The notes under the pieces: generated by a model
What the model was told of the DNA's origin: nothing
What the model saw: the letters and a program-made list of their open reading frames with translations, nothing else
Database searches by the model: none
NCBI RefSeq assembly: GCF_016903815.1
Contig: NZ_CP069973.1
DNA from: Escherichia coli
GTDB lineage: Bacteria > Pseudomonadota > Gammaproteobacteria > Enterobacterales > Enterobacteriaceae
Strand: one strand, 5' to 3'
DNA length: 64,000 nt
Translations under genes and position numbers: made by a program
Shown here: positions 1 through 64,000 of the stretch, one piece after another
Position numbering within the stretch: position 1 is the first letter of the stretch
How the letters are laid out: each line of letters opens with the position of its first letter

Positions 1-95
<95 letters not shown>

Positions 96-284
96 TCAGA
101 ATTAACTTAACTGTGAATCATGATGTTTTTAGCATCCTGATAAGAGCTAAAAGTTTTAACGCTACGTTGTTCGATGGTCAACGCAACGAAAAACAATTCA
201 GATTTTCTTTATAAGAATAGCTGATATTTATTAAGTTAATATTAAGCAGTGAAATTTAGTCTATAAGATAATTGGCAAAAATAA

Positions 285-990
285 ATATCCTCCGGCATAG
301 CCGGAGGTTTTTCAAATGCGCCTATAAGGCTCTCTTACCAGCCGCGCCCTAACAGGCGCACACGATCTGACATTTGCATCCAACTTCGTTACTTACGGCC
401 CGTAAACGGGCTGCCCGGATAGGGAATCGATAACTGCTCTCCCATTTTATCCTCTTCAAGCTGGTGCTTTATGTAATCCTGTATCTTCGCCGTGTTCTTA
501 CCCACTGTATCGACGTAGTACCCTCTGCACCAGAACTCCCTGTTCCTGTATTTGAATTTCAAATCACCAAACTGCTCGTAAAGCATCAGACTGCTTTTCC
601 CTTTCAGATATCCCATAAACCCGGATACGCTCATTTTGGGCGGGATCTCCACAAGCATATGGATATGATCTGCACAGCATTCAGCTTCCAGAATCCGTAC
701 GCTTTTCCACTCACACAGCTTTCTCAAAATACTGCCTATTGCTCTACGCTTCTCTCTGTAGAACACCTGTCTTCGGTATTTTGGCGCAAAAACTATGTGA
801 TATTTACAGTTCCATCGGGTGTGCGCTAAGCTCTTTTCGTTCCCCATTGGGACCCCCTTTTGATTTCTTGTTTGACACTTGCAGTTGCCAGACCGCAAGG
901 TGTTTTAACAAATCAAAAGGGGTTTTAATAACTGGCTCAAAGCTGAAAGCTTTCCGGAACCCCCAGCCTAGCTGGGGGTTTTCTGTGCAC
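285..990 (-). mobile_element. IS200-like insertion sequence (IS200/IS605 family) in the gnd-ugd intergenic region; boundaries approximate
   Basis: Carries a Y1-type transposase gene (389..847) flanked by perfect hairpins at 289..307 and 958..980; total size about 0.7 kb as expected for IS200. Ends inferred from hairpins, not from alignment. Confidence 0.6.
389..847 (-). CDS. tnpA: IS200-type transposase TnpA (Y1 HuH transposase)
   Basis: Translation MGNEKSLAHTRWNCKYHIVFAPKYRR...HIHMLVEIPPKMSVS...CRGYYVDTVGKN has the HuH motif and catalytic Tyr region of IS200 TnpA; start trimmed from ORF 389..898 to the Met giving about 152 aa. Confidence 0.85.
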   Translation of the reverse strand: MGNEKSLAHTRWNCKYHIVFAPKYRRQVFYREKRRAIGSILRKLCEWKSVRILEAECCADHIHMLVEIPPKMSVSGFMGYLKGKSSLMLYEQFGDLKFKYRNREFWCRGYYVDTVGKNTAKIQDYIKHQLEEDKMGEQLSIPYPGSPFTGRK

Positions 991-1020
991 AAAAAAGCCC
1001 GGCGCAATATACGCCGGGCC
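991..1020 (-). terminator. Putative intrinsic terminator downstream of gnd
   Basis: GC-rich hairpin gcccggcg/cgccgggc at 997..1019, followed on the minus strand by a T6 run, just after the gnd stop. Confidence 0.5.
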
Positions 1021-1046
1021 TCAATTTTATTGTTGGTTAAATCAGA

Positions 1047-2453
1047 TTAATCCAGCCATTCGGTATGGAACACACCGTCTTTATCAATGCGCTTATAAGT
1101 ATGCGCACCGAAATAGTCACGCTGTGCCTGGATCAGGTTCGCAGGCAGAACAGCGGCACGGTAGCTGTCATAATAGGCAACCGCAGCGGCGAAGGTCGGA
1201 ACCGGGATACCGTTCTGTACTGCATATGCGACGACATCGCGCAGCGCCTGCTGGTAGTCATCGGCAATTTGCTTGAAGTACGGAGCCAGCAGCAGGTTAG
1301 CGATCTGCGGATTTTCGGCATAAGCATCGGTGATTTTCTGCAGGAACTGCGCACGGATGATGCAACCAGCACGGAAAATCTTAGCGATTTCGCCGTAATT
1401 CAGATCCCAGTTGTACTCTTCAGACGCCGCACGCAGTTGAGAGAAACCCTGAGCGTAAGAAACGATTTTACCCAGATACAGCGCACGACGAACTTTCTCG
1501 ATGAACTCACCTTTGTCGCCAGCTGGCTGCGCTTGCGGGCCATAGAGAACTTTAGATGCGGCAACACGCTGCTCTTTCAGAGAAGAGATATAACGTGCAA
1601 ACACAGACTCGGTAATCAGCGACAGCGGTTCGCCGAGATCCAGCGCGCTCTGGCTAGTCCATTTACCGGTACCTTTGTTAGCCGCTTCATCCAGGATCAT
1701 ATCAACCAGGTAGTTACCGTCTTCATCTTTTTTAGTGAAGATGTCTTTGGTGATGTCGATCAGGTAGCTGCTCAGTTCACCGTTATTCCACTCGGTAAAG
1801 GTCTGTGCCAGTTCTTCGTTAGAAAGATTCAGGCCGCCTTTCAGGAGAGAATAGGCTTCAGCAATCAGTTGCATATCACCGTATTCAATACCGTTGTGAA
1901 CCATCTTCACATAGTGACCTGCGCCATCGGCACCAATATAGGTAACGCATGGCTCACCGTCTTCAGCTACTGCGGCGATTTTGGTCAGGATCGGTGCAAC
2001 CAGTTCATAGGCTTCTTTCTGTCCGCCAGGCATAATGGAAGGACCTTTCAGCGCACCTTCTTCACCGCCGGAAACACCGGTACCGATGAAGTTAAAGCCT
2101 TCTGCAGAAAGCTCACGGTTACGACGAATGGTGTCCTGGAAGAAGGTATTACCACCATCAATGATGATGTCACCTTTATCGAGGTATGGCTTAAGGGAAT
2201 CAATAGCAGCATCCGTGCCTGCACCTGCTTTCACCATTAACAGGATGCGACGAGGCGTTTCCAGAGATTCAACAAACTCTTTCACCGTATAGTAAGGAAC
2301 CAGTTTCTTGCCTGGATTTTCAGCAATCACTTCTTCAGTCTTCTCACGGGAACGGTTGAAAATAGAGACGGTATAACCACGGCTTTCGATGTTGAGCGCA
2401 AGGTTGCGCCCCATCACTGCCATACCGACTACGCCGATCTGTTGCTTTGACAT
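1047..2453 (-). CDS. gnd: 6-phosphogluconate dehydrogenase, decarboxylating
   Basis: 468 aa ORF; [27 protein letters not shown]... is the classic Gnd N-terminus and the length matches. Confidence 0.95.
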
Positions 2454-2547
2454 TGTTTACTCCTGTCAGGGAAAATTTCTTATAGTAAATGTTATATTAT
2501 AAAAGACTATTCTATTTTATCAAAAAGAATAACTAGATAGGTAATAA

Positions 2548-3567
2548 TTAATCATCTGAATATCCATTGGGGTTTTGCACTTGCCATTTCCAAGCATCTC
2601 GAATCATATCAGCTAAATCTTTTTTAGCTCTCCAATTTAATTCTTCATAAGCTTTTGAAGGATCTGACCAACATTCAGCGATGTCACCGGGACGCCTACC
2701 AACAAATATATGTGGTACAGCGACATTTGTTATTTGTTCAAAAGTTTTTATTAAGTCAAGAACCGAATAACCTTTTCCAGTACCTAAATTATAGATCTTA
2801 CAATTCTCCCCTTCATTCGATGCCTTTACCGCTGCAACATGTCCTTCGGCAAGATCCATAACATGAATATAATCACGCACACCAGTACCATCATGGGTAT
2901 TATAATCATTACCGAAAATATGAACCTCATTGAGTTTACCTATTGCGGTTTGGCAAATATATGGCATAAGATTATTAGGTTTTCCTCTTGGATCTTCCCC
3001 TAATAATCCTGATGTGTGAGCCCCAACAGGATTAAAATAACGCAAAATAGTACACCGAAATGAACTATTCGAATAACATATATCCGATAGAATTTTTTCT
3101 ATTATTAGTTTAGATGTACCATATGGATTAGTTGTATGTCCAACTTCATTTGACTCTTTTATAGGAATACTCTTTGGTGATCCATATACTGTAGCAGATG
3201 AACTAAAAATAAATCTCATTACATCATGTCGTAACATCTCTTCAAGCAATGCTAGAGTTCCGACGACATTATTATCATAATAACTTATAGGTGAACTAAT
3301 CGATTGATCTACTGATTTTAAACCGGCAAAATGTATAACAGCATCAATATTATAACTATTAAAGATTTGATTAAGTACTGTTCTATTTCTAATGTCACCT
3401 TCTATAAATGATGCCTTTCTTAAGCAAATATTGTTAATCCTTTTTAATACTGATAAATGCGAGTTAGATAAATTATCAATTATGATAACTTCGTAGCCAG
3501 CATCTAATAACGACACGACAGTATGAGAACCTATATACCCTAATCCACCAGTTACAAGCAATTTCAT
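2548..3567 (-). CDS. UDP-hexose 4-epimerase (GalE family), O-antigen cluster
   Basis: 339 aa; MKLLVTGGLGYIGSHTVVSLL Rossmann motif, YGxxK (YGTSK) catalytic motif, GalE-like throughout; AT-rich. Confidence 0.8.
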   Translation of the reverse strand: MKLLVTGGLGYIGSHTVVSLLDAGYEVIIIDNLSNSHLSVLKRINNICLRKASFIEGDIRNRTVLNQIFNSYNIDAVIHFAGLKSVDQSISSPISYYDNNVVGTLALLEEMLRHDVMRFIFSSSATVYGSPKSIPIKESNEVGHTTNPYGTSKLIIEKILSDICYSNSSFRCTILRYFNPVGAHTSGLLGEDPRGKPNNLMPYICQTAIGKLNEVHIFGNDYNTHDGTGVRDYIHVMDLAEGHVAAVKASNEGENCKIYNLGTGKGYSVLDLIKTFEQITNVAVPHIFVGRRPGDIAECWSDPSKAYEELNWRAKKDLADMIRDAWKWQVQNPNGYSDD

Positions 3568-3605
3568 TTTATCTTGACCTCACTTAGACTTTAATAGTTC
3601 TCACG

Positions 3606-4343
3606 TTAGACTCGTTTTAACAAGGCATGAAAAAAATAATAAATGATATATTTAATTGAATGTAAGAATGAAAGGCGACGGTTTTTTCTATAAATATTCC
3701 ACTGCCAGGCTATTGCCTTAATTTTATTTGAGGATAAAGAATGTTCATTTACACGATATTTAGCTAAACACTCTTGTATACAATAAGCTCTATTGGTCAC
3801 TGATATTATATCCAACCACATTATATAATCTTCATGTCCTTCATTTACTTGGTTAAATATACCCAGTTTTTCCCTATTATATATACCTGTCAGGTTACCA
3901 ATAAAATTACTTTTAAGCATCATATCATAAGTTATTATTTCTGGTGAAATTCGAGCATTAATATATTCTTTTTCATTTGAAAATGTTATAAAATTACTGC
4001 ATACCAAATCCCAACCGTCTTCTAATTTCTCCATCTGTAAAGAAAGTTTGTTTTTAATCCACATATCATCACTATCTATAAAGGCAACATAATTGCCTTT
4101 ACATATATTAAGTGCAATATTTCTTGATTCCGCGACGCCTTTGTTATTTCTGTTTTTAATTACTGTTATTCTTTCATCTTGAAATTTGCCAGCTAATTCG
4201 AATGTATTATCATGCGATGCATCATCGATAATATATAGATGCCAATCCTTAAAGTCTTGATCAATTACAGAGTTTACAGCTTGTTCTATTGTTGCAGACG
4301 CATTATAAGCAGGCATTATTATCGAAACAGTTTCTCTTACCAT
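3606..4343 (-). CDS. Glycosyltransferase, family 2-like (O-antigen)
   Basis: 245 aa; N-terminal IIMPAYNASATIEQAVNSV...YIIDDASHDNT and a DSDD motif typical of GT-A fold GT2 enzymes. Confidence 0.7.
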   Translation of the reverse strand: MVRETVSIIMPAYNASATIEQAVNSVIDQDFKDWHLYIIDDASHDNTFELAGKFQDERITVIKNRNNKGVAESRNIALNICKGNYVAFIDSDDMWIKNKLSLQMEKLEDGWDLVCSNFITFSNEKEYINARISPEIITYDMMLKSNFIGNLTGIYNREKLGIFNQVNEGHEDYIMWLDIISVTNRAYCIQECLAKYRVNEHSLSSNKIKAIAWQWNIYRKNRRLSFLHSIKYIIYYFFHALLKRV

Positions 4344-4346
4344 ATT

Positions 4347-5399
4347 TTATATTCCAAGTAGTGATATCCATTTATGAATAATTGCATCAGCATTGTATTT
4401 CCTTGAATTTTTAATAGCATTAGTACTAAAAATGTTTGATAAATTATCATCAGAAGTCAATTTTCTTAACTTCTGTATAAAAAGCTCTCTGTTTTTAAAA
4501 GGGATAAGAAAACCATTAACATTATCAGTAATAATTTCTGCCGGGCCAGTTGGACAATCATATGCAACACTCGGGATTCCAAAACTCTGGGACTCAATCA
4601 ACACCATAGGTAATCCTTCATATAACGAAGTCATCGCATATATTTTGGCAGCATTATAGTAATTGCAAATTTCATCTGTTGTTTTAAACATTTTGATAGA
4701 TGACATTCCAGCTATGGCTTTTTCAAGAATCCTTTTATTAGGGCCATCACCAATGATATATAACGTCCAATTAGGTATATTTGCCTCATGCCAAATTTCA
4801 ATCAACTCATTAAAATTCTTTTGCTCTGTAAATCGTCCAACAGCGATCACAATATTTTCCCGTTGGTCATATGGTTTTATTATGTTATTGGATGTATCAA
4901 ATGGATTAATATTTGGTATTTGAATAACGTTTTTAATACCATATTTTGTAGTTAATAAATTATAATCATGCGAAGTTAAAACAATTACTTTTTTTGCTAT
5001 GTAATATGAAAATATTTTTATTAGCTGTATTGCTTTTTTAAAACTATTTAAGCCTACATGCTCATGGAAATATATATCATGCAGCCTGATAGCTTTCGCT
5101 AATATTCCACACTCCAGCGATAAGCGTCCCATCGACTCAACAATAACTTTATGTTTATTCTTCTTACAAAAAATCAAATAGGACAATAGAGAATAATAGC
5201 GCCATCCATTTCCATATTTAACAGAGATTTTATTTGATAAGAAATAGAAAGGATTGGCATGTTTTTTTTGTAATGAGAAAATTTCGACCTCAGCATTTTC
5301 TATATTACTTGATAATATATTTGATAATAATGCTGTAACTCTTTCTGTACCGCCCTTATTAGTAATATCAGAAATAATGAAACTAATTTTATTTTTCAT
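4347..5399 (-). CDS. Glycosyltransferase, GT-B fold (GT4-like) (O-antigen)
   Basis: 350 aa; C-terminal TSLYEGLPMVLIESQSFGIPSVAYDCPTGPAEII resembles the EX7E donor-binding region of GT4 enzymes. Confidence 0.65.
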   Translation of the reverse strand: MKNKISFIISDITNKGGTERVTALLSNILSSNIENAEVEIFSLQKKHANPFYFLSNKISVKYGNGWRYYSLLSYLIFCKKNKHKVIVESMGRLSLECGILAKAIRLHDIYFHEHVGLNSFKKAIQLIKIFSYYIAKKVIVLTSHDYNLLTTKYGIKNVIQIPNINPFDTSNNIIKPYDQRENIVIAVGRFTEQKNFNELIEIWHEANIPNWTLYIIGDGPNKRILEKAIAGMSSIKMFKTTDEICNYYNAAKIYAMTSLYEGLPMVLIESQSFGIPSVAYDCPTGPAEIITDNVNGFLIPFKNRELFIQKLRKLTSDDNLSNIFSTNAIKNSRKYNADAIIHKWISLLGI

Positions 5400-6328
5400 T
5401 TTTTGTTTCTCATAATATTACGAACTATTAGTCTTCTATACAGATATTGCATATTATAAATTGATAACAATACTGTAAGAAATATAAAGAAAAATCTTCT
5501 ATACATTGATTTTTGTTGCACTGCTAAAGCTAAACAACGACTAGAGGTAGAATGGAGTTTCTCGATAAGAATAGAGGAACTTAGCTTTTTATGCATACTC
5601 AAAACATCAAAATTATCTCTCCCTCTTCTAATTCTAAGTTTATGGAGTTTTAACACGTAATTATGCGCTTTTCTTTGAAGTAAACTAGCAACACTTGCAC
5701 TATTGCCCTGTCGATGTCTAATGTACATTAGATACTCAGGGTGATTATCACATTTATAACCCCGATCCAAAGCTCTTAATATAAAATCATAATCTTCAGC
5801 ATAAGGTATTTCCCTATAACCTTGTAACTCATCATATACCTCCCTCTTAGCTAACCAAATGTGAGCAATTGGAGAGACATATTTAGACACCTTTTTAACT
5901 ATATCTTCTCCAACAGGTGAGATACTTTTTGTCAAATGCTCACCTATCTCATTAATTGAGTGCATTTGACATCCAACAATATCTAAATCATTCGCCTCGA
6001 GATAATGCAATTGTTTTTCAATTCTATCAGGTGCTGCGATATCATCCCCGTCAAATCGCGCAATATATTGCCCTTTAGCTAACAATAACCCCTGATTTAA
6101 CGATTTTACAATTTTCTGATTTTCCTTATTATATATTATTTTAATCCTACTATCTGTACGCGCTAGATTTTGTATTTTCTCCCGCGTATTATCAGTTGAA
6201 TAATCATCAATTATTATTATTTCTATTTTTTTATAAGTTTGTTCAATAATACTATTTATGGCTTCATCAATCCATGCTCCGACATTATACGTCGGAATTA
6301 ATATTGAAATTAATGGTTCATTTTTCAT
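5396..6328 (-). CDS. Glycosyltransferase, family 2-like (O-antigen)
   Basis: 310 aa; ISILIPTYNVGAWIDEAINSIIEQTYKKIEIIIIDDYSTDNT GT2 signature; 4-nt overlap with the downstream gene. Confidence 0.7.
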   Translation of the reverse strand: MKNEPLISILIPTYNVGAWIDEAINSIIEQTYKKIEIIIIDDYSTDNTREKIQNLARTDSRIKIIYNKENQKIVKSLNQGLLLAKGQYIARFDGDDIAAPDRIEKQLHYLEANDLDIVGCQMHSINEIGEHLTKSISPVGEDIVKKVSKYVSPIAHIWLAKREVYDELQGYREIPYAEDYDFILRALDRGYKCDNHPEYLMYIRHRQGNSASVASLLQRKAHNYVLKLHKLRIRRGRDNFDVLSMHKKLSSSILIEKLHSTSSRCLALAVQQKSMYRRFFFIFLTVLLSIYNMQYLYRRLIVRNIMRNKK

Positions 6329-7455
6329 AACTTTTGATTACCTAAATATCTGGTTTCGTTATAAATAACAGCATTCAATATAAATAAAAATGGTGAATAT
6401 GCACCAAATAGCGAAATACCACTGATACATACTGGCAACCAAATATACAATGAATTAAAATTTGTCTTTTTAAGGCTATAAAAAATAAAAGTTATAAAAA
6501 GAAAAGACCCAATAAAACCAAATTCTAAAACTAAAGTTACATATATGTTATGTGCAAAAATCCCTAGTAATTGTTCTGTGTTTCCAAGCCCAACACCAAA
6601 CATATGTGTCATAAGTGATTGCGTAGTGTAAAATTCAAATGCTTGGCTAATAATGTAGAATTTAGAATTAAAACTCCCATCAATATTTGAATAATTGCTA
6701 TTTTCAAATAAGTAGCTTATTGACATGTAAATAAATACACATATGACAAATAAAAAAACAAGTGCTGAACGCTTTCCTATCTTTGCCTTATTATTCAGAA
6801 CATATAACATAGCAAGCAGCGTTACCATTGCAGCTCTTGACATTGTTAAAAATAGCAGAATATATGTTATGTACCTTGTATATTTGAAGTTATAGATTTT
6901 ATTATTTTTAAGAAACAATAAAAAACCTAAGATGGAAATATCTATTAATGCTGTAAAATTTGAATCAAAGTAGAATAAACTTTTTTTGAATGCATATAAA
7001 ATACCTTCTGATAGATTACCTATAATGACTCTAGTAATCAACTCCAGAAACATGAACATTACAAAAAACATCAAAAAATTTTTATAACATTTAATTCGTG
7101 TATCATAGTTTAGCACCATAAATACTTCATTTACTCCAACGCTAATAACCATCGAGTAAAAAAACAGGAAGGGTGTGATGTAATTTGGAGCTTCAGGATA
7201 CCCTGTTGTTTGGGTTTTATAATAGATACCTATAACCTGACACAGAAGAATTGCGAAAGCAAAAATAATAGTTACCATGCTAAACTTTGAAATTTTTGCC
7301 TTAACAAATATTAGCATTATTATAATACTTAACAACCCTGCACCATATATATAAGCAGGATTAATAGCAAGAGAATTTATGCTCAAAAATGCACAACATA
7401 AAAATGCCGTAAGATACTTACCGGATCTTTGTTTGTTAATTTGATTTTCGTTCAT
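6325..7455 (-). CDS. wzy: O-antigen polymerase
   Basis: 376 aa, very hydrophobic with many predicted TM segments and a large loop, in the canonical wzy position of a Wzx/Wzy cluster; low sequence conservation is expected for Wzy. Confidence 0.65.
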   Translation of the reverse strand: MNENQINKQRSGKYLTAFLCCAFLSINSLAINPAYIYGAGLLSIIIMLIFVKAKISKFSMVTIIFAFAILLCQVIGIYYKTQTTGYPEAPNYITPFLFFYSMVISVGVNEVFMVLNYDTRIKCYKNFLMFFVMFMFLELITRVIIGNLSEGILYAFKKSLFYFDSNFTALIDISILGFLLFLKNNKIYNFKYTRYITYILLFLTMSRAAMVTLLAMLYVLNNKAKIGKRSALVFLFVICVFIYMSISYLFENSNYSNIDGSFNSKFYIISQAFEFYTTQSLMTHMFGVGLGNTEQLLGIFAHNIYVTLVLEFGFIGSFLFITFIFYSLKKTNFNSLYIWLPVCISGISLFGAYSPFLFILNAVIYNETRYLGNQKL

Positions 7456-8464
7456 TCAAATTACTCGAATATGGTGACTGTAGAATTTCATTAATAAGAT
7501 GATTAATATCATACTTTCTAAGTATATTTTGCTCTATAATTACATTATTTTTTTTTAAAAATGATTTTAACGCATCGATATTACAATCCTGCTCCTTATA
7601 TATGAATATATTATCTGCATTATAAAAATCATATTCGGTAATACTTTCGTTATTTGTTATTAACTTTTTATTATAGAATAGGGCTTCCAATGTTCTAATT
7701 GTCAGACCTCCTTGTCCCGGTTGAACAATTTCAAGAATAGCTGTTGTTTGAAATAATTTATCAAGATACTCGTCATAATTCATTGCATTTTTTGCTAATA
7801 GTCTCTCACATTCATCATAATGCTTATTTTTATCAGGCAAAACACTAATTGAAAAGCTCAAGGAAGCATCGTCTAATAACTTTGCAAAGGTATTTAAAAG
7901 TTCAAGCCGCCCTTTATCTACCCCAATAAAGAAAATATCGAACATTACAGGATTGGTTAATTCCTCACACAGTTTTTTATTTAATACTTGACGACTAAAT
8001 TCCAATGAGTAAACTTGGGGATGATAATTTAGTTTATATTTAACCGAGTCATTATAATCAAACGTCCAAACTTGAACCCCAGTAATTTTTAATGTGATTA
8101 ATAGAATCTTAAACTCTATTTCTGAGATGTTCAATGTTCGTCTAGGATTCCATAACCAAATGGCTTGATTGGCACAAAACGAAAACTTATATACGCAAGA
8201 AGATATTCCTTTATAATCCTCTATACCAAAATAAATTGCATGATCATTTTTTGAGTGAATTTTCCTTTTTATATACGCAATGACAATCAAAAATAATGGT
8301 TTTATCCTTGATTTATACAAATTGACAAGAATATTTTTAGTTGCGCAAATATTTGTGATTTCAGTTAAATTATAAAAATATATTTTTTCCGAAGATAACT
8401 TTGAAAAAATAATCTCCGTTAAAAAATAATCATTTTTGACCAAATGTGTTATTTTTTTTACCAT
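7436..8464 (-). CDS. Putative glycosyltransferase, WecF (Fuc4NAc transferase, GT56)-like
   Basis: 342 aa; weak similarity by eye to WecF (KYKLNYHP versus RYKLFYPL; C-terminal GGLTIRTLEALFYNKKLITN). Assignment tentative. Confidence 0.4.
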   Translation of the reverse strand: MVKKITHLVKNDYFLTEIIFSKLSSEKIYFYNLTEITNICATKNILVNLYKSRIKPLFLIVIAYIKRKIHSKNDHAIYFGIEDYKGISSCVYKFSFCANQAIWLWNPRRTLNISEIEFKILLITLKITGVQVWTFDYNDSVKYKLNYHPQVYSLEFSRQVLNKKLCEELTNPVMFDIFFIGVDKGRLELLNTFAKLLDDASLSFSISVLPDKNKHYDECERLLAKNAMNYDEYLDKLFQTTAILEIVQPGQGGLTIRTLEALFYNKKLITNNESITEYDFYNADNIFIYKEQDCNIDALKSFLKKNNVIIEQNILRKYDINHLINEILQSPYSSNLNERKSN

Positions 8465-9708
8465 GATTTATATATGCCCCGAGATGCTACAAGTAAAATA
8501 ACGAAATCTAAACTGACTCTAATTGTCCACGCATATGCAGCCCCTATTACACCAAAATGTATAATAAAGAAATACAATCCAACAAGGTAAGGAATTATTT
8601 CAATGCAATGTATTAATGCCGTGATTTTCGCTTTACCTGCAGCCTGGATTGTAGCAAATGGAATCTGAGCATATGAATTAAATAAAAATCCTATCAGAAG
8701 AACTTGCAAAATATAAGTTGAATTTTCAGCATATTCTTTACCTAACCATATATTTAGGATTGTATACGATAATCCCACTCCAATAATTACAGCAGGTATG
8801 CAAACCATGCTGAGCATAATATAGGCTATTGTTTCATTTTTTTTTCTTTCCGAAAGTGTCTTTGCAGCACTTAATTTTGGAAATAATGCTCTTGCCAAAG
8901 CCCAGGGAATATTAATCAATCTATTAATAAATTCTGAAGGCGCTATATAAAACCCAACGCTTTTTGCCCCCAGAAGATTAGATAATATAAACCGATCAAA
9001 ATAACTCATGACCGGACTAATAATATTACTTACAGTAATCCAGCCACCAAACTTTAACAGTCGAAACAAAACTTGCTTATGAAATCTAATACCCGCTGTT
9101 AATACTATTTCTTTTGCACAATAATATGAAATAATTAACGAAACCATTCGACCACAAACTAATCCAATCATTGCACATGTCAGGGTTGGATGTAGAATGA
9201 TGAAAAAAGCTGGAAGCCCCGCTACTAATGAACTACTAATACATCGTTGAATATTTATATTAAAAAAATCTTCCATGCCCTCCAAATATGATACAAATAT
9301 CTGATTTAGCAAAAATAAAGGTATAGTTATAGTCAGTATCTTAAACGAAGATACAACATCATCCTTATATCTAGGGCTAACCTTTAACAAAGACACTAGG
9401 TTATCAATGTTCATAAACAAAAGAGCTGCACCAACTAAACCCAGTATAATTATAGCAAAATTAGATGTTGCAATAATTTTATTTAATTCAGATTTATTAG
9501 TTCTATTAAACGCAATTTCTCTAATAACAGCTCTTGTTAATCCTGCGTCAAAAATACTGGCATAACCAACAATAGCTGTACAAAGAGCAAACAAGCCAAA
9601 CCTTTCTGCTCCCAATTCACGAGCTATATATCCTAATGCAGGCAAAGCGACAATGGTTGGAATAATGTATCCACCAAAGTTCCATATACTATTTTTTAAT
9701 AAACTCAT
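8458..9708 (-). CDS. wzx: O-antigen flippase
   Basis: 416 aa polytopic membrane protein with a polysaccharide-biosynthesis (MOP) type N-terminus, directly downstream of rmlC. Confidence 0.7.
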   Translation of the reverse strand: MSLLKNSIWNFGGYIIPTIVALPALGYIARELGAERFGLFALCTAIVGYASIFDAGLTRAVIREIAFNRTNKSELNKIIATSNFAIIILGLVGAALLFMNIDNLVSLLKVSPRYKDDVVSSFKILTITIPLFLLNQIFVSYLEGMEDFFNINIQRCISSSLVAGLPAFFIILHPTLTCAMIGLVCGRMVSLIISYYCAKEIVLTAGIRFHKQVLFRLLKFGGWITVSNIISPVMSYFDRFILSNLLGAKSVGFYIAPSEFINRLINIPWALARALFPKLSAAKTLSERKKNETIAYIMLSMVCIPAVIIGVGLSYTILNIWLGKEYAENSTYILQVLLIGFLFNSYAQIPFATIQAAGKAKITALIHCIEIIPYLVGLYFFIIHFGVIGAAYAWTIRVSLDFVILLVASRGIYKSW

Positions 9709-9714
9709 ATTTTC

Positions 9715-10263
9715 CTAAAAATAATCAATTTTGTTAATGTGAGATGCACATTTATCTTTAGTGGAAAGGATAACATTTATATTCAATTCGGGCCAATCAA
9801 TGTCAATTGTATTATCATTCCAAATAATATTTCTTTCATTTTCTTTATTGTAATAATTATTCGTCTTATATAAAACCTCAGCAGTGTTAGATAATACTAA
9901 AAATCCATGAGCAAACCCTTCTGGAATCCATAATTGATGCTTATTCTCAGCAGATAAGTTCACCCCAACCCATTTTCCAAAGGTAGGCGAAGATTTACGA
10001 ATATCAACCGCAACATCAAAAACTTCACCGACCATACAGCGCACCAGTTTTGCTTGAGCATAGGGTTCTAACTGGTAATGAAGACCACGTAAAACACCTT
10101 TACTTGACTTCGAATGGTTATCCTGAACAAACTTAACTTTACGGCCTACCGCTTCTTCGAAAACCTTCTGGTTAAAGCTCTCAAAAAAGAAACCGCGCTC
10201 GTCGCTAAAAACTTTTGGTTCAAAAATCAGTACATCTGGAATTTCTGTTTTAATTACGTTCAT
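9715..10263 (-). CDS. rmlC: dTDP-4-dehydrorhamnose 3,5-epimerase
   Basis: 182 aa; MNVIKTEIPDVLIFEPKVFSDERGFF...VQDNHSKS...GVLRGLHYQ is RmlC/RfbC. Confidence 0.9.
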   Translation of the reverse strand: MNVIKTEIPDVLIFEPKVFSDERGFFFESFNQKVFEEAVGRKVKFVQDNHSKSSKGVLRGLHYQLEPYAQAKLVRCMVGEVFDVAVDIRKSSPTFGKWVGVNLSAENKHQLWIPEGFAHGFLVLSNTAEVLYKTNNYYNKENERNIIWNDNTIDIDWPELNINVILSTKDKCASHINKIDYF

Positions 10264-10267
10264 TTTA

Positions 10268-11146
10268 TTAATAACCTTTAATCATTTTGAGCAGATACTG
10301 ACCATAAGCATTTTTTTTCAGCGGTTCAGCTAATACTTTCACCTGCTCAGCATCAATAAACCCTTTACGGTAAGCAATTTCTTCCGGGCAGGAAACTTTC
10401 AACCCCTGACGCTCTTCAATTGTAGCAATGAAGTTGCTTGCTTCAATAAGACTTTGATGTGTCCCCGTGTCCAGCCATGCATAACCACGCCCCATCATGG
10501 CAACGGATAAACGCCCCTGTTCCATATAAATACGGTTAATATCGGTAATTTCCAGTTCACCACGGGCAGAAGGCTGAAGGTTTTTCGCCATTTCCACAAC
10601 GTCGTTATCATAGAAATAAAGCCCGGTTACCGCATAATTACTTTTTGGTTGTAGCGGTTTTTCTTCAAGGCTAATTGCCGTACCGTTTTTATCAAACTCA
10701 ACGACACCATAGCGTTCAGGATCATTAACGTGATAGGCAAATACCGTTGCACCACTCTCTTTGTTAACAGCGGCATCCATTAACTTCGGCAGGTCGTGAC
10801 CGTAGAAGATATTATCACCAAGTACCAAAGCACAATCATCACCACCGATAAACTCTTCACCGATGATAAATGCCTGCGCAAGACCATCCGGACTCAGTTG
10901 CACTTTGTACTGAAGATTCAGGCCCCACTGGCTCCCGTCACCCAGCAGTTGTTGAAAACGAGGAGTATCCTGTGGCGTACTGATAATCAAAATATCGCGA
11001 ATACCCGCCAACATCAGTGTAGAGAGCGGGTAATAGATCATCGGTTTATCATAAATAGGTAATAGCTGTTTACTGACAGCCATAGTCACAGGATAAAGAC
11101 GAGTACCAGAACCGCCCGCTAAAATAATACCTTTACGCGTTTTCAT
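10268..11146 (-). CDS. rmlA: Glucose-1-phosphate thymidylyltransferase
   Basis: 292 aa; [21 protein letters not shown] nucleotidyltransferase motif, RmlA/RfbA. Confidence 0.9.
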
Positions 11147-11203
11147 TTCATCATTCCTTTTAATTCATCTTGCTCCACCATCACGAACAAGATGCAAAAA
11201 CTA

Positions 11204-12103
11204 TTAAATAGCTGTAGTCGTAAATAATTCGTTGAGCATGCGTTTCACGCCAATCTGCCAGTCAGGCAAGACAAGCGCAAAGTTCTGCTGAAATTTTTCT
11301 GTATCAAGGCGAGAGTTATGCGGACGACGAGCTGGTGTAGGATAGGCTGTTGTTGGTACTGCGTTGAGCTTGTTGAGAGCAAGGGCAATGCCTGCTTTGC
11401 GCGCCTCTTCAAAAACGAGCGCAGCATAATCGTGCCAGGTTGTGGTACCACTGGCTACCAAATGGTACAAGCCTGCGACTTCCGGTTTATTCAGTGCTAC
11501 ACGAATGGCATGTGCCGTACAATCAGCCAGCAACTCTGCGCCAGTTGGCGCACCAAACTGATCATTAATAACGGCTAATTCTTCACGCTCTTTTGCCAGA
11601 CGTAACATTGTCTTGGCAAAATTGTTTCCTTTACCTGCATATACCCAGCTGGTCCGGAAAATAAGATGCTTCGCGCAATGTTCCTGTAACGCTTTTTCTC
11701 CGGCTAACTTGGTTTCACCGTAAACATTTAGCGGTGCGGTTGCATCCGTCTCCAGCCATGGCGTGTCGCCATTTCCAGGGAATACGTAGTCAGTTGAGTA
11801 ATGAATTACCCAAGCCCCAACTTCATTAGCCGCTTTTGCAATCGCTTCAACACTTGTCGCATTGAGTAATTGTGCAAATTCGGGTTCTGACTCAGCCTTA
11901 TCTACCGCGGTATGAGCAGCAGCATTAACAATAACGTCAGGACGAATTTTTTTGACGGTTTCAGCCACACCTTCTGGGTTACTAAAATCACCACAATAAT
12001 CAGTAGAGTGAACATCAAGAGCAATCAAATTACCCAAAGGTGCCAGCGCACGCTGTAGTTCCCAACCTACCTGCCCTGTTTTGCCGAAAAGGAGGATATT
12101 CAT
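11204..12103 (-). CDS. rmlD: dTDP-4-dehydrorhamnose reductase
   Basis: 299 aa; [24 protein letters not shown] is RmlD/RfbD. Confidence 0.9.
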   Translation of the reverse strand: MNILLFGKTGQVGWELQRALAPLGNLIALDVHSTDYCGDFSNPEGVAETVKKIRPDVIVNAAAHTAVDKAESEPEFAQLLNATSVEAIAKAANEVGAWVIHYSTDYVFPGNGDTPWLETDATAPLNVYGETKLAGEKALQEHCAKHLIFRTSWVYAGKGNNFAKTMLRLAKEREELAVINDQFGAPTGAELLADCTAHAIRVALNKPEVAGLYHLVASGTTTWHDYAALVFEEARKAGIALALNKLNAVPTTAYPTPARRPHNSRLDTEKFQQNFALVLPDWQIGVKRMLNELFTTTAI

Positions 12104-13188
12104 TACTGGCGGCCCTCATAGTTCTGTTCAATCCACGATTGATAGGCACCACTTTTCACATTATCAACCCATTTTGTATTGGACAGGTACCATTCCACTG
12201 TCTTCCGAATCCCGCTCTCAAACGTTTCCTGTGGTTTCCAACCCAATTCGCGGCTAATCTTCTCAGCATCAATCGCATAACGGCGATCATGTCCCGGGCG
12301 GTCGGCAACATAAGTAATTTGCTCACGATAAGATTTCTCTTTCGGTACAATCTCATCCAACAAATCACAAATAGTGAGCACTACATCGATGTTTTTCTTT
12401 TCGTTGTGTCCACCAATGTTATAAGTTTCACCCGCTTTACCTTCGGTTACGACGGTATATAACGCACGCGCATGATCTTCAACATACAGCCAGTCACGAA
12501 TTTGATCCCCTTTGCCATAAATAGGTAATGCCTTACCTTCCAGAGCATTAAGAATTACTAGTGGAATCAATTTTTCCGGAAAGTGATAAGGACCGTAGTT
12601 ATTCGAACAGTTAGTCACAATGGTCGGTAAACCATAGGTACGTTTCCACGCGCGGACTAAATGATCGCTGGATGCTTTTGATGCGGAATAAGGGCTGCTT
12701 GGCGCGTAAGCTGTCGTCTCAGTAAATAAGGGTAATTCTTCGTTATTATTTACTTCATCTGGATGAGGCAAATCACCATAGACTTCGTCAGTAGAAATAT
12801 GATGAAAACGGAAGCTATTTTTCTTGTCGCTATCAAGAGCAGACCAGTAATTGCGAGCGGCTTCCAAAAGGACATAAGTACCAACAATATTGGTTTCAAT
12901 AAATGCCGCAGGACCTGTAATTGAACGGTCAACATGGCTTTCAGCAGCCAGGTGCATCACTGCATCCGGCTGATGCTGAGCAAAAATCCGTGCCATTGCA
13001 GCAGCATCGCAAATATCCGCATGTTCAAAAATATAGCGTTCAGAATCAGAAACATCAGCAAGTGATTCCAGGTTTCCGGCGTACGTTAATTTATCGACAT
13101 TAACAACACTATCCTGCGTATTATTTATAATGTGACGAACTACAGCAGAACCAATAAATCCTGCGCCACCAGTAACAAGTATCTTCAC
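12103..13188 (-). CDS. rmlB: dTDP-glucose 4,6-dehydratase
   Basis: 361 aa; [21 protein letters not shown]...YxxxK SDR motif, RmlB/RfbB. Confidence 0.9.
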
Positions 13189-13263
13189 TCTTTTATTCCA
13201 TATTACTTCAGAGCATGCAGTGAAATAAGCGGCTCTTAGTTTGATTAATAGAGGTATTAATGC

Positions 13264-13275
13264 ACGCTACCGCCC
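13264..13275 (-). promoter_or_regulatory. ops element (GGCGGTAGCGTG) within a JUMPstart sequence upstream of the rml/O-antigen operon
   Basis: Exact 12-mer CACGCTACCGCC on the plus strand, which is GGCGGTAGCGTG in the direction of rmlB transcription, in the galF-rmlB intergenic region. Confidence 0.75.
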
Positions 13276-13559
13276 CTGGCTTTACTGCTACCAGTGCACT
13301 GCATGCATGTCTACGATGTGACGAGCGTTACCCACTCGCGCTTAGCTCGAAAAATTCAAACGCTAATTGTCTTACCAATCCGCTCTGGAAACAAGGAAAA
13401 TCCTGGAAAACTTTGACTAAAATCCTATTGCTAACTCGTTGTTATTCTGATTGTTTATATAAAACAACGGCAGGAATATTCGCAGCAAATTACTTTCGCC
13501 ACGAATCTTCACTGCCGTTATAATTTTCTTATCAACCGTTACATTCGGTCAGATTTTCA

Positions 13560-14453
13560 TTATTCGCTTAACAGCTTCTCAATACCTTTACGGAACTTCG
13601 CCCCTTCTTTCAGGTTGCGCAGTCCATACTTCACAAACGCCTGCATATAACCCATTTTTTTACCGCAGTCGTAGCTGTCACCTGTCATCAGCATGGCATC
13701 AACGGACTGTTTTTTCGCCAATTCAGCAATGGCATCAGTCAGTTGAATACGTCCCCATGCACCAGGCTGAGTGCGTTCAAGTTCCGGCCAAATATCGACA
13801 GAAAGCACATAGCGACCAACGGCCATGATGTCTGAGTCCAGTGTTTGCGGCTGATCCGGTTTTTCGATGAATTCAACAATGCGGCTGACTTTACCTTCGC
13901 AATCCAGCGGTTCTTTGGTCTGAATAACAGAGTATTCAGAGAGGTCACCCGGCATACGTTTTGCCAGCACCTGGCTACGACCCGTTTCGTTGAAACGTGC
14001 AATCATGGCAGCAAGGTTGTAGCGCAGCGGGTCGGCGCTGGCGTCGTCGATCACAACGTCTGGCAGCACCACGACAAATGGATTGTCACCAATGGCGGGT
14101 CGTGCACACAAAATGGAGTGACCTAAACCTAAAGGTTCGCCCTGACGCACGTTCATAATTGTCACGCCCGGCGGGCAAATGGACTGTACTTCCGCCAGCA
14201 GTTGGCGCTTCACGCGCTGCTCAAGGAGAGATTCTAATTCATAAGAGGTGTCGAAGTGGTTTTCGACCGCGTTCTTGGACGCGTGAGTCACCAGGAGGAT
14301 TTCTTTGATCCCTGCAGCCACAATCTCGTCAACAATGTACTGAATCATTGGCTTGTCGACGATCGGTAGCATCTCTTTGGGTATCGCCTTAGTGGCAGGC
14401 AACATATGCATCCCAAGACCCGCTACCGGTATAACTGCTTTTAAATTCGTCAT
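13560..14453 (-). CDS. galF: UTP-glucose-1-phosphate uridylyltransferase paralog GalF
   Basis: 297 aa; [43 protein letters not shown] is GalF/GalU family, in the conserved position upstream of the O-antigen cluster. Confidence 0.9.
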
Positions 14454-14684
14454 TATTTTCCTACCTCTAAGTGGCTGATAGTGCGTAAATTATTGTCATA
14501 GGTTAGCCAAACGGTATGGCTATATACCAAGCATAACTTTGATTAAACCTTACGATAACACTACACACCATCAGCATCTGGGTTACTCGGATTACTCGGA
14601 AATCCACATACTGATAATTTAATCAGTACCTCATTCCGAATAATCGTAGTCCAACCTGGTCCTTTTTTCTCTGACTCGTCTGCA

Positions 14685-15680
14685 TTACTCAGAAACAAAC
14701 GTTATGTCGTCTTTTTTGGCATGGACGAATTCATACTGCAGAGTTCGATCCAGACCTTGCGACAGCGTATACGGTGCCACAAAACCTGAAGAATGCACTT
14801 TCGTTGCGTCAAACTGTGTTGTTGCGCAGAATTTTTTCACGCGCACAGAGCTGACAGCGTATTTTTTGCCCGTAATTTTGCTCAGGATATCAAAGCAATA
14901 TCCACCCAGCATTCCTAGTGGGTAAGGCAAGTGCATAGAAGGGATCTTTTTGTTCAGGCTTTGTTCAACTTCAGCAACCAACTGGTTCATGTTCAGGTCT
15001 GGCTTATCAACATAGTTATAAACCTCATAACCTGCGGCAACATTCTTCAGTTTGTACTTGATAAACTCAACAATGTTTCCAACATAAGCCATGGACTTAT
15101 AGTTAGTCCCTGCGCCCACCATCATAAACTTGCCGCCAGCGATCTGTTTCAGCAAGTTATAGACGTTACCGCGGTTGCGTTCACCGAAGATAACGGTAGG
15201 ACGGATGATAGTTAATGAACGTTCTGTTGGTGCTTTGTTATACCATTCACGTAGCACTTCCTCTGCCTGCCACTTACTTTTGCCGTAGTGGTTGAAAGGA
15301 TCGTGTGGATGGTTTTCGTCAGGGTTGTGTTTGTTCAAACCATAAATAGCAACGGAACTGGTAAAGATGATATTTTTAACGCCATTTTTTTCCATGGCCG
15401 CCAGCACATTGCGGGTACCCTGAACGTTGACATCATAATAGAGAGAAGTAGGGCTGACGTCATCGCGGTGTTCCGCTGCCAGTAGTACAACAGTGTCAAA
15501 ACCGGCTAACGCCTGGTCGAGTGCCTGTTGATCACGAACATCGCCAATCTGTGTGATTTCTGGATAAAAGTGGCTCTGCTGTTTGTCCAGGTTCTTGATA
15601 TTAAAGTCAGCAATTGCCGTTTCAAGTAGTCGGGTTCCTACGAATCCGGAAGCTCCTATGAGCAAAACGTTATCGTTCAT
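14685..15680 (-). CDS. gne: NAD-dependent sugar epimerase, Gne/Z3206-like
   Basis: 331 aa; MNDNVLLIGASGFVGTRLLE Rossmann motif, YGKSK catalytic motif; located between galF and wcaM, where gne sits in some E. coli serogroups (absent in K-12). Confidence 0.7.
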   Translation of the reverse strand: MNDNVLLIGASGFVGTRLLETAIADFNIKNLDKQQSHFYPEITQIGDVRDQQALDQALAGFDTVVLLAAEHRDDVSPTSLYYDVNVQGTRNVLAAMEKNGVKNIIFTSSVAIYGLNKHNPDENHPHDPFNHYGKSKWQAEEVLREWYNKAPTERSLTIIRPTVIFGERNRGNVYNLLKQIAGGKFMMVGAGTNYKSMAYVGNIVEFIKYKLKNVAAGYEVYNYVDKPDLNMNQLVAEVEQSLNKKIPSMHLPYPLGMLGGYCFDILSKITGKKYAVSSVRVKKFCATTQFDATKVHSSGFVAPYTLSQGLDRTLQYEFVHAKKDDITFVSE

Positions 15681-15837
15681 AAATCACTTTAGTCTGGTTG
15701 TTACGTAAGAAACACAAGATAAAGATGAGTACCTTCCCTGAGTAGTCAATGCTGCCCAGCCCCAGCTTTAACAGTTAGTGTGAGGATTATAATCTTTTAG
15801 AACATTATATCCAGTAAGTTTATGAATGGTCGCAAAT

Positions 15838-17232
15838 CTACTCTCTCCGTTCCGGCAATCTAAAGTTAATCTTTTCCACATTAACAATATGGTGATTAAT
15901 CCTGTCGATATCGACGGAGCTTTGCCCCGTTTCATTCACTGCATGAATATTCGCAAGTGAAAGCAGCGTCTCACGCTTTGCCATAAAGACGCCGCGAACG
16001 TCTTTGCGCATGTCGAAGTTCATGCGCAATGCGGCTCCAACTGAGGATTCCTGCATCACTTTGATATTACGCATAAAAAGATGCTGCGGTTTATTGTGAA
16101 GCTCCAGCGAGGCACGCTTCATCTCAATGTTAGTCAGTGCCACAAAGGAGGCAGCATTCCCGGCGGAGATTTGGATGCCGCGCAATTTATAAGCAAGATG
16201 GGTGTTATCCAGTTGAATATTATTCACTCGGAAATTTTGCGGTATCGAGAGATATTTGCCTTTAATTACCCCATAGCCGATTAACATCCCGGCGCTATTA
16301 ATCATTTCAATATTATCAACCACGAAATTGTCACAACCGTAAATAGCAACTGTCGCGTTATCAATGCCTGCTTTCTTACTGAAATCCGGCGTGATATTGC
16401 GGGCTTTGATATTACGAATAACAAAATGTTTACCATTTTCAACATGGATCAACTGCCGACAATCCGATCCCGTGATATTCGCCACGACAAAGTTTTTCAC
16501 TGCCTGATCTTCTGGGTAATTATTACCGTAAGTGCTTCCCGCAAGGCCTATGCCGATGCCCCAGTTGATTTTGCCGTTGGTACAGTTGATGCGCTCGATG
16601 ATGTGATCGGATATCAAAATATCGCGGTCGTTAATCGCCACGTTCCATTCAATGGCATCGCCCTGTAAGTCGCTGAACTTACAATTGGTGATGTTGGCAC
16701 CGATTATCTGGTTATGAAATCCTTGGCGTAAGATGGCGTAATTAGCGTGGCTGACAGTGAGGTTATCGATGGTCAGGTTACGCATGACCCGTTTGTTTTT
16801 GCCGCCGATATAGATCTGCGTCACCGGGCCAAAGCCGCTCATCGTCAGCCCTTTGATGGTGCAGTCAGAACCACGCACATCCAGGGTGATGTTATGCATA
16901 CTGCCGCCCTTCTCCCCTGTCACCTGGCTGCCGTCCTGTAAGACAAATCGCCCTCTGCCATTGCCGCGCAGGCTTCCAAGGATGTGTAACGTTTTACCTG
17001 CAGGAATGAAGATGCCGGTGTTGATATTGTCACAAACCAATCCGGCAGGCACGACGACTGTTTGCCCTTCGCTGAAGGCTTGTTTAAATGAGGCGATCCA
17101 GTCGTGTGGGTTGTAGTCGTTAATGTTAACGCTTTGTCGGGCGGGAAGTGCACGGGCGAAAGGGGTATGGAGGAAGGCAAGCGCCGAGCTTGCCGTCAGG
17201 AAGGTGCGTCGGGAGAGTTTTTTAAATGGCAT
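15838..17232 (-). CDS. wcaM: Colanic acid biosynthesis protein WcaM
   Basis: 464 aa with a Tat-like signal ([20 protein letters not shown]); matches WcaM in length and position. Confidence 0.85.
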
Positions 17233-17242
17233 ACGTTCTCCT

Positions 17243-18463
17243 CTATAAAGCTTGCAGCAAGCTGGCGAGTTCTCGATTGATCACCTGCTGGTTAAAATCG
17301 TGTTCAACTTTTTCGCGCGCGCGTTTGACGACCGGAGCCAATTTGTCGGTGTCCAGTTGGCTAAATGCCGCCAGGCGTTGCGCCAGCGCGCGAGCATCGT
17401 TCTCAGGCACCAGCCAGCCGGATTTATCGGCCTCCACCAATTCCGGTATTCCGCTATGCAGAGTAGAAACCACCGGAATGCCGACCGCCATCGCTTCCAT
17501 CAGCGCTACCGGAATGCCTTCCATATCGCCATCCGCGCCCGTTACCGATGGCAACAGGAAGACATCCGCGTCGTCGAGCATCGCTTTCACTTCGTGGCTC
17601 GGTTTAAAGCCCGGCATCTCTACCACATCTTCCAGTTGATATTGTTCGATGAGGGTACGCAGGCGTCGTTCCCACGGGCCAATGCCGAGGATGCGATAGC
17701 GAAATGCCATGCCCTGCTCTTTCAACTGACGGCAGGCTTCGATCGCCACATGCAGGCCTTTTTTTTCAGTTAAGCGTGCGACGGAGATGATTTCCAGCGG
17801 CGTTGCGGGCGCTTTCACCGGACGCGGGCTAAAGCGCGTCATGTCCACGCCCATACGCGATACGGCGATTTTTTCTCTGGGGCAGCCCATTTTTTGCAGC
17901 CTTCCGGCCCACAAATCGCTTATCGGTAACATCAGGTCGCCACGGCGAAACAGTTGCTGATATTCGGGAGTGTAATGGTTGAGCACTTCCCGACTGGAAA
18001 TATCAATGCCGTGGAAAATAGTGGCAATTTTGCCGCGAATGACACCCAGTTCGCGTAGTTTTGCTGCGGTTACCCCCGCCGGGCCAAAATGAGCGATGAA
18101 CACATCGGCGCGAAACGGTGTTGCGACCTGGCCGCAAATGGCAGACAAAATCAGGTTCCGCGACTCGGCACCATAGCGTTTGAGGTTGAGCGCCTGCCAG
18201 GTATTTTTACGATGAATGCCGCGCAAGGTCTGACTGGCGCGGTGGCGCAGCTTCGCCACTTTGCCCGTAGGTTCGTCCTGTAACCATCGGGTTCTGGCGG
18301 CAAGGTTGTATTTCGTCCATGCCGCGTGGGTGTTTTGTGTGTCGCCTTTTTGCAGCGCGACAATCTCCACCTCAAAGCCCATATCAATAAACGCGGTAAT
18401 TTGGTTGAGGACGAAGGTTTCCGACGACAGCGGAAATTTCAGTAAAAAGAAGCCAACCTTCAT
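17243..18463 (-). CDS. wcaL: Colanic acid glycosyltransferase WcaL
   Basis: 406 aa GT-B glycosyltransferase in the expected position. Confidence 0.85.
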
Positions 18464-19740
18464 TTCGCCTCCCCAATGCGTTCCAGTACGGACTGCACCA
18501 TCTGCATTCCTGTCTGACGCTCACGACTGACGGCTTCGCTAAGTCGTGCGTTCAGCGCCGGAAGCTGGCCTAAGGTATCCGCAACCATCGCTTGCAGGCT
18601 GCCGTCCAGTAAATGACGGATATCAATCGCCATCTCCGGTAGTCCCAACTGCTGCATAATCCCGGCGGATTTATGTTCATAGTTGATGGCAATCGCCGGA
18701 GTAGCAAAGTTCATTGAGATAATGGCGGAGTGCAGGCGCGTACCGACGGTGAGTTCACAGGCCCCCAGAATTTTGCCCATTTCCAGATCGTTGAGTTCAT
18801 CCATCACTACGTGATAACGGGCAGGATCGCTGATGTGCTGGCGTAGGTTGAGCGCCACCATGCGGTCGTCTTTGTTATAGCTGTCGATGCCCGTACAGGT
18901 GGATAGCGCAATCACCTGATACCCTTCGTCGAGAATGCGATTGACCACCCCGGCAAAGGCTTTTTCATACGCTTGTTGAGTGGTGCCGAGACGTTTGTCG
19001 AACGGTGCCAGTTCGCGCAGGGTAATTGCCACCGTTTTCTGTTGTGCGGCAACGTCCAGCCAGTGTTGGACGGCATAGCTGGCGGTGAAATCTTCTGTGT
19101 GGTGATCGACCAGCCACGCGGTATCGACGCCATCTTCCACTTTTGCAGTGGTGATATTGCTGCGTTTCATCAGTTCGAGACTGACCGATTCGCGCAGGAT
19201 CAGCGCGTTACAGTGACCAAAAACGTAGTTCGCCAGTTGGTTAAATTGCTCATCCTGGAAGGGACCGACGCTGTGACCAATCATAAACAGCGGCTTTTTC
19301 GCCATAAATGTGCAAAGCGCATGTTCAAACTGCGGCACGCCGTAGAGATCGACAAAAAACGATCCGCCGACCTGAATAATGGCGTCGTAACCTGACAGCA
19401 GGCGCACGAAGTCGGTGAATCCCTGGGCGATGGCGATATTACGCAGCTTGCCAGTGTCAGTGACGCGTGAGAGCAATACCTGGTGTTGATAGCGGCGACG
19501 GAGGACTTTTTTAACGCGCCCGACAACGCCCGCCGCGCTGTTGTGTTGTTTCATTTGCAGGAACAGCGGATCGCCCATTACCGGGCGGTTGAGCAGCCAG
19601 GAAGAACTGACCGGATAGCGGCTCATCACGTCCACTTCGGCTTGTGGATTGAGGATGTTGATGGCATCAAGTAAGCCGCGCAAGATGGCGCTGTCGCCAC
19701 GATTGCCGCAAGTGTGGTTGCCCAGAATAAGTAATTTCAT
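18460..19740 (-). CDS. wcaK: Colanic acid pyruvyl transferase WcaK
   Basis: 426 aa; MKLLILGNHTCGNRGDSAIL is the polysaccharide pyruvyl transferase N-terminus. Confidence 0.85.
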   Translation of the reverse strand: MKLLILGNHTCGNRGDSAILRGLLDAINILNPQAEVDVMSRYPVSSSWLLNRPVMGDPLFLQMKQHNSAAGVVGRVKKVLRRRYQHQVLLSRVTDTGKLRNIAIAQGFTDFVRLLSGYDAIIQVGGSFFVDLYGVPQFEHALCTFMAKKPLFMIGHSVGPFQDEQFNQLANYVFGHCNALILRESVSLELMKRSNITTAKVEDGVDTAWLVDHHTEDFTASYAVQHWLDVAAQQKTVAITLRELAPFDKRLGTTQQAYEKAFAGVVNRILDEGYQVIALSTCTGIDSYNKDDRMVALNLRQHISDPARYHVVMDELNDLEMGKILGACELTVGTRLHSAIISMNFATPAIAINYEHKSAGIMQQLGLPEMAIDIRHLLDGSLQAMVADTLGQLPALNARLSEAVSRERQTGMQMVQSVLERIGEAK

Positions 19741-19801
19741 TTTTTCCTCATAAATTTGATGCCAGGTGAGGCTGCGTTTGTTTTGTTCGTTGCCGCTTTT
19801 T

Positions 19802-19990
19802 GCCTGATGCGACGCTGACGCGTCTTATCAGGCCTACAAGACCCGAGCACAGAACCGTAGGCCGGATAAGGCGTTCACGCCGCATCCGGCATTCAGTGCC
19901 TGATGCGACGCTGACGCGTCTTATCAGGCCTACAGGTCCCGAGCACAGAACCGTAGGATGGATAAGGCGTTTTACGCCGCATCCGGCAAC
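19802..19990. repeat. Cluster of REP (repetitive extragenic palindromic) units between wcaK and wzxC
   Basis: Repeated gcctgatgcgacgctgacgcgtcttatcaggcctaca units in alternating orientation. Confidence 0.8.
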
Positions 19991-20015
19991 CGTTGTCGGA
20001 ACCGAAAACAGCAAC

Positions 20016-21494
20016 TCACCCCGCCCGTAAAAGCATTTTCATTTTTTCGCTGCGACAAAACTGACGCTTCACTTCCACCACCAGCGGATGGCGCGACAGC
20101 ACAATCATCACCACAAACGCCAGCACGCCCGCGGCTATTTGCACCGCCAGCAGCATCCCCAGCGCCAGTTGCCCTTTCAGCACAATGCCCAGCGCATAAC
20201 TAACCACCAGCGTCGGCAGCGAGAGGTAAAACGGCAGCCACAAACTCAGGATGTACTGGCGATAACTGGAACCAAGAACCGGTTTAATCATCACGAAGTA
20301 ACTCAGAATGGTGTTGATAATCTGCACCAGCAGGAAACCGAGCGTGACGCCGATTGCGCCCGCCATCTGCCCACCAATAACAATCGCCGGAATAAACAGA
20401 AAGGTTTTGAATACGTTGAATTTAAAGCTGATGTCGACCCGCGCTTTCGCCATCAGCAGCGAACCAATCGGGTTACCCACGGAGCGCAGCAGACCCACAA
20501 TACACAGCAATTGCAGCACCGGAATAATGCTGTTCCACTTTTCGCCGAATACCAGCGGTACGAAGTTATTCGACACCACCATCAGCCCCAGCAGCGCCGG
20601 AAAGTTGATAATCCCCACTACCGACAGCAGCTTGTAGAAGTTAACACGCAGCTTTTCGGTATCGTCCTGAATTTTGGCGAATGCCGGAAACAACACGCGG
20701 GTGATGATGGGGTTCAGCTTCATCGGTGGCACAACGGCCACGTTGTACGCCAGGTTGTACCCCCCTGCCACGCTCGCGCCGAGAATACGCGCCAGCACCA
20801 GCGTTGAAAGGTTGGTATTGAGATAGTTGATGATGCTGTCCGCCGTCAGCCAGGCACCAAAGCGTAAGTTCGGTGCCACCGACGCCAGCGAGAAATGCAG
20901 ACCGGGGCGATAAATTTTGCGACCAAAGTAGCCAAACAGCAGCGTTCTTACCGCACTATTGACCAGATAACCGAGGATCGCGGTCATCGCCAGCGGCCAG
21001 AAATGGGCGCTAACCACCGTAAAAGTGAAGCCCGCCAGCACCGCGCTGGTTTCGATCATGCCGATTTTGTTGAACTCCAGTTCCTTCTGCATCAACGCGC
21101 GGAACTGCTGCCCGTGGGGGATCACCACAAACGCCAGCGACAATGTTTTAATCAACGGTGCCAGGTCCGGGTTGTTCAGCACGTCGCCGATGAGATCACT
21201 CAACAAAAACACCGCCACGCACACCACAAGCCCCAGCCCGACGTTCAGCCAGTACAACGTGGTGAGTTCAAGGTGGCTGATTTCTTTTCGCTGAATAATC
21301 GAGTTAGCGATACCAAAGTCAGAAAGCGTATCTGCCAGCGCGATGATCACCAGCGACACGGTAAGCAAACCGAACTGGTGGTTGTCGATAATCCGCGCCA
21401 GCACGGTCATCTGCACCAGCCCGAGGCCGATGATGATCACCGTGGCAATCGCCGACCACTTCGCGCCGCTGATGGTTTTTTCACGTAAGCTCAT
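20016..21494 (-). CDS. wzxC: Colanic acid repeat-unit flippase
   Basis: 492 aa polytopic MOP-family protein beginning MSLREKTISGAKWSAIATVIIIGLG. Confidence 0.9.
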   Translation of the reverse strand: MSLREKTISGAKWSAIATVIIIGLGLVQMTVLARIIDNHQFGLLTVSLVIIALADTLSDFGIANSIIQRKEISHLELTTLYWLNVGLGLVVCVAVFLLSDLIGDVLNNPDLAPLIKTLSLAFVVIPHGQQFRALMQKELEFNKIGMIETSAVLAGFTFTVVSAHFWPLAMTAILGYLVNSAVRTLLFGYFGRKIYRPGLHFSLASVAPNLRFGAWLTADSIINYLNTNLSTLVLARILGASVAGGYNLAYNVAVVPPMKLNPIITRVLFPAFAKIQDDTEKLRVNFYKLLSVVGIINFPALLGLMVVSNNFVPLVFGEKWNSIIPVLQLLCIVGLLRSVGNPIGSLLMAKARVDISFKFNVFKTFLFIPAIVIGGQMAGAIGVTLGFLLVQIINTILSYFVMIKPVLGSSYRQYILSLWLPFYLSLPTLVVSYALGIVLKGQLALGMLLAVQIAAGVLAFVVMIVLSRHPLVVEVKRQFCRSEKMKMLLRAG

Positions 21495-21495
21495 A

Positions 21496-22890
21496 TCAAT
21501 ATGCCGCTTTGTTAACGAAGCCTTTGAATACCGTCAGGAAAACGATTTTGATATCGAACCAGACGCTCCATTCGCGGATGTACTCAAGGTCGAACTCGAC
21601 GCGTTTTTCCATTTTCTCCAGCGTGTCGGTTTCGCCGCGCCAGCCATTAATCTGCGCCCAGCCGGTAATGCCCGGTTTCACCTTATGGCGCAGCATGTAG
21701 CCTTCAATGAGCTGGCGATACTGTTCGTTATGCGCCACCGCGTGCGGACGTGGACCCACAATCGACATCCCCCCGGTCAGCACATTGATAAACTGCGGCA
21801 GTTCATCCAGCGAGGTGCGGCGCAGAAAGTTCCCCACTTTGGTGACGCGCGGATCGTTCTGCGTCGCCTGAGTCACCACTTTGTCGTTCTCCATCACTTT
21901 CATAGAACGGAACTTCCACACTTTGATCGGCTTGCCATCCATGCCGTAGCGAGTCTGGCGGAAAATAACCGGCCCCGGTGAGCTCAGTTTCACCGCCAGC
22001 GCAATGCAGCACAGCACCGGGGAGATCAGCAGCAGGATAAGCGTCGCCAGCACAATGTCTTCTGCACGTTTTATCAGACGGTTAACCCCGGAAAGCGGCG
22101 TGTCATACAGCGGCACCACCGGTACGCCGTTCATCTCTTCGATACGGGAATGGAGAATGTTGAAGGTAAAGACATCGGGGATCAGCAGCACCGAACAGGT
22201 GGTGTCCGCCAGTTGATGGACCAGTTTTTTCACTCGCGCGCCGTCGCACATCTGCATCGCGATATAGACGTTATGAATCTTGCCCGCTTTCGCATCCTCG
22301 ACCAGTTGTTGCAGATTGCCCGCCCAGTCGTTAGAAACGCCGCCCGGTTTTGGGTCGTGGTATACGCCCACCACTTCAAACCCTAACCACGGCTGATTAC
22401 GGAAGCTCTCCATCAGCATTTGTCCGGCGGCTAAATCCCCCGCCACCGCGACCATCCGCTTGTTATAGCCATGATTACGCAGCCAGCCCGCCCCAATGCG
22501 AATACATGAACGGCAAACCACCAGTCCGATGCTGGTCAGCCCATACCACGCCAGCCAGATTTTCAGTTGCGTGTCGAAATCATTGTTGAACGCCACCAGT
22601 CCGGCGCTGAAAATCACGCTTAAGGTCCAGTTTTGTAGCAGCAGGGCAAATTCTGTCGCGGCCCGAACACCGCGCCATGAGCGATAAAAATCGGTGATGC
22701 CGCCCAGCATCTGGAACACCACCAGCGTAATCAGCGCCACCAACAGGTGCATGTAGAGGAATGACAGTCCGCTGACTTCGCAAACCAGCCATAGCCCGGC
22801 AAACATGATGGTGATATCTGAAAAGCGTTGCACCATAGAGATTAACGATGCATTGGTTTTCGCTCGCTCGCGCTTTTTTAGATTTGTCAT
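21496..22890 (-). CDS. wcaJ: Undecaprenyl-phosphate glucose-1-phosphate transferase
   Basis: Start trimmed to MTNLKKRERAKT (464 aa); C-terminal sugar-transferase domain (bacterial sugar transferase motif region). Confidence 0.9.
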   Translation of the reverse strand: MTNLKKRERAKTNASLISMVQRFSDITIMFAGLWLVCEVSGLSFLYMHLLVALITLVVFQMLGGITDFYRSWRGVRAATEFALLLQNWTLSVIFSAGLVAFNNDFDTQLKIWLAWYGLTSIGLVVCRSCIRIGAGWLRNHGYNKRMVAVAGDLAAGQMLMESFRNQPWLGFEVVGVYHDPKPGGVSNDWAGNLQQLVEDAKAGKIHNVYIAMQMCDGARVKKLVHQLADTTCSVLLIPDVFTFNILHSRIEEMNGVPVVPLYDTPLSGVNRLIKRAEDIVLATLILLLISPVLCCIALAVKLSSPGPVIFRQTRYGMDGKPIKVWKFRSMKVMENDKVVTQATQNDPRVTKVGNFLRRTSLDELPQFINVLTGGMSIVGPRPHAVAHNEQYRQLIEGYMLRHKVKPGITGWAQINGWRGETDTLEKMEKRVEFDLEYIREWSVWFDIKIVFLTVFKGFVNKAAY

Positions 22891-23024
22891 CGTTGTTCCT
22901 GTTCTATTGTCGCCTCGCCCCTCACCCCGGCCCTCTCCCAAAGGGGCGAGGGGGAGAAGAAAGTTCCGTGCTCACTTCTCTCCGCAGGCAGTAGAGCGTC
23001 AGGGTGAGGGGGAAAGTAATGACA

Positions 23025-24395
23025 TTACTCGTTCAGCAACGTCAGCAGAGTTCGCGTTCGCGCTTCCATCAGCGGTACATCACCGCGCGATTCCACATTC
23101 AACCGCACCACCGGTTCGGTGTTGGAGGAACGCAGGTTAAAGCGCCAGTCGGCAAAGGTCATGCTGATACCATCGGTGCGATCCACTGCCAGCGCCTCAC
23201 GGCTAAAGTGCTGTTCCACGCGGTTAATCGCCTCAACGGGTTGCGCCAGTTTGCTGTTGATCTCACCGCTTGCCGGAAACGCCGCCATCCGGTCGCGTAC
23301 CAGTTCGCCCAGCGTTTTTCCTTTCAGGCACACCAGTTCGGCGACCAGCAGCCATGGGATCATGCCGCTGTCGCAGTAAGCGAAATCACGGAAGTAATGG
23401 TGGGCGCTCATTTCGCCACCGTAGATGGCGTCTTCCTTGCGCATCCGTTCTTTAATAAAGGCGTGTCCGGTTTTCGACATTACCGGCGTGCCGCCTGCAG
23501 CAGTCACCACATCAATAGTGTTCCAGGAGAGACGCGGATCATGGATGATCTTCGCGCCGGGATTTTTTTCGAGGAACGCTTCTGCCAGCAGGCCGACAAT
23601 GTAGTAGCCCTCGATAAACTGCCCTTTTTCGTCAAACAGAAAACAGCGGTCAAAATCGCCATCAAAGGCAATGCCCATATCCGCGCCGTGTTTGATGACC
23701 GCATTGCGGGTGTCGTCGCGACATTCCGGTAGCAGCGGGTTAGGAATACCGTTGGGGAAATTGCCGTCCGGTGTGTTGTGTACTTTGATTAATTCCACGG
23801 GCGCGCCGAGGGCTTTAAAGCGGGCTTCAATGGCGTCCACCACCGGACCCGCTGCGCCATTCCCGGAGTTGATCACCAGCTTGAGCGGCGTGAGATTTTT
23901 GACATTGATATAACCGAACAGGTGATCAACGTAAGCGTCACGCAGGTTGATTTGCTGATAGCGACCGCGTTTGGTTTCATCGACGGGAGGAAAGTCGTTG
24001 GCTTCAGCCAGACGCTGGACGTCGCGCAGTCCGGTATCTCCGCTGATCGGGCGAGCCCCCTCGCGAACCAGCTTCATGCCGTTATAATCCATCGGATTAT
24101 GGCTGGCGGTAACTTCAATGCCGCCATCCACGCCGAGATGGAACGTGGCGAAATAGATCTCTTCGGTGCCGGACATACCAATATCCAGCACGTCAACGCC
24201 CGCATCCTGTAAACCTTTTGCCAGCGCCAGTTTTAAGGTTTCGCTGGTGAGACGGACATCACCGCCTAACACAATGGTTTTCGGTTTGAGAAATTCGCCA
24301 TAGGCGCGACCAATGCGCCAGGCGATATCTTCATTCAGTTCTTCGCCTAATTTCCCGCGAATATCATAGGCTTTAAAGCAGGTTAATTTTTTCAT
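23025..24395 (-). CDS. cpsG: Phosphomannomutase
   Basis: Start trimmed to [14 protein letters not shown] (456 aa); contains the TASHNP active-site motif of phosphohexomutases. Confidence 0.9.
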
Positions 24396-24485
24396 GTCGT
24401 TACCCTTTTTCAGGCAATAGTTGGCCCTGACCGAAACGGCCAATTTTGTTTTTGTCGTTATTTACATCTCGGTTTCGCATTCATT

Positions 24486-24575
<90 letters not shown>

Positions 24576-24587
24576 CTGATGCGACGT

Positions 24588-26024
24588 TTACACCCGTCCG
24601 TAGCGATCCGCGAAACGCACCACATCATCCTCTTCGAGATAAGAGCCGGAGCGCACTTCAATTAAATCGAGCGGAATTTTCCCCGGGTTTTCCAGGCAAT
24701 GCGTCGCCCCCAGCGGAATATAAATGGACTCGTTTTCACCAAGCAGTTTGATATCACCATCAATGGTGACTTTTGCCGTTCCCGCGACAACCACCCAGTG
24801 TTCCGCGCGGTGATGGTGCATCTGTACCGACAAGCCCTCGCCCGGTTTCACGGTGATGCGTTTCACCTGGTAGCGGTCGCCCGCGTCGATAGAGTCATAT
24901 TTGCCCCACGGGCGATAGACTTCGCGATGCACCCGATGCTCATGGCGACCATCGGCTTTGATCTGCTCGACCACTTTTTTCACATCCTGCACCGCGTTAC
25001 GGTCGGCAATCAGCACCGCATCTTTGGTCTGCACCACTACCAGATCTTTCACCCCGACGGTGGTTACGAGGCCAGATTCGGCGTACACATAGCTGTTTTC
25101 AGTTTTGTGATTAATCACATCGCCGTGGCAAACGTTGCCCTCGGCGGTGTGGGCGCTAATTTCCCATAATGAGGACCAGGAGCCGACATCGCTCCAGCCC
25201 GCATCCATCGGCACCACAACGGCATCTGCCGTACGTTCCATGACCGCGTAATCCACCGACTCTTCCGGGCAGGCGAGAAACGCTTCTTCATCCACACGAA
25301 TAAAATCGAGATCCGGATCGACGGCGCTCATCGCTTTTTCACAGGCATCGAGAATATCCGGACGATATTTTTTCAGTTCTTCGAGATAGCGTCCGGCGCG
25401 GAACAGGAACATGCCGCTGTTCCAGTAATATTCGCCGCTTGCCACATAGGCCTGGGCGGTTTCCAGATTCGGTTTTTCGACAAACTGCGCCACTTCAAAG
25501 GCCACCGTATCCTGCTCACCCGCAGACACTTCACCGCGACGAATATAGCCATAACCGGTTTCTGGTAGATCCGGCACAATGCCGAAGGTCACCAGCTTGC
25601 CCGCTTCGGCATATGGCATGGCATTACGCACGGCGGCACGGAACGCGTCTTCATCGGCAATCACATGATCCGCCGCCAATACCAGCATTAACGGGTCGCT
25701 CTCCGGGCTATGACGTTTTGCCGCCAGCGCCGCCAGCGCAATGGCAGGTGCCGTGTTTCGCCCTGCCGGTTCGAGAATAATGTTCTCGGTAAGTTTGTTC
25801 AGTTGACGCAGCTGTTCCGCGACAATAAAGCGGTGCTGCTCATTGCAAATCACCACCGGGCTTTCGCACTCCACGCCGTTCAGGCGGCAGATGGTGGTTT
25901 GCAGCATGGTGAGATCGCCTTTCAGGCATAAAAACTGCTTGGGGTAAAGTACGCGGGAAAGCGGCCATAAGCGGCTACCGGAGCCACCTGCCATCACAAC
26001 TGGATAGAGTTTCGACTGCGCCAT
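24588..26024 (-). CDS. cpsB: Mannose-1-phosphate guanylyltransferase
   Basis: 478 aa; [24 protein letters not shown] nucleotidyltransferase N-terminus and C-terminal cupin region. Confidence 0.9.
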
Positions 26025-26026
26025 AA

Positions 26027-27250
26027 TTATCCCCGAATATCATTTATAAATTGACGTAACACGTTCTCTTTATCGAGTGTGCGTTCGGCATATTCACGTG
26101 CCACCGTGTTGTGTTTGGGCAGCAGGAGCGCCTGACGGATCCCCGCCACCAGCGCCTCGACCGATTCCGGTTCTACGCAAACCGCAATGCCCGGAAAGGT
26201 TTCGCAAAGCTGCCCCAGTTCTGTGTGGGCCTCTGCGGTAATCACCGCGTTACCGCCTACCGCCAGAATATTGGTCAGTTTCGACGGCAATACGGCATCT
26301 GCCGCGCCGCGTTTTTGCACCACCAGATGGCAATCGCCCATCTTCAGCAGTGCGGGTAAAGCGTCATACGATTGCAGCGGGAAAAATTGCATGTTGCGCA
26401 GTCCACGCTGCTGCGCCATTTTTTCCAGCCGCGCTTTGCCGCCGCCCTGCCCGACAATGGCAAAAATCAGCGGTTCATCGCGCAGACGATCGGCAGCTTC
26501 AATAACGTTTTCCAGCCCCTGCTTTTCACCAATATTGCCGGAGTAAAGAATGATTTTTTTGTTATCCGGCAGGTCAAGCTGGTTACGAAGGGCGTCAACA
26601 TCGGCATCTGCAACATGCTGAAAACGGGCAATTTCCGACCAGTTGGGGAAGAAGATGACGTTTTCCGCCGCCACGCCTTTTTCGATGGCTTTATTCATCA
26701 TCGAACGCGAAATCGTGGAGACGTTATCGACGTTATGCAGTCCGCTACGTTCGAACGCCGTTGCCAGCTGTGCCACTTTGCCGCCTTTGCCTTTTCCGGC
26801 AAGGCCCAGCCCCAGCATGGCGTTCACTTCGTAATCCTGAATATGCAGCACGGTACGCGCACCAGAGAGTTTCGCCAGCAGACGCATTCCCGGCGTGCAA
26901 AACAGCGTTGGCACCACGCCGATAATGCGATCCGGCTTCCAGCGACGTTGCGCCATCAACGGGAAAAAACTGCTGACGGCAAAACTGCCGAGATGCAACA
27001 GGCGTTTCAGGGTGCTCGGCTGTTTTGGCACGTACAGCGGGCAGCGCCACACCGTGGCGGCCCCCTCTTCTCGTTTGTAGCGCCAGGCGGAATAGTTCTC
27101 GCCCACCTGCCACTGCGGGTAGTAAGGCGGTGCGGTAATGACCCGCACCTCATGACCTTGTGCCGCCAGCCATTCCACCATCTCGCCGGTGTATTTGCCG
27201 ATGCCGGTTAACTCCGGCGAGTAGTTAATGCCGTAGACCAGTATTTTCAT
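26027..27250 (-). CDS. wcaI: Colanic acid glycosyltransferase WcaI
   Basis: 407 aa GT-B glycosyltransferase, [20 protein letters not shown]. Confidence 0.85.
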
Positions 27251-27729
27251 AATCCGGGTACTCCGGCACGCTTCTCAGCGAGAAAATAGGCGCGGCTGTT
27301 AGCGTGAACATTGTCACTGGCGAGCAGTGCGTCCGGCGTCAGCCAGCGGTAATCGTCATGCTGTTCATCCGGCAGTAACAGCTCTTCTTCAGCGACTCTG
27401 AAGCGAAAACCGAGCACCACATAGTGAGTGGTGAAATCCGTGCCGGAGAAGTTATCGTCATAAAAGTGCTGCCAGACACCGTAAAACTTGCCTGATGTTA
27501 TCGGCAGACGCAGCCCCAGTTCCGCCATCGTCAGCCGCACAAATGCGGCTTCCAGCGTTTCGTCTTTCTGCACGCGCCCTCCCGGCACAAACCAGTAACC
27601 CTGCGCCGGGCGGTTGGTTCTTTTGCCAAGCAGAAACTCGCCGCGACTGTTCTCGACAATAAAGTCGAGAGAGACAAGCGGTGTGGAGCGCACTACAGTG
27701 GCAAAGTCTTCCTGACGTAAAAACATCAT
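27247..27729 (-). CDS. gmm: GDP-mannose mannosyl hydrolase (Nudix)
   Basis: 160 aa with a Nudix-like fold, in the expected position between wcaI and fcl; true start may be the second Met. Confidence 0.85.
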
Positions 27730-28694
27730 TCCCCCCGAAAGCGGTCTTGATTCTCAAGGAACCACTGGTAAGTGCTGGCAAGCCCCGCTTCCAGTGAGAT
27801 TTCGTGATACCAGCCAAGCTGATGCAGGCGCGTCACATCCAGCAGTTTGCGCGGCGTACCATCCGGTTTGCTGGCATCAAAAACCACCCGACCTTTGTAA
27901 CCCACCACTTTGGCGATGGTTTGCGCCAGCTCGCGGATAGTGCAGTCAACGCCCGTACCAACGTTAATGTGCGACAGCATCGGCTGGGTGTTCTCCAGCC
28001 AGACTTCATGCGCCAGCTCCATGACATGAATGCTCGCCGCCGCCATGTCATCGACGTGCAGGAATTCACGCATCGGTGTACCGCTGCCCCATACCACCAC
28101 GTCCGGCGCATTCTGTGCCGTCGCCTCGTGGAAGCGACGCAGCAATGCTGGGATCACATGCGAGTTACTCGGGTGGAAGTTGTCATGCGGCCCGTACAGG
28201 TTGGTCGGCATGACAGAGCGGTAATCGCGTCCATACTGGCGGTTGTATGATTCGCACAGTTTGATCCCGGCGATTTTGGCAATGGCGTAAGGCTCGTTGG
28301 TCGGCTCCAGCGTGCCCTGCAATAACTCGCTTTCTGCCATCGGCTGTTTTGCCAGTTTCGGGTAGATGCAGGACGATCCGAGAAACAGCAGTTTGTTCGC
28401 GTCGTTCTGATGCGCGGCGTGAATGATGTTGCTCTCAATCATCATGTTCTGGTAGATGAAATCCGCCGGATAGGTGTTGTTGGCAACAATGCCGCCCACT
28501 TTCGCCGCCGCCAGATAGACCTGGTCAATGCGTTCGCTGGCAAAGAAATCATGCACGGCGCGGCTGTCCAGCAGGTTCAGCTCGTCGCGGGTACGTAATA
28601 CCAGCTCCACATCACCGCGCTGTTCGAGCTGCCGCTTGATGGCAGAACCGACCATCCCACGATGGCCAGCGATAAAAATGCGTTGTTTACTCAT
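27726..28694 (-). CDS. fcl: GDP-L-fucose synthase
   Basis: 322 aa; [19 protein letters not shown] with a YxxxK SDR motif. Confidence 0.9.
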
Positions 28695-28696
28695 GC

Positions 28697-29818
28697 TTAT
28701 GACTCCAGCGCGATCGCCACGTCGTAGCCGTGAGATTTCAGCAGAGAGTGTTTTTTCGCCGCTTCGAGGTCATTAGCCACCATTTCAGACACCATCTCTC
28801 TGAGGGTGATTTCCGGTTTCCAGCCCAGTTTTTCGTGCGCTTTGGTCGGGTCGCCGAGCAGCGTTTCAACTTCCGCCGGACGGAAGTAACGCGGGTCAAC
28901 GGCGATAATCACATCGCCCGGTTTAACGCCCGGCGCGTCATGCCCGGTGACGGAAACCACAATGCCCTTCTCTTCAACGCCCGTGCCTTCAAAGCGCAGT
29001 TTGATGCCCAGCTGTGCTGCCGCCATTTCCACGAACTGACGTACGGAGTACTGAACGCCGGTCGCGATAACGAAATCTTCTGGCTGTTCCTGTTGCAGCA
29101 TCATCCACTGCATTTTTACGTAGTCTTTGGCGTGGCCCCAGTCACGCAGGGAATCCATATTGCCGAGGTACAGGCACGACTCCAGCCCCTGGGCGATGTT
29201 GGCGATTGCGCGGGTGATTTTGCGGGTAACGAAGGTTTCGCCGCGGCGCGGGGATTCATGGTTGAAGAGAATACCGTTACAGGCGTACATGCCGTAGGAT
29301 TCGCGGTAGTTAACGGTGATCCAGTAGGCATACAGTTTGGCGACCGCATACGGAGATCGCGGGTAGAACGGCGTGGTTTCTTTCTGCGGAATTTCCTGCA
29401 CCAGACCGTACAGTTCAGAGGTGGAAGCCTGATAGAAACGGGTTTTCTTTTCCAGACCGAGGAAGCGGATCGCCTCCAGCAGGCGCAGCGTACCCATCGC
29501 GTCGACGTCAGCGGTATATTCCGGTGACTCAAAAGAAACCGCAACGTGGCTCATTGCGCCCAGGTTGTACACTTCATCCGGCTGCACTTCACGCAAAATG
29601 CGCGTCAGGTTGGAGGTATCACTCAGGTCGCCATAATGCAGATGGAATTTCGGGTTGCAGGTGTGCGGATCCTGATAAATGTGATCCACGCGCTCGGTGT
29701 TGAATGACGATGCACGACGCTTAATACCATGCACCTCGTAACCTTTTTCCAGCAGAAACTCTGCCAGGTAAGAACCGTCTTGTCCGGTTACACCGGTGAT
29801 GAGAGCGACTTTTGACAT
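28697..29818 (-). CDS. gmd: GDP-mannose 4,6-dehydratase
   Basis: 373 aa; [35 protein letters not shown] is classic Gmd. Confidence 0.95.
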
Positions 29819-29843
29819 GTCTTATTCCTCTGTATTTTTGAAT

Positions 29844-30392
29844 TTATTCAGTTTCAACGCGTTCGCGTATCACCACTGCGGGATTCCCCCGGCAAACCAC
29901 ATTTGCCGGAAGCGATTTAAAAACACTGCTTCGTGCACCCACGACGGTGCCGTAGCCAATCGTGACGCCTGGGGCAACAAAGACATCGGTTGCCAGCCAG
30001 CATTTCTCGCCAATCACAATAGGCGTGGCGTTAATGGTGAAATGTTGACTTGCATGGTCGTGGCTACCGGTGCATAAATAACTTTTTTGCGATATCACCG
30101 AATGTGCGCCAATGGTTATTTCACCGAGGGTATATAAATTGACGTCATCGCCGACCCACGCGTAATCACCTAAGGTTAATTTCCACGGATAGGTAATTTT
30201 TACTGACGGACGAATAACTACGTTTTTTCCTATTTTTGCTCCGAATAAACGTAATAAAAAAGCCCGCCAGCGATACAATACTTGTGGCGACCAGGCAAAT
30301 ATTGTTGCCTGTACTGCCCACCATAATTGCACTTTAATAGCGTTGCCGCCCCGGAACCCTTTCGGCACCGAGAAACCGCTTAAATCTTGCAT
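29844..30392 (-). CDS. wcaF: Colanic acid acetyltransferase WcaF
   Basis: 182 aa hexapeptide-repeat (left-handed beta-helix) acyltransferase. Confidence 0.85.
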   Translation of the reverse strand: MQDLSGFSVPKGFRGGNAIKVQLWWAVQATIFAWSPQVLYRWRAFLLRLFGAKIGKNVVIRPSVKITYPWKLTLGDYAWVGDDVNLYTLGEITIGAHSVISQKSYLCTGSHDHASQHFTINATPIVIGEKCWLATDVFVAPGVTIGYGTVVGARSSVFKSLPANVVCRGNPAVVIRERVETE

Positions 30393-30407
30393 TGGTTTTC
30401 CTTATAT

Positions 30408-31154
30408 TCAGACTTTGTTATATAAGGCTTTCGTCTTTGAGGTAGTACGTTGGCGTAAATGCCAGGATAATTCAGCCCAGAAGCCAGGCACATGTAATAT
30501 TTGTCGTTGGACTTTTTTCGCGTCAGCACACAATTCCATATTATTGGTGGTTGATACCCCACCCATGGAAAATTCAGACACCAGGCCATTGAGTTTTTTA
30601 AATGCATAACCGGCTTTATACATTTTGGCTGCCAGCGCGTAGTCGGAAGAAACTTTATATTCCAGGTCATAACGCCATTTTTTCAAGCCGGATACAGGGA
30701 AAAATATCGCCTGATGACTGGCGGGCAGGCTGTGATAAATATACCAGCCCGGTTTGGCGCTACGTTTAATTTTATGCCCGTCGCCAAAATCCAGCAGCGC
30801 ATCGCCGGTGATCATCATGTTATCTTTTTGCATTTTTAACTTACGGACAAAATTTGCGGCATCCTGATGAAAAATATCGCCCGAATTGAGAAACAACGCG
30901 AACTTGCCTTGTGCCATCGTAATGCCTTTGTTCATGGCGTCGTAGATACCGTTATCTGGCTCGCTGACAAAGCGTAGGTTATAGATACCATTGAGATTTT
31001 CCAGATACTCACGGGTGCCGTCATTGGAACCGCCATCGACAACAATCCATTCGAAGCTGATATCTTCCGCCTGCGCCAGATGCGCCAGCGAGGCATGTGT
31101 TTTGACTATCCCTTCGAGGTTACGAAACGCGACAGTGATTATGCTAAGCAACAT
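30408..31154 (-). CDS. wcaE: Colanic acid glycosyltransferase WcaE
   Basis: 248 aa GT2-like ([11 protein letters not shown]). Confidence 0.85.
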
Positions 31155-31164
31155 GTTCTTATTC

Positions 31165-32382
31165 TTACCTCGTAATATTTAACGCTTTTCGCAAAATAAA
31201 CGGACAGACGATTAAAAATGCATATTCCGGGCTAAATATCGAACCGGTAAAAAACAGCGATACCGGAGTAAAAAGATATAATTGCACGCGAAAATTGCGG
31301 TTATCACCAAAAGCGTTGATCATCATTTTTATCACTTTCCCCATGTACCACAGCGATAAAAACACTGCGAACCAGGAAAAATAAATAATCAGCAGATACA
31401 AACCATTGTCTATGGTTTTTCCGACATCCGCACCGTTAAATATTCCGAATGATGCGACGTATTCATAAAGTGAGCCAAATCTGACTACACCGTCAATATG
31501 GGTCAAAGAATAACCGACCATCACCAGCGGACCGACAATACGATAATACGATGACGATCCTTCCGTACCTAAATCGCCCAGACGGGTGGAAATATAAGGA
31601 AACGCGATTACCACACCAACCAGGAATACAGCCAGAGAAATCAATGCCAACGGTAACTTTTTCTTAATCGCCTCTTTATTCAGATATTGAAATGCCCACT
31701 CCAGCAAATAAAACAGGATAAAGGTCATAACCCCTGAAAACGATCCGGATAATATTATCCCTGCGAGAATCATAGCATCGGTTTTAGGCGTTTTGATACC
31801 AAACTGTTTGATGCTGAGCCAAATTGAGATTAATGCCAGAGCGAAAAATGCCGGTTCGAAATAAAGTGCTGTCGTGCGCTTGCCGCCGAATTTAATGAAA
31901 TTCAGTACATAGCTGTTGCTGTAAATCAGATATTTCGAAATCGACTCCATAATACTGCTGCCACCGGTGAGGATAATTTGCGCCATCTCCACCGCCGCCA
32001 GCGCCACCACCAGCCCGACCACCAGATAAAAGAAACGTAATATCTTGCGATGGTTGTGTGGCGAAATCGTTTTAAAGCGAATACTCCACACCATGCCAAT
32101 AATGATCACAATATAGACAAACAGCATGGTTGAAGTGACGTATTTACTGGCATCCAACGACTGACCAAACAGATAGTTGAACGCCGTGAGTCCCGCACCA
32201 ATCCCTAAGGCAATCATCAATTTTTTAACGCTGATGCGTTCTAAAAACAGCAGTAACAAGACAGGTAAAAAAGTGACGATAGTGATGGGGAAACTTTCAC
32301 CAAGCTGGGCGATTTTGACGTTAACCAGCAGGTAGATCAGCGGCAGCAGCAGGTAGCTACAGATTCTGATAGAAGTTGACAT
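31165..32382 (-). CDS. wcaD: Colanic acid polymerase
   Basis: Start trimmed to [15 protein letters not shown] (405 aa); multi-TM protein. The longer ORF to 32454 overlaps wcaC. Confidence 0.8.
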
Positions 32383-33574
32383 ACTCCTCCAGCATCTGTT
32401 GTCCACTGTAGGCGGCGCGGCTGCGTTGGCTGAACTCAGCCAGCGTGGTACCAAATATCGCCTGCGCGATTTCCGGTTTGCTTAACTGCACCAGTTGCAG
32501 CACCTCTTCTTCACTGACGGTTTTACCACCGGATTTTTGCAGCACTTCCCGCGCCGCATCGCTATGGGTGGCGATCACCGGCACGCCAATCGATAGCGCC
32601 TCACACAAAATCAGCGGGTAGTTATCGACGCGAGAACTGAACACCAGCGCATCCATCTGATTGAGCGCGCTCATCAACTTGCGCTTGTCAGTTTCAAAGC
32701 CGTGATTAACCACGTTGCCAGCGGTGAACGGCGAGAACTTACCAAAGGTATGCAGTTCAATTTTGTCGCCCAGCGCCATCATCTGACGCACCAGTTGCTG
32801 GTTAGTCTTGCCGTCGTAACGCAGGTCATGCGCCACCACCGCGATTTTCGGCTTGCCCTGGGTTTCGCGCACCGGAGGCAAGTCCGCCAGAATCGCTTCG
32901 GTTGCCATATCAATACCATTATTGATAATCCGGCAACGCCCTGGCCCGTACAGACTATTGAAAGCGTCAGCCACATGCTGGCTGGGGGAAATAAACTGAC
33001 AGCCCAGCGCCAGCATCTCGCGGAATAACTGGCGTTTGCCCGCCACCAGCTGGTGCGCGCGATCAATCTTCACCGGCGGATAGTTATTTAAGGTCGGGCA
33101 TTTCTGGCAGCCCGTTTTCCAGCCTTCGCAACCGTCGGTAAAGGCGCAGCGTCCGGTAACGCTCCAGTGGTCGTGTAACGTCCAGACCAGAGTGACGTCC
33201 GGTTTATGGTTTTTCACCTTCTCGCAAAAGCGCACCACGCTCTTAAGATTCAACCAGTAGCTGTGCAGCACATGCAAATGCAGGACCACCGGGCCCGGTG
33301 TGCGAGTAATGGTGCGATATAACTCATTGAAATTGCCGAACAGATCGCGATTAAACAGACGAAACAACGCAATGTTCGCCATCGCGGTCATCCGCGGCGT
33401 ATGTTTGATGACCTGCGGATAGTTCTGATGGCTGACGCTCTCTTTGCCGCCTTTGCCGTAGCCGTAGACAAAATGTGACGCCAGCCCCTGTTGCAGCGCA
33501 CGCTGGTGAAGATCTAACGCCACACCTGCTGCCCCGCCTTCCGCCAGTCGCACATTAAATTGCAAAATATTCAT
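32357..33574 (-). CDS. wcaC: Colanic acid glycosyltransferase WcaC
   Basis: 405 aa GT-B glycosyltransferase. Confidence 0.85.
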   Translation of the reverse strand: MNILQFNVRLAEGGAAGVALDLHQRALQQGLASHFVYGYGKGGKESVSHQNYPQVIKHTPRMTAMANIALFRLFNRDLFGNFNELYRTITRTPGPVVLHLHVLHSYWLNLKSVVRFCEKVKNHKPDVTLVWTLHDHWSVTGRCAFTDGCEGWKTGCQKCPTLNNYPPVKIDRAHQLVAGKRQLFREMLALGCQFISPSQHVADAFNSLYGPGRCRIINNGIDMATEAILADLPPVRETQGKPKIAVVAHDLRYDGKTNQQLVRQMMALGDKIELHTFGKFSPFTAGNVVNHGFETDKRKLMSALNQMDALVFSSRVDNYPLILCEALSIGVPVIATHSDAAREVLQKSGGKTVSEEEVLQLVQLSKPEIAQAIFGTTLAEFSQRSRAAYSGQQMLEEYVNFYQNL

Positions 33575-34059
33575 TTAATTACCTTCACTCGCGCTTTTTC
33601 TCCCACCACCAGCGCGTTGTCCGGGACAGAGTCGAGCACCACGCTGCCCGCGCCCACGGTGACATTGTTACCAAGCGTGATATCACCAAGAATAATAACG
33701 TTGGCACCGAGTTCGACGCCGTTGCCAATGTGTGGACATGCCATGTTATCGGCACCCCGATTGCCGATAGTGACGCCGTGGCGAATGGTGAAATCATCCC
33801 CCGCCACCACGTTTTTATTGATCACTACGGCGTAACCGTGATGGATAGTAAAGCGGCGGCCAATGGTCGCGGCGGCCTGGATTTCATAACCGAAAAAGCA
33901 TTCGGTGATAATGCGATACAGCACCAGCAGCGGGGCCGCCCACAGATTGTTGAGGACGTTCTTTTTGCGCCACACCGAACAAAAATGAGCAACACGATAG
34001 GCAAGAACCATGCAGCACGGGCGTAAACTCCAGCTGTTGGCACGCAGATCTTCCAGCAT
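33571..34059 (-). CDS. wcaB: Colanic acid acetyltransferase WcaB
   Basis: 162 aa hexapeptide-repeat serine-acetyltransferase-like protein. Confidence 0.85.
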   Translation of the reverse strand: MLEDLRANSWSLRPCCMVLAYRVAHFCSVWRKKNVLNNLWAAPLLVLYRIITECFFGYEIQAAATIGRRFTIHHGYAVVINKNVVAGDDFTIRHGVTIGNRGADNMACPHIGNGVELGANVIILGDITLGNNVTVGAGSVVLDSVPDNALVVGEKARVKVIK

Positions 34060-34061
34060 CT

Positions 34062-34901
34062 TTAGCGCCCCCGAATACCATCAGCCAGACGTTTGCCGTT
34101 ACGCACCGACAGCAGCGTCAGCAACGTGCGCCAGGTCATACGTTTATTGCGGATCTGGTAGAGGGTAAACAGCTGATATTTTTTGCTTGCACGGTCAAAT
34201 TTATCTTTGTGCTTGCGGTAAAAGTGGAAGTACCCGGAGAATTTTTTCGGTGACGAGGTGATCTGCATTTCACCGTGATTGATATGCAGGATCTGCGTCG
34301 CCTCTTCCACTTTCCACGGTTCGCCATACTCCACCACCATCCGCAGGAAGATGTCGTAATCCTGTGCTGCTTTCAGTTCGGTATCGAACAAGCACTCTTT
34401 GAAACGCCACGCCCAGGTAAAAACCTGATTGCCAATGATATTGCGTTTATAGAACAGGCGGCGTGAGTACGGCGATTTGGGATACAGTGGTAAGCTTGCC
34501 GGTTGGGAATAAACTTCTCCCTGGCATACGTAGTCGTTAGCGTACAAAAAGGCGTGAGTGACCAGTTGCTGTTTATGGGCGAGGAAGACGCTCAGACGGT
34601 TGGGTGTCCATTCGTCATCGTCATCGATCCCGGTAATGTATTCCCCTTGCGCCAGCATAATAGCCTGGTTACGTACCGCGCACGCCCCGCTGTTAATATC
34701 GTTGTGGATGTAAGTGATACGCGGATCGTTGAGGGCGGTGACGTACTGTTGCAGTTGTTCCCAGGAGGTGGAGCAATCATCCACGATGATCATCTCCCAG
34801 TTGCTGTAGTCCTGGCGCAGGACCGATTTTATCGCCCGAATCGCCAGTTGTTGGCGGTTCCAGGTTGGCATATAGATTGAGATCAGCGGATTATCTTTCA
34901 T
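34062..34901 (-). CDS. wcaA: Colanic acid glycosyltransferase WcaA
   Basis: 279 aa GT2 (ISIYMPTWNRQQLAIRAIKSVLRQDY...IIVDDCS). Confidence 0.85.
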   Translation of the reverse strand: MKDNPLISIYMPTWNRQQLAIRAIKSVLRQDYSNWEMIIVDDCSTSWEQLQQYVTALNDPRITYIHNDINSGACAVRNQAIMLAQGEYITGIDDDDEWTPNRLSVFLAHKQQLVTHAFLYANDYVCQGEVYSQPASLPLYPKSPYSRRLFYKRNIIGNQVFTWAWRFKECLFDTELKAAQDYDIFLRMVVEYGEPWKVEEATQILHINHGEMQITSSPKKFSGYFHFYRKHKDKFDRASKKYQLFTLYQIRNKRMTWRTLLTLLSVRNGKRLADGIRGR

Positions 34902-34935
34902 AGGTTGTTCTCCCGGCTTATGAGCTGGTTTGCTT

Positions 34936-34970
34936 GCCGGATGCGGCGTGAGCGCCTTATCCGGCCTACG
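34936..34970. repeat. REP unit between wzc and wcaA
   Basis: gccggatgcggcgtgagcgccttatccggcctac palindromic unit. Confidence 0.7.
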
Positions 34971-34993
34971 GGGCGGTGCGAATGCAGGCGTCG

Positions 34994-37156
34994 TTATTTC
35001 GCATCCGACTTATATTCGTATTCGTAATAGCCATAATCCTGATACGCGCTGGCGCGGCGGAAGATGGAGTTCAGAATCACCCCTTTCACCGGAATACCGT
35101 TTTGCTCAAAGCGGCTCAGACTGGTTTCCACTTCTTTCAATGTGTTGACCGCATAACGCGCCACCATTAACGTGGTTCCAACATGACGACCAACAATTGC
35201 CGCATCGGTCACTGCCAGAATCGGCGGCGTATCAATCAACACCAGGTCGTAGTTTTTACTCGCCCAGTTCACCAGTTCGGCAAAGCGTTCGCTCATCAAC
35301 AGTTCAGAAGGATTTGGCGGTACCTGACCGCGCGGGATCAGGTCAAATTTGGCAATAGAGGTCGGTTTAGCAGCGGTAGTAATATCGCCCTGACCAATCA
35401 GAATTTCCGACAGGCCATTGACGTTATTGGTACCCAACAGCTCGTGGGTGTAGCCTTTGCGCATATCGCAGTCGATCAACAACACCCGTTTATTGGTCTG
35501 ACTGATCACCGCCGCCAGGTTGGCGCAGACAAAGGTTTTACCGATTGACGGGCTAACCCCTGTCATCATCAACACATTGTTCTGCGCCTGCATCATCGCG
35601 AAGTGCAAACTGGTACGCAGACTACGGATGGCTTCAATCGCCAGATCGGTTGGATTCCCCACCGCCAGTAGCTGGCTCTGTTTATAGCGTTTAATCCCTT
35701 TGATGGTTTTGACGCTATCGCGCGCTTTTTGCCATTCCGACAGCGGGATGCTGGCATAGACGCTGATACCGTGTTCTTCCAGTACTTGCGGGCTTTCGAT
35801 GCCGCGATTAAACAACGAGCGCAGCAGCACACCCACGATAGAAAGCATCAGGCCGAGGATAATCGCGCCGAGGATAATCAGCCCTTTCTTCGGTTTTAAC
35901 ACGCCAGGCTGGGTGATTGCCGGGTCAACAATGCGCACATCGCCGACGGTACTGGCTTCGGTGATTTTCAGCTCCTGCTCTTTATTCAGCAGTTGCATAT
36001 AGACCTGCTGCCCAGACTCGACATCGCGGGTCAGACGGACAATCTCCTGCTGGGTTTTCGGCATCGCCGTTACGCGACCGTTAAGTTTGGCTTTATCTTC
36101 TTCCAGCGCCTGACGTTTCTCCAGCAGCGTGCGGTACGCCGGGTGAACTTTGGTGTACAGCTTGGAGATTTCCGCCTCTTTAAAGGTCAGTTCGTTCAAC
36201 TGCGCGTCGATGTTCACCATCGAATCGAGCACCGCTTTCGCTTCCAGCGGCAGATCAACAGAATCTTTATCCTGACGGAAGGCATTCAGTTTGTTTTCGG
36301 CAACATCAAGGCGGCTACGTACTTCCGGTAACTGTTGCGCGAGGAAGGCGAGGCTTTTCGACGCTTCCGCCGATTTGCGCTCAATATTTTGTTCCTGATA
36401 GTTACGAGCGATGCTGTTAAGAATGTCGCGGATCTGTTCGCGATCTTCACCGGTATAAGTCAGGCTCAGTACGCCTGCGTCTTTGCCGTTCTCCGTTACC
36501 GTCAGGCTGTTTTGCAGTTGATTGATCATCCCCAGCGTGGAGTATTTGGTGACGGTAAACTCACTGCCCGGGCGGGCGTGAATGGCTTCAACCATCAGCG
36601 TGACGCCTTCTTTTTTCAGTATCTGGCCCGCTTGCCCACGGGCGCTAAAGCCGCCATCGCTGCTCAGAGTGTAGTTTTTATCGTCCAGCACATTAAGCGT
36701 AAACACCTGATCCGCCATCTCTTTCGGGCGGTTAAAGGTAGTCACTTTTACCGTCTCGTTCTGACGCCCCATCAGGCGATCCCAGCCCGCACCGAAAATC
36801 GGGAACGTGTTTTTGCTCACCGCAATATCGAGGTCGAGATCGTCCACCGTTTTACCAAGCACCAGGCGCGAACGAATCAACTGGATCTCGGCATCCGATG
36901 CTGGCGGTTTGTTGGCTAATGCCGATCCGATATCCTGCACCAGCGAATTGCCGCTGCTTTGTTCGATTTGTACCAGTGCGTCGGCGCTGTATATCGGCGT
37001 GGCGAAGAAGGTGTAAACCACGGCACAGAGGGCGAATACGGCGGTGATGCCAATTACCCACCAGCGCGCTTCAATGACGGTGCCGACCAGGCGACCAATA
37101 TCGATTTCATCACTGCCCGTTACCGGAGCGGCATGTTGTTTTACTTTTTCTGTCAT
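34994..37156 (-). CDS. wzc: Tyrosine autokinase / polysaccharide co-polymerase Wzc
   Basis: Start trimmed to MTEKVKQHAAPV (720 aa); Walker A (GVSPSIGKT) and a C-terminal Tyr-rich tail (YQDYGYYEYEYKSD). Confidence 0.9.
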   Translation of the reverse strand: MTEKVKQHAAPVTGSDEIDIGRLVGTVIEARWWVIGITAVFALCAVVYTFFATPIYSADALVQIEQSSGNSLVQDIGSALANKPPASDAEIQLIRSRLVLGKTVDDLDLDIAVSKNTFPIFGAGWDRLMGRQNETVKVTTFNRPKEMADQVFTLNVLDDKNYTLSSDGGFSARGQAGQILKKEGVTLMVEAIHARPGSEFTVTKYSTLGMINQLQNSLTVTENGKDAGVLSLTYTGEDREQIRDILNSIARNYQEQNIERKSAEASKSLAFLAQQLPEVRSRLDVAENKLNAFRQDKDSVDLPLEAKAVLDSMVNIDAQLNELTFKEAEISKLYTKVHPAYRTLLEKRQALEEDKAKLNGRVTAMPKTQQEIVRLTRDVESGQQVYMQLLNKEQELKITEASTVGDVRIVDPAITQPGVLKPKKGLIILGAIILGLMLSIVGVLLRSLFNRGIESPQVLEEHGISVYASIPLSEWQKARDSVKTIKGIKRYKQSQLLAVGNPTDLAIEAIRSLRTSLHFAMMQAQNNVLMMTGVSPSIGKTFVCANLAAVISQTNKRVLLIDCDMRKGYTHELLGTNNVNGLSEILIGQGDITTAAKPTSIAKFDLIPRGQVPPNPSELLMSERFAELVNWASKNYDLVLIDTPPILAVTDAAIVGRHVGTTLMVARYAVNTLKEVETSLSRFEQNGIPVKGVILNSIFRRASAYQDYGYYEYEYKSDAK

Positions 37157-37158
37157 TC

Positions 37159-37602
37159 TTATACCTGCTCTGCGTTCAATGCCTGCGCCCACTGGCGGGC
37201 AGACCGTTCAAGTAATGTGTACACCGCTGCAAACGTTTCCCGGCTTTTGCGATACGGATCGGGGATTTCACATTCGTTATCCCAGTGACCAAACAGCATC
37301 ACTTTGCCGCGCATCTCAGGTGCCATCTCGCATAAGCGTTCGATATGGCGCTTTTCCATGGTCAAAATCAGGTCATAGTTGCGACACAGGCGGCGGCTGA
37401 TTTGCCGTGCACAGTGACCTTCCAGAGACAGTTGATGTTCTGCGGCGACGCTGATAGCGGTAGGATCAGCGCCCTTACCGACCAGCGCGCCGAGTCCAGC
37501 GGACTCCACTTTCAGCTCCGGGTGATAACGTTGCAGTAAGCGTTCCGCCGTCGGGGAACGGCAAATATTGCCGACACAGACAACTAAGATGTTGTTAAAC
37601 AT
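37159..37602 (-). CDS. wzb: Low-molecular-weight protein-tyrosine phosphatase Wzb
   Basis: 147 aa; CVGNICRSP P-loop of LMW-PTPs. Confidence 0.9.
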   Translation of the reverse strand: MFNNILVVCVGNICRSPTAERLLQRYHPELKVESAGLGALVGKGADPTAISVAAEHQLSLEGHCARQISRRLCRNYDLILTMEKRHIERLCEMAPEMRGKVMLFGHWDNECEIPDPYRKSRETFAAVYTLLERSARQWAQALNAEQV

Positions 37603-37607
37603 GACGA

Positions 37608-38747
37608 TTACCAGTTATGAATGTCGCTGGCTGTATCCGTCATGTAACGGACACCGCTAATAGTTGGCAGCAACTGATTGATCAGACGGTTCCAGCGGGA
37701 AACCGGGGCGGTGGTGACATACACCACGTCATAAGGTTGCAGGCGGAATTCTGTCGCCATCACCAGCGACGTCGCATCGGACATATCCAGCTGGTAGATA
37801 TTGGCAATCTTGCCGTTACGCCCGCCCTCGCCTTTCAGCGGACGAATGACAAAGATGCCGCTGGCGTTGGAGGTGGTCATGTCGATACCTTCGGCATTGC
37901 CCAGGGCTTCAGTCAGGGTCATGCCGCTAAAGTCCATTTTCAGGGTGCTCTGTTTCTTCACTTCACCCATCACAAACACTTTCAGATCATCATTACGCGG
38001 CACGTAGAGAATATCGCCGGGGTAAAGCAGTCGGTTCTGATTGAGGTCGCCGTTTTGCATCAGCGCCTGCAAAGAAATGCGTTCTTCACGACCATTGTGT
38101 GTTAGCACCACGTTGCGCCAGTCAGCGGTGTCGGTCAGGCCACCTGCGGCGTTGATGGCGTCGAGAATGGTCAGTGGTACGTTGGTGATCGCCTGTTGAC
38201 CGGATTTATTCACCTGACCTGAGATATAGGCCTTTTGCGAGCGGAAGGCGGCGATATTAACATCCACCTGCGGGTCAGCGATGTACGTCGCTAAGCGCCC
38301 GGTAATATCACTGCGGATTTCAGCGAGCGTTTTCCCGACTACGTGGACCTTGCCGATATACGGGTAAAACATAGTGCCGTCAGGCTGTACCCAGTTGCCG
38401 GTGTCGCTGGAGCTGCGGTACTGACCGGCTGGCGTGGTGAGTTCCGGGTGATCCCAGACGGTGACATTCAGAACGTCGCCCGGCCCGACGCGATACTGGT
38501 AATTCGCGATCTCACTTTCCAGCGTCATATTGGGGCGCGCTACATTCGGGCGTGGGCGTAATTGGTCAATCAGGCGCGGGGTCAGCGGATAAACATTCAC
38601 CATTTTGTCGAGATCGAAATCAGCGTCCTGCTGTTTGATGACGTCTTTGCCCATCGTCGACATATTGCTGCCCGGAAGTACTGTGCAACCGCTTATCAAG
38701 GTTACTGACACCAATAATGGCATCAATTTCATTTTGGATTTCATCAT
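37608..38747 (-). CDS. wza: Outer membrane polysaccharide export lipoprotein Wza
   Basis: 379 aa; lipobox LISGC; first gene of the cps operon. Confidence 0.9.
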
Positions 38748-38925
38748 TGTTTATTTATCACTTTGGCAGAGTAATTATCCTGTGCACTATTAATAGCAAT
38801 GTCGCCATGCACATTTACCTTGCAGTTAATTGAATAAAAATTTAACTGGCATCAGTCCTAAAAAAATTGATTTCATCCGCAGGCTATTGACAGAATAATT
38901 CAGACTGGTCTTTCAGGCATCCAGA

Positions 38926-38937
38926 CACGCTACCGCC
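38926..38937 (-). promoter_or_regulatory. ops element (GGCGGTAGCGTG) within a JUMPstart sequence in the wza leader
   Basis: Exact CACGCTACCGCC on the plus strand, about 180 bp upstream of the wza start; the same 21-mer context (cacgctaccgcccctggcttt) recurs at 13264. Confidence 0.75.
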
Positions 38938-39405
38938 CCTGGCTTTTTAGCTACCAATACACTGATTTAGCTTAATTTTTAAAACCCTCTCAACATACAG
39001 TCGTTGATGAGAAAGGGTTATTGCGGAAATTAACTTCCGAATATAAGGTGACATTATGGTAATTGAATATTGGCTCTCCAATAATGCAGGAGGAAGTGTT
39101 ACAGCTAACGGAATAGCAGGCAAGGTAACAATTCGGTAATTGGCTATTTTTAAGAATTATATTAAGTGTCATTCAATATGGTTTTTAGGAGTTTCTTTAG
39201 GTTGACAATATTTAATATTGCGCCTCCACATGCGATATTTCTTAAATAATGTTTTATTATTACCACTTTTAATTCAGGGATAATGTGAGGTTATTACCCT
39301 CAAATAATATGAGATAAATAGTGCTGCAACATTGCATTTTTGCCCCGATTTATCCATGATCGAATTGTGACATTTGTCATACAACGAATAGGTTTTGTAC
39401 TTACT

Positions 39406-40989
39406 ATGGAATGGATTGCCGATCCGTCTATCTGGGCCGGGTTAATCACGCTGATTGTGATCGAACTGGTCCTCGGCATTGATAACCTGGTCTTTATTGC
39501 CATCCTCGCCGAAAAACTACCGCCGAAGCAGCGCGACCGCGCACGGGTTACCGGGCTGCTGCTGGCGATGTTAATGCGCCTGTTACTGCTGGCGTCAATC
39601 TCCTGGCTGGTCACCCTGACGCAACCGCTGTTCAGCTTCCGCTCGTTTACCTTTAGCGCCCGCGACTTAATCATGCTGTTTGGTGGTTTCTTCCTGCTGT
39701 TCAAAGCCACGATGGAGCTGAACGAACGGCTGGAGGGGAAAGACAGCAATAACCCCACGCAACGCAAAGGTGCGAAGTTCTGGGGGGTGGTGACACAAAT
39801 TGTGGTACTGGACGCCATCTTCTCACTCGACTCGGTGATTACCGCCGTCGGGATGGTCGACCATTTACTGGTCATGATGGCCGCCGTGGTTATCGCTATC
39901 AGCCTGATGTTGATGGCCAGCAAGCCGTTAACGCAATTTGTTAACAGTCACCCGACCATCGTTATTCTCTGCTTAAGCTTCCTGTTGATGATTGGCTTTA
40001 GCCTGGTGGCAGAAGGTTTCGGCTTCGTCATTCCGAAAGGCTACCTGTACGCTGCCATTGGTTTCTCGGTGATGATCGAGGCGCTCAATCAGTTGGCTAT
40101 CTTTAACCGTCGACGTTTTCTTTCCGCTAACCAGACACTGCGCCAGCGGACTACCGAAGCGGTAATGCGCCTGCTTAGCGGGCAAAAAGAAGATGCGGAA
40201 CTGGACGCCGAAACCGCGTCCATGCTGGTGGATCATGGTAACCAGCAGATCTTTAATCCGCAGGAACGGCGGATGATTGAGCGGGTACTTAATCTTAATC
40301 AGCGTACCGTCAGCAGCATTATGACGTCGCGCCACGATATTGAGCATATCGATCTCAACGCGCCGGAAGAAGAAATCCGCCAGTTGCTGGAGCGAAATCA
40401 GCATACGCGGGTGGTGGTTACCGACGGTGATGACGCAGAAGATTTGCTCGGTGTTGTTCACGTTATCGACCTGCTACAACAGTCTCTGCGCGGCGAACCG
40501 CTCAACCTGCGGGTGTTGATTCGCCAGCCGCTGGTGTTCCCGGAAACCTTGCCGTTGTTACCTGCCCTGGAGCAGTTCCGTAATGCCCGCACGCACTTTG
40601 CTTTTGTAGTGGATGAGTTTGGCTCGGTGGAAGGGATTGTGACATTAAGTGACGTCACTGAAACCATTGCCGGTAACTTACCGAACGAAGTGGAAGAGAT
40701 CGACGCCCGCCATGATATTCAGAAAAATGCGGACGGTTCCTGGACGGCGAATGGTCATATGCCGCTGGAGGATCTGGTGCAATATGTGCCGCTGCCGCTG
40801 GATGAAAAACGTGAATATCACACCATTGCCGGGCTATTGATGGAATATTTGCAGCGTATTCCAAAACCTGGCGAAGAAGTTCAGGTGGGGGATTATTTGC
40901 TTAAAACGTTGCAGGTGGAAAGCCATCGCGTGCAGAAGGTGCAGATTATTCCGCTGCATAAGGATGGCGAGTTGGAGTACGAGGTGTGA
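39406..40989 (+). CDS. yegH: TerC-family membrane protein with CBS and CorC/HlyC-like C-terminal domains
   Basis: Start trimmed to [13 protein letters not shown] (527 aa); TerC-like TM region followed by paired CBS domains. Confidence 0.85.
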
Positions 40990-41205
40990 TGGTATCGGTC
41001 ATTTTACCCGATAGCCGAAAGGAATAAGATGAGGGAACCGCGCCAGCGGCGATTTACCGCCGGGAGCCCGGGTTGCCAGGGTGGTGGCGATTGAGCCACC
41101 CTGGCACGTTCACCGGCTTGAGCGTTCCATAGTAGTGAGGAACATCAAGTGAACGGAACAGCCTTCGATCTTACATATTCAGAATATAATGGTGCCGCCG
41201 CGAAC

Positions 41206-41245
41206 GCCTGATGCGACGCTTTACGCGTCTTATCAGGCCTACAGG
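41206..41245. repeat. REP unit downstream of asmA
   Basis: gcctgatgcgacgctttacgcgtcttatcaggcctacagg. Confidence 0.7.
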
Positions 41246-41262
41246 ACAGGTCACCTGGTAAC

Positions 41263-43116
41263 CTACATCTTCTCCAGCAACTTCTTCACATCTTTGCCAT
41301 TGCGGGAATCTTTATTCCGCTCGGCCCAGTCATTCAGGCGACGTTTCGCTTCGTCCTGTAGATGTTTGCGCAGTAACTGATCCACTTGCAGACTGTAATT
41401 GAGTTGCTGCCAGTTGCCATAAACCCGCAGCGGTACTGGCGTTTCTTTGAGGAAATCAATCAGTTTGCTTTCCCCGTTCCAGCCACCCACGACCCGAATA
41501 TCAAACTGGGTGTCGCAGGTTTGATCTGCCAGATTCAACATGCCTTCCCCTGTCAGCGCCAGCACAGGCGATTGACCTTGCATGTCGTTTAACGTCACGA
41601 CGCCATCCTTCAACGTCAAATCGGTGGTAAAGCGGTCAAGACGCGTTACGTTATCGAAGTTTTCAGCGGCCTTCACATCACCACCATTACGTTCTACCGC
41701 TTGCTGAATCATCTGCTGGAAGTTCATCCCTTCCATGCGCGTGTCGGTCATTTCGACATGTGCCTGTCCTTGCCAGTTGTGGCGGAATGCGTCGGCATCT
41801 ATGTCAGCACCGGAGAAATCACCAGCCAGTGACATTTTTCCGGTCAACGAAATCGGATAGTTAAACGCCTTCAGAATGGTACCAATCTCAACGTTTTCCA
41901 GCCGTGGCTGGAAGTTTATCCGCGGATTTACTGATGTCGCGTCCAGCGTGCCCGGCAGTGAAACCTGTCCACCGTTAAGTTTGCCCTGCAACTGGATAAT
42001 CTCCAGCAAACCCGACTTGTTGGTCATTTGCGTGGCAACATCTGTAAAATTCACTCCGCGCCAGCGCACGTTACTGGCCTGCAACAAAATATCAGCCGTA
42101 AAGCCTTGCAGTCCCTGATATGCCGGTTCATCAATACGCGAAGAAATGACCGGGCGCGGCAATGTTGATTGGCTCTGCCCCTGCTGCGCGGCACCGTTTT
42201 CACCATTCGCTGTTTCATTAAGCGGGATGAGGTTGTCAAGATTCAGTTGCGGGAATTGCAGTCTCAGCTGCCATTCAGGTTTCTCTGTCAGCGTGACCTG
42301 TGCTTGCCCGCTCAGCGTGCTGTCATTGGCGGTCAAGCTGATTTGGTTAAATGAAAGGCGTTTATGTGACTCCTGCCACTGGGCCTGGAAACTCCCCTGC
42401 CCCTGAATACCTTGTTTTGGTAAATCTGCACCCTGCAACTGCCAGTTAATTTGTTCAATAGCCGCCGTTAAATCATGCGGATAATCAGAAGCATCTACCG
42501 TACCGTTAAGGGATATCGTGAGATCGCGCTGATCGCGATTAACCCGCCCGGAGAACTCAAATGAGCCACGATGTTGGGGATCTTGTTCCATTTGCAGGCG
42601 GATATTGCGGATTGTCACCTGCTCGTCATCTTCATGCTGGAACACCAGCACGCTGTCCGCCACCTTAAGACTGGATATATCAAACGACCATCCGCGATCG
42701 TCTGACAGATCCGGCAAGGTATTGTCGCGCGGTGCAACCGGAGCGTCTTCACTGCGCACCGCTTCCGTCTGCGGCGTCAGTTGGATCACTGCCCCTTTTA
42801 GCATCACCTGCTTAACGCTCAGTTGATGACTCAGTAGTGGTAAAAGCGCCACGTCCAGACGCATGTTGTCGGCGCGAACCAGTGGCTGGCTTGCGCCCTG
42901 GGCGGTGAGAGACATTCGCCCGGAGAGGATACTAAGCTGCGGCCAGACGTGCCAACGCAGTGGCCCGTCGAGCTGCAATTGATAACCGCTACGTGCAGCA
43001 ACTTGCTTGACCATATAGTCGCGGAAATCATTCGGATTCACCAGCAACACTAACGCAGATAACCCGGCCACCAGCACGACCAGGAGTATCATCAGCGTCG
43101 TCAGAAATCGTCTCAT
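41263..43116 (-). CDS. asmA: Outer membrane assembly protein AsmA
   Basis: 617 aa with an N-terminal TM anchor (MRRFLTTLMILLVVLVAGLSALVLLV); AsmA family. Confidence 0.9.
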   Translation of the reverse strand: MRRFLTTLMILLVVLVAGLSALVLLVNPNDFRDYMVKQVAARSGYQLQLDGPLRWHVWPQLSILSGRMSLTAQGASQPLVRADNMRLDVALLPLLSHQLSVKQVMLKGAVIQLTPQTEAVRSEDAPVAPRDNTLPDLSDDRGWSFDISSLKVADSVLVFQHEDDEQVTIRNIRLQMEQDPQHRGSFEFSGRVNRDQRDLTISLNGTVDASDYPHDLTAAIEQINWQLQGADLPKQGIQGQGSFQAQWQESHKRLSFNQISLTANDSTLSGQAQVTLTEKPEWQLRLQFPQLNLDNLIPLNETANGENGAAQQGQSQSTLPRPVISSRIDEPAYQGLQGFTADILLQASNVRWRGVNFTDVATQMTNKSGLLEIIQLQGKLNGGQVSLPGTLDATSVNPRINFQPRLENVEIGTILKAFNYPISLTGKMSLAGDFSGADIDADAFRHNWQGQAHVEMTDTRMEGMNFQQMIQQAVERNGGDVKAAENFDNVTRLDRFTTDLTLKDGVVTLNDMQGQSPVLALTGEGMLNLADQTCDTQFDIRVVGGWNGESKLIDFLKETPVPLRVYGNWQQLNYSLQVDQLLRKHLQDEAKRRLNDWAERNKDSRNGKDVKKLLEKM

Positions 43117-43137
43117 GGTATCCTCAATGGGCCTGAA

Positions 43138-43719
43138 TTAGTCTTTATCGATTCGGCTGGCTACCGCGCCCTGCTGGTTGCGATATTTCGCATCTTCACG
43201 GCGGTTGTAAGGTCGCGCCGCCGGGCCGGAAAGCGGCTCAAAGCTCAGCGCACCAATTAACATGCCCGGACGCAGCGCCAGCGGCAGCTTACCGGAGTTG
43301 TAGAACTCCAGCACAATACAGCCAGACCAGCCCGGATCGATACGGTGCGCGGTGACGTGCACCATAAGCCCCAGACGCGCCAGTGAGGAACGACCGTCCA
43401 GCCATCCCACCAGATCGGCTGGCAGCGTCACCGACTCCAGCGTCACCGCCAGCGCCAGCTCTCCTGGGTGAAGATAAAACGCCTCGCTTTCATCGAGTAC
43501 GATCTCATCGCTCATCACGCGGTCAAGCGCGGCGCTCACTTCATCTTTGGGACCGCTCAGATCGATAAACGCTGCCGTGTGACCACGGAAGGTACGAAAT
43601 TTATTGCCCAGGCGCACATCCACCGTCGCGCCATTAATACGCTCCACTGGCGGACGTGGGTTGATCGACAAACGGCCTTCATCAAGCCAGGCTTCAATAT
43701 CTCGGTCACACAGACGCAT
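43138..43719 (-). CDS. dcd: dCTP deaminase
   Basis: 193 aa; [19 protein letters not shown] is the Dcd N-terminus. Confidence 0.95.
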
Positions 43720-43810
43720 GGCATTTTCTCCTTTCGTGCATCACTCCCTTAACGCCAATTACGTCAAGGGCATACCAGGTTATCACTGAACGGTACACAA
43801 TTTATCAAGC

Positions 43811-44452
43811 TTATTCAAAGAACTGACTTATTTTCGCTTTCAATATATCGATGGCGATGCGGTTTTTCCCGCCGCGCGGCACGATAATGTCCGCATATTG
43901 TTTAGAAGGCTCAATGAATTGCAGGAACATCGGGCGCACGGTTTTTTGATATTGCGCCATCACTGAATCCATTGAACGCCCACGCTCGTTAACGTCACGC
44001 TTGATGCGGCGCATCAGGCAGATATCCAGCGGGGTATCAACGAAAATTGAGAAGTTAAGTTCATCACGCAAACGCGCATCCGTCAGCAGCAAAATGCCTT
44101 CGAGAATGATGACTTTCTTCGGCTCAACCGTCACCGTTTCTTTCATACGCGTATGTTCAACATAGCTGTAAACCGGCAGGTCAATGGCCGAGCCGCGTTT
44201 CAATGCTTGTAAATGCTCAAGCAGCAGGCTGTGATCCATCGCGCTGGGATGGTCGTAGTTGGTCTTAACGCGTTCTTCCATCGACAGATGGCTTTGATCT
44301 TTGTAATAGCAGTCTTCGGGAATTACGCCGATGTGTTCATCACCGACTTGCTCACGTAATTCACGATAAAGGGTACTGGCAATAAGACTCTTGCCGGAAG
44401 CCGATGCGCCAGCGATACCGATAATGACGCACTGATGAGACTGATCAGTCAT
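43811..44452 (-). CDS. udk: Uridine/cytidine kinase
   Basis: Start trimmed to [22 protein letters not shown] (213 aa); P-loop kinase. Confidence 0.9.
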
Positions 44453-44769
44453 ATATTTAGCGACCTGATTAACCTGGATGTTAGGAAGGGGGCGACGAAG
44501 CGCCAAACGCGGCAATTATAGGGATTTCATCCGCCTGATACCAGTCGAATAGCGTTGCCGCGCGCTCAGAGTAATTGTTGACGAATAATTCCCGGTGGCA
44601 AATTACGTTGTTCAGTTTTAATGCAAGGTAAAAATTGTTATACGAAGTTGCGCAAATTATCCGCCTTTACGTCACTTTATGAGCAATTCGCATATAAAAT
44701 GTAAAACTTTTGTACTAGCATAAACACAGAAACGAATACTGGCGACCTGGTCTTACGGATAAAGCGGTA

Positions 44770-47700
44770 ATGAGCAAACAATCACAGCATGTATTAATTG
44801 CCCTGCCCCACCCGCTGCTTCACCTGGTCAGTTTAGGTTTAGTCTCGTTTATCTTTACCCTTTTCTCGCTTGAGCTTTCGCAGTTTGGCACCCAACTCGC
44901 CCCATTGTGGTTCCCGACGTCCATCATGATGGTGGCGTTTTATCGCCATGCCGGGCGCATGTGGCCGGGGATTGCGCTGAGCTGCTCGCTGGGAAATATC
45001 GCCGCATCCATCCTGCTTTTTTCCACCAGCTCGCTGAACATGACCTGGACGACCATCAATATTGTTGAAGCCGTGGTCGGGGCAGTGCTACTGCGTAAAT
45101 TGCTGCCGTGGTATAACCCATTGCAAAATCTGGCTGACTGGCTGCGTCTGGCACTCGGCAGCGCCATTGTTCCGCCTCTGTTGGGGGGTGTTCTGGTTGT
45201 CCTGCTGACGCCCGGAGACGATCCTCTCAGGGCATTTTTGATATGGGTACTTTCAGAATCCATCGGCGCACTGGCACTGGTGCCGCTGGGGTTGTTATTT
45301 AAACCACACTATCTGCTGCGCCATCGCAACCCACGGTTGCTTTTTGAGTCGCTGCTCACGTTAGCCATCACACTGACGTTAAGCTGGCTTTCGATGCTGT
45401 ATCTGCCGTGGCCTTTTACTTTCATTATTGTGCTGTTGATGTGGAGCGCCGTGCGCCTGCCACGAATGGAAGCCTTTTTGATCTTCCTTACCACGGTGAT
45501 GATGGTGTCACTGATGATGGCCGCTGATCCCTCCCTGCTTGCTACGCCGCGTACATACCTGATGAGCCATATGCCGTGGCTACCGTTTTTGCTGATCCTG
45601 CTGCCCGCCAACATCATGACCATGGTGATGTATGCCTTTCGTGCGGAACGCAAACACATTTCCGAAAGCGAAACCCGTTTTCGTAACGCGATGGAATATT
45701 CCGCCATCGGCATGGCATTAGTGGGCACCGAAGGGCAATGGCTGCAATCCAACAAAGCACTCTGCCAGTTTCTCGGTTACAGTCAGGAAGAACTGCGCGG
45801 ACTCACCTTTCAGCAACTGACCTGGCCGGAGGATCTCAATAAAGATCTGCAACAGGTTGAAAAGCTGATCAGCGGTGAAATAAACACCTATTCAATGGAA
45901 AAACGCTACTACAACCGCAATGGCGATGTTGTCTGGGCGTTGCTTGCCGTCTCACTGGTACGCCACACGGATGGCACGCCGCTCTATTTTATCGCTCAGA
46001 TTGAAGACATTAACGAGCTAAAACGCACCGAACAGGTGAATCAGCAACTGATGGAGCGCATCACGCTGGCTAACGAAGCGGGCGGGATTGGCATCTGGGA
46101 GTGGGAGCTAAAGCCGAATATTTTTAGCTGGGATAAGCGGATGTTCGAGCTGTATGAAATTCCTCCGCATATCAAACCGAACTGGCAGGTGTGGTACGAG
46201 TGCGTGCTGCCGGAAGATCGCCAGCACGCCGAAAAAGTGATTCGCGATTCATTGCAATCACGCTCTCCCTTTAAACTGGAATTTCGCATTACCGTGAAAG
46301 ACGGCATTCGCCATATCCGCGCCCTCGCTAACCGGGTACTGAATAAAGAAGGCGAAGTCGAACGCCTGCTCGGCATTAATATGGATATGACCGAAGTGAA
46401 ACAGCTTAACGAGGCATTGTTTCAGGAAAAAGAGCGCCTGCACATTACGCTGGACTCCATCGGTGAAGCCGTGGTCTGTATTGATATGGCGATGAAAATT
46501 ACCTTTATGAATCCGGTGGCGGAGAAGATGAGCGGCTGGACGCAGGAAGAAGCATTAGGTGTTCCGCTCCTGACGGTGTTGCATATTACTTTTGGCGACA
46601 ACGGACCATTAATGGAGAACATTTACAGTGCCGACACCTCACGTTCCGCGATTGAACAAGATGTGGTGTTGCACTGTCGGAGCGGCGGCAGCTACGACGT
46701 GCATTATAGTATTACGCCGTTAAGTACTCTGGACGGCAGCAATATAGGCTCGGTTCTGGTGATTCAGGACGTCACCGAATCACGCAAAATGCTGCGCCAG
46801 CTGAGCTACAGCGCCACCCATGATGCACTGACGCATCTCGCCAATCGCGCCAGTTTTGAGAAGCAACTGCGTATCCTGCTGCAAACGGTAAACAATACAC
46901 ATCAGCGACATGCACTGGTGTTTATCGATCTTGATCGCTTTAAAGCGGTGAATGACAGCGCCGGGCACGCCGCTGGCGACGCTTTGTTGCGCGAACTGGC
47001 GTCATTGATGCTGAGTATGCTGCGCTCCAGCGACGTGCTGGCGCGACTCGGTGGCGATGAATTTGGTCTGCTGCTGCCAGACTGTAATGTCGAAAGTGCG
47101 CGTTTTATCGCTACACGCATTATCAGCGCCGTTAATGACTATCACTTTATCTGGGAAGGACGAGTACATCGGGTAGGTGCCAGTGCCGGGATTACCTTGA
47201 TTGATGACAACAATCATCAGGCAGCTGAAGTGATGTCGCAGGCTGATATCGCCTGTTATGCCTCCAAAAATGGTGGACGGGGCCGGGTGACGATTTACGA
47301 ACCGCAGCAAGCTGCCACACATAGCGAACGGGCGGCGATATCGCTTGATGAACAGTGGCGGATGATTAAAGAAAATCAGTTGATGATGATCGCCCACGGT
47401 GTCGCTTCGCCGCGGATCCCGGAAGCACGTAATTTGTGGCTGATTTCACTTAAGCTCTGGAGTTGCGAAGGCGAGATTATTGATGAACAAACATTTCGTC
47501 GTAGCTTCAGCGATCCGGCACTTAGCCATGCTCTTGACCGACGGGTATTCCACGATTTTTTCCAGCAGGCCGCAAAAGCTATTGCCAGTAAAGGCTTAAG
47601 TATCGCCCTCCCCCTTTCCGTTGCCGGTTTGAGTAGCGCCACGCTGGTGAATGAACTAATTGAGCAGCTGGAAAATAGCCCTCTACCACCACGGTTATTA

Positions 47701-48087
47701 CATCTGATTATTCCGGCAGACGCGATTTTAGATCACGCAGAAAGCGTGCAAAAACTGCGGCTGGCGGGATGTCGGATCGTATTCAGTCAGGTGGGCCGCG
47801 ATCTGCAAATCTTCAACTCGCTGAAAGCAAATATGGCAGATTACCTGCTACTTGATGGTGAGTTATGCGCCAACGTGCAGGGAAATTTGATGGATGAGAT
47901 GCTGATTACGATCATTCAGGGGCACGCTCAGCGGCTCGGGATGAAGACCATCGCCGGGCCAGTAGTTTTACCCCTGGTGATGGATACGCTTTCTGGCATC
48001 GGCGTCGATCTGATTTATGGCGATGTGATTGCCGATGCCCAACCGCTGGATTTGCTGGTGAATAGCAGTTATTTCGCGATTAACTAA
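44770..48087 (+). CDS. dgcE: Diguanylate cyclase DgcE (MASE1-PAS-GGDEF-EAL-like)
   Basis: 1105 aa; N-terminal polytopic MASE1-like region, PAS repeats, GGDEF motif (RLGGDEFGLL), C-terminal EAL-like domain lacking an obvious EAL signature. Confidence 0.85.
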   Translation: MSKQSQHVLIALPHPLLHLVSLGLVSFIFTLFSLELSQFGTQLAPLWFPTSIMMVAFYRHAGRMWPGIALSCSLGNIAASILLFSTSSLNMTWTTINIVEAVVGAVLLRKLLPWYNPLQNLADWLRLALGSAIVPPLLGGVLVVLLTPGDDPLRAFLIWVLSESIGALALVPLGLLFKPHYLLRHRNPRLLFESLLTLAITLTLSWLSMLYLPWPFTFIIVLLMWSAVRLPRMEAFLIFLTTVMMVSLMMAADPSLLATPRTYLMSHMPWLPFLLILLPANIMTMVMYAFRAERKHISESETRFRNAMEYSAIGMALVGTEGQWLQSNKALCQFLGYSQEELRGLTFQQLTWPEDLNKDLQQVEKLISGEINTYSMEKRYYNRNGDVVWALLAVSLVRHTDGTPLYFIAQIEDINELKRTEQVNQQLMERITLANEAGGIGIWEWELKPNIFSWDKRMFELYEIPPHIKPNWQVWYECVLPEDRQHAEKVIRDSLQSRSPFKLEFRITVKDGIRHIRALANRVLNKEGEVERLLGINMDMTEVKQLNEALFQEKERLHITLDSIGEAVVCIDMAMKITFMNPVAEKMSGWTQEEALGVPLLTVLHITFGDNGPLMENIYSADTSRSAIEQDVVLHCRSGGSYDVHYSITPLSTLDGSNIGSVLVIQDVTESRKMLRQLSYSATHDALTHLANRASFEKQLRILLQTVNNTHQRHALVFIDLDRFKAVNDSAGHAAGDALLRELASLMLSMLRSSDVLARLGGDEFGLLLPDCNVESARFIATRIISAVNDYHFIWEGRVHRVGASAGITLIDDNNHQAAEVMSQADIACYASKNGGRGRVTIYEPQQAATHSERAAISLDEQWRMIKENQLMMIAHGVASPRIPEARNLWLISLKLWSCEGEIIDEQTFRRSFSDPALSHALDRRVFHDFFQQAAKAIASKGLSIALPLSVAGLSSATLVNELIEQLENSPLPPRLLHLIIPADAILDHAESVQKLRLAGCRIVFSQVGRDLQIFNSLKANMADYLLLDGELCANVQGNLMDEMLITIIQGHAQRLGMKTIAGPVVLPLVMDTLSGIGVDLIYGDVIADAQPLDLLVNSSYFAIN

Positions 48088-48124
48088 GGCGTGCTTCCCC
48101 ATCGCCTGATGCGGCGTATCAGGC

Positions 48125-48982
48125 CTACAATTCGTCCGTTCCGTCTGGTTGCCAGCCTTCCGTATACCAGATATGCAACAGCGCATAAGAACGCCAGGGC
48201 TTCCAGCGTTCGGCATAACGGCGGATTTGTGCCGGTGTCATTCCCGGAAATCGCTGTTTAATCAGATAATCATCCGGCAGGAAAACATCTTTCGCCTGCC
48301 AGCCACGTAAGGCGAAATAATTCGCCGTCCAGCGCCCGATACCCGGAAAAGTTTGCAGCATTTTCATCGCCTGCTCCACATCGCCCGGAATTGTCATTGA
48401 TAAGGTGCCCTCCAGCGCCGCATTTGCCAGATGAATCAGTGCCTCTGCCCGTTTCAACGGCATACCTAACGCTTTTAATGCCTGCGGGTCGGCTGCTGCC
48501 AGCCGCTGAGGCGTGGGGAAGCAGACATAATCCGGAAAATCATCCAGCCGTTCGCCATAAAGCTGTGCCACTCTGGCGGTCAATTTTGCCGCCATCGCCA
48601 CGCTCACCAGTTGGCCTAAAATCGCCCGCACGCCCTGCTCAAAAGCATCAACACAACCAGGTAAACGCAATCCGGGCCGCGCCGCGCCTAACTTGCCCAA
48701 CGCACCGTTAACAATCTGCGGGTTACATTGCAGATCAAACAGGCGGCTCATTTTCGCCAGACACTCTGCGGCAACAGGTTCTAAACCTGCACTTAAATTT
48801 ATGTGCAGAGTATGGCGGGCTATATCCGGAATAGCAGTCACCACGCCGCGACATTCGCCCACCGCCAGACTACGGGCATAATAATCGTCAGCGACCGTTT
48901 CCACACCGTTCACCGCACGGGCGGCGAGAAATCCCAACATCCACGACCAGTCATACGGCGGCTGCCAGTTCAAGGTATACAT
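48125..48982 (-). CDS. alkA: DNA-3-methyladenine glycosylase II
   Basis: 285 aa; MYTLNWQPPYDWSWMLGFLAARAV matches AlkA; HhH-GPD fold. Confidence 0.9.
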   Translation of the reverse strand: MYTLNWQPPYDWSWMLGFLAARAVNGVETVADDYYARSLAVGECRGVVTAIPDIARHTLHINLSAGLEPVAAECLAKMSRLFDLQCNPQIVNGALGKLGAARPGLRLPGCVDAFEQGVRAILGQLVSVAMAAKLTARVAQLYGERLDDFPDYVCFPTPQRLAAADPQALKALGMPLKRAEALIHLANAALEGTLSMTIPGDVEQAMKMLQTFPGIGRWTANYFALRGWQAKDVFLPDDYLIKQRFPGMTPAQIRRYAERWKPWRSYALLHIWYTEGWQPDGTDEL

Positions 48983-49115
48983 CGCATCTCCTTGTTAATC
49001 CGCTTTCAGCATAAACGTTATTCAGACGCTACGCTTTGCTTTCATATTCCGGTTGTCGCGACGGCAACATTTCGCTAAAGTCACGCCCCTTCTTCACCGG
49101 CATGGGGATTATTTC

Positions 49116-50468
49116 GTGTTTATTGGTTTTGATTACGGTACAGCAAACTGTTCAGTGGCGGTCATGCGCGACGGTAAGCCGCAATTACTGAAAATGGAAA
49201 ACGACAGCACGCTGCTGCCTTCAATGCTTTGCGCGCCAACGCGTGAAGCGGTAAGCGAATGGCTGTACCGCCATCATGATGTTCCGGCAGACGACGATGA
49301 AACGCAGGCGCTGTTGCGTCGGGCGATTCGTTATAACCGCGAAGAAGATATCGATGTTACGGCGAAAAGCGTGCAGTTCGGTCTTTCCTCACTGGCACAG
49401 TACATTGATGATCCAGAAGAAGTGTGGTTTGTGAAATCACCAAAATCGTTCCTCGGTGCCAGCGGCTTAAAACCGCAGCAGGTAGCGCTGTTTGAGGATC
49501 TGGTCTGCGCAATGATGTTGCACATTCGCCAGCAGGCGCAGGCACAGCTGCCAGAAGCGATTACTCAGGCGGTGATTGGTCGCCCTATCAACTTCCAGGG
49601 GCTGGGCGGCGATGAAGCAAACACCCAGGCGCAGGGGATTCTGGAACGCGCGGCGAAGCGTGCCGGGTTTAAGGATGTGGTATTCCAGTACGAGCCGGTC
49701 GCGGCTGGGCTGGATTACGAAGCCACCTTGCAGGAAGAAAAACGGGTGCTGGTGGTGGATATCGGCGGTGGTACGACTGACTGTTCATTGCTGCTGATGG
49801 GGCCGCAGTGGCGTTCGCGTCTCGATCGTGAAGCCAGCCTGCTGGGTCACAGTGGTTGCCGTATTGGCGGTAACGATCTGGATATCGCACTGGCGTTTAA
49901 AAACCTGATGCCGTTACTGGGCATGGGTGGCGAAACCGAAAAAGGCATCGCCCTGCCGATTCTGCCGTGGTGGAATGCGGTTGCCATCAACGACGTACCT
50001 GCGCAAAGTGATTTCTACAGTAGTGCCAACGGTCGTCTGCTTAACGATCTGGTACGCGATGCCCGCGAACCGGAAAAAGTGGCCCTGTTACAGAAAGTCT
50101 GGCGTCAGCGTTTAAGCTATCGCCTGGTACGTAGCGCAGAAGAGAGCAAAATTGCGCTTTCAAGCGTAGCGGAAACCCGCGCCTCACTGCCGTTTATCAG
50201 CGATGAACTGGCTACGCTGATTAGCCAGCAAGGGCTGGAAAGCGCCCTCAACCAGCCACTGGCGCGGATTCTGGAACAGGTGCAACTGGCGCTGGATAAC
50301 GCCCAAGAAAAACCGGATGTTATCTATCTGACCGGCGGTAGCGCCCGTTCACCGCTGATTAAAAAAGCGCTGACAGAACAGTTGCCGGGCATTCCGATTG
50401 CAGGTGGCGATGACTTTGGCTCCGTCACCGCCGGGCTGGCACGCTGGGCGGAAGTGGTGTTTCGTTAA
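49116..50468 (+). CDS. yegD: Hsp70-family (actin-like ATPase) protein YegD
   Basis: Start trimmed to the GTG giving (M)FIGFDYGTANCSVAVM (450 aa); DnaK-like phosphate-1 motif. Confidence 0.8.
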   Translation: MFIGFDYGTANCSVAVMRDGKPQLLKMENDSTLLPSMLCAPTREAVSEWLYRHHDVPADDDETQALLRRAIRYNREEDIDVTAKSVQFGLSSLAQYIDDPEEVWFVKSPKSFLGASGLKPQQVALFEDLVCAMMLHIRQQAQAQLPEAITQAVIGRPINFQGLGGDEANTQAQGILERAAKRAGFKDVVFQYEPVAAGLDYEATLQEEKRVLVVDIGGGTTDCSLLLMGPQWRSRLDREASLLGHSGCRIGGNDLDIALAFKNLMPLLGMGGETEKGIALPILPWWNAVAINDVPAQSDFYSSANGRLLNDLVRDAREPEKVALLQKVWRQRLSYRLVRSAEESKIALSSVAETRASLPFISDELATLISQQGLESALNQPLARILEQVQLALDNAQEKPDVIYLTGGSARSPLIKKALTEQLPGIPIAGGDDFGSVTAGLARWAEVVFR

Positions 50469-50480
50469 TTGAAAACTGGC

Positions 50481-52421
50481 TCAGCAACGGCTTAAATCAG
50501 CCTGCGCCTGAGCCAGTTTTTCTGCCGCCTGACGTAACGGTTCCATCAACGGCATGGTCCGTGCTGGAGCATGAAGGCGGAATCGCTGCAACTCTGTCGC
50601 ACCGACAGTCAGCGCCGATTCCAGCCGATGTCGTTTGGCGGCCATTTTTGCCATTACCGCTTGTCTGTCTGCAGGCGTTACCGCTTCGTTCGGCCTGAAA
50701 ACAAAACGGCGTTCGCAACTCGCTTTCCAGTCGATAACCGCCTGGGTCAGATGATCACCAAAACCTTTCACTTGCTTAACGCTCCGTCGGGTAACGTCTG
50801 CCGCCGTTTCAATACCAAAGGACCGTAACGCCGCTTTACGCGCAGGGCCAACGCCGGGAATAGAGGCAACATCAATAAAAAATCCCTCCAGAAACTTCTG
50901 CTTCTGCCGTTCCCTTGCGGTGTCCTGAAGTGCTGCCAGAGCGCGTTTCTCTTCTTCCGGTAACCCGAGAATTTCGTCCTTCATTTTTTCGAGCATCGCC
51001 CGTTTGGCGATAAAACCTTCCAGCCCGCCCAACTGTTGGATCTGGCTGACTAAATGGTCATAGTCCATTTTCGCGCGATTAAATGCCTCACGGCGTTGCT
51101 GGATTTCTGCTTTATAAGCTTTGCTTGTCAGACTGCCAATAATCCAGATAGCCGCCAGCACAGGAACCAAAATGATATAACGCGGTTCTGCCTGAAGGCC
51201 GCAAAGCAACAGCGATAACGCTGACAGTGCGATCTCAATCAGAATGATGTATTCGCGCCGTAACAGGCCTAAAGGAAGCGGCCTGCCAGCAGCCTGGAAA
51301 TGATCGGGTAATGGCAATTGCAATGCTGGCGGTGCTACTGACGCCATCACCATCGCCCAGACTTTCGCCAGCACAAAATCACCGCTGGTGGTAATGACCT
51401 CTTCGCCGAGATCAATAAAATAGATAACGCCTTGATTATCCAGCGCACACCACGGGCAGTCAGTCAAATGACCGGGGTAAACATGCATTGCCGAAACGGT
51501 ACATTTCTTTAACTGTTGGCGTAGTAAATCAAGTGCCGCTACCCACGCTTTTGCCGTCGGACGCCCGGTTGCCACGCCACTTTCCGTGAATGCCTGCTGA
51601 AACATGGCTTCAACATCACCCGGTAACATCGACAGCGGAATAGATCGTGGCGGCGGTTTTAAACCACGTCGCTGATTATCTGACGCGTAGGCATAACGGA
51701 AATGGGCAATATCCGTCTCCAGTGCATTACCCGCATCAGAGATAAGCGGTACACCGGAATAAGGATGCCGCCCACCAAACAAGACGTGAAAAATCAGCAA
51801 CGCAAGGCCAAAATTATCGTGATTCGCGGTGCGTTCAAAGCCGACAAATGATGGCAAGGTTTGTAGCTCTGGCGGCGTAAAATGCGACACGCCGACTTCG
51901 CATAAATGCAGTGTGCCATTGGCGTTAATCTGAAAGGAGTCGCTATCAATCAACACCACTTTGCTGTCACGGCCTACCATAAAGCTGTTCTGGTTTACGT
52001 CACCCACGACGTGCTCGTGAACCGTAGCAAAAGATGAAGCAATATTGCGTGCAACATAGAGTAGAAAATCCCACGCACAATGAGGGTAACGTTGACGACG
52101 ATGTGCCGGGCTATAGATCATATGAATCGGTTCTTTACCAGAAACTTTTGGCATCATAAAACCGATAACCTTTCCGCCTCGTCCACCGTGAAGCGTTGCC
52201 TGCGGCCAGGCGACATAATTCAGCAACTGTGCGTCAGCTGTCGCAGCCATAAAGGCAAGTTTGTCCTGTTTTAAGGCGGGTGGCGGCGTGTGATAAATCT
52301 TGGCGACGCTATCGACAAACTCCTCGATATCATAAACCGCACCTTCACCACCTTTGCCCAGTTCACGCCCGAGAGTGGTCAATTCATCTGTCGATGTAAA
52401 TACTTTTATATTTTTCTTCAT
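50481..52421 (-). CDS. yegI: Hanks-type protein kinase-like membrane protein with C-terminal HhH-like motifs
   Basis: 646 aa; N-terminal kinase-like domain with atypical motifs, two hydrophobic helices (about aa 385-430), coiled-coil, and a C-terminal IPGVGPARKAALRSFGIETAADV helix-hairpin-helix-like motif. Confidence 0.8.
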   Translation of the reverse strand: MKKNIKVFTSTDELTTLGRELGKGGEGAVYDIEEFVDSVAKIYHTPPPALKQDKLAFMAATADAQLLNYVAWPQATLHGGRGGKVIGFMMPKVSGKEPIHMIYSPAHRRQRYPHCAWDFLLYVARNIASSFATVHEHVVGDVNQNSFMVGRDSKVVLIDSDSFQINANGTLHLCEVGVSHFTPPELQTLPSFVGFERTANHDNFGLALLIFHVLFGGRHPYSGVPLISDAGNALETDIAHFRYAYASDNQRRGLKPPPRSIPLSMLPGDVEAMFQQAFTESGVATGRPTAKAWVAALDLLRQQLKKCTVSAMHVYPGHLTDCPWCALDNQGVIYFIDLGEEVITTSGDFVLAKVWAMVMASVAPPALQLPLPDHFQAAGRPLPLGLLRREYIILIEIALSALSLLLCGLQAEPRYIILVPVLAAIWIIGSLTSKAYKAEIQQRREAFNRAKMDYDHLVSQIQQLGGLEGFIAKRAMLEKMKDEILGLPEEEKRALAALQDTARERQKQKFLEGFFIDVASIPGVGPARKAALRSFGIETAADVTRRSVKQVKGFGDHLTQAVIDWKASCERRFVFRPNEAVTPADRQAVMAKMAAKRHRLESALTVGATELQRFRLHAPARTMPLMEPLRQAAEKLAQAQADLSRC

Positions 52422-52618
52422 AATGTTTCAAGGGCAGTCATATTATATTTCAATGAATAATAACACTGCCCATTATAATTATTTCTATATGGGAAGAGTC
52501 CACTCAAGAATAAAAATGATAATGTAATTTCATCAGGATACAATTCAATTCCAACCTGATAATGATTAACTTCCACAGGTTTTGCTAACTTTTACTACAC
52601 AGAGATTCTGGAGAAAAA

Positions 52619-53080
52619 ATGAAAAAGATATTACTTATGTTGAGTCTGCTATTTTTTACTACCGCGGGCTTTAGTGAAGTTTCGGATACGTTAGTGACGG
52701 GAGGTTATGATAAACAAGCGATGTCTGACGCCATTCAACATGCGCGGAAAGAAACTGATAAATTCATCGAGGTTATGAATAAAAAAGATGCCGATACTTT
52801 CGCGGTCAAAGCCCCGATAACCGATCACGGAAGAACAGAGCATTTCTGGCTTACGGATGTCACTTATTCTAACGGCATGTTTATTGGCGTAATAAGCAAT
52901 GACCCTGGTATTGTTACAAACGTAGAATATGGTCAGGAGTGGAAAATCAAGAAAGAAGATATTTCAGACTGGATGTATACGCGCGGGGATAAAATTTACG
53001 GCGGTTATACCATTGATCCTTTATTGGTCACCTATCCAAAAGAAGAAGCCGACGAGCTAAGAGCAAAATTAGTTCGCTAA
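52619..53080 (+). CDS. yegJ: Secreted DUF2314-like protein YegJ
   Basis: 153 aa with a signal peptide (MKKILLMLSLLFFTTAGFS); divergent from yegI. Confidence 0.75.
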   Translation: MKKILLMLSLLFFTTAGFSEVSDTLVTGGYDKQAMSDAIQHARKETDKFIEVMNKKDADTFAVKAPITDHGRTEHFWLTDVTYSNGMFIGVISNDPGIVTNVEYGQEWKIKKEDISDWMYTRGDKIYGGYTIDPLLVTYPKEEADELRAKLVR

Positions 53081-53144
53081 CCAGCCATTATATTAATTGC
53101 TTAAACTGGCGGTTGAACTGTTGTCTTCAACCGCCATGCGATGT

Positions 53145-53906
53145 TCATTCTGTCCACAGCGCCAGTGCCAACGTTTTATCATCATCGGTACGCTCGTTTA
53201 CCGCCGGGCCGGACAAAAACTGCTTTAACAATTCAGGTAATAAATCGAGTTGTTCCTGCGTTGCTGACGCCAGCCCATTGAAAAACGGGGTAAAGAAAGG
53301 CACATGGGGAGAATTATCCAGCATATTTAACGCCAGCCGCTGGATACCATCCGTAAATGCTGCAACTTTGTGCGCACGCTCAGTGCTGGTGAAAGTTTCC
53401 AGTCTGGAAACCGCATCTTCATCGGTAATGAAGTGCGTCATGTTGGCATATTCACCCACCATCGGCGTGAGCGGCAGTTGCAGACCGTGCCCCAAATCTA
53501 CCACCATGCCGCCATCGCCAATCTGCATAATCAAGGTGCCGTCAGGCGATGAAATCAGTCCCAGAAATGTGCAGGCAAAATCGCGAACCTCTAATTCTTT
53601 TGCCTCTGCCTCGGCAAAAAGTCGCTGACGAATGGTCAGCACAATATCCGTGGCGAGGACATCATTAAGCCCCAATTCCCCGCCCTGCACTTTTTGCGAC
53701 ATATAAGCCATCGCTTCATTGACGGCGAGCATCGCGCCTTCGCCACCCTGCGAGACACTGCCTGCGCCATCAGCGACAAATACCGACAATAATGGCTGCT
53801 GGTCATTTAACCAGGCAACCTGCATCTGGCAGGCATCCTGGCAAGGCAAGTCCGCGCTGATGTGCGACGTTCCAACGGTTGATGCATAGACCAGACGCCA
53901 GCTCAC
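53145..53906 (-). CDS. pphC: PP2C-family Ser/Thr protein phosphatase
   Basis: 253 aa (yegK); PP2C-like metal-binding Asp motifs (VADGAGS, DGGM); overlaps yegL by 4 nt. Confidence 0.8.
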
Positions 53907-54562
53907 ACTGACGTCCAGCCTTTTGGCGCTTCCAGCACAACTTCCGTTCCCGGCGTGGAGTGGGAAACCGAACGCAGCGAACTGGATAACCAGCTAAACA
54001 GTTCACGGAATTGTAATCCCTGCAGTGGCAAAGGCTGACGAACGCTGATTTGTGCCAAAGTCTTCATATCCGCCCCCTGAACACCGATGGAAAAGAAGGC
54101 AAACTTCTTATCTTCTTCCCCCTGAAACACTTTGTTGGCGGCAGCCTGCCACTCATCGGTTGGAGCGCCATCGGTGATCAGGAAAATCCACGGGCGATAA
54201 TAGGAAATACCATTGGCGCGATACTCACGTTTGCGCTCCTCAACCATATCCAGGGCTTTGGTAATGGCGGCCCCCATTGGTGTATCGCCCTGGGCAAACA
54301 GGATGGGCGGGAAAAAATTAGCGGCGCTGGTAAAGGGTTGTTCCACATGCACCGGGCCGAACGTCACAATACCGAGTTCCACTCTTTTTAAGGCCAGCGA
54401 ATCGGCAAGCAGCTCATCGCGAAAGGTAACCAATCCGGCGTTAAGTTCATTAATGGGTCTACCGTTCATAGAACCAGAAACATCCAGCAGCAAAATGCAG
54501 GGGCAACGTGGTTCCGGGTTACTGGCAAAATCGCTGGTGGCAAACGTGATTTGTTCGCTCAT
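53903..54562 (-). CDS. yegL: von Willebrand factor A domain protein (TerY-like)
   Basis: 219 aa; MIDAS motif DVSGSM plus downstream Thr/Asp residues of the vWA fold. Confidence 0.8.
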
Positions 54563-54739
54563 AAGAAATCCTTTCTTAGAGAATTATTGAGGTCCGGTAT
54601 CATACCGACTGCAACAATGAAATATGAGCAGGCAAAGCAACTTTCAGAATTAGGCCCGGCGGCGCAGAAAATTTTGCTATTCGCCTCGCAAGAACGGAGA
54701 GCCGTCGATTGACACTAAGGGCGGAGTGACATAATTTCA

Positions 54740-54885
54740 GGAGTGAGGGTTAGGGAGAGGTTTCCCCCTCCCCCTGGTGTTCTTAGTAAGCCTGGAAGCT
54801 AATCACTAAGAGTATCACCAGTATGATGACGTGCTTCATCATAACCCTTTCCTTATTAAAAGCCCTCTTCTCCGGGAGAGGGTTT
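54740..54885 (+). ncRNA. sibA: Sib antisense sRNA, copy 1 (antitoxin of ibsA); ends approximate
   Basis: Plus-strand promoter-like TTGACA (54709..54714) and CATAAT-like -10, transcript fully antisense to the ibsA ORF, hairpin ccctcttctccgggagaggg at 54863..54882. Confidence 0.55.
54783..54842 (-). CDS. ibsA: Type I toxin IbsA (19-aa hydrophobic peptide)
   Basis: Reverse complement translates MMKHVIILVILLVISFQAY-stop, identical to my recollection of IbsA. Confidence 0.8.
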   Translation of the reverse strand: MMKHVIILVILLVISFQAY

Positions 54886-55077
54886 CCCGTTTCAGCGTCC
54901 CGCTGAAATCGTCGGCTTACCTCCTTTCGCCCTGAATGCAGTCTATCGCTAACGCGTGAACAAAATAGTTTCCTCTGTGATTATTGCGTAACGACTCGCA
55001 AAGAATATTTGCTGGCAGGATCGCAGACTGCAAAGCCTGCAGATTGACAATCTTATCGTGAAGGCATAATTTCAGGA

Positions 55078-55220
55078 GTGAGGGTAGAGCGGGGTTTCCC
55101 CCGCCCTGGTAGTCTTAGTAAGCGGGGAAGCTTATGACTAAGAGCACCACGATGATGAGTAGCTTCATCATGACCCTTTCCTTATTTAAGGCCCCTTCCT
55201 CGGGAGGGGCTTTCCCGTTT
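55078..55220 (+). ncRNA. sibB: Sib antisense sRNA, copy 2; ends approximate
   Basis: Second repeat unit with TTGACA at 55044..55049 and a CATAAT -10; antisense to ibsB. Confidence 0.55.
55114..55170 (-). CDS. ibsB: Type I toxin IbsB (18-aa hydrophobic peptide)
   Basis: Reverse complement translates MMKLLIIVVLLVISFPAY-stop. Confidence 0.8.
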
Positions 55221-55405
55221 CAGCGTCCCGCTGAAATCGTCGACTTACCTCCTTTCGCCCTGTATGCAGTCTATCGCTGACTTGCGGATAAAATAGTTTC
55301 CAGTGTGATTATTGCGTAACGTCTCGCAAAGAATATTTGCTGGCAGGATCGCAGACTGCAAAGCCTGCAGATTGACAATCTTATCGTGAAGGCATACTTT
55401 CAGGA

Positions 55406-55550
55406 GTGAGGGTAGAGCGGGGTTTCCCCCGCCCTGGTAGTCTTAGTATGCTGGGTAGCTAATCACTAAGAGCACCACGATGATGATCCACTTCATCATG
55501 ACCCTTTCCTTATTTAAGGCCCCTTCCTCGGGAGGGGCTTTCCCGTTTCA
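55406..55550 (+). ncRNA. Sib-family antisense sRNA, copy 3; ends approximate
   Basis: Third repeat unit with TTGACA at 55372..55377 and CATACT -10-like hexamer; antisense to the third ibs ORF. Confidence 0.5.
55443..55499 (-). CDS. Ibs-family type I toxin, third copy (variant peptide)
   Basis: Reverse complement translates MMKWIIIVVLLVISYPAY-stop; same architecture as IbsA/IbsB with substitutions at positions 4-5 and 15. Confidence 0.7.
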   Translation of the reverse strand: MMKWIIIVVLLVISYPAY

Positions 55551-55777
55551 GCGTCCCGCTGAAATCATCGGCTTACCTCCTTTCGCCATGCACGTAGTCT
55601 ATCGCTAACGCGTAGATAAAATAGTTTCATGTGTTATTACTGGATGCGTGCTCGCAAATGTGCCCGCCATTCAGACGATTCCCGATAGTGTTTCATAATT
55701 CCTCCATTTTTCTCCCTTATTGGCTGGCTACACTAGTATCATTCCGCGAAACGTTTCAGGAAGAGAAACTCTTAACG

Positions 55778-57025
55778 ATGAAAGGTAGTTATAAATCCCG
55801 TTGGGTAATCGTAATCGTGGTGGTTATCGCCGCCATCGCTGCATTCTGGTTCTGGCAAGGCCGCAATGACTCCCAGAGTGCAGCCCCAGGGGCGACGAAA
55901 CAAGCGCAGCAATCGCCAGCGGGTGGTCGCCGTGGTATGCGTTCCGGCCCATTAGCCCCGGTTCAGGCGGCGACCGCCGTAGAACAGGCAGTTCCGCGTT
56001 ACCTCACCGGGCTTGGCACCATTACCGCCGCTAATACTGTTACGGTGCGCAGCCGCGTGGACGGTCAACTGATGGCGTTGCATTTCCAGGAAGGCCAGCA
56101 GGTCAAAGCAGGCGATTTATTGGCAGAAATTGACCCCAGCCAGTTCAAAGTTGCATTAGCACAAGCCCAGGGCCAACTGGCAAAAGATAAAGCCACGCTT
56201 GCCAACGCCCGCCGTGACCTGGCGCGTTATCAACAACTGGTAAAAACCAATCTCGTATCTCGTCAGGAACTGGATGCCCAACAAGCGCTGGTCAGTGAAA
56301 CCGAAGGCACCATTAAGGCTGATGAAGCAAGCGTCGCCAGCGCACAGCTGCAACTCGACTGGAGCCGCATCACCGCGCCAGTTGATGGTCGCGTTGGTCT
56401 CAAGCAGGTTGATGTTGGTAACCAAATCTCCAGTGGTGATACCACCGGGATTGTGGTGATCACCCAGACGCATCCTATCGATTTGCTCTTTACCCTGCCG
56501 GAAAGCGATATCGCTACCGTAGTACAGGCGCAAAAAACCGGAAAACCGCTGGTGGTAGAAGCCTGGGATCGCACCAACTCGAAGAAATTAAGTGAAGGCA
56601 CGCTGTTAAGCCTCGATAACCAAATCGATGCCACTACCGGTACGATTAAAGTGAAAGCACGCTTTAATAATCAGGATGATGCGCTGTTTCCCAATCAGTT
56701 TGTTAACGCGCGTATGTTAGTCGACACCGAACAAAACGCCGTGGTGATCCCCACCGCCGCTCTGCAAATGGGCAACGAAGGCCATTTTGTCTGGGTGCTG
56801 AATAGCGAAAACAAGGTCAGCAAACATCTGGTGACGCCGGGCATTCAGGACAGTCAGAAAGTGGTGATCCGCGCAGGTATTTCTGCGGGCGACCGCGTAG
56901 TGACAGACGGCATTGATCGCCTGACCGAAGGGGCGAAAGTGGAAGTAGTGGAAGCCCAGAGCGCCACCACTCCGGAAGAGAAAGCCACCAGCCGCGAATA
57001 CGCGAAAAAAGGAGCACGCTCCTGA
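55778..57025 (+). CDS. mdtA: Multidrug efflux RND periplasmic adaptor subunit
   Basis: Start trimmed to [16 protein letters not shown] (415 aa); membrane fusion protein family; stop overlaps the mdtB start (TGATG). Confidence 0.9.
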
Positions 57026-60000
57026 TGCAGGTGTTACCCCCGAGCAGCACAGGCGGCCCGTCGCGCCTGTTTATTATGCGTCCTGTCGCCACCACGCTGC
57101 TGATGGTGGCGATCTTACTCGCTGGGATTATCGGTTATAGAGCCCTGCCCGTTTCGGCGCTGCCGGAAGTGGACTATCCGACCATTCAGGTAGTCACGCT
57201 CTACCCAGGTGCGAGCCCGGATGTCATGACCTCTGCCGTTACCGCGCCGCTTGAACGCCAGTTTGGGCAGATGTCTGGCCTGAAACAGATGTCGTCGCAA
57301 AGTTCCGGCGGTGCGTCAGTTATCACCTTACAGTTCCAGCTAACATTACCGCTGGATGTCGCCGAGCAGGAAGTGCAGGCCGCGATTAACGCTGCGACCA
57401 ACTTGTTGCCGAGCGATCTGCCTAACCCGCCGGTTTACAGCAAAGTGAACCCGGCAGATCCACCAATCATGACGCTCGCCGTCACCTCAACCGCCATGCC
57501 AATGACGCAAGTGGAAGATATGGTGGAAACCCGCGTCGCGCAGAAAATCTCGCAGATTTCCGGTGTCGGCCTGGTGACGCTTTCCGGCGGCCAGCGTCCG
57601 GCTGTTCGTGTCAAACTTAACGCTCAGGCGATTGCCGCCCTCGGCCTGACCAGCGAAACCGTGCGCACCGCTATTACCGGCGCTAACGTTAACTCGGCAA
57701 AAGGTAGCCTCGACGGCCCTTCCCGTGCGGTCACGCTTTCCGCGAACGACCAGATGCAATCCGCCGAAGAGTATCGCCAGCTGATCATCGCCTACCAGAA
57801 CGGCGCGCCGATTCGTCTTGGCGATGTCGCAACCGTAGAACAAGGCGCAGAAAACAGCTGGCTCGGCGCGTGGGCGAACAAAGAACAGGCCATCGTGATG
57901 AATGTTCAGCGCCAGCCCGGTGCTAACATTATCTCCACCGCCGACAGCATCCGGCAGATGCTGCCACAACTCACCGAGAGTTTGCCGAAATCGGTAAAAG
58001 TGACGGTACTTTCTGACCGTACCACCAATATTCGCGCATCCGTCGATGATACTCAGTTTGAATTGATGATGGCTATCGCGCTGGTAGTCATGATTATCTA
58101 CCTGTTTTTGCGTAATATTCCGGCGACTATCATTCCCGGCGTCGCAGTGCCGCTGTCGTTAATCGGCACCTTCGCGGTCATGGTGTTTCTCGATTTTTCA
58201 ATCAATAACCTGACGCTGATGGCGTTAACTATCGCCACCGGATTTGTGGTCGATGACGCCATCGTGGTGATCGAAAACATTTCCCGCTATATCGAAAAAG
58301 GCGAAAAACCGTTGGCGGCGGCGCTCAAAGGCGCGGGTGAAATCGGCTTTACCATTATCTCGCTGACCTTCTCACTGATTGCAGTGTTGATCCCACTGCT
58401 ATTTATGGGCGATATCGTCGGGCGACTGTTCCGCGAATTTGCTATTACTCTGGCAGTCGCGATTTTGATCTCAGCCGTGGTGTCGCTGACTCTGACGCCG
58501 ATGATGTGCGCGCGGATGCTCAGCCAGGAGTCGCTGCGTAAACAGAATCGCTTCTCCCGAGCCTCGGAGAAAATGTTCGACAGGATAATCGCCGCCTATG
58601 GTCGTGGACTGGCGAAAGTGCTGAATCATCCGTGGCTGACCTTAAGCGTGGCACTCAGCACGCTGCTGCTTAGTGTTCTCTTGTGGGTATTCATTCCGAA
58701 AGGTTTCTTCCCGGTACAGGACAACGGCATTATTCAGGGCACTTTGCAGGCACCGCAATCCAGCTCCTTTGCCAATATGGCCCAGCGGCAACGCCAGGTC
58801 GCGGATGTGATTTTGCAGGATCCGGCAGTGCAAAGCCTGACCTCATTTGTTGGCGTTGATGGCACTAACCCGTCGCTGAACAGTGCGCGTTTGCAGATCA
58901 ACCTCAAACCGTTGGATGAACGTGATGATCGGGTGCAAAAAGTCATCGCCCGTCTGCAAACGGCGGTGGATAAAGTGCCGGGCGTCGATCTCTTCCTGCA
59001 ACCAACGCAGGACCTGACCATCGATACTCAGGTCAGCCGCACCCAGTACCAGTTTACCTTGCAGGCCACGTCACTGGATGCGCTCAGTACCTGGGTGCCA
59101 CAGTTGATGGAAAAACTCCAGCAACTGCCACAGCTTTCTGATGTCTCCAGCGACTGGCAGGATCAAGGGCTGGTGGCGTATGTCAATGTTGATCGCGACA
59201 GCGCCAGCCGTCTGGGGATCAGCATGGCGGACGTCGATAACGCCCTGTACAACGCGTTTGGTCAGCGGCTGATTTCCACTATTTATACTCAGGCTAACCA
59301 GTATCGCGTGGTGCTGGAACACAACACTGAAAATACCCCAGGCCTCGCGGCGCTGGATACCATTCGCCTGACCAGCAGCGACGGCGGCGTGGTGCCGCTA
59401 AGCTCAATTGCCAAAATTGAGCAGCGTTTTGCGCCGCTCTCCATCAACCATCTGGATCAGTTCCCGGTAACGACTATCTCCTTTAACGTGCCGGATAACT
59501 ATTCGCTGGGCGATGCGGTGCAGGCGATTATGGACACCGAAAAGACGCTGAATCTGCCGGTGGATATCACCACGCAGTTCCAGGGCAGCACCCTCGCTTT
59601 CCAGTCGGCGCTGGGCAGCACTGTCTGGCTGATTGTCGCGGCGGTGGTGGCGATGTATATCGTGCTCGGCATTCTGTACGAGAGCTTTATTCACCCGATC
59701 ACCATTCTCTCGACGCTACCCACGGCAGGTGTTGGCGCACTGCTGGCGTTAATGATTGCCGGTAGCGAACTGGATGTGATTGCAATTATCGGCATTATTT
59801 TGCTGATCGGTATCGTGAAGAAGAACGCCATCATGATGATCGACTTCGCGCTGGCTGCTGAGCGCGAGCAAGGCATGTCGCCGCGCGATGCAATCTACCA
59901 GGCTTGTCTGTTGCGTTTTCGTCCGATCCTGATGACCACCCTGGCGGCTCTGCTTGGCGCGCTGCCGCTGATGTTAAGTACCGGGGTCGGCGCAGAACTG

Positions 60001-60147
60001 CGTCGTCCGTTAGGCATCGGCATGGTCGGCGGCCTGATTGTCAGCCAGGTGCTGACGCTGTTCACCACGCCGGTGATTTATCTGCTGTTCGACCGCCTGG
60101 CATTGTGGACCAAAAGTCGCTTTGCTCGCCATGAAGAGGAGGCGTAA
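57025..60147 (+). CDS. mdtB: Multidrug efflux RND permease subunit MdtB
   Basis: 1040 aa; RND (AcrB-like) transporter. Confidence 0.95.
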
Positions 60148-63100
60148 GTGAAGTTTTTTGCCCTCTTCATTTACCGCCCGGTGGCGACGATTTTACTGTC
60201 GGTCGCCATTACCCTATGCGGCATACTGGGTTTCCGTATGCTGCCGGTCGCCCCGCTGCCGCAGGTCGATTTTCCGGTGATTATGGTTAGCGCCTCGCTG
60301 CCCGGTGCGTCGCCGGAGACAATGGCGTCTTCCGTTGCCACGCCGCTGGAACGCTCACTTGGGCGCATTGCCGGGGTCAGTGAAATGACCTCCAGCAGTT
60401 CGCTCGGCAGCACGCGTATTATTTTGCAGTTTGATTTTGACCGGGATATCAACGGTGCGGCGCGTGATGTGCAGGCGGCGATCAACGCCGCACAAAGTCT
60501 GCTGCCCAGTGGGATGCCCAGCCGCCCGACTTATCGCAAAGCGAACCCGTCGGATGCGCCAATTATGATCCTGACGCTAACCTCCGATACTTATTCGCAG
60601 GGTGAACTGTACGATTTCGCCTCGACGCAGCTGGCTCCGACGATTTCGCAAATCGACGGCGTCGGTGATGTCGATGTTGGCGGCAGCTCGCTGCCCGCCG
60701 TGCGCGTCGGGCTGAACCCGCAGGCGCTGTTTAATCAGGGCGTGTCGCTGGACGACGTACGCACTGCCATCAGCAATGCCAACGTGCGTAAACCGCAGGG
60801 GGTGCTGGAAGATGGCACTCACCGCTGGCAGATCCAGACCAATGATGAGCTAAAAACCGCCGCTGAATATCAGCCGTTGATTATTCATTACAACAACGGC
60901 GGCGCGGTTCGTCTGGGCGATGTGGCGACGGTGACCGACTCAGTGCAGGATGTGCGCAACGCCGGGATGACCAACGCCAAACCGGCTATTTTGCTGATGA
61001 TCCGCAAGCTGCCGGAAGCCAATATTATCCAGACGGTTGACAGCATCCGGGCAAAATTACCGGAGTTGCAGGAGACCATTCCGGCGGCGATTGATCTGCA
61101 AATTGCCCAGGATCGCTCCCCCACCATTCGCGCCTCGCTGGAAGAAGTCGAGCAAACGCTGATTATCTCGGTGGCGCTGGTGATTCTGGTGGTCTTTTTA
61201 TTCCTGCGCTCGGGTCGCGCCACTATTATTCCCGCCGTTGCGGTGCCGGTTTCGCTGATTGGTACGTTTGCGGCGATGTACCTGTGCGGTTTCAGTCTCA
61301 ATAATCTTTCGTTAATGGCGCTCACCATTGCTACTGGTTTCGTGGTGGATGACGCCATCGTGGTGCTGGAAAACATTGCACGTCATCTGGAAGCGGGAAT
61401 GAAACCGTTGCAAGCCGCACTGCAAGGTACTCGCGAAGTCGGTTTTACGGTGCTGTCGATGAGTCTGTCACTGGTGGCGGTGTTCCTGCCGCTGCTGTTG
61501 ATGGGCGGATTGCCGGGCCGACTGTTACGCGAGTTTGCCGTGACGCTTTCTGTCGCCATTGGTATTTCGTTGCTGGTTTCCCTGACGCTAACGCCGATGA
61601 TGTGTGGCTGGATGCTGAAAGCCAGCAAGCCGCGCGAGCAAAAGCGACTACGTGGTTTTGGTCGCATGTTGGTAGCCCTGCAACAAGGCTACGGCAAGTC
61701 ACTGAAATGGGTGCTCAATCATACCCGTCTGGTGGGCGTGGTGCTGCTTGGCACCATTGCACTGAATATCTGGCTGTATATCTCGATCCCGAAAACCTTC
61801 TTCCCGGAGCAGGACACCGGCGTGTTGATGGGCGGGATACAGGCGGATCAGAGTATTTCGTTTCAGGCGATGCGCGGTAAGTTGCAGGATTTCATGAAAA
61901 TTATCCGTGACGATCCAGCAGTGGATAATGTCACCGGATTTACCGGCGGTTCGCGGGTGAACAGCGGGATGATGTTTATCACCCTCAAGCCACGCGGCGA
62001 ACGCAGCGAAACGGCGCAGCAAATTATCGACCGTCTGCGCGTGAAGCTGGCGAAAGAACCGGGGGCGAATCTGTTCCTGATGGCGGTACAGGATATTCGC
62101 GTTGGCGGACGTCAGTCGAACGCCAGCTATCAGTACACGTTACTGTCCGACGACCTGGCGGCACTGCGCGAATGGGAACCGAAAATCCGCAAAAAACTGG
62201 CGACATTGCCGGAACTGGCGGACGTGAACTCCGACCAGCAGGATAACGGCGCGGAGATGAATCTGGTTTACGACCGCGACACCATGGCACGGCTGGGAAT
62301 CGACGTGCAAGCCGCCAACAGTCTGTTAAATAACGCCTTCGGTCAGCGGCAAATCTCGACCATTTACCAGCCGATGAACCAGTATAAAGTGGTGATGGAA
62401 GTGGATCCGCGCTATACCCAGGACATCAGCGCGCTGGAAAAAATGTTCGTTATCAATAACGAAGGAAAAGCGATCCCGCTGTCGTATTTCGCTAAATGGC
62501 AACCGGCGAATGCTCCGCTGTCGGTGAATCATCAGGGATTATCGGCAGCCTCGACCATCTCGTTCAACCTGCCGACCGGGAAATCGCTCTCGGACGCCAG
62601 TGCAGCGATCGATCGCGCAATGACCCAGCTTGGTGTGCCTTCGACGGTGCGCGGTAGTTTTGCCGGCACGGCGCAGGTGTTCCAGGAGACGATGAACTCG
62701 CAGGTGATCCTGATTATCGCCGCCATCGCCACGGTGTATATCGTGCTGGGTATCCTTTACGAGAGTTACGTACATCCGCTGACGATTCTCTCCACCCTGC
62801 CCTCGGCGGGCGTTGGAGCGCTGCTGGCGCTGGAACTGTTCAATGCCCCGTTCAGCCTAATCGCCCTGATAGGGATCATGCTATTAATCGGCATCGTAAA
62901 GAAAAACGCCATCATGATGGTCGATTTTGCGCTTGAAGCCCAACGGCACGGTAACCTGACGCCGCAGGAAGCTATTTTCCAGGCCTGTCTGCTGCGTTTT
63001 CGCCCGATTATGATGACTACCCTGGCGGCGCTGTTTGGCGCGCTGCCGCTGGTGTTGTCGGGCGGTGACGGCTCGGAGCTGCGCCAACCCCTGGGGATCA

Positions 63101-63225
63101 CCATTGTCGGCGGTCTGGTAATGAGCCAGCTTCTGACGCTGTATACCACGCCGGTGGTGTATCTCTTTTTCGACCGTCTGCGGCTGCGTTTTTCGCGTAA
63201 ACCTAAACAAACGGTAACCGAGTAA
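60148..63225 (+). CDS. mdtC: Multidrug efflux RND permease subunit MdtC
   Basis: 1025 aa beginning (GTG)[17 protein letters not shown]; RND transporter paralogous to MdtB. Confidence 0.95.
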
Positions 63226-64000
63226 ATGACAGATCTTCCCGACAGCACCCGCTGGCAATTGTGGATTGTGGCTTTCGGCTTCTTTATGCAGTCGCTGGAC
63301 ACCACCATCGTCAACACCGCGCTTCCCTCAATGGCACAAAGCCTCGGGGAAAGTCCGTTGCGTATGCACATGGTCATTGTCTCTTATGTACTGACCGTGG
63401 CGGTGATGTTGCCTGCCAGCGGCTGGCTGGCGGACAAAGTCGGCGTGCGCAATATTTTCTTTACCGCCATCGTGCTGTTTACCCTCGGTTCACTGTTTTG
63501 CGCGCTTTCCGGCACGCTGAACGAACTGTTGCTGGCACGCGCGTTACAGGGCGTTGGCGGTGCGATGATGGTGCCGGTCGGCAGATTGACGGTGATGAAA
63601 ATCGTACCGCGCGAGCAATATATGGCGGCGATGACCTTTGTCACAGTGCCCGGTCAGGTCGGTCCGCTGCTGGGTCCGGCGCTCGGCGGTCTGCTGGTGG
63701 AGTACGCATCGTGGCACTGGATCTTTTTGATCAACATTCCGGTGGGGATTATCGGTGCGATCGCAACACTAATGTTGATGCCGAACTACACCATGCAGAC
63801 GCGGCGCTTTGATCTTTCCGGCTTTTTATTGCTGGCGGTTGGCATGGCGGTATTAACCCTGGCGCTGGATGGCAGTAAAGGTACAGGTTTATCGCCGCTG
63901 GCGATTACTGGCCTGGTCGCTGTTGGCGTGGTAGCACTGGTGCTTTATCTGCTGCACGCCAGAAATAACAACCGCGCTCTTTTCAGTCTGAAACTGTTCC
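63226..64000 (+). CDS. mdtD: MFS transporter MdtD, 5' portion (runs off window end)
   Basis: ATG at 63226 translates [34 protein letters not shown]...; frame stays open to the window end. Absent from the ORF track because no stop lies in the window. Confidence 0.85.

Follow-up and report, generated by a model that had tools for sequence, protein, structure and literature searches.

Among the few Ser/Thr kinase-phosphatase pairs of Escherichia coli is that of YegI and PphC. We asked what the genes encoding this pair and the adjacent yegL do, and whether they form a defence module, in a 64,000-nucleotide stretch of E. coli DNA (here called the window). The original prediction placed genes for a kinase, a PP2C phosphatase and a von Willebrand factor A (vWA) protein at positions 50481-54562, with a 4-nt overlap between yegK (pphC) and yegL; the genes, their strands and the overlap were all confirmed (Table 1). 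It also described the locus as conserved in K-12 and not new as a gene set, and yegL-pphC-yegI is indeed an already known E. coli signalling cassette. It belongs to a three-gene family of great size, whose members frequently lie beside anti-phage genes in other microbes. In the window all three open reading frames are full length, with catalytic, MIDAS and zinc residues intact, and judged by their dN/dS ratios (0.04-0.16 overall) the genes are maintained by selection. The locus is core in E. coli (5417/5426 genomes) and its neighbours there, yegD, alkA and mdtA, are of housekeeping type; IS insertions and truncated forms occur in other strains. Being found only in Escherichia, yegD was rejected as a member of the module.

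Table 1. Positions of genes, protein modules and regulatory features of the cassette within the window
Feature	Position	Strand	Description or basis
yegL	53903..54562	-	219 aa; stand-alone TerY-family vWA protein; first gene of the cassette
pphC (yegK)	53145..53906	-	253 aa; PP2C-family Ser/Thr phosphatase
10-bp inverted repeat	53108..53135	.	ggcggttgaa-N8-ttcaaccgcc; read from sequence
yegJ	52619..53080	+	153 aa; DUF2314 protein
Replacement segment	52368..53153	.	786 nt, low GC (37.7%); against yegJ-less allele L005
Divergent sigma-70-like promoters, yegI-yegJ spacer	52478..52544	.	consensus scan
yegJ promoter	52516-52544	+	ATGATA-17-TACAAT; identical to RpoD promoter mapped in K-12
yegI candidate promoter	52507-52478	-	TTGAGT-18-AATAAT; consensus scan
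yegI	50481..52421	-	646 aa; atypical Hanks-type Ser/Thr kinase; helical hairpin as inner-membrane anchor
YegI kinase domain, ~aa 1-300	51522..52421	-	invariant columns
YegI zinc knuckle/ribbon, ~aa 303-330	51432..51515	-	C307, H313, C322-P-W-C325
YegI transmembrane helical hairpin, ~aa 385-440	51102..51269	-	AF2 helices 389-409, 415-465
YegI cytoplasmic C-terminal module, aa 441-646	50484..51101	-	coiled coil, two putative HhH motifs, long terminal helix

The description of YegI as a Hanks-type kinase-like membrane protein stood with regard to fold, motifs and topology, but not with regard to the Pfam Pkinase profile, which gave no match to the E. coli protein and only weak matches to distant relatives. 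The kinase assignment was therefore based on a family profile and on structure. The fold of YegI is that of a bilobal kinase; the beta3 Lys and both the catalytic and the metal-binding Asp are in place, and PknB was among the top structural matches. The glycine-rich loop (G22-G27), K41 and the catalytic D141/N143 are recognizable; the canonical HRD and DFG motifs are absent, with GD and DSD instead, and D159-S-D161-S162 stands where DFG is expected. The kinase domain is followed by a zinc knuckle, an element typical of TerY-P kinases, whose four residues are invariant (47/47 sequences) and, in hhalign, line up with the C...C...CPYC motif of the kinase from the ter cluster. YegI residues 7-344 as a whole matched the ter-cluster kinase plus zinc knuckle at 99% probability (E 8e-18, 325 columns), so that YegI carries the Ser/Thr kinase with C-terminal zinc ribbon by which TerY-P is recognized. 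Published PhoA-LacZ fusions place the protein in the inner membrane with two passes and both termini in the cytoplasm. High-confidence models show nothing but helix in its C-terminal half, which contains two putative helix-hairpin-helix (HhH) motifs, P-G-V-G (522-525) and G-F-G (553-555), at approximately nt 50697-50888. YegI has been reported to autophosphorylate in trans on serines of the activation segment, with a preference for Mn2+.

The predicted PP2C and vWA families of the other two proteins were both borne out by profile searches. PphC matched PF13672 (PP2C_2) with an E value of 1.3e-52 and the ter-cluster PP2C with 3e-5, retains the metal-binding aspartates (D46, D131, D186, D242/D243) and evolves with a dN/dS of 0.13-0.16; published work found it active and able to dephosphorylate YegI. 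YegL matched Pfam VWA (2.2e-9), and the intact MIDAS motif claimed for it is present in all five residues (D27, S29, S31, T94, D131), each at least 97% conserved. It is the cassette's most conserved component (dN/dS 0.04-0.08), and homologues share 57-85% identity (median, 63%) with the E. coli protein across phyla, including methanogens. The closest named relatives of YegL are TerY paralogues on tellurite-resistance plasmids: it aligned with ter-cluster TerY at 31% identity over 181 aa (BLASTP, E 5e-26) and matched 2330 plasmid records, mostly ter-cluster plasmids.

By sequence comparison, each of the three proteins has its homologue in the classical ter cluster (TerY, the PP2C and the kinase), which supports the proposed match to the TerY-P triad, as the definition of Anantharaman, Iyer and Aravind (2012) is rendered in papers citing it. 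The curated defence models suggested for comparison did not agree: the TerY-P models of PADLOC failed to recognize YegL, PphC or YegI. When five proteins were searched, PADLOC returned a partial match of YegL to TerY (E 0.013, 13 bits), nothing for PphC and, for YegI, no more than a spurious match to MkoA (E 0.0047); NCBIfam gave only sub-threshold matches for the triad proteins. This miss sets the E. coli proteins in a subtype other than the validated one, and the membrane hairpin, coiled coil and HhH tail of YegI likewise mark a distinct TerY-P subtype. The PADLOC result means "not Gao-type TerY-P" and is not evidence against defence. The phage protection credited to a TerY-P system agrees with the literature, in which validated TerY-P relatives act against T7-like phages; our literature search for yegL-pphC-yegI itself found no report of a phage or other phenotype.

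The triad is conserved as a unit. Lack of co-conservation had been named as a finding that would speak against the prediction, and the vWA, PP2C and kinase genes instead run complete on one strand in 72 of the 80 best loci, which come from many bacterial phyla and methanogens. Of the other eight, five were truncated at contig ends, two had insertions separating the vWA gene from the PP2C gene, and in one the vWA match was partial. Median intergenic gaps were -4 and -1 nt (48 loci with cleanly called open reading frames). At E<=1e-30 the family numbered 2998 clusters (50% identity), and it occurs in at least 566 species, Archaea included. Its distribution is patchy across domains, E. coli and beta-proteobacteria sharing ~60% identity, and in the 80 best loci enterobacteria were represented by Escherichia and Klebsiella spallanzanii alone. 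The cassette was found on 83 plasmid records, nine of them E. coli records that appear chromosomal. A search for phage carriage yielded one weak partial match, so a phage-borne cassette was ruled out. There was no conserved fourth gene; other gene families recurred in at most 9 of 85 loci.

The original prediction had listed the divergently transcribed yegJ alongside the three genes; yegJ proved to be a later insertion outside the module. At the pphC/yegI junction, 53 nt of the contiguous form have given way to a 786-nt AT-rich segment that carries yegJ (Pfam DUF2314, 2.9e-25) and a divergent promoter region, and supplies a new PphC C terminus (the last 2-3 pphC codons) and a new but homologous YegI N terminus of 18 codons. 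yegJ was absent from 78/78 non-Escherichia triad loci, which rules it out as a member of the module; in Superficieibacter electus it adjoins a yegD-like gene, with no triad there. Among 5426 E. coli genomes, 1924 (35%) carry the segment, within which divergence reaches up to 5-10%; the other 65% have the contiguous form, known for example from REL606 and ETEC6333. In the split allele yegI is separated from pphC by the opposite-strand yegJ and a hairpin, and the translational coupling of pphC to yegI is lost. The hairpin, a 10-bp inverted repeat between the convergent yegJ and pphC ends, is likely a bidirectional terminator-like element that uncouples yegI from yegL-pphC transcription; a simple terminator scan made no call at it because it has no T-run. 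The yegI-yegJ spacer of K-12 has been flagged as an H-NS site, and in published data expression of yegL-pphC-yegI is barely detectable.

A two-residue deletion in this strain's YegI had gone unnoticed in the original prediction. The residues GH are missing between H137 and V138, beside the catalytic loop, where the predicted structure shows a local dip in pLDDT. The position is conserved in all other aligned YegI homologues, and the deletion is confined to 98 E. coli genomes (1.8%). The switch of this strain is rewired and probably weakened.

The surroundings of the cassette elsewhere bear on its function. Known defence genes (Gabija, PDC-S01, BrxR/Wadjet, AbiH) lay near about half of the sampled loci, a raw proportion, and about half had no defence neighbour. 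The neighbourhoods included BrxR/JetB/SNase/McrA-like genes; AbiH, a KAP NTPase and TniQB; GmrSD, SymE and HsdS; DUF262; and Gabija at a distance of 57 nt, RtcR-CARF with a methylase, PDC-S01 and mad8. As a family, such cassettes are most likely part of the conflict and defence repertoire, and a putative defence role for the E. coli copy is plausible. A core locus among housekeeping-type neighbours is, however, unusual for a defence system and counts against such a role. A link to DNA is suggested by the putative HhH motifs of YegI and by a published screen in which overproduced YegL and YegI each raised DNA damage, although the same screen also scored unrelated membrane proteins.

The explanation that we put forward, with confidence about evenly divided, is that yegL-pphC-yegI is a TerY-P-type phospho-switch, acquired horizontally by Escherichia and then fixed in the genus, in which a DNA-sensing kinase restricts mobile DNA and which has been rewired in this strain. 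At rest, PphC would remove phosphates from YegI and so hold the kinase off. On the cytoplasmic side of the membrane, the coiled coil and HhH pair of YegI may serve as a sensor that dimerizes and binds DNA, and its engagement, for example by incoming foreign DNA, would let autophosphorylation outrun PphC. The metal-ion site of YegL could bind a phosphorylated or acidic ligand, making it an adaptor, substrate or effector, and the output would interfere with DNA transactions and thereby restrict phages or other mobile DNA. In this strain the AT-rich yegJ segment has separated yegI from yegL-pphC and given it a promoter region of its own, bound by H-NS in K-12.

The same proteins might instead regulate host targets, for instance in response to envelope stress, DNA stress or stationary phase, unrelated to phages or mobile DNA. 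We regard such endogenous signalling as unlikely, although it fits the near-universal presence of the cassette in E. coli under purifying selection, its place among chromosomal housekeeping genes, the low expression in stationary phase and the repeated yegI mutations of the long-term evolution experiment (as stated by Rajagopalan and Dworkin), and the several loci in other taxa that lack defence neighbours. Against it stand the patchy cross-domain distribution, with ~60% identity to beta-proteobacteria and, for YegL, to methanogens; carriage on plasmids; a cassette that always stays self-contained however its surroundings vary; neighbours that are frequently Gabija, BrxR, Abi, restriction-modification or PDC genes; and the restriction of enterobacterial hosts, among the 80 best loci, to Escherichia and K. 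spallanzanii. Whatever the family does elsewhere, this strain's copy could also be a disabled relic, with its operon split, silenced by H-NS and its kinase crippled by the GH deletion. Three full-length reading frames with intact catalytic, MIDAS and zinc residues speak against this, as do promoters supplied by the inserted DNA and the age and frequency of the yegJ-bearing allele (35% of genomes, up to 5-10% divergence within the segment), which is therefore not obviously deleterious. We consider a relic rather improbable, while acknowledging the lost pphC-yegI coupling, the H-NS site in the K-12 spacer, transcripts undetected in published data, IS insertions and truncated forms in other strains, and a deletion, found in 98 genomes only, that hits a position conserved in all aligned homologues and coincides with the pLDDT dip.

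A module for metal or tellurite-type stress, in which YegL senses or chelates metal and the kinase and phosphatase tune it, appears very improbable: neither ter genes (TerD/TerZ/TerC families) nor any other partner recurred in the 85 loci, the surroundings of the E. coli locus are free of ter genes, and the neighbours elsewhere are nucleic-acid defence genes rather than metal-handling genes. The idea draws on the TerY paralogues of tellurite-resistance plasmids as nearest named relatives of YegL, on the MIDAS being a metal site, on the preference of the kinase for Mn2+ and on proposals in the literature that TerY-P is a metal-sensing switch.

Returning to the phospho-switch that restricts mobile DNA, a bolder version can be offered only tentatively, as possible but short of probable. 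The cassette would be the founding example of a cross-domain TerY-P subtype, in which an HhH-tailed membrane kinase senses DNA in anti-phage or anti-mobile-DNA defence and which defence finders have missed; nearly every E. coli would carry a silenced copy, and the yegJ split would uncouple kinase from phosphatase. A large, strictly syntenic and horizontally spread family with frequent defence neighbours, invisible to PADLOC, makes the role testable in E. coli. K-12-type laboratory strains carry the rewired, yegJ-split form, and the natural allelic series (contiguous, yegJ-split and GH-deletion kinase) provides ready-made genetic contrasts. Should the cassette prove to act in defence, catalogues of defence systems would have to include this TerY-P subtype, and the cassette would exemplify an immune cassette turned part of a species' core genome.

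Among known systems, the classical ter clusters of IncHI2-type plasmids match E. coli in their three protein families and in the order of these, as far as the accounts in citing papers go, and the ter-cluster phosphatase is annotated as PP2C, as is PphC (PF13672). The ter version comprises several TerY paralogues, a TerY-C protein and TerD-family genes, with a PP2C of 587 aa and a soluble kinase of 499 aa, whereas E. coli has a minimal three-gene cassette without ter neighbours, and YegI adds the membrane hairpin, coiled coil and HhH tail. The TerY-P system of Gao et al. 2020 (PADLOC "TerY-P") combines vWA, PP2C and Ser/Thr kinase components like those of E. coli in defence islands, as does the "TerY-P variant" of P. 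aeruginosa L1171 (Costa et al. 2024). The validated TerY-P kinase is described as an OB-fold fusion, in contrast to the all-helical C-terminal half of YegI. Primers for the P. aeruginosa variant were absent from the triad loci examined and from the metagenome collection, and the 120 proteins most closely related to a Pseudomonas YegI homologue included none labelled P. aeruginosa. Type II/III-A CoCoNuT systems, which are McrBC related, embed a TerY-P triad with a kinase-plus-zinc-ribbon protein like that of yegL-pphC-yegI, and the triad has been read there as a signalling accessory to defence that targets nucleic acids. The E. coli triad, in contrast, stands alone, with no adjacent CnuB/C/H/E or McrBC, and none of these was recurrent in 85 loci.

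Membrane-anchored eukaryotic-type kinases reset by a co-encoded PP2C are also familiar from PknB-PstP, PrkC-PrpC and PpkA-PppA-Fha1, the last of which controls type VI secretion by threonine phosphorylation; PpkA carries a vWA domain as well. Unlike the kinases of such pairs, YegI is without an extracytoplasmic sensor domain and has GD for HRD and DSD for DFG, together with a cytoplasmic zinc knuckle and HhH module, and the vWA component in E. coli is a separate, very highly conserved protein.

The four open reading frames of the yegI-yegJ-yegK-yegL region, including the 4-nt overlap between yegK and yegL, were found as the original prediction had placed them. The region is preceded by yegE, alkA, and yegD and followed by three tandem Sib/Ibs toxin-antitoxin repeats and mdtA. 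At the same position, K-12 carries two Sib copies (sibA and sibB); Sib/Ibs copy number differs among strains, and one genome lacking yegJ likewise has three annotated ibs genes. E. coli strain 7/2 has the 5-kb stretch at 100% identity, and some form of it occurs in 5417 of the 5426 complete E. coli genomes, where RefSeq labels the products protein kinase YegI, YegJ family protein, phosphatase PphC, and vWA protein YegL.

Features of the yegI-yegL region and their positions in the window
Feature	Position	Strand	Size	Remark
yegI	50481-52421	-	646 aa	
YegI catalytic loop	51986-52003			residues 141-146
Site of Gly-His loss in YegI	52007-52018			residues 136-138
Replacement segment	52368-53153		786 nt	37.7% GC versus 52% in flanking genes; takes the place of 53 nt
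yegJ promoter	52516-52544			ATGATA-17-TACAAT
yegJ	52619-53080	+	153 aa	
pphC/yegK	53145-53906	-	253 aa	
yegL	53903-54562	-	219 aa	4-nt overlap with yegK
SIB_RNA (Sib antitoxin/Ibs toxin), type I	54709-54857	+		yegL-mdtA gap; 139-150 bits
SIB_RNA, type I	55044-55186	+		yegL-mdtA gap; 139-150 bits
SIB_RNA, type I	55372-55514	+		yegL-mdtA gap; 139-150 bits

Domain searches with Pfam identified YegK as PP2C_2 (E = 1.3e-52), YegL as VWA (E = 2.2e-9), and YegJ as DUF2314 (E = 2.9e-25). The predicted kinase domain of YegI was not found by Pfam, whose sole match was a helix-hairpin-helix (HhH) at residues 515 to 551 (E = 7.6e-4). YegI is nevertheless a kinase, since a profile of its family (55 members) matched 639 solved kinases, with alignments that take in the catalytic loop, DFG-equivalent, and APE-like region, and since K41, D141, N143, and D159-x-D161-S162 are invariant across the family. 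Also invariant is a zinc knuckle (C307...H313...C322-P-W-C325), followed by a membrane hairpin at about residues 389 to 437, coiled-coil helices, two HhH-typical G-h-G hairpin motifs, and a long terminal helix. Rajagopalan and Dworkin described YegI as a Mn2+-preferring, autophosphorylating Ser/Thr kinase with two passes through the inner membrane and cytoplasmic N and C termini, and PphC as an active PP2C phosphatase that dephosphorylates it. In the literature, YegI is said to be without the Mg-binding Asn. Its catalytic loop reads D-V-N-Q-N-S in Escherichia, Klebsiella, Piscinibacter, and Chromobacterium and D-V-N-Q-G-N in most of the family; the "missing" Asn is therefore a trait of a sublineage, not of the whole family. 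Some family members have different or longer C termini (700 to 1158 aa; P0149, P0174, P0216, and the product of a Sphingobium plasmid locus, L007:5959-8118), and one member with a long or altered tail is annotated with a topoisomerase-type C4 zinc finger. These forms suggest that the putative nucleic-acid-binding tail is swapped in modular fashion.

For comparison with TerY-P systems, a classical ter cluster of an enterobacterial plasmid (TerY, TerX, TerY, TerY-C, PP2C, kinase) served as the reference. YegL aligned almost end to end with its TerY (31% identity, E = 5e-26) and, as predicted, has an intact MIDAS motif, the residues of which are invariant. PphC matched the ter PP2C (E = 3e-5), and the YegI family profile matched the ter kinase over 325 columns (99% probability, E = 8e-18), with the CPWC of the YegI zinc knuckle opposite CPYC in the ter protein. 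Because all three parts are homologous and the gene order agrees, yegL-pphC-yegI is very probably a TerY-P-type cassette, in the sense that the consulted papers give to the term and in agreement with the original prediction.

The triad very clearly forms a unit, and its expected co-conservation was observed: in 72 of the 80 best loci, the kinase gene was immediately preceded by complete vWA and PP2C genes in the same orientation. The other eight were truncated by contig ends (5), interrupted between vWA and PP2C (2), or matched the vWA only partially (1). Median intergenic distances were -4 and -1 nt (48 loci with cleanly called open reading frames). No fourth gene family recurred in more than 9 of 85 loci, and the cassette is therefore self-contained. 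In a library clustered at 50% identity, the kinase family comprised 9211 representatives at E ≤ 0.001, of which 2998 passed E ≤ 1e-30, and most of the top 150 share an architecture of ∼645 aa. A scan of one genome per species detected the cassette kinase in at least 566 species; those listed belong to the alpha-, beta-, gamma-, and deltaproteobacteria, Actinobacteria, Firmicutes, Cyanobacteria, Chlorobi, Acidobacteria, Planctomycetes, and Synergistetes and include many Methanoregula/Methanomicrobiales archaea. Large plasmids of Pseudomonas (pQBR103), Agrobacterium/Rhizobium, Cupriavidus, and Sphingobium also carry it, in every case with the vWA and PP2C genes upstream. Phage genomes were essentially free of it. 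Of the three proteins, YegL is conserved best: its median identity to the E. coli protein was 63% (range, 57 to 85%), that of the phosphatase 40%, and that of the kinase 39%, and in methanogens YegL is still ∼60% identical. Its conservation suggests that YegL contacts something more invariant than its fast-evolving partners. In two loci, L029 (vWA at 1749-2312) and L058 (vWA at 4258-4905), insertions of ∼6.9 kb and 4.2 kb set the vWA gene apart from the PP2C gene, which is a second way of splitting the cassette, independent of yegJ.

In contrast to the other three genes of the predicted set, yegJ is outside the conserved module: of 5426 E. coli genomes only 1924 have it, and none of the triad loci outside Escherichia does. 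Superficieibacter electus (L096:3453-5462) shows no triad; there, yegJ comes immediately after a yegD-like Hsp70 gene of the same orientation and is followed by the polymorphic-toxin immunity genes SUKH, Tli3, and Imm52. Taken with the published finding that overproducing YegJ induces yegD, this arrangement suggests that yegD, not the triad, is the true partner of yegJ. In a genome without yegJ, pphC and yegI share 4 nt; set against that genome, the window carries a replacement segment that brings in yegJ, a 197-nt AT-rich spacer, and a hairpin between the convergent yegJ and pphC ends. The segment also gives PphC new last codons and YegI a new N terminus, MKKNIKVFTSTDELTT, in place of MKPTLYTATGECVT. 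As the two N termini are recognizably homologous, the donor DNA was probably another yegI-type locus. With this anatomy, yegI in the window appears to have lost both its transcriptional and its translational coupling to the vWA and phosphatase genes. The yegJ promoter mapped in K-12 by Shimada et al., who flagged H-NS binding in the same spacer, is present in the window; such binding agrees with the fact that transcripts have repeatedly gone undetected.

The kinase of the window additionally lacks a Gly-His pair directly before the catalytic loop (VHEHGHVVGD to VHEHVVGD), a position that none of the aligned homologues, which range from E. coli to betaproteobacteria, has lost. The loss is in frame (6 nt) and lies between CACG direct repeats, which makes it look like slippage. 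AlphaFold confidence dips to 85 in residues 131 to 140. By a junction-spanning query, just 98 of the 5426 E. coli genomes have the allele, and these carriers look like a clonal sublineage.

Escherichia and Klebsiella spallanzanii were the sole enterobacterial hosts represented in the 80 best loci. Identity was at least 90% inside Escherichia and ∼62% in the next relatives, a drop that fits acquisition of the cassette by the ancestor of the genus and subsequent fixation. Purifying selection on yegL (dN/dS, 0.04 to 0.08), yegI (0.12 to 0.15), and pphC (0.13 to 0.16; 0.04 to 0.05 for yegD as a comparison) indicates that the cassette is being maintained. In the clade of E. coli strain E69 (L032), PphC was 82% identical (dS, 0.77), and YegL and YegI were 96% and 93% identical (dS, 0.26 to 0.28), a pattern that points to possible allelic replacement or recombination centered on pphC. 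An IS150 copy within the yegI-pphC region of E. coli NZ_CM129037.1, many truncated YegI forms (508 to 550 aa), and one PP2C-YegI fusion-like protein (P0035) in the protein database indicate occasional inactivation despite overall purifying selection.

Recognizable defense or mobile-element genes adjoined the cassette in roughly half of the sampled loci and were not found beside it in the others. They include genes for an SLFN-type helicase, MazG-like and McrA-like proteins, SNase, BrxR, and JetB in Piscinibacter; AbiH, a KAP NTPase, and TniQ/TniB in Chromobacterium; BrnA, GmrSD, SymE, and HsdS in K. spallanzanii; a complete Gabija system 57 nt away in Pseudomonas alcaligenes (GajA, 3e-215; GajB, 1e-221); an RtcR-like CARF regulator and a type II methylase in Chromatium; PDC-S01 (9e-176) 76 nt downstream in a Synergistaceae MAG; mad8 in Parvibaculum; and DUF262 with an Hxs radical-SAM cluster on a Rhizobium rhizogenes plasmid. 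On that plasmid (L008:1401-4503) the triad directly follows the HxsB/HxsC/HxsA His-Xaa-Ser cluster, and in L092 (1065-2534) it is close to a radical SAM/SPASM gene. This guilt by association, which is not a statistic and has no matched background, is suggestive of a defense link. An independent, experimental hint of a link to DNA comes from a genome-wide screen in which overproduced YegL and YegI were each DNA damage promoting, as were unrelated membrane proteins.

Membrane-anchored YegI autophosphorylates in trans, a reaction that PphC undoes. With its coiled-coil and HhH tail, YegI could be a dimerizing, DNA-binding sensor at the cytoplasmic membrane face; a trigger such as incoming foreign DNA would tip the kinase-phosphatase balance, the YegL MIDAS site would then engage a phosphorylated or acidic ligand, and the output would perturb DNA transactions. 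We consider the chances of a family role in defense or conflict to be roughly even. Purely endogenous stress signaling is a weaker candidate, at perhaps one chance in four, and a metal or tellurite-type module, as the ter clusters might bring to mind, is very improbable. That the cassette is a disabled relic in this particular strain, where the split allele and the Gly-His loss coincide, is unlikely; since such a relic is compatible with any family-level role, these estimates need not add up to unity.

As predicted, the gene set is not new: it is well known, and two of its three proteins have been characterized biochemically. The present analysis adds homology tests for each part and shows how large the YegI subtype is, how widely it extends across domains, and that PADLOC overlooks it. 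It also contributes the defense-rich neighborhoods, the unusually strong conservation of YegL, the exact structure of the yegJ replacement and how often it occurs, and the Gly-His deletion. The role of the cassette is a tractable question in E. coli rather than a surprise. Phage protection by TerY-P, mentioned in the original prediction, is documented in the literature: validated systems act against T7-like podophages, and that of P. aeruginosa protects without culture collapse at high multiplicity of infection. The suggested check against curated defense models failed to identify the E. coli triad, as the PADLOC TerY-P models did not recognize PphC and YegI and barely matched YegL (E = 0.013). 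The TerY-P concept already covers the yegL-pphC-yegI architecture; however, the phage-validated kinase is described as carrying an OB fold, and both this description and PADLOC set yegL-pphC-yegI apart from that subtype.

Follow-up and report, generated by a model that had tools for sequence, protein, structure and literature searches.

The gap between yegL and mdtA in Escherichia coli raises the question of how many Sib/Ibs type I toxin-antitoxin units it holds and, where there is one more than in K-12, what the additional unit is, whether it is intact, and how far it stands apart from its neighbors. The primary description of the K-12 Sib/Ibs modules was reportedly given by Fozo et al. in 2008. 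In K-12 MG1655, the gap measures 890 bp and carries two units, versus a gap of 1,218 bp in the window, by which we mean the whole 64-kb stretch of E. coli DNA that we analyzed. An earlier note on this DNA had given two copies for K-12 at this site, which is what the K-12 gap contains, and had claimed three tandem direct repeats of about 330 bp at 54700-55640 in the window.

We found three head-to-tail Sib/Ibs units in the yegL-mdtA gap, at 54709-55541 of the window, with unit spacings of 335 and 328 bp. Direct-repeat families with start-to-start distances of 328 to 335 bp cover 54730-55658, and the Rfam model SIB_RNA (RF00113) gave three full-length matches, all on the plus strand, so that the claim of three tandem repeats was borne out by both analyses. 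The matches scored 149.5, 143.5, and 139.2 bits for units 1, 2, and 3 (E values of 1e-30 to 1e-32) against a gathering score of 56 bits and are far beyond chance; Rfam gave no Sib match elsewhere in the 64-kb window. Opposite each Sib RNA and entirely within its transcript lies a minus-strand open reading frame (ORF) for a strongly hydrophobic peptide of 18 to 19 amino acids (GRAVY, 1.9 to 2.3), and the translations are exactly the three peptides listed in the earlier note. The identity of these peptides as Ibs was taken from the RefSeq annotation of an identical genome, that of strain 7/2, whose gap sequence matches that of the window at 100% identity; PGAP/RefSeq labels all three ORFs of strain 7/2 as Ibs toxins. 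The same two neighbors, yegL and mdtA, flank a Sib/Ibs array in K-12 and in eight other strains. The assignment to the Sib/Ibs type I toxin-antitoxin family agrees with both the RF00113 matches and the RefSeq labels, and we regard it as very likely that the array is a three-unit tandem Sib/Ibs module at the standard yegL-mdtA site. Its identity, membership, and intactness are read here from sequence, as are its frequency in the population and its recombinational relationship to the K-12 array.

The coordinates are collected in Table 1, together with other features of the window. These include two JUMPstart (ops) elements, a pair that fits a window spanning the O-antigen and colanic-acid clusters upstream of dgcE-yegI-yegL-mdtABC.

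Table 1. Features of the yegL-mdtA array and of the rest of the window (window positions; SD, Shine-Dalgarno)
Feature	Position	Strand	Details
STnc490 Hfq-binding sRNA	857-980	-	Rfam, 146 bits, above threshold
JUMPstart (ops) element	13263-13301	-	
naRNA4	19860-19930	+	Rfam, 80 bits, above threshold
algC RNA motif	24400-24449	-	Rfam, 78 bits, above threshold
JUMPstart (ops) element	38926-38964	-	
yegL	53903-54562	-	left neighbor of array
sib1 (sibA) promoter	54709-54737	+	-35 TTGACA 54709-54714; -10 region CATAATTT 54730-54737; identical to K-12 sibA
SIB_RNA match, unit 1	54709-54857	+	RF00113
Sib1 (SibA) RNA	54745-54885	+	~141 nt; +1 G; terminator hairpin 54860-54885
ibs1 (ibsA)	54783-54842	-	19 aa, MMKHVIILVILLVISFQAY; WP_010723109.1 in strain 7/2 and K-12; GRAVY 1.98
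Upstream of ibs1 (5' UTR, putative promoter region)	54886-54965	-	hairpin TTTCAGCG-TCC-CGCTGAAA; SD-like AAAGGAGGTAAG
SD-like element, unit 1	54915-54926	-	
sib2 promoter	55044-55072	+	-35 TTGACA 55044-55049; -10 region CATAATTT 55065-55072
SIB_RNA match, unit 2	55044-55186	+	RF00113
Sib2 (SibB-type) RNA	55080-55213	+	~134 nt; terminator hairpin 55188-55213
ibs2 (IbsB)	55115-55171	-	18 aa, MMKLLIIVVLLVISFPAY; WP_001386899.1 in strain 7/2 and K-12
Upstream of ibs2 (5' UTR, putative promoter region)	55214-55293	-	conserved blocks
SD-like element, unit 2	55243-55254	-	
sib3 promoter	55372-55400	+	-35 TTGACA 55372-55377; -10 region CATACTTT 55393-55400
SIB_RNA match, unit 3	55372-55514	+	RF00113
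Sib3 RNA	55408-55541	+	~134 nt; terminator hairpin 55516-55541; 9 positions unlike Sib2
ibs3	55443-55499	-	18 aa, MMKWIIIVVLLVISYPAY; Ibs family toxin WP_100249716.1
Upstream of ibs3 (5' UTR, putative promoter region)	55542-55625	-	corresponds to K-12 ibsB upstream region
SD-like element, unit 3	55573-55584	-	
mdtA	starts 55778	+	right neighbor of array

All three units have a TTGACA -35 and a -10 region of the form CATA(A/C)TTT on the plus strand, with a hairpin followed by UUU as a Rho-independent terminator; the SIB_RNA model begins at the -35 of sib1. A generic sigma-70 and terminator scan of 54560-55790 called no Sib promoter and only one Sib-related hairpin. The scan missed the promoters because their -10 region is nonconsensus, and we therefore assigned them by homology to the mapped K-12 promoters, a comparison that points to the plus-strand promoter per unit that the earlier note had proposed. 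The -10 variant of sib3, CATACTTT, is that of K-12 sibB and the commonest form among B-type units elsewhere. Unit 2 has CATAATTT, as in unit 1, whereas K-12 sibB and most unit-2 copies of other strains have CATACTTT. The form in unit 2 may reflect gene conversion over a short tract or a point change bringing the hexamer nearer consensus.

We placed the +1 of each Sib RNA at the G of GAGGGT (54745, 55080, and 55408) by alignment to K-12 SibC, whose +1 was deduced from the probe coordinates of Han et al. 2010 (PMC2943612); sibA and sibB start at +1G (PMC12956327). The predicted folding energies of Sib1, Sib2, and Sib3 were -58.1, -62.2, and -59.8 kcal/mol, respectively (z = -4.5, -4.8, and -4.7 versus shuffles). 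A common fold was predicted, consisting of a closing stem, three hairpins, an unpaired CUUUCCUUAUU, and a GC-rich terminator that in each RNA is an 11-bp hairpin followed by UUU. In this predicted fold, the unpaired CUUUCCUUAUU between the closing stem and the terminator complements the ibs Shine-Dalgarno sequence AAGGAAAGGG and would constitute TRD2, and the apical part of hairpin 2 would be the TRD1 equivalent, as mapped from the SibC probes (PMC2943612). The same TRD1/TRD2 arrangement was predicted for all three units.

On the opposite strand, AAGGAAAGGG lies directly 5' of each ATGATG start, and the ibs3 copy is identical to the ibs2 copy. The generic scan of 54560-55790 found no consensus promoter for ibs on the minus strand. 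Blocks upstream of the ibs genes are conserved across an alignment of 24 units; the region is kept among A- and B-type units, did not align to the mapped ibsC and ibsD promoters, and in unit 3 is matched by the flank of K-12 unit B in the +328 register. An SD-like element, AAAGGAGGTAAG, is perfectly conserved in the minus-strand sense ~75 to 85 nt upstream of each ibs start; a conserved 8-bp hairpin, TTTCAGCG-TCC-CGCTGAAA, comes after it. An ATG located 6 nt past the SD-like element opens a 6-codon ORF (MISAGR) in unit 3 and also in K-12 unit A. This position varies by unit (ACG, AUG, AAG, or CAG), which makes a conserved leader peptide improbable; the element may serve as a standby site for ribosomes or have a structural function.

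Comparison with K-12 bears on which of the three units is the additional one. The sibA/ibsA and sibB/ibsB modules of K-12 occupy the same locus and encode identical IbsA and IbsB peptides, under the accessions WP_010723109.1 and WP_001386899.1 that are common to units 1 and 2 of strain 7/2. K-12 sibA is 98.5% identical to unit 1 of the window, and sibB is nearly identical to unit 2 in its core and 94.9% identical to unit 3 over the whole unit; the K-12 locus lacks the additional B-type unit found in the window. Units 1 and 2 are the IbsA/SibA and IbsB/SibB modules of K-12, and unit 3 is a further B-type unit. Its peptide, MMKWIIIVVLLVISYPAY, differs from both IbsA and IbsB, as expected from the claim that the third copy encodes a distinct variant. 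A third unit of the sibC/sibD/sibE type was ruled out by identities of 42 to 49%. Those three K-12 modules belong to the same RNA family, encode 19-amino-acid Ibs toxins, and follow the same TRD1/TRD2 logic, but their whole-unit identity to the units of the window is only 42 to 52%, they start at +1A (NAD capped) rather than at +1G (PMC12956327), and the 22-nt block of the ibs upstream region, with its SD-like AGGAGG, is missing from them.

K-12 unit B follows unit 2 of the window through the Sib/ibs core, with two mismatches over intergenic positions 507-680, and its downstream flank follows that of unit 3. The point of changeover lies in a stretch where units 2 and 3 are identical, which places the two-unit state of K-12 and the three-unit state of the window one crossover apart. 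A single 328-bp unequal crossover within this stretch separates the two states.

We determined how common the longer array is among complete E. coli genomes. The 1,218-bp gap, used as a query, gave a single-piece match of at least 95% identity in ~2,400 of 5,422 records. A 40-row systematic sample of the ranking contained 16 three-unit spans and 16 two-unit spans; in two rows four Ibs genes were annotated, and in one IS150 disrupted the span. As a proxy for unit count, we used a 67-nt query specific to the inter-unit spacer, where n spacers stand for n + 1 units. This query hit 8,805 sites across 5,287 genomes, the per-genome median being 2 and the maximum 6. In a 60-row systematic sample, one spacer (two units) was present in 28 genomes (~47%), two spacers (three units) in 25 (~42%), and three spacers (four units) in 7 (~12%), in line with the 40-row sample. 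By this sample-based estimate, about half of the complete E. coli genomes in the collection of 5,426 carry at least three units, which makes this the state of the majority.

Direct reading of the locus in eight other strains gave arrays of two, three, and four units; O157:H7 has three units at yegL-mdtA, and ST131 has two B-type units with ibsA missing. Published counts of ibs genes also differ, with seven in O157:H7 Sakai versus five in K-12 and lineage-specific duplications noted (Fozo et al. 2010), and reviews give five ibs/sib modules for K-12. The variation in copy number between strains to which the earlier note had alluded is visible in the arrays and in the literature alike. A literature search for an explicit account of a third yegL-mdtA copy returned none beyond genome-wide ibs counts. 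The extra copy is a common polymorphism, published and annotated in RefSeq, and hence ordinary and already known.

Several individual genomes showed further variation at these units. The maximum of six spacers in one genome implies arrays of up to seven units. Nico21(DE3), a laboratory strain derived from BL21, has three spacers (four units), and five spacer copies lie on plasmids. In E. coli SF10 (NZ_CP079767.1; 84-1453 of the examined locus), IS150 sits between the ibsA and ibsB units of an otherwise K-12-like two-unit array. ST131 strain EC958 and strain 2017.01.04CC have only B-type units at yegL-mdtA, the A-type unit (ibsA) being missing, and their first unit consists of an A-like promoter spacer, TTGACAACAAGGGTTGAGTGACATA, joined to a B-type core. 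The presence of an A-like spacer on a B-type core suggests recombination between A- and B-type units.

The exact 57-nt ibs3 ORF of the window was present in 130 of the 5,426 complete genomes, and the next-best matches were 93% identical. This number agrees with the 118 genomes that are at least 99% identical to the window over 24 kb around the locus. Across the arrays of nine strains, B-type peptides vary at two sites, residues 4 and 5 (LL, WI, or IL) and residue 15 (F, Y, or W). Ibs3 of the window combines W4-I5 with Y15, and the widespread forms are WI-F, LL-Y, and IL-Y; judged by its sequence, the ibs3 allele is a recombinant of two common variable patches. Three- and four-unit arrays of other E. 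coli, O157:H7 among them, share the site, the 328-bp unit, the Sib core, and the same two variable patches, with the peptides WP_012767741.1 (MMKWIIIVVLLVISFPAY), WP_012767742.1 (MMKILIIVVLLVISYPAY), and WP_001386901.1 (MMKLLIIVVLLVISYPAY) in O157:H7. The W4-I5 plus Y15 combination (WP_100249716.1) sets the window apart from other three- and four-unit arrays in being found only in the ~130 genomes. When 18 B-type units from the nine strains were aligned, variation within the transcript was concentrated in the TRD1-equivalent loop and in the hairpin-3 loop (codons 4 and 5), and the -35, the closing stem, and the TRD2 core were invariant. What is mildly new about the B-type units is this patch-wise mosaic structure.

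Published work on K-12 SibC and SibD provides the model for how each unit would work, and what we say of repression, of Ibs3 toxicity, and of the cross-repression discussed below is drawn from it. A constitutive sigma-70 promoter in each unit would give rise to a structured antisense Sib RNA of ~134 to 141 nt that would span the Shine-Dalgarno sequence, the start codon, and the entire ORF of the opposite ibs mRNA, and this mRNA would encode an 18- to 19-amino-acid hydrophobic membrane peptide (Ibs). Sib would pair with the ibs mRNA through an ORF-internal loop (TRD1) and a single-stranded anti-SD stretch (TRD2). Pairing would block ribosome binding and translation and would trigger decay, with RNase III processing the Sib-ibs duplex; with translation blocked and the mRNA decaying, the toxin would normally not be made. 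In K-12, repression of ibs by Sib through TRD1 and TRD2 is known, and overexpression of IbsA to IbsE is toxic and is countered by Sib (Han et al. 2010, PMC2943612, and a review). We infer the toxicity of Ibs3 (W4/I5/Y15) from this published K-12 work. According to a 2025 preprint, IbsA of Salmonella binds to the a and b subunits of Fo and reduces ATP.

A unit present in addition to the two of K-12 might instead be a decaying, nonfunctional duplicate whose promoter is dead, whose RNA fold is broken, or whose peptide is inert. The -10 of unit 3 does have a C in place of the A found in units 1 and 2 (CATACTTT versus CATAATTT), and the exact ibs3 allele is confined to ~130 genomes. However, the changed -10 is the native one of K-12 sibB and the commonest in B-type units, and SibB is a known transcript whose +1G has been mapped (PMC12956327). 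Aligned to the K-12 copies, unit 3 was neither degenerate nor promoterless, with its TTGACA -35 in place; its ORF, Shine-Dalgarno sequence, fold, and terminator are intact, it scores 139 bits, and the nine differences between Sib2 and Sib3 fall only in two loops that are variable in all strains. We rejected a degenerate third copy on the strength of the intact promoter, ORF, fold, and terminator, and we consider decay very improbable. Still less credence can be given to an assembly artifact, a mis-expanded tandem repeat. Tandem repeats of ~330 bp can be miscounted in short-read assemblies, but the three units can be told apart at diagnostic positions, the 1,218-bp array recurs at 95% identity or above in ~2,400 complete genomes, and several independent assemblies show 100% identity over the surrounding 24 kb. 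The differences between the units and the many independent assemblies led us to reject this explanation, whose probability we judge to be negligible.

With the array thus read as three intact modules, it can still be asked whether unit 3 would be insulated from unit 2, so that Sib3 would repress only ibs3 and Sib2 only ibs2. The earlier note had taken each Sib to be specific for its cognate ibs mRNA. For the K-12 Sib RNAs, this holds as reported, with repression being cognate only apart from that of ibsA, which noncognate Sib RNAs repress (PMC2943612). The TRD1 segment favors insulation, since 5 of its 23 nt differ between Sib2 and Sib3 (four synonymous in ibs and one changing F15 to Y) and the predicted duplex energy is -39 to -40 kcal/mol for cognate TRD1 pairs versus -16 to -20 kcal/mol for Sib2/Sib3 cross pairs. 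TRD2 tells the opposite story, with a predicted duplex energy of -25.0 kcal/mol in cognate and cross pairs alike. Sib2 and Sib3 show no difference in the 51 nt that run from the complement of the start codon through TRD2 and the terminator, nor in the P1 stem, and the two RNAs differ at 9 of 134 positions, 5 in the TRD1 segment and 4 in codons 4 and 5. According to Han et al. 2010 (PMC2943612), TRD1 and TRD2 act independently, either alone is enough for repression, and specificity was switched or lost only according to TRD1 and TRD2, being lost only when both differed. Because TRD2 is identical in Sib2 and Sib3 and either region is enough, repression of ibs3 by Sib2 and of ibs2 by Sib3 is predicted. 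An insulated third unit therefore seems rather unlikely, and cognate specificity probably fails between units 2 and 3. The predicted cross-repression by Sib2 and Sib3 of each other's targets is, like the mosaic structure, a mildly new point.

The B-type units may, as a tentative extension that we consider less likely than not, be a recombining cassette family whose members are told apart only by TRD1, the patches being reshuffled between strains and the TRD2 core staying invariant. If this were true, tandem B-type Sib RNAs would cross-protect. The array would then form an antitoxin network with partial redundancy instead of several insulated modules, and the target of selection would be RNA-RNA pairing, not the Ibs peptide.

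The Sib/Ibs family, its tandem layout, its variation in copy number, and the very ORFs of this array have all been recorded before, in the literature and in RefSeq, and the array itself has little discovery value as such. K-12 is not representative of the yegL-mdtA locus; three units is the median among complete E. coli genomes, with higher numbers in some. Studies of Sib specificity, ProQ binding, or Ibs function that are confined to K-12 miss most natural alleles. The identical TRD2 of adjoining B-type units offers a simple case of how much sequence divergence is needed to insulate paralogous antisense RNAs from one another.
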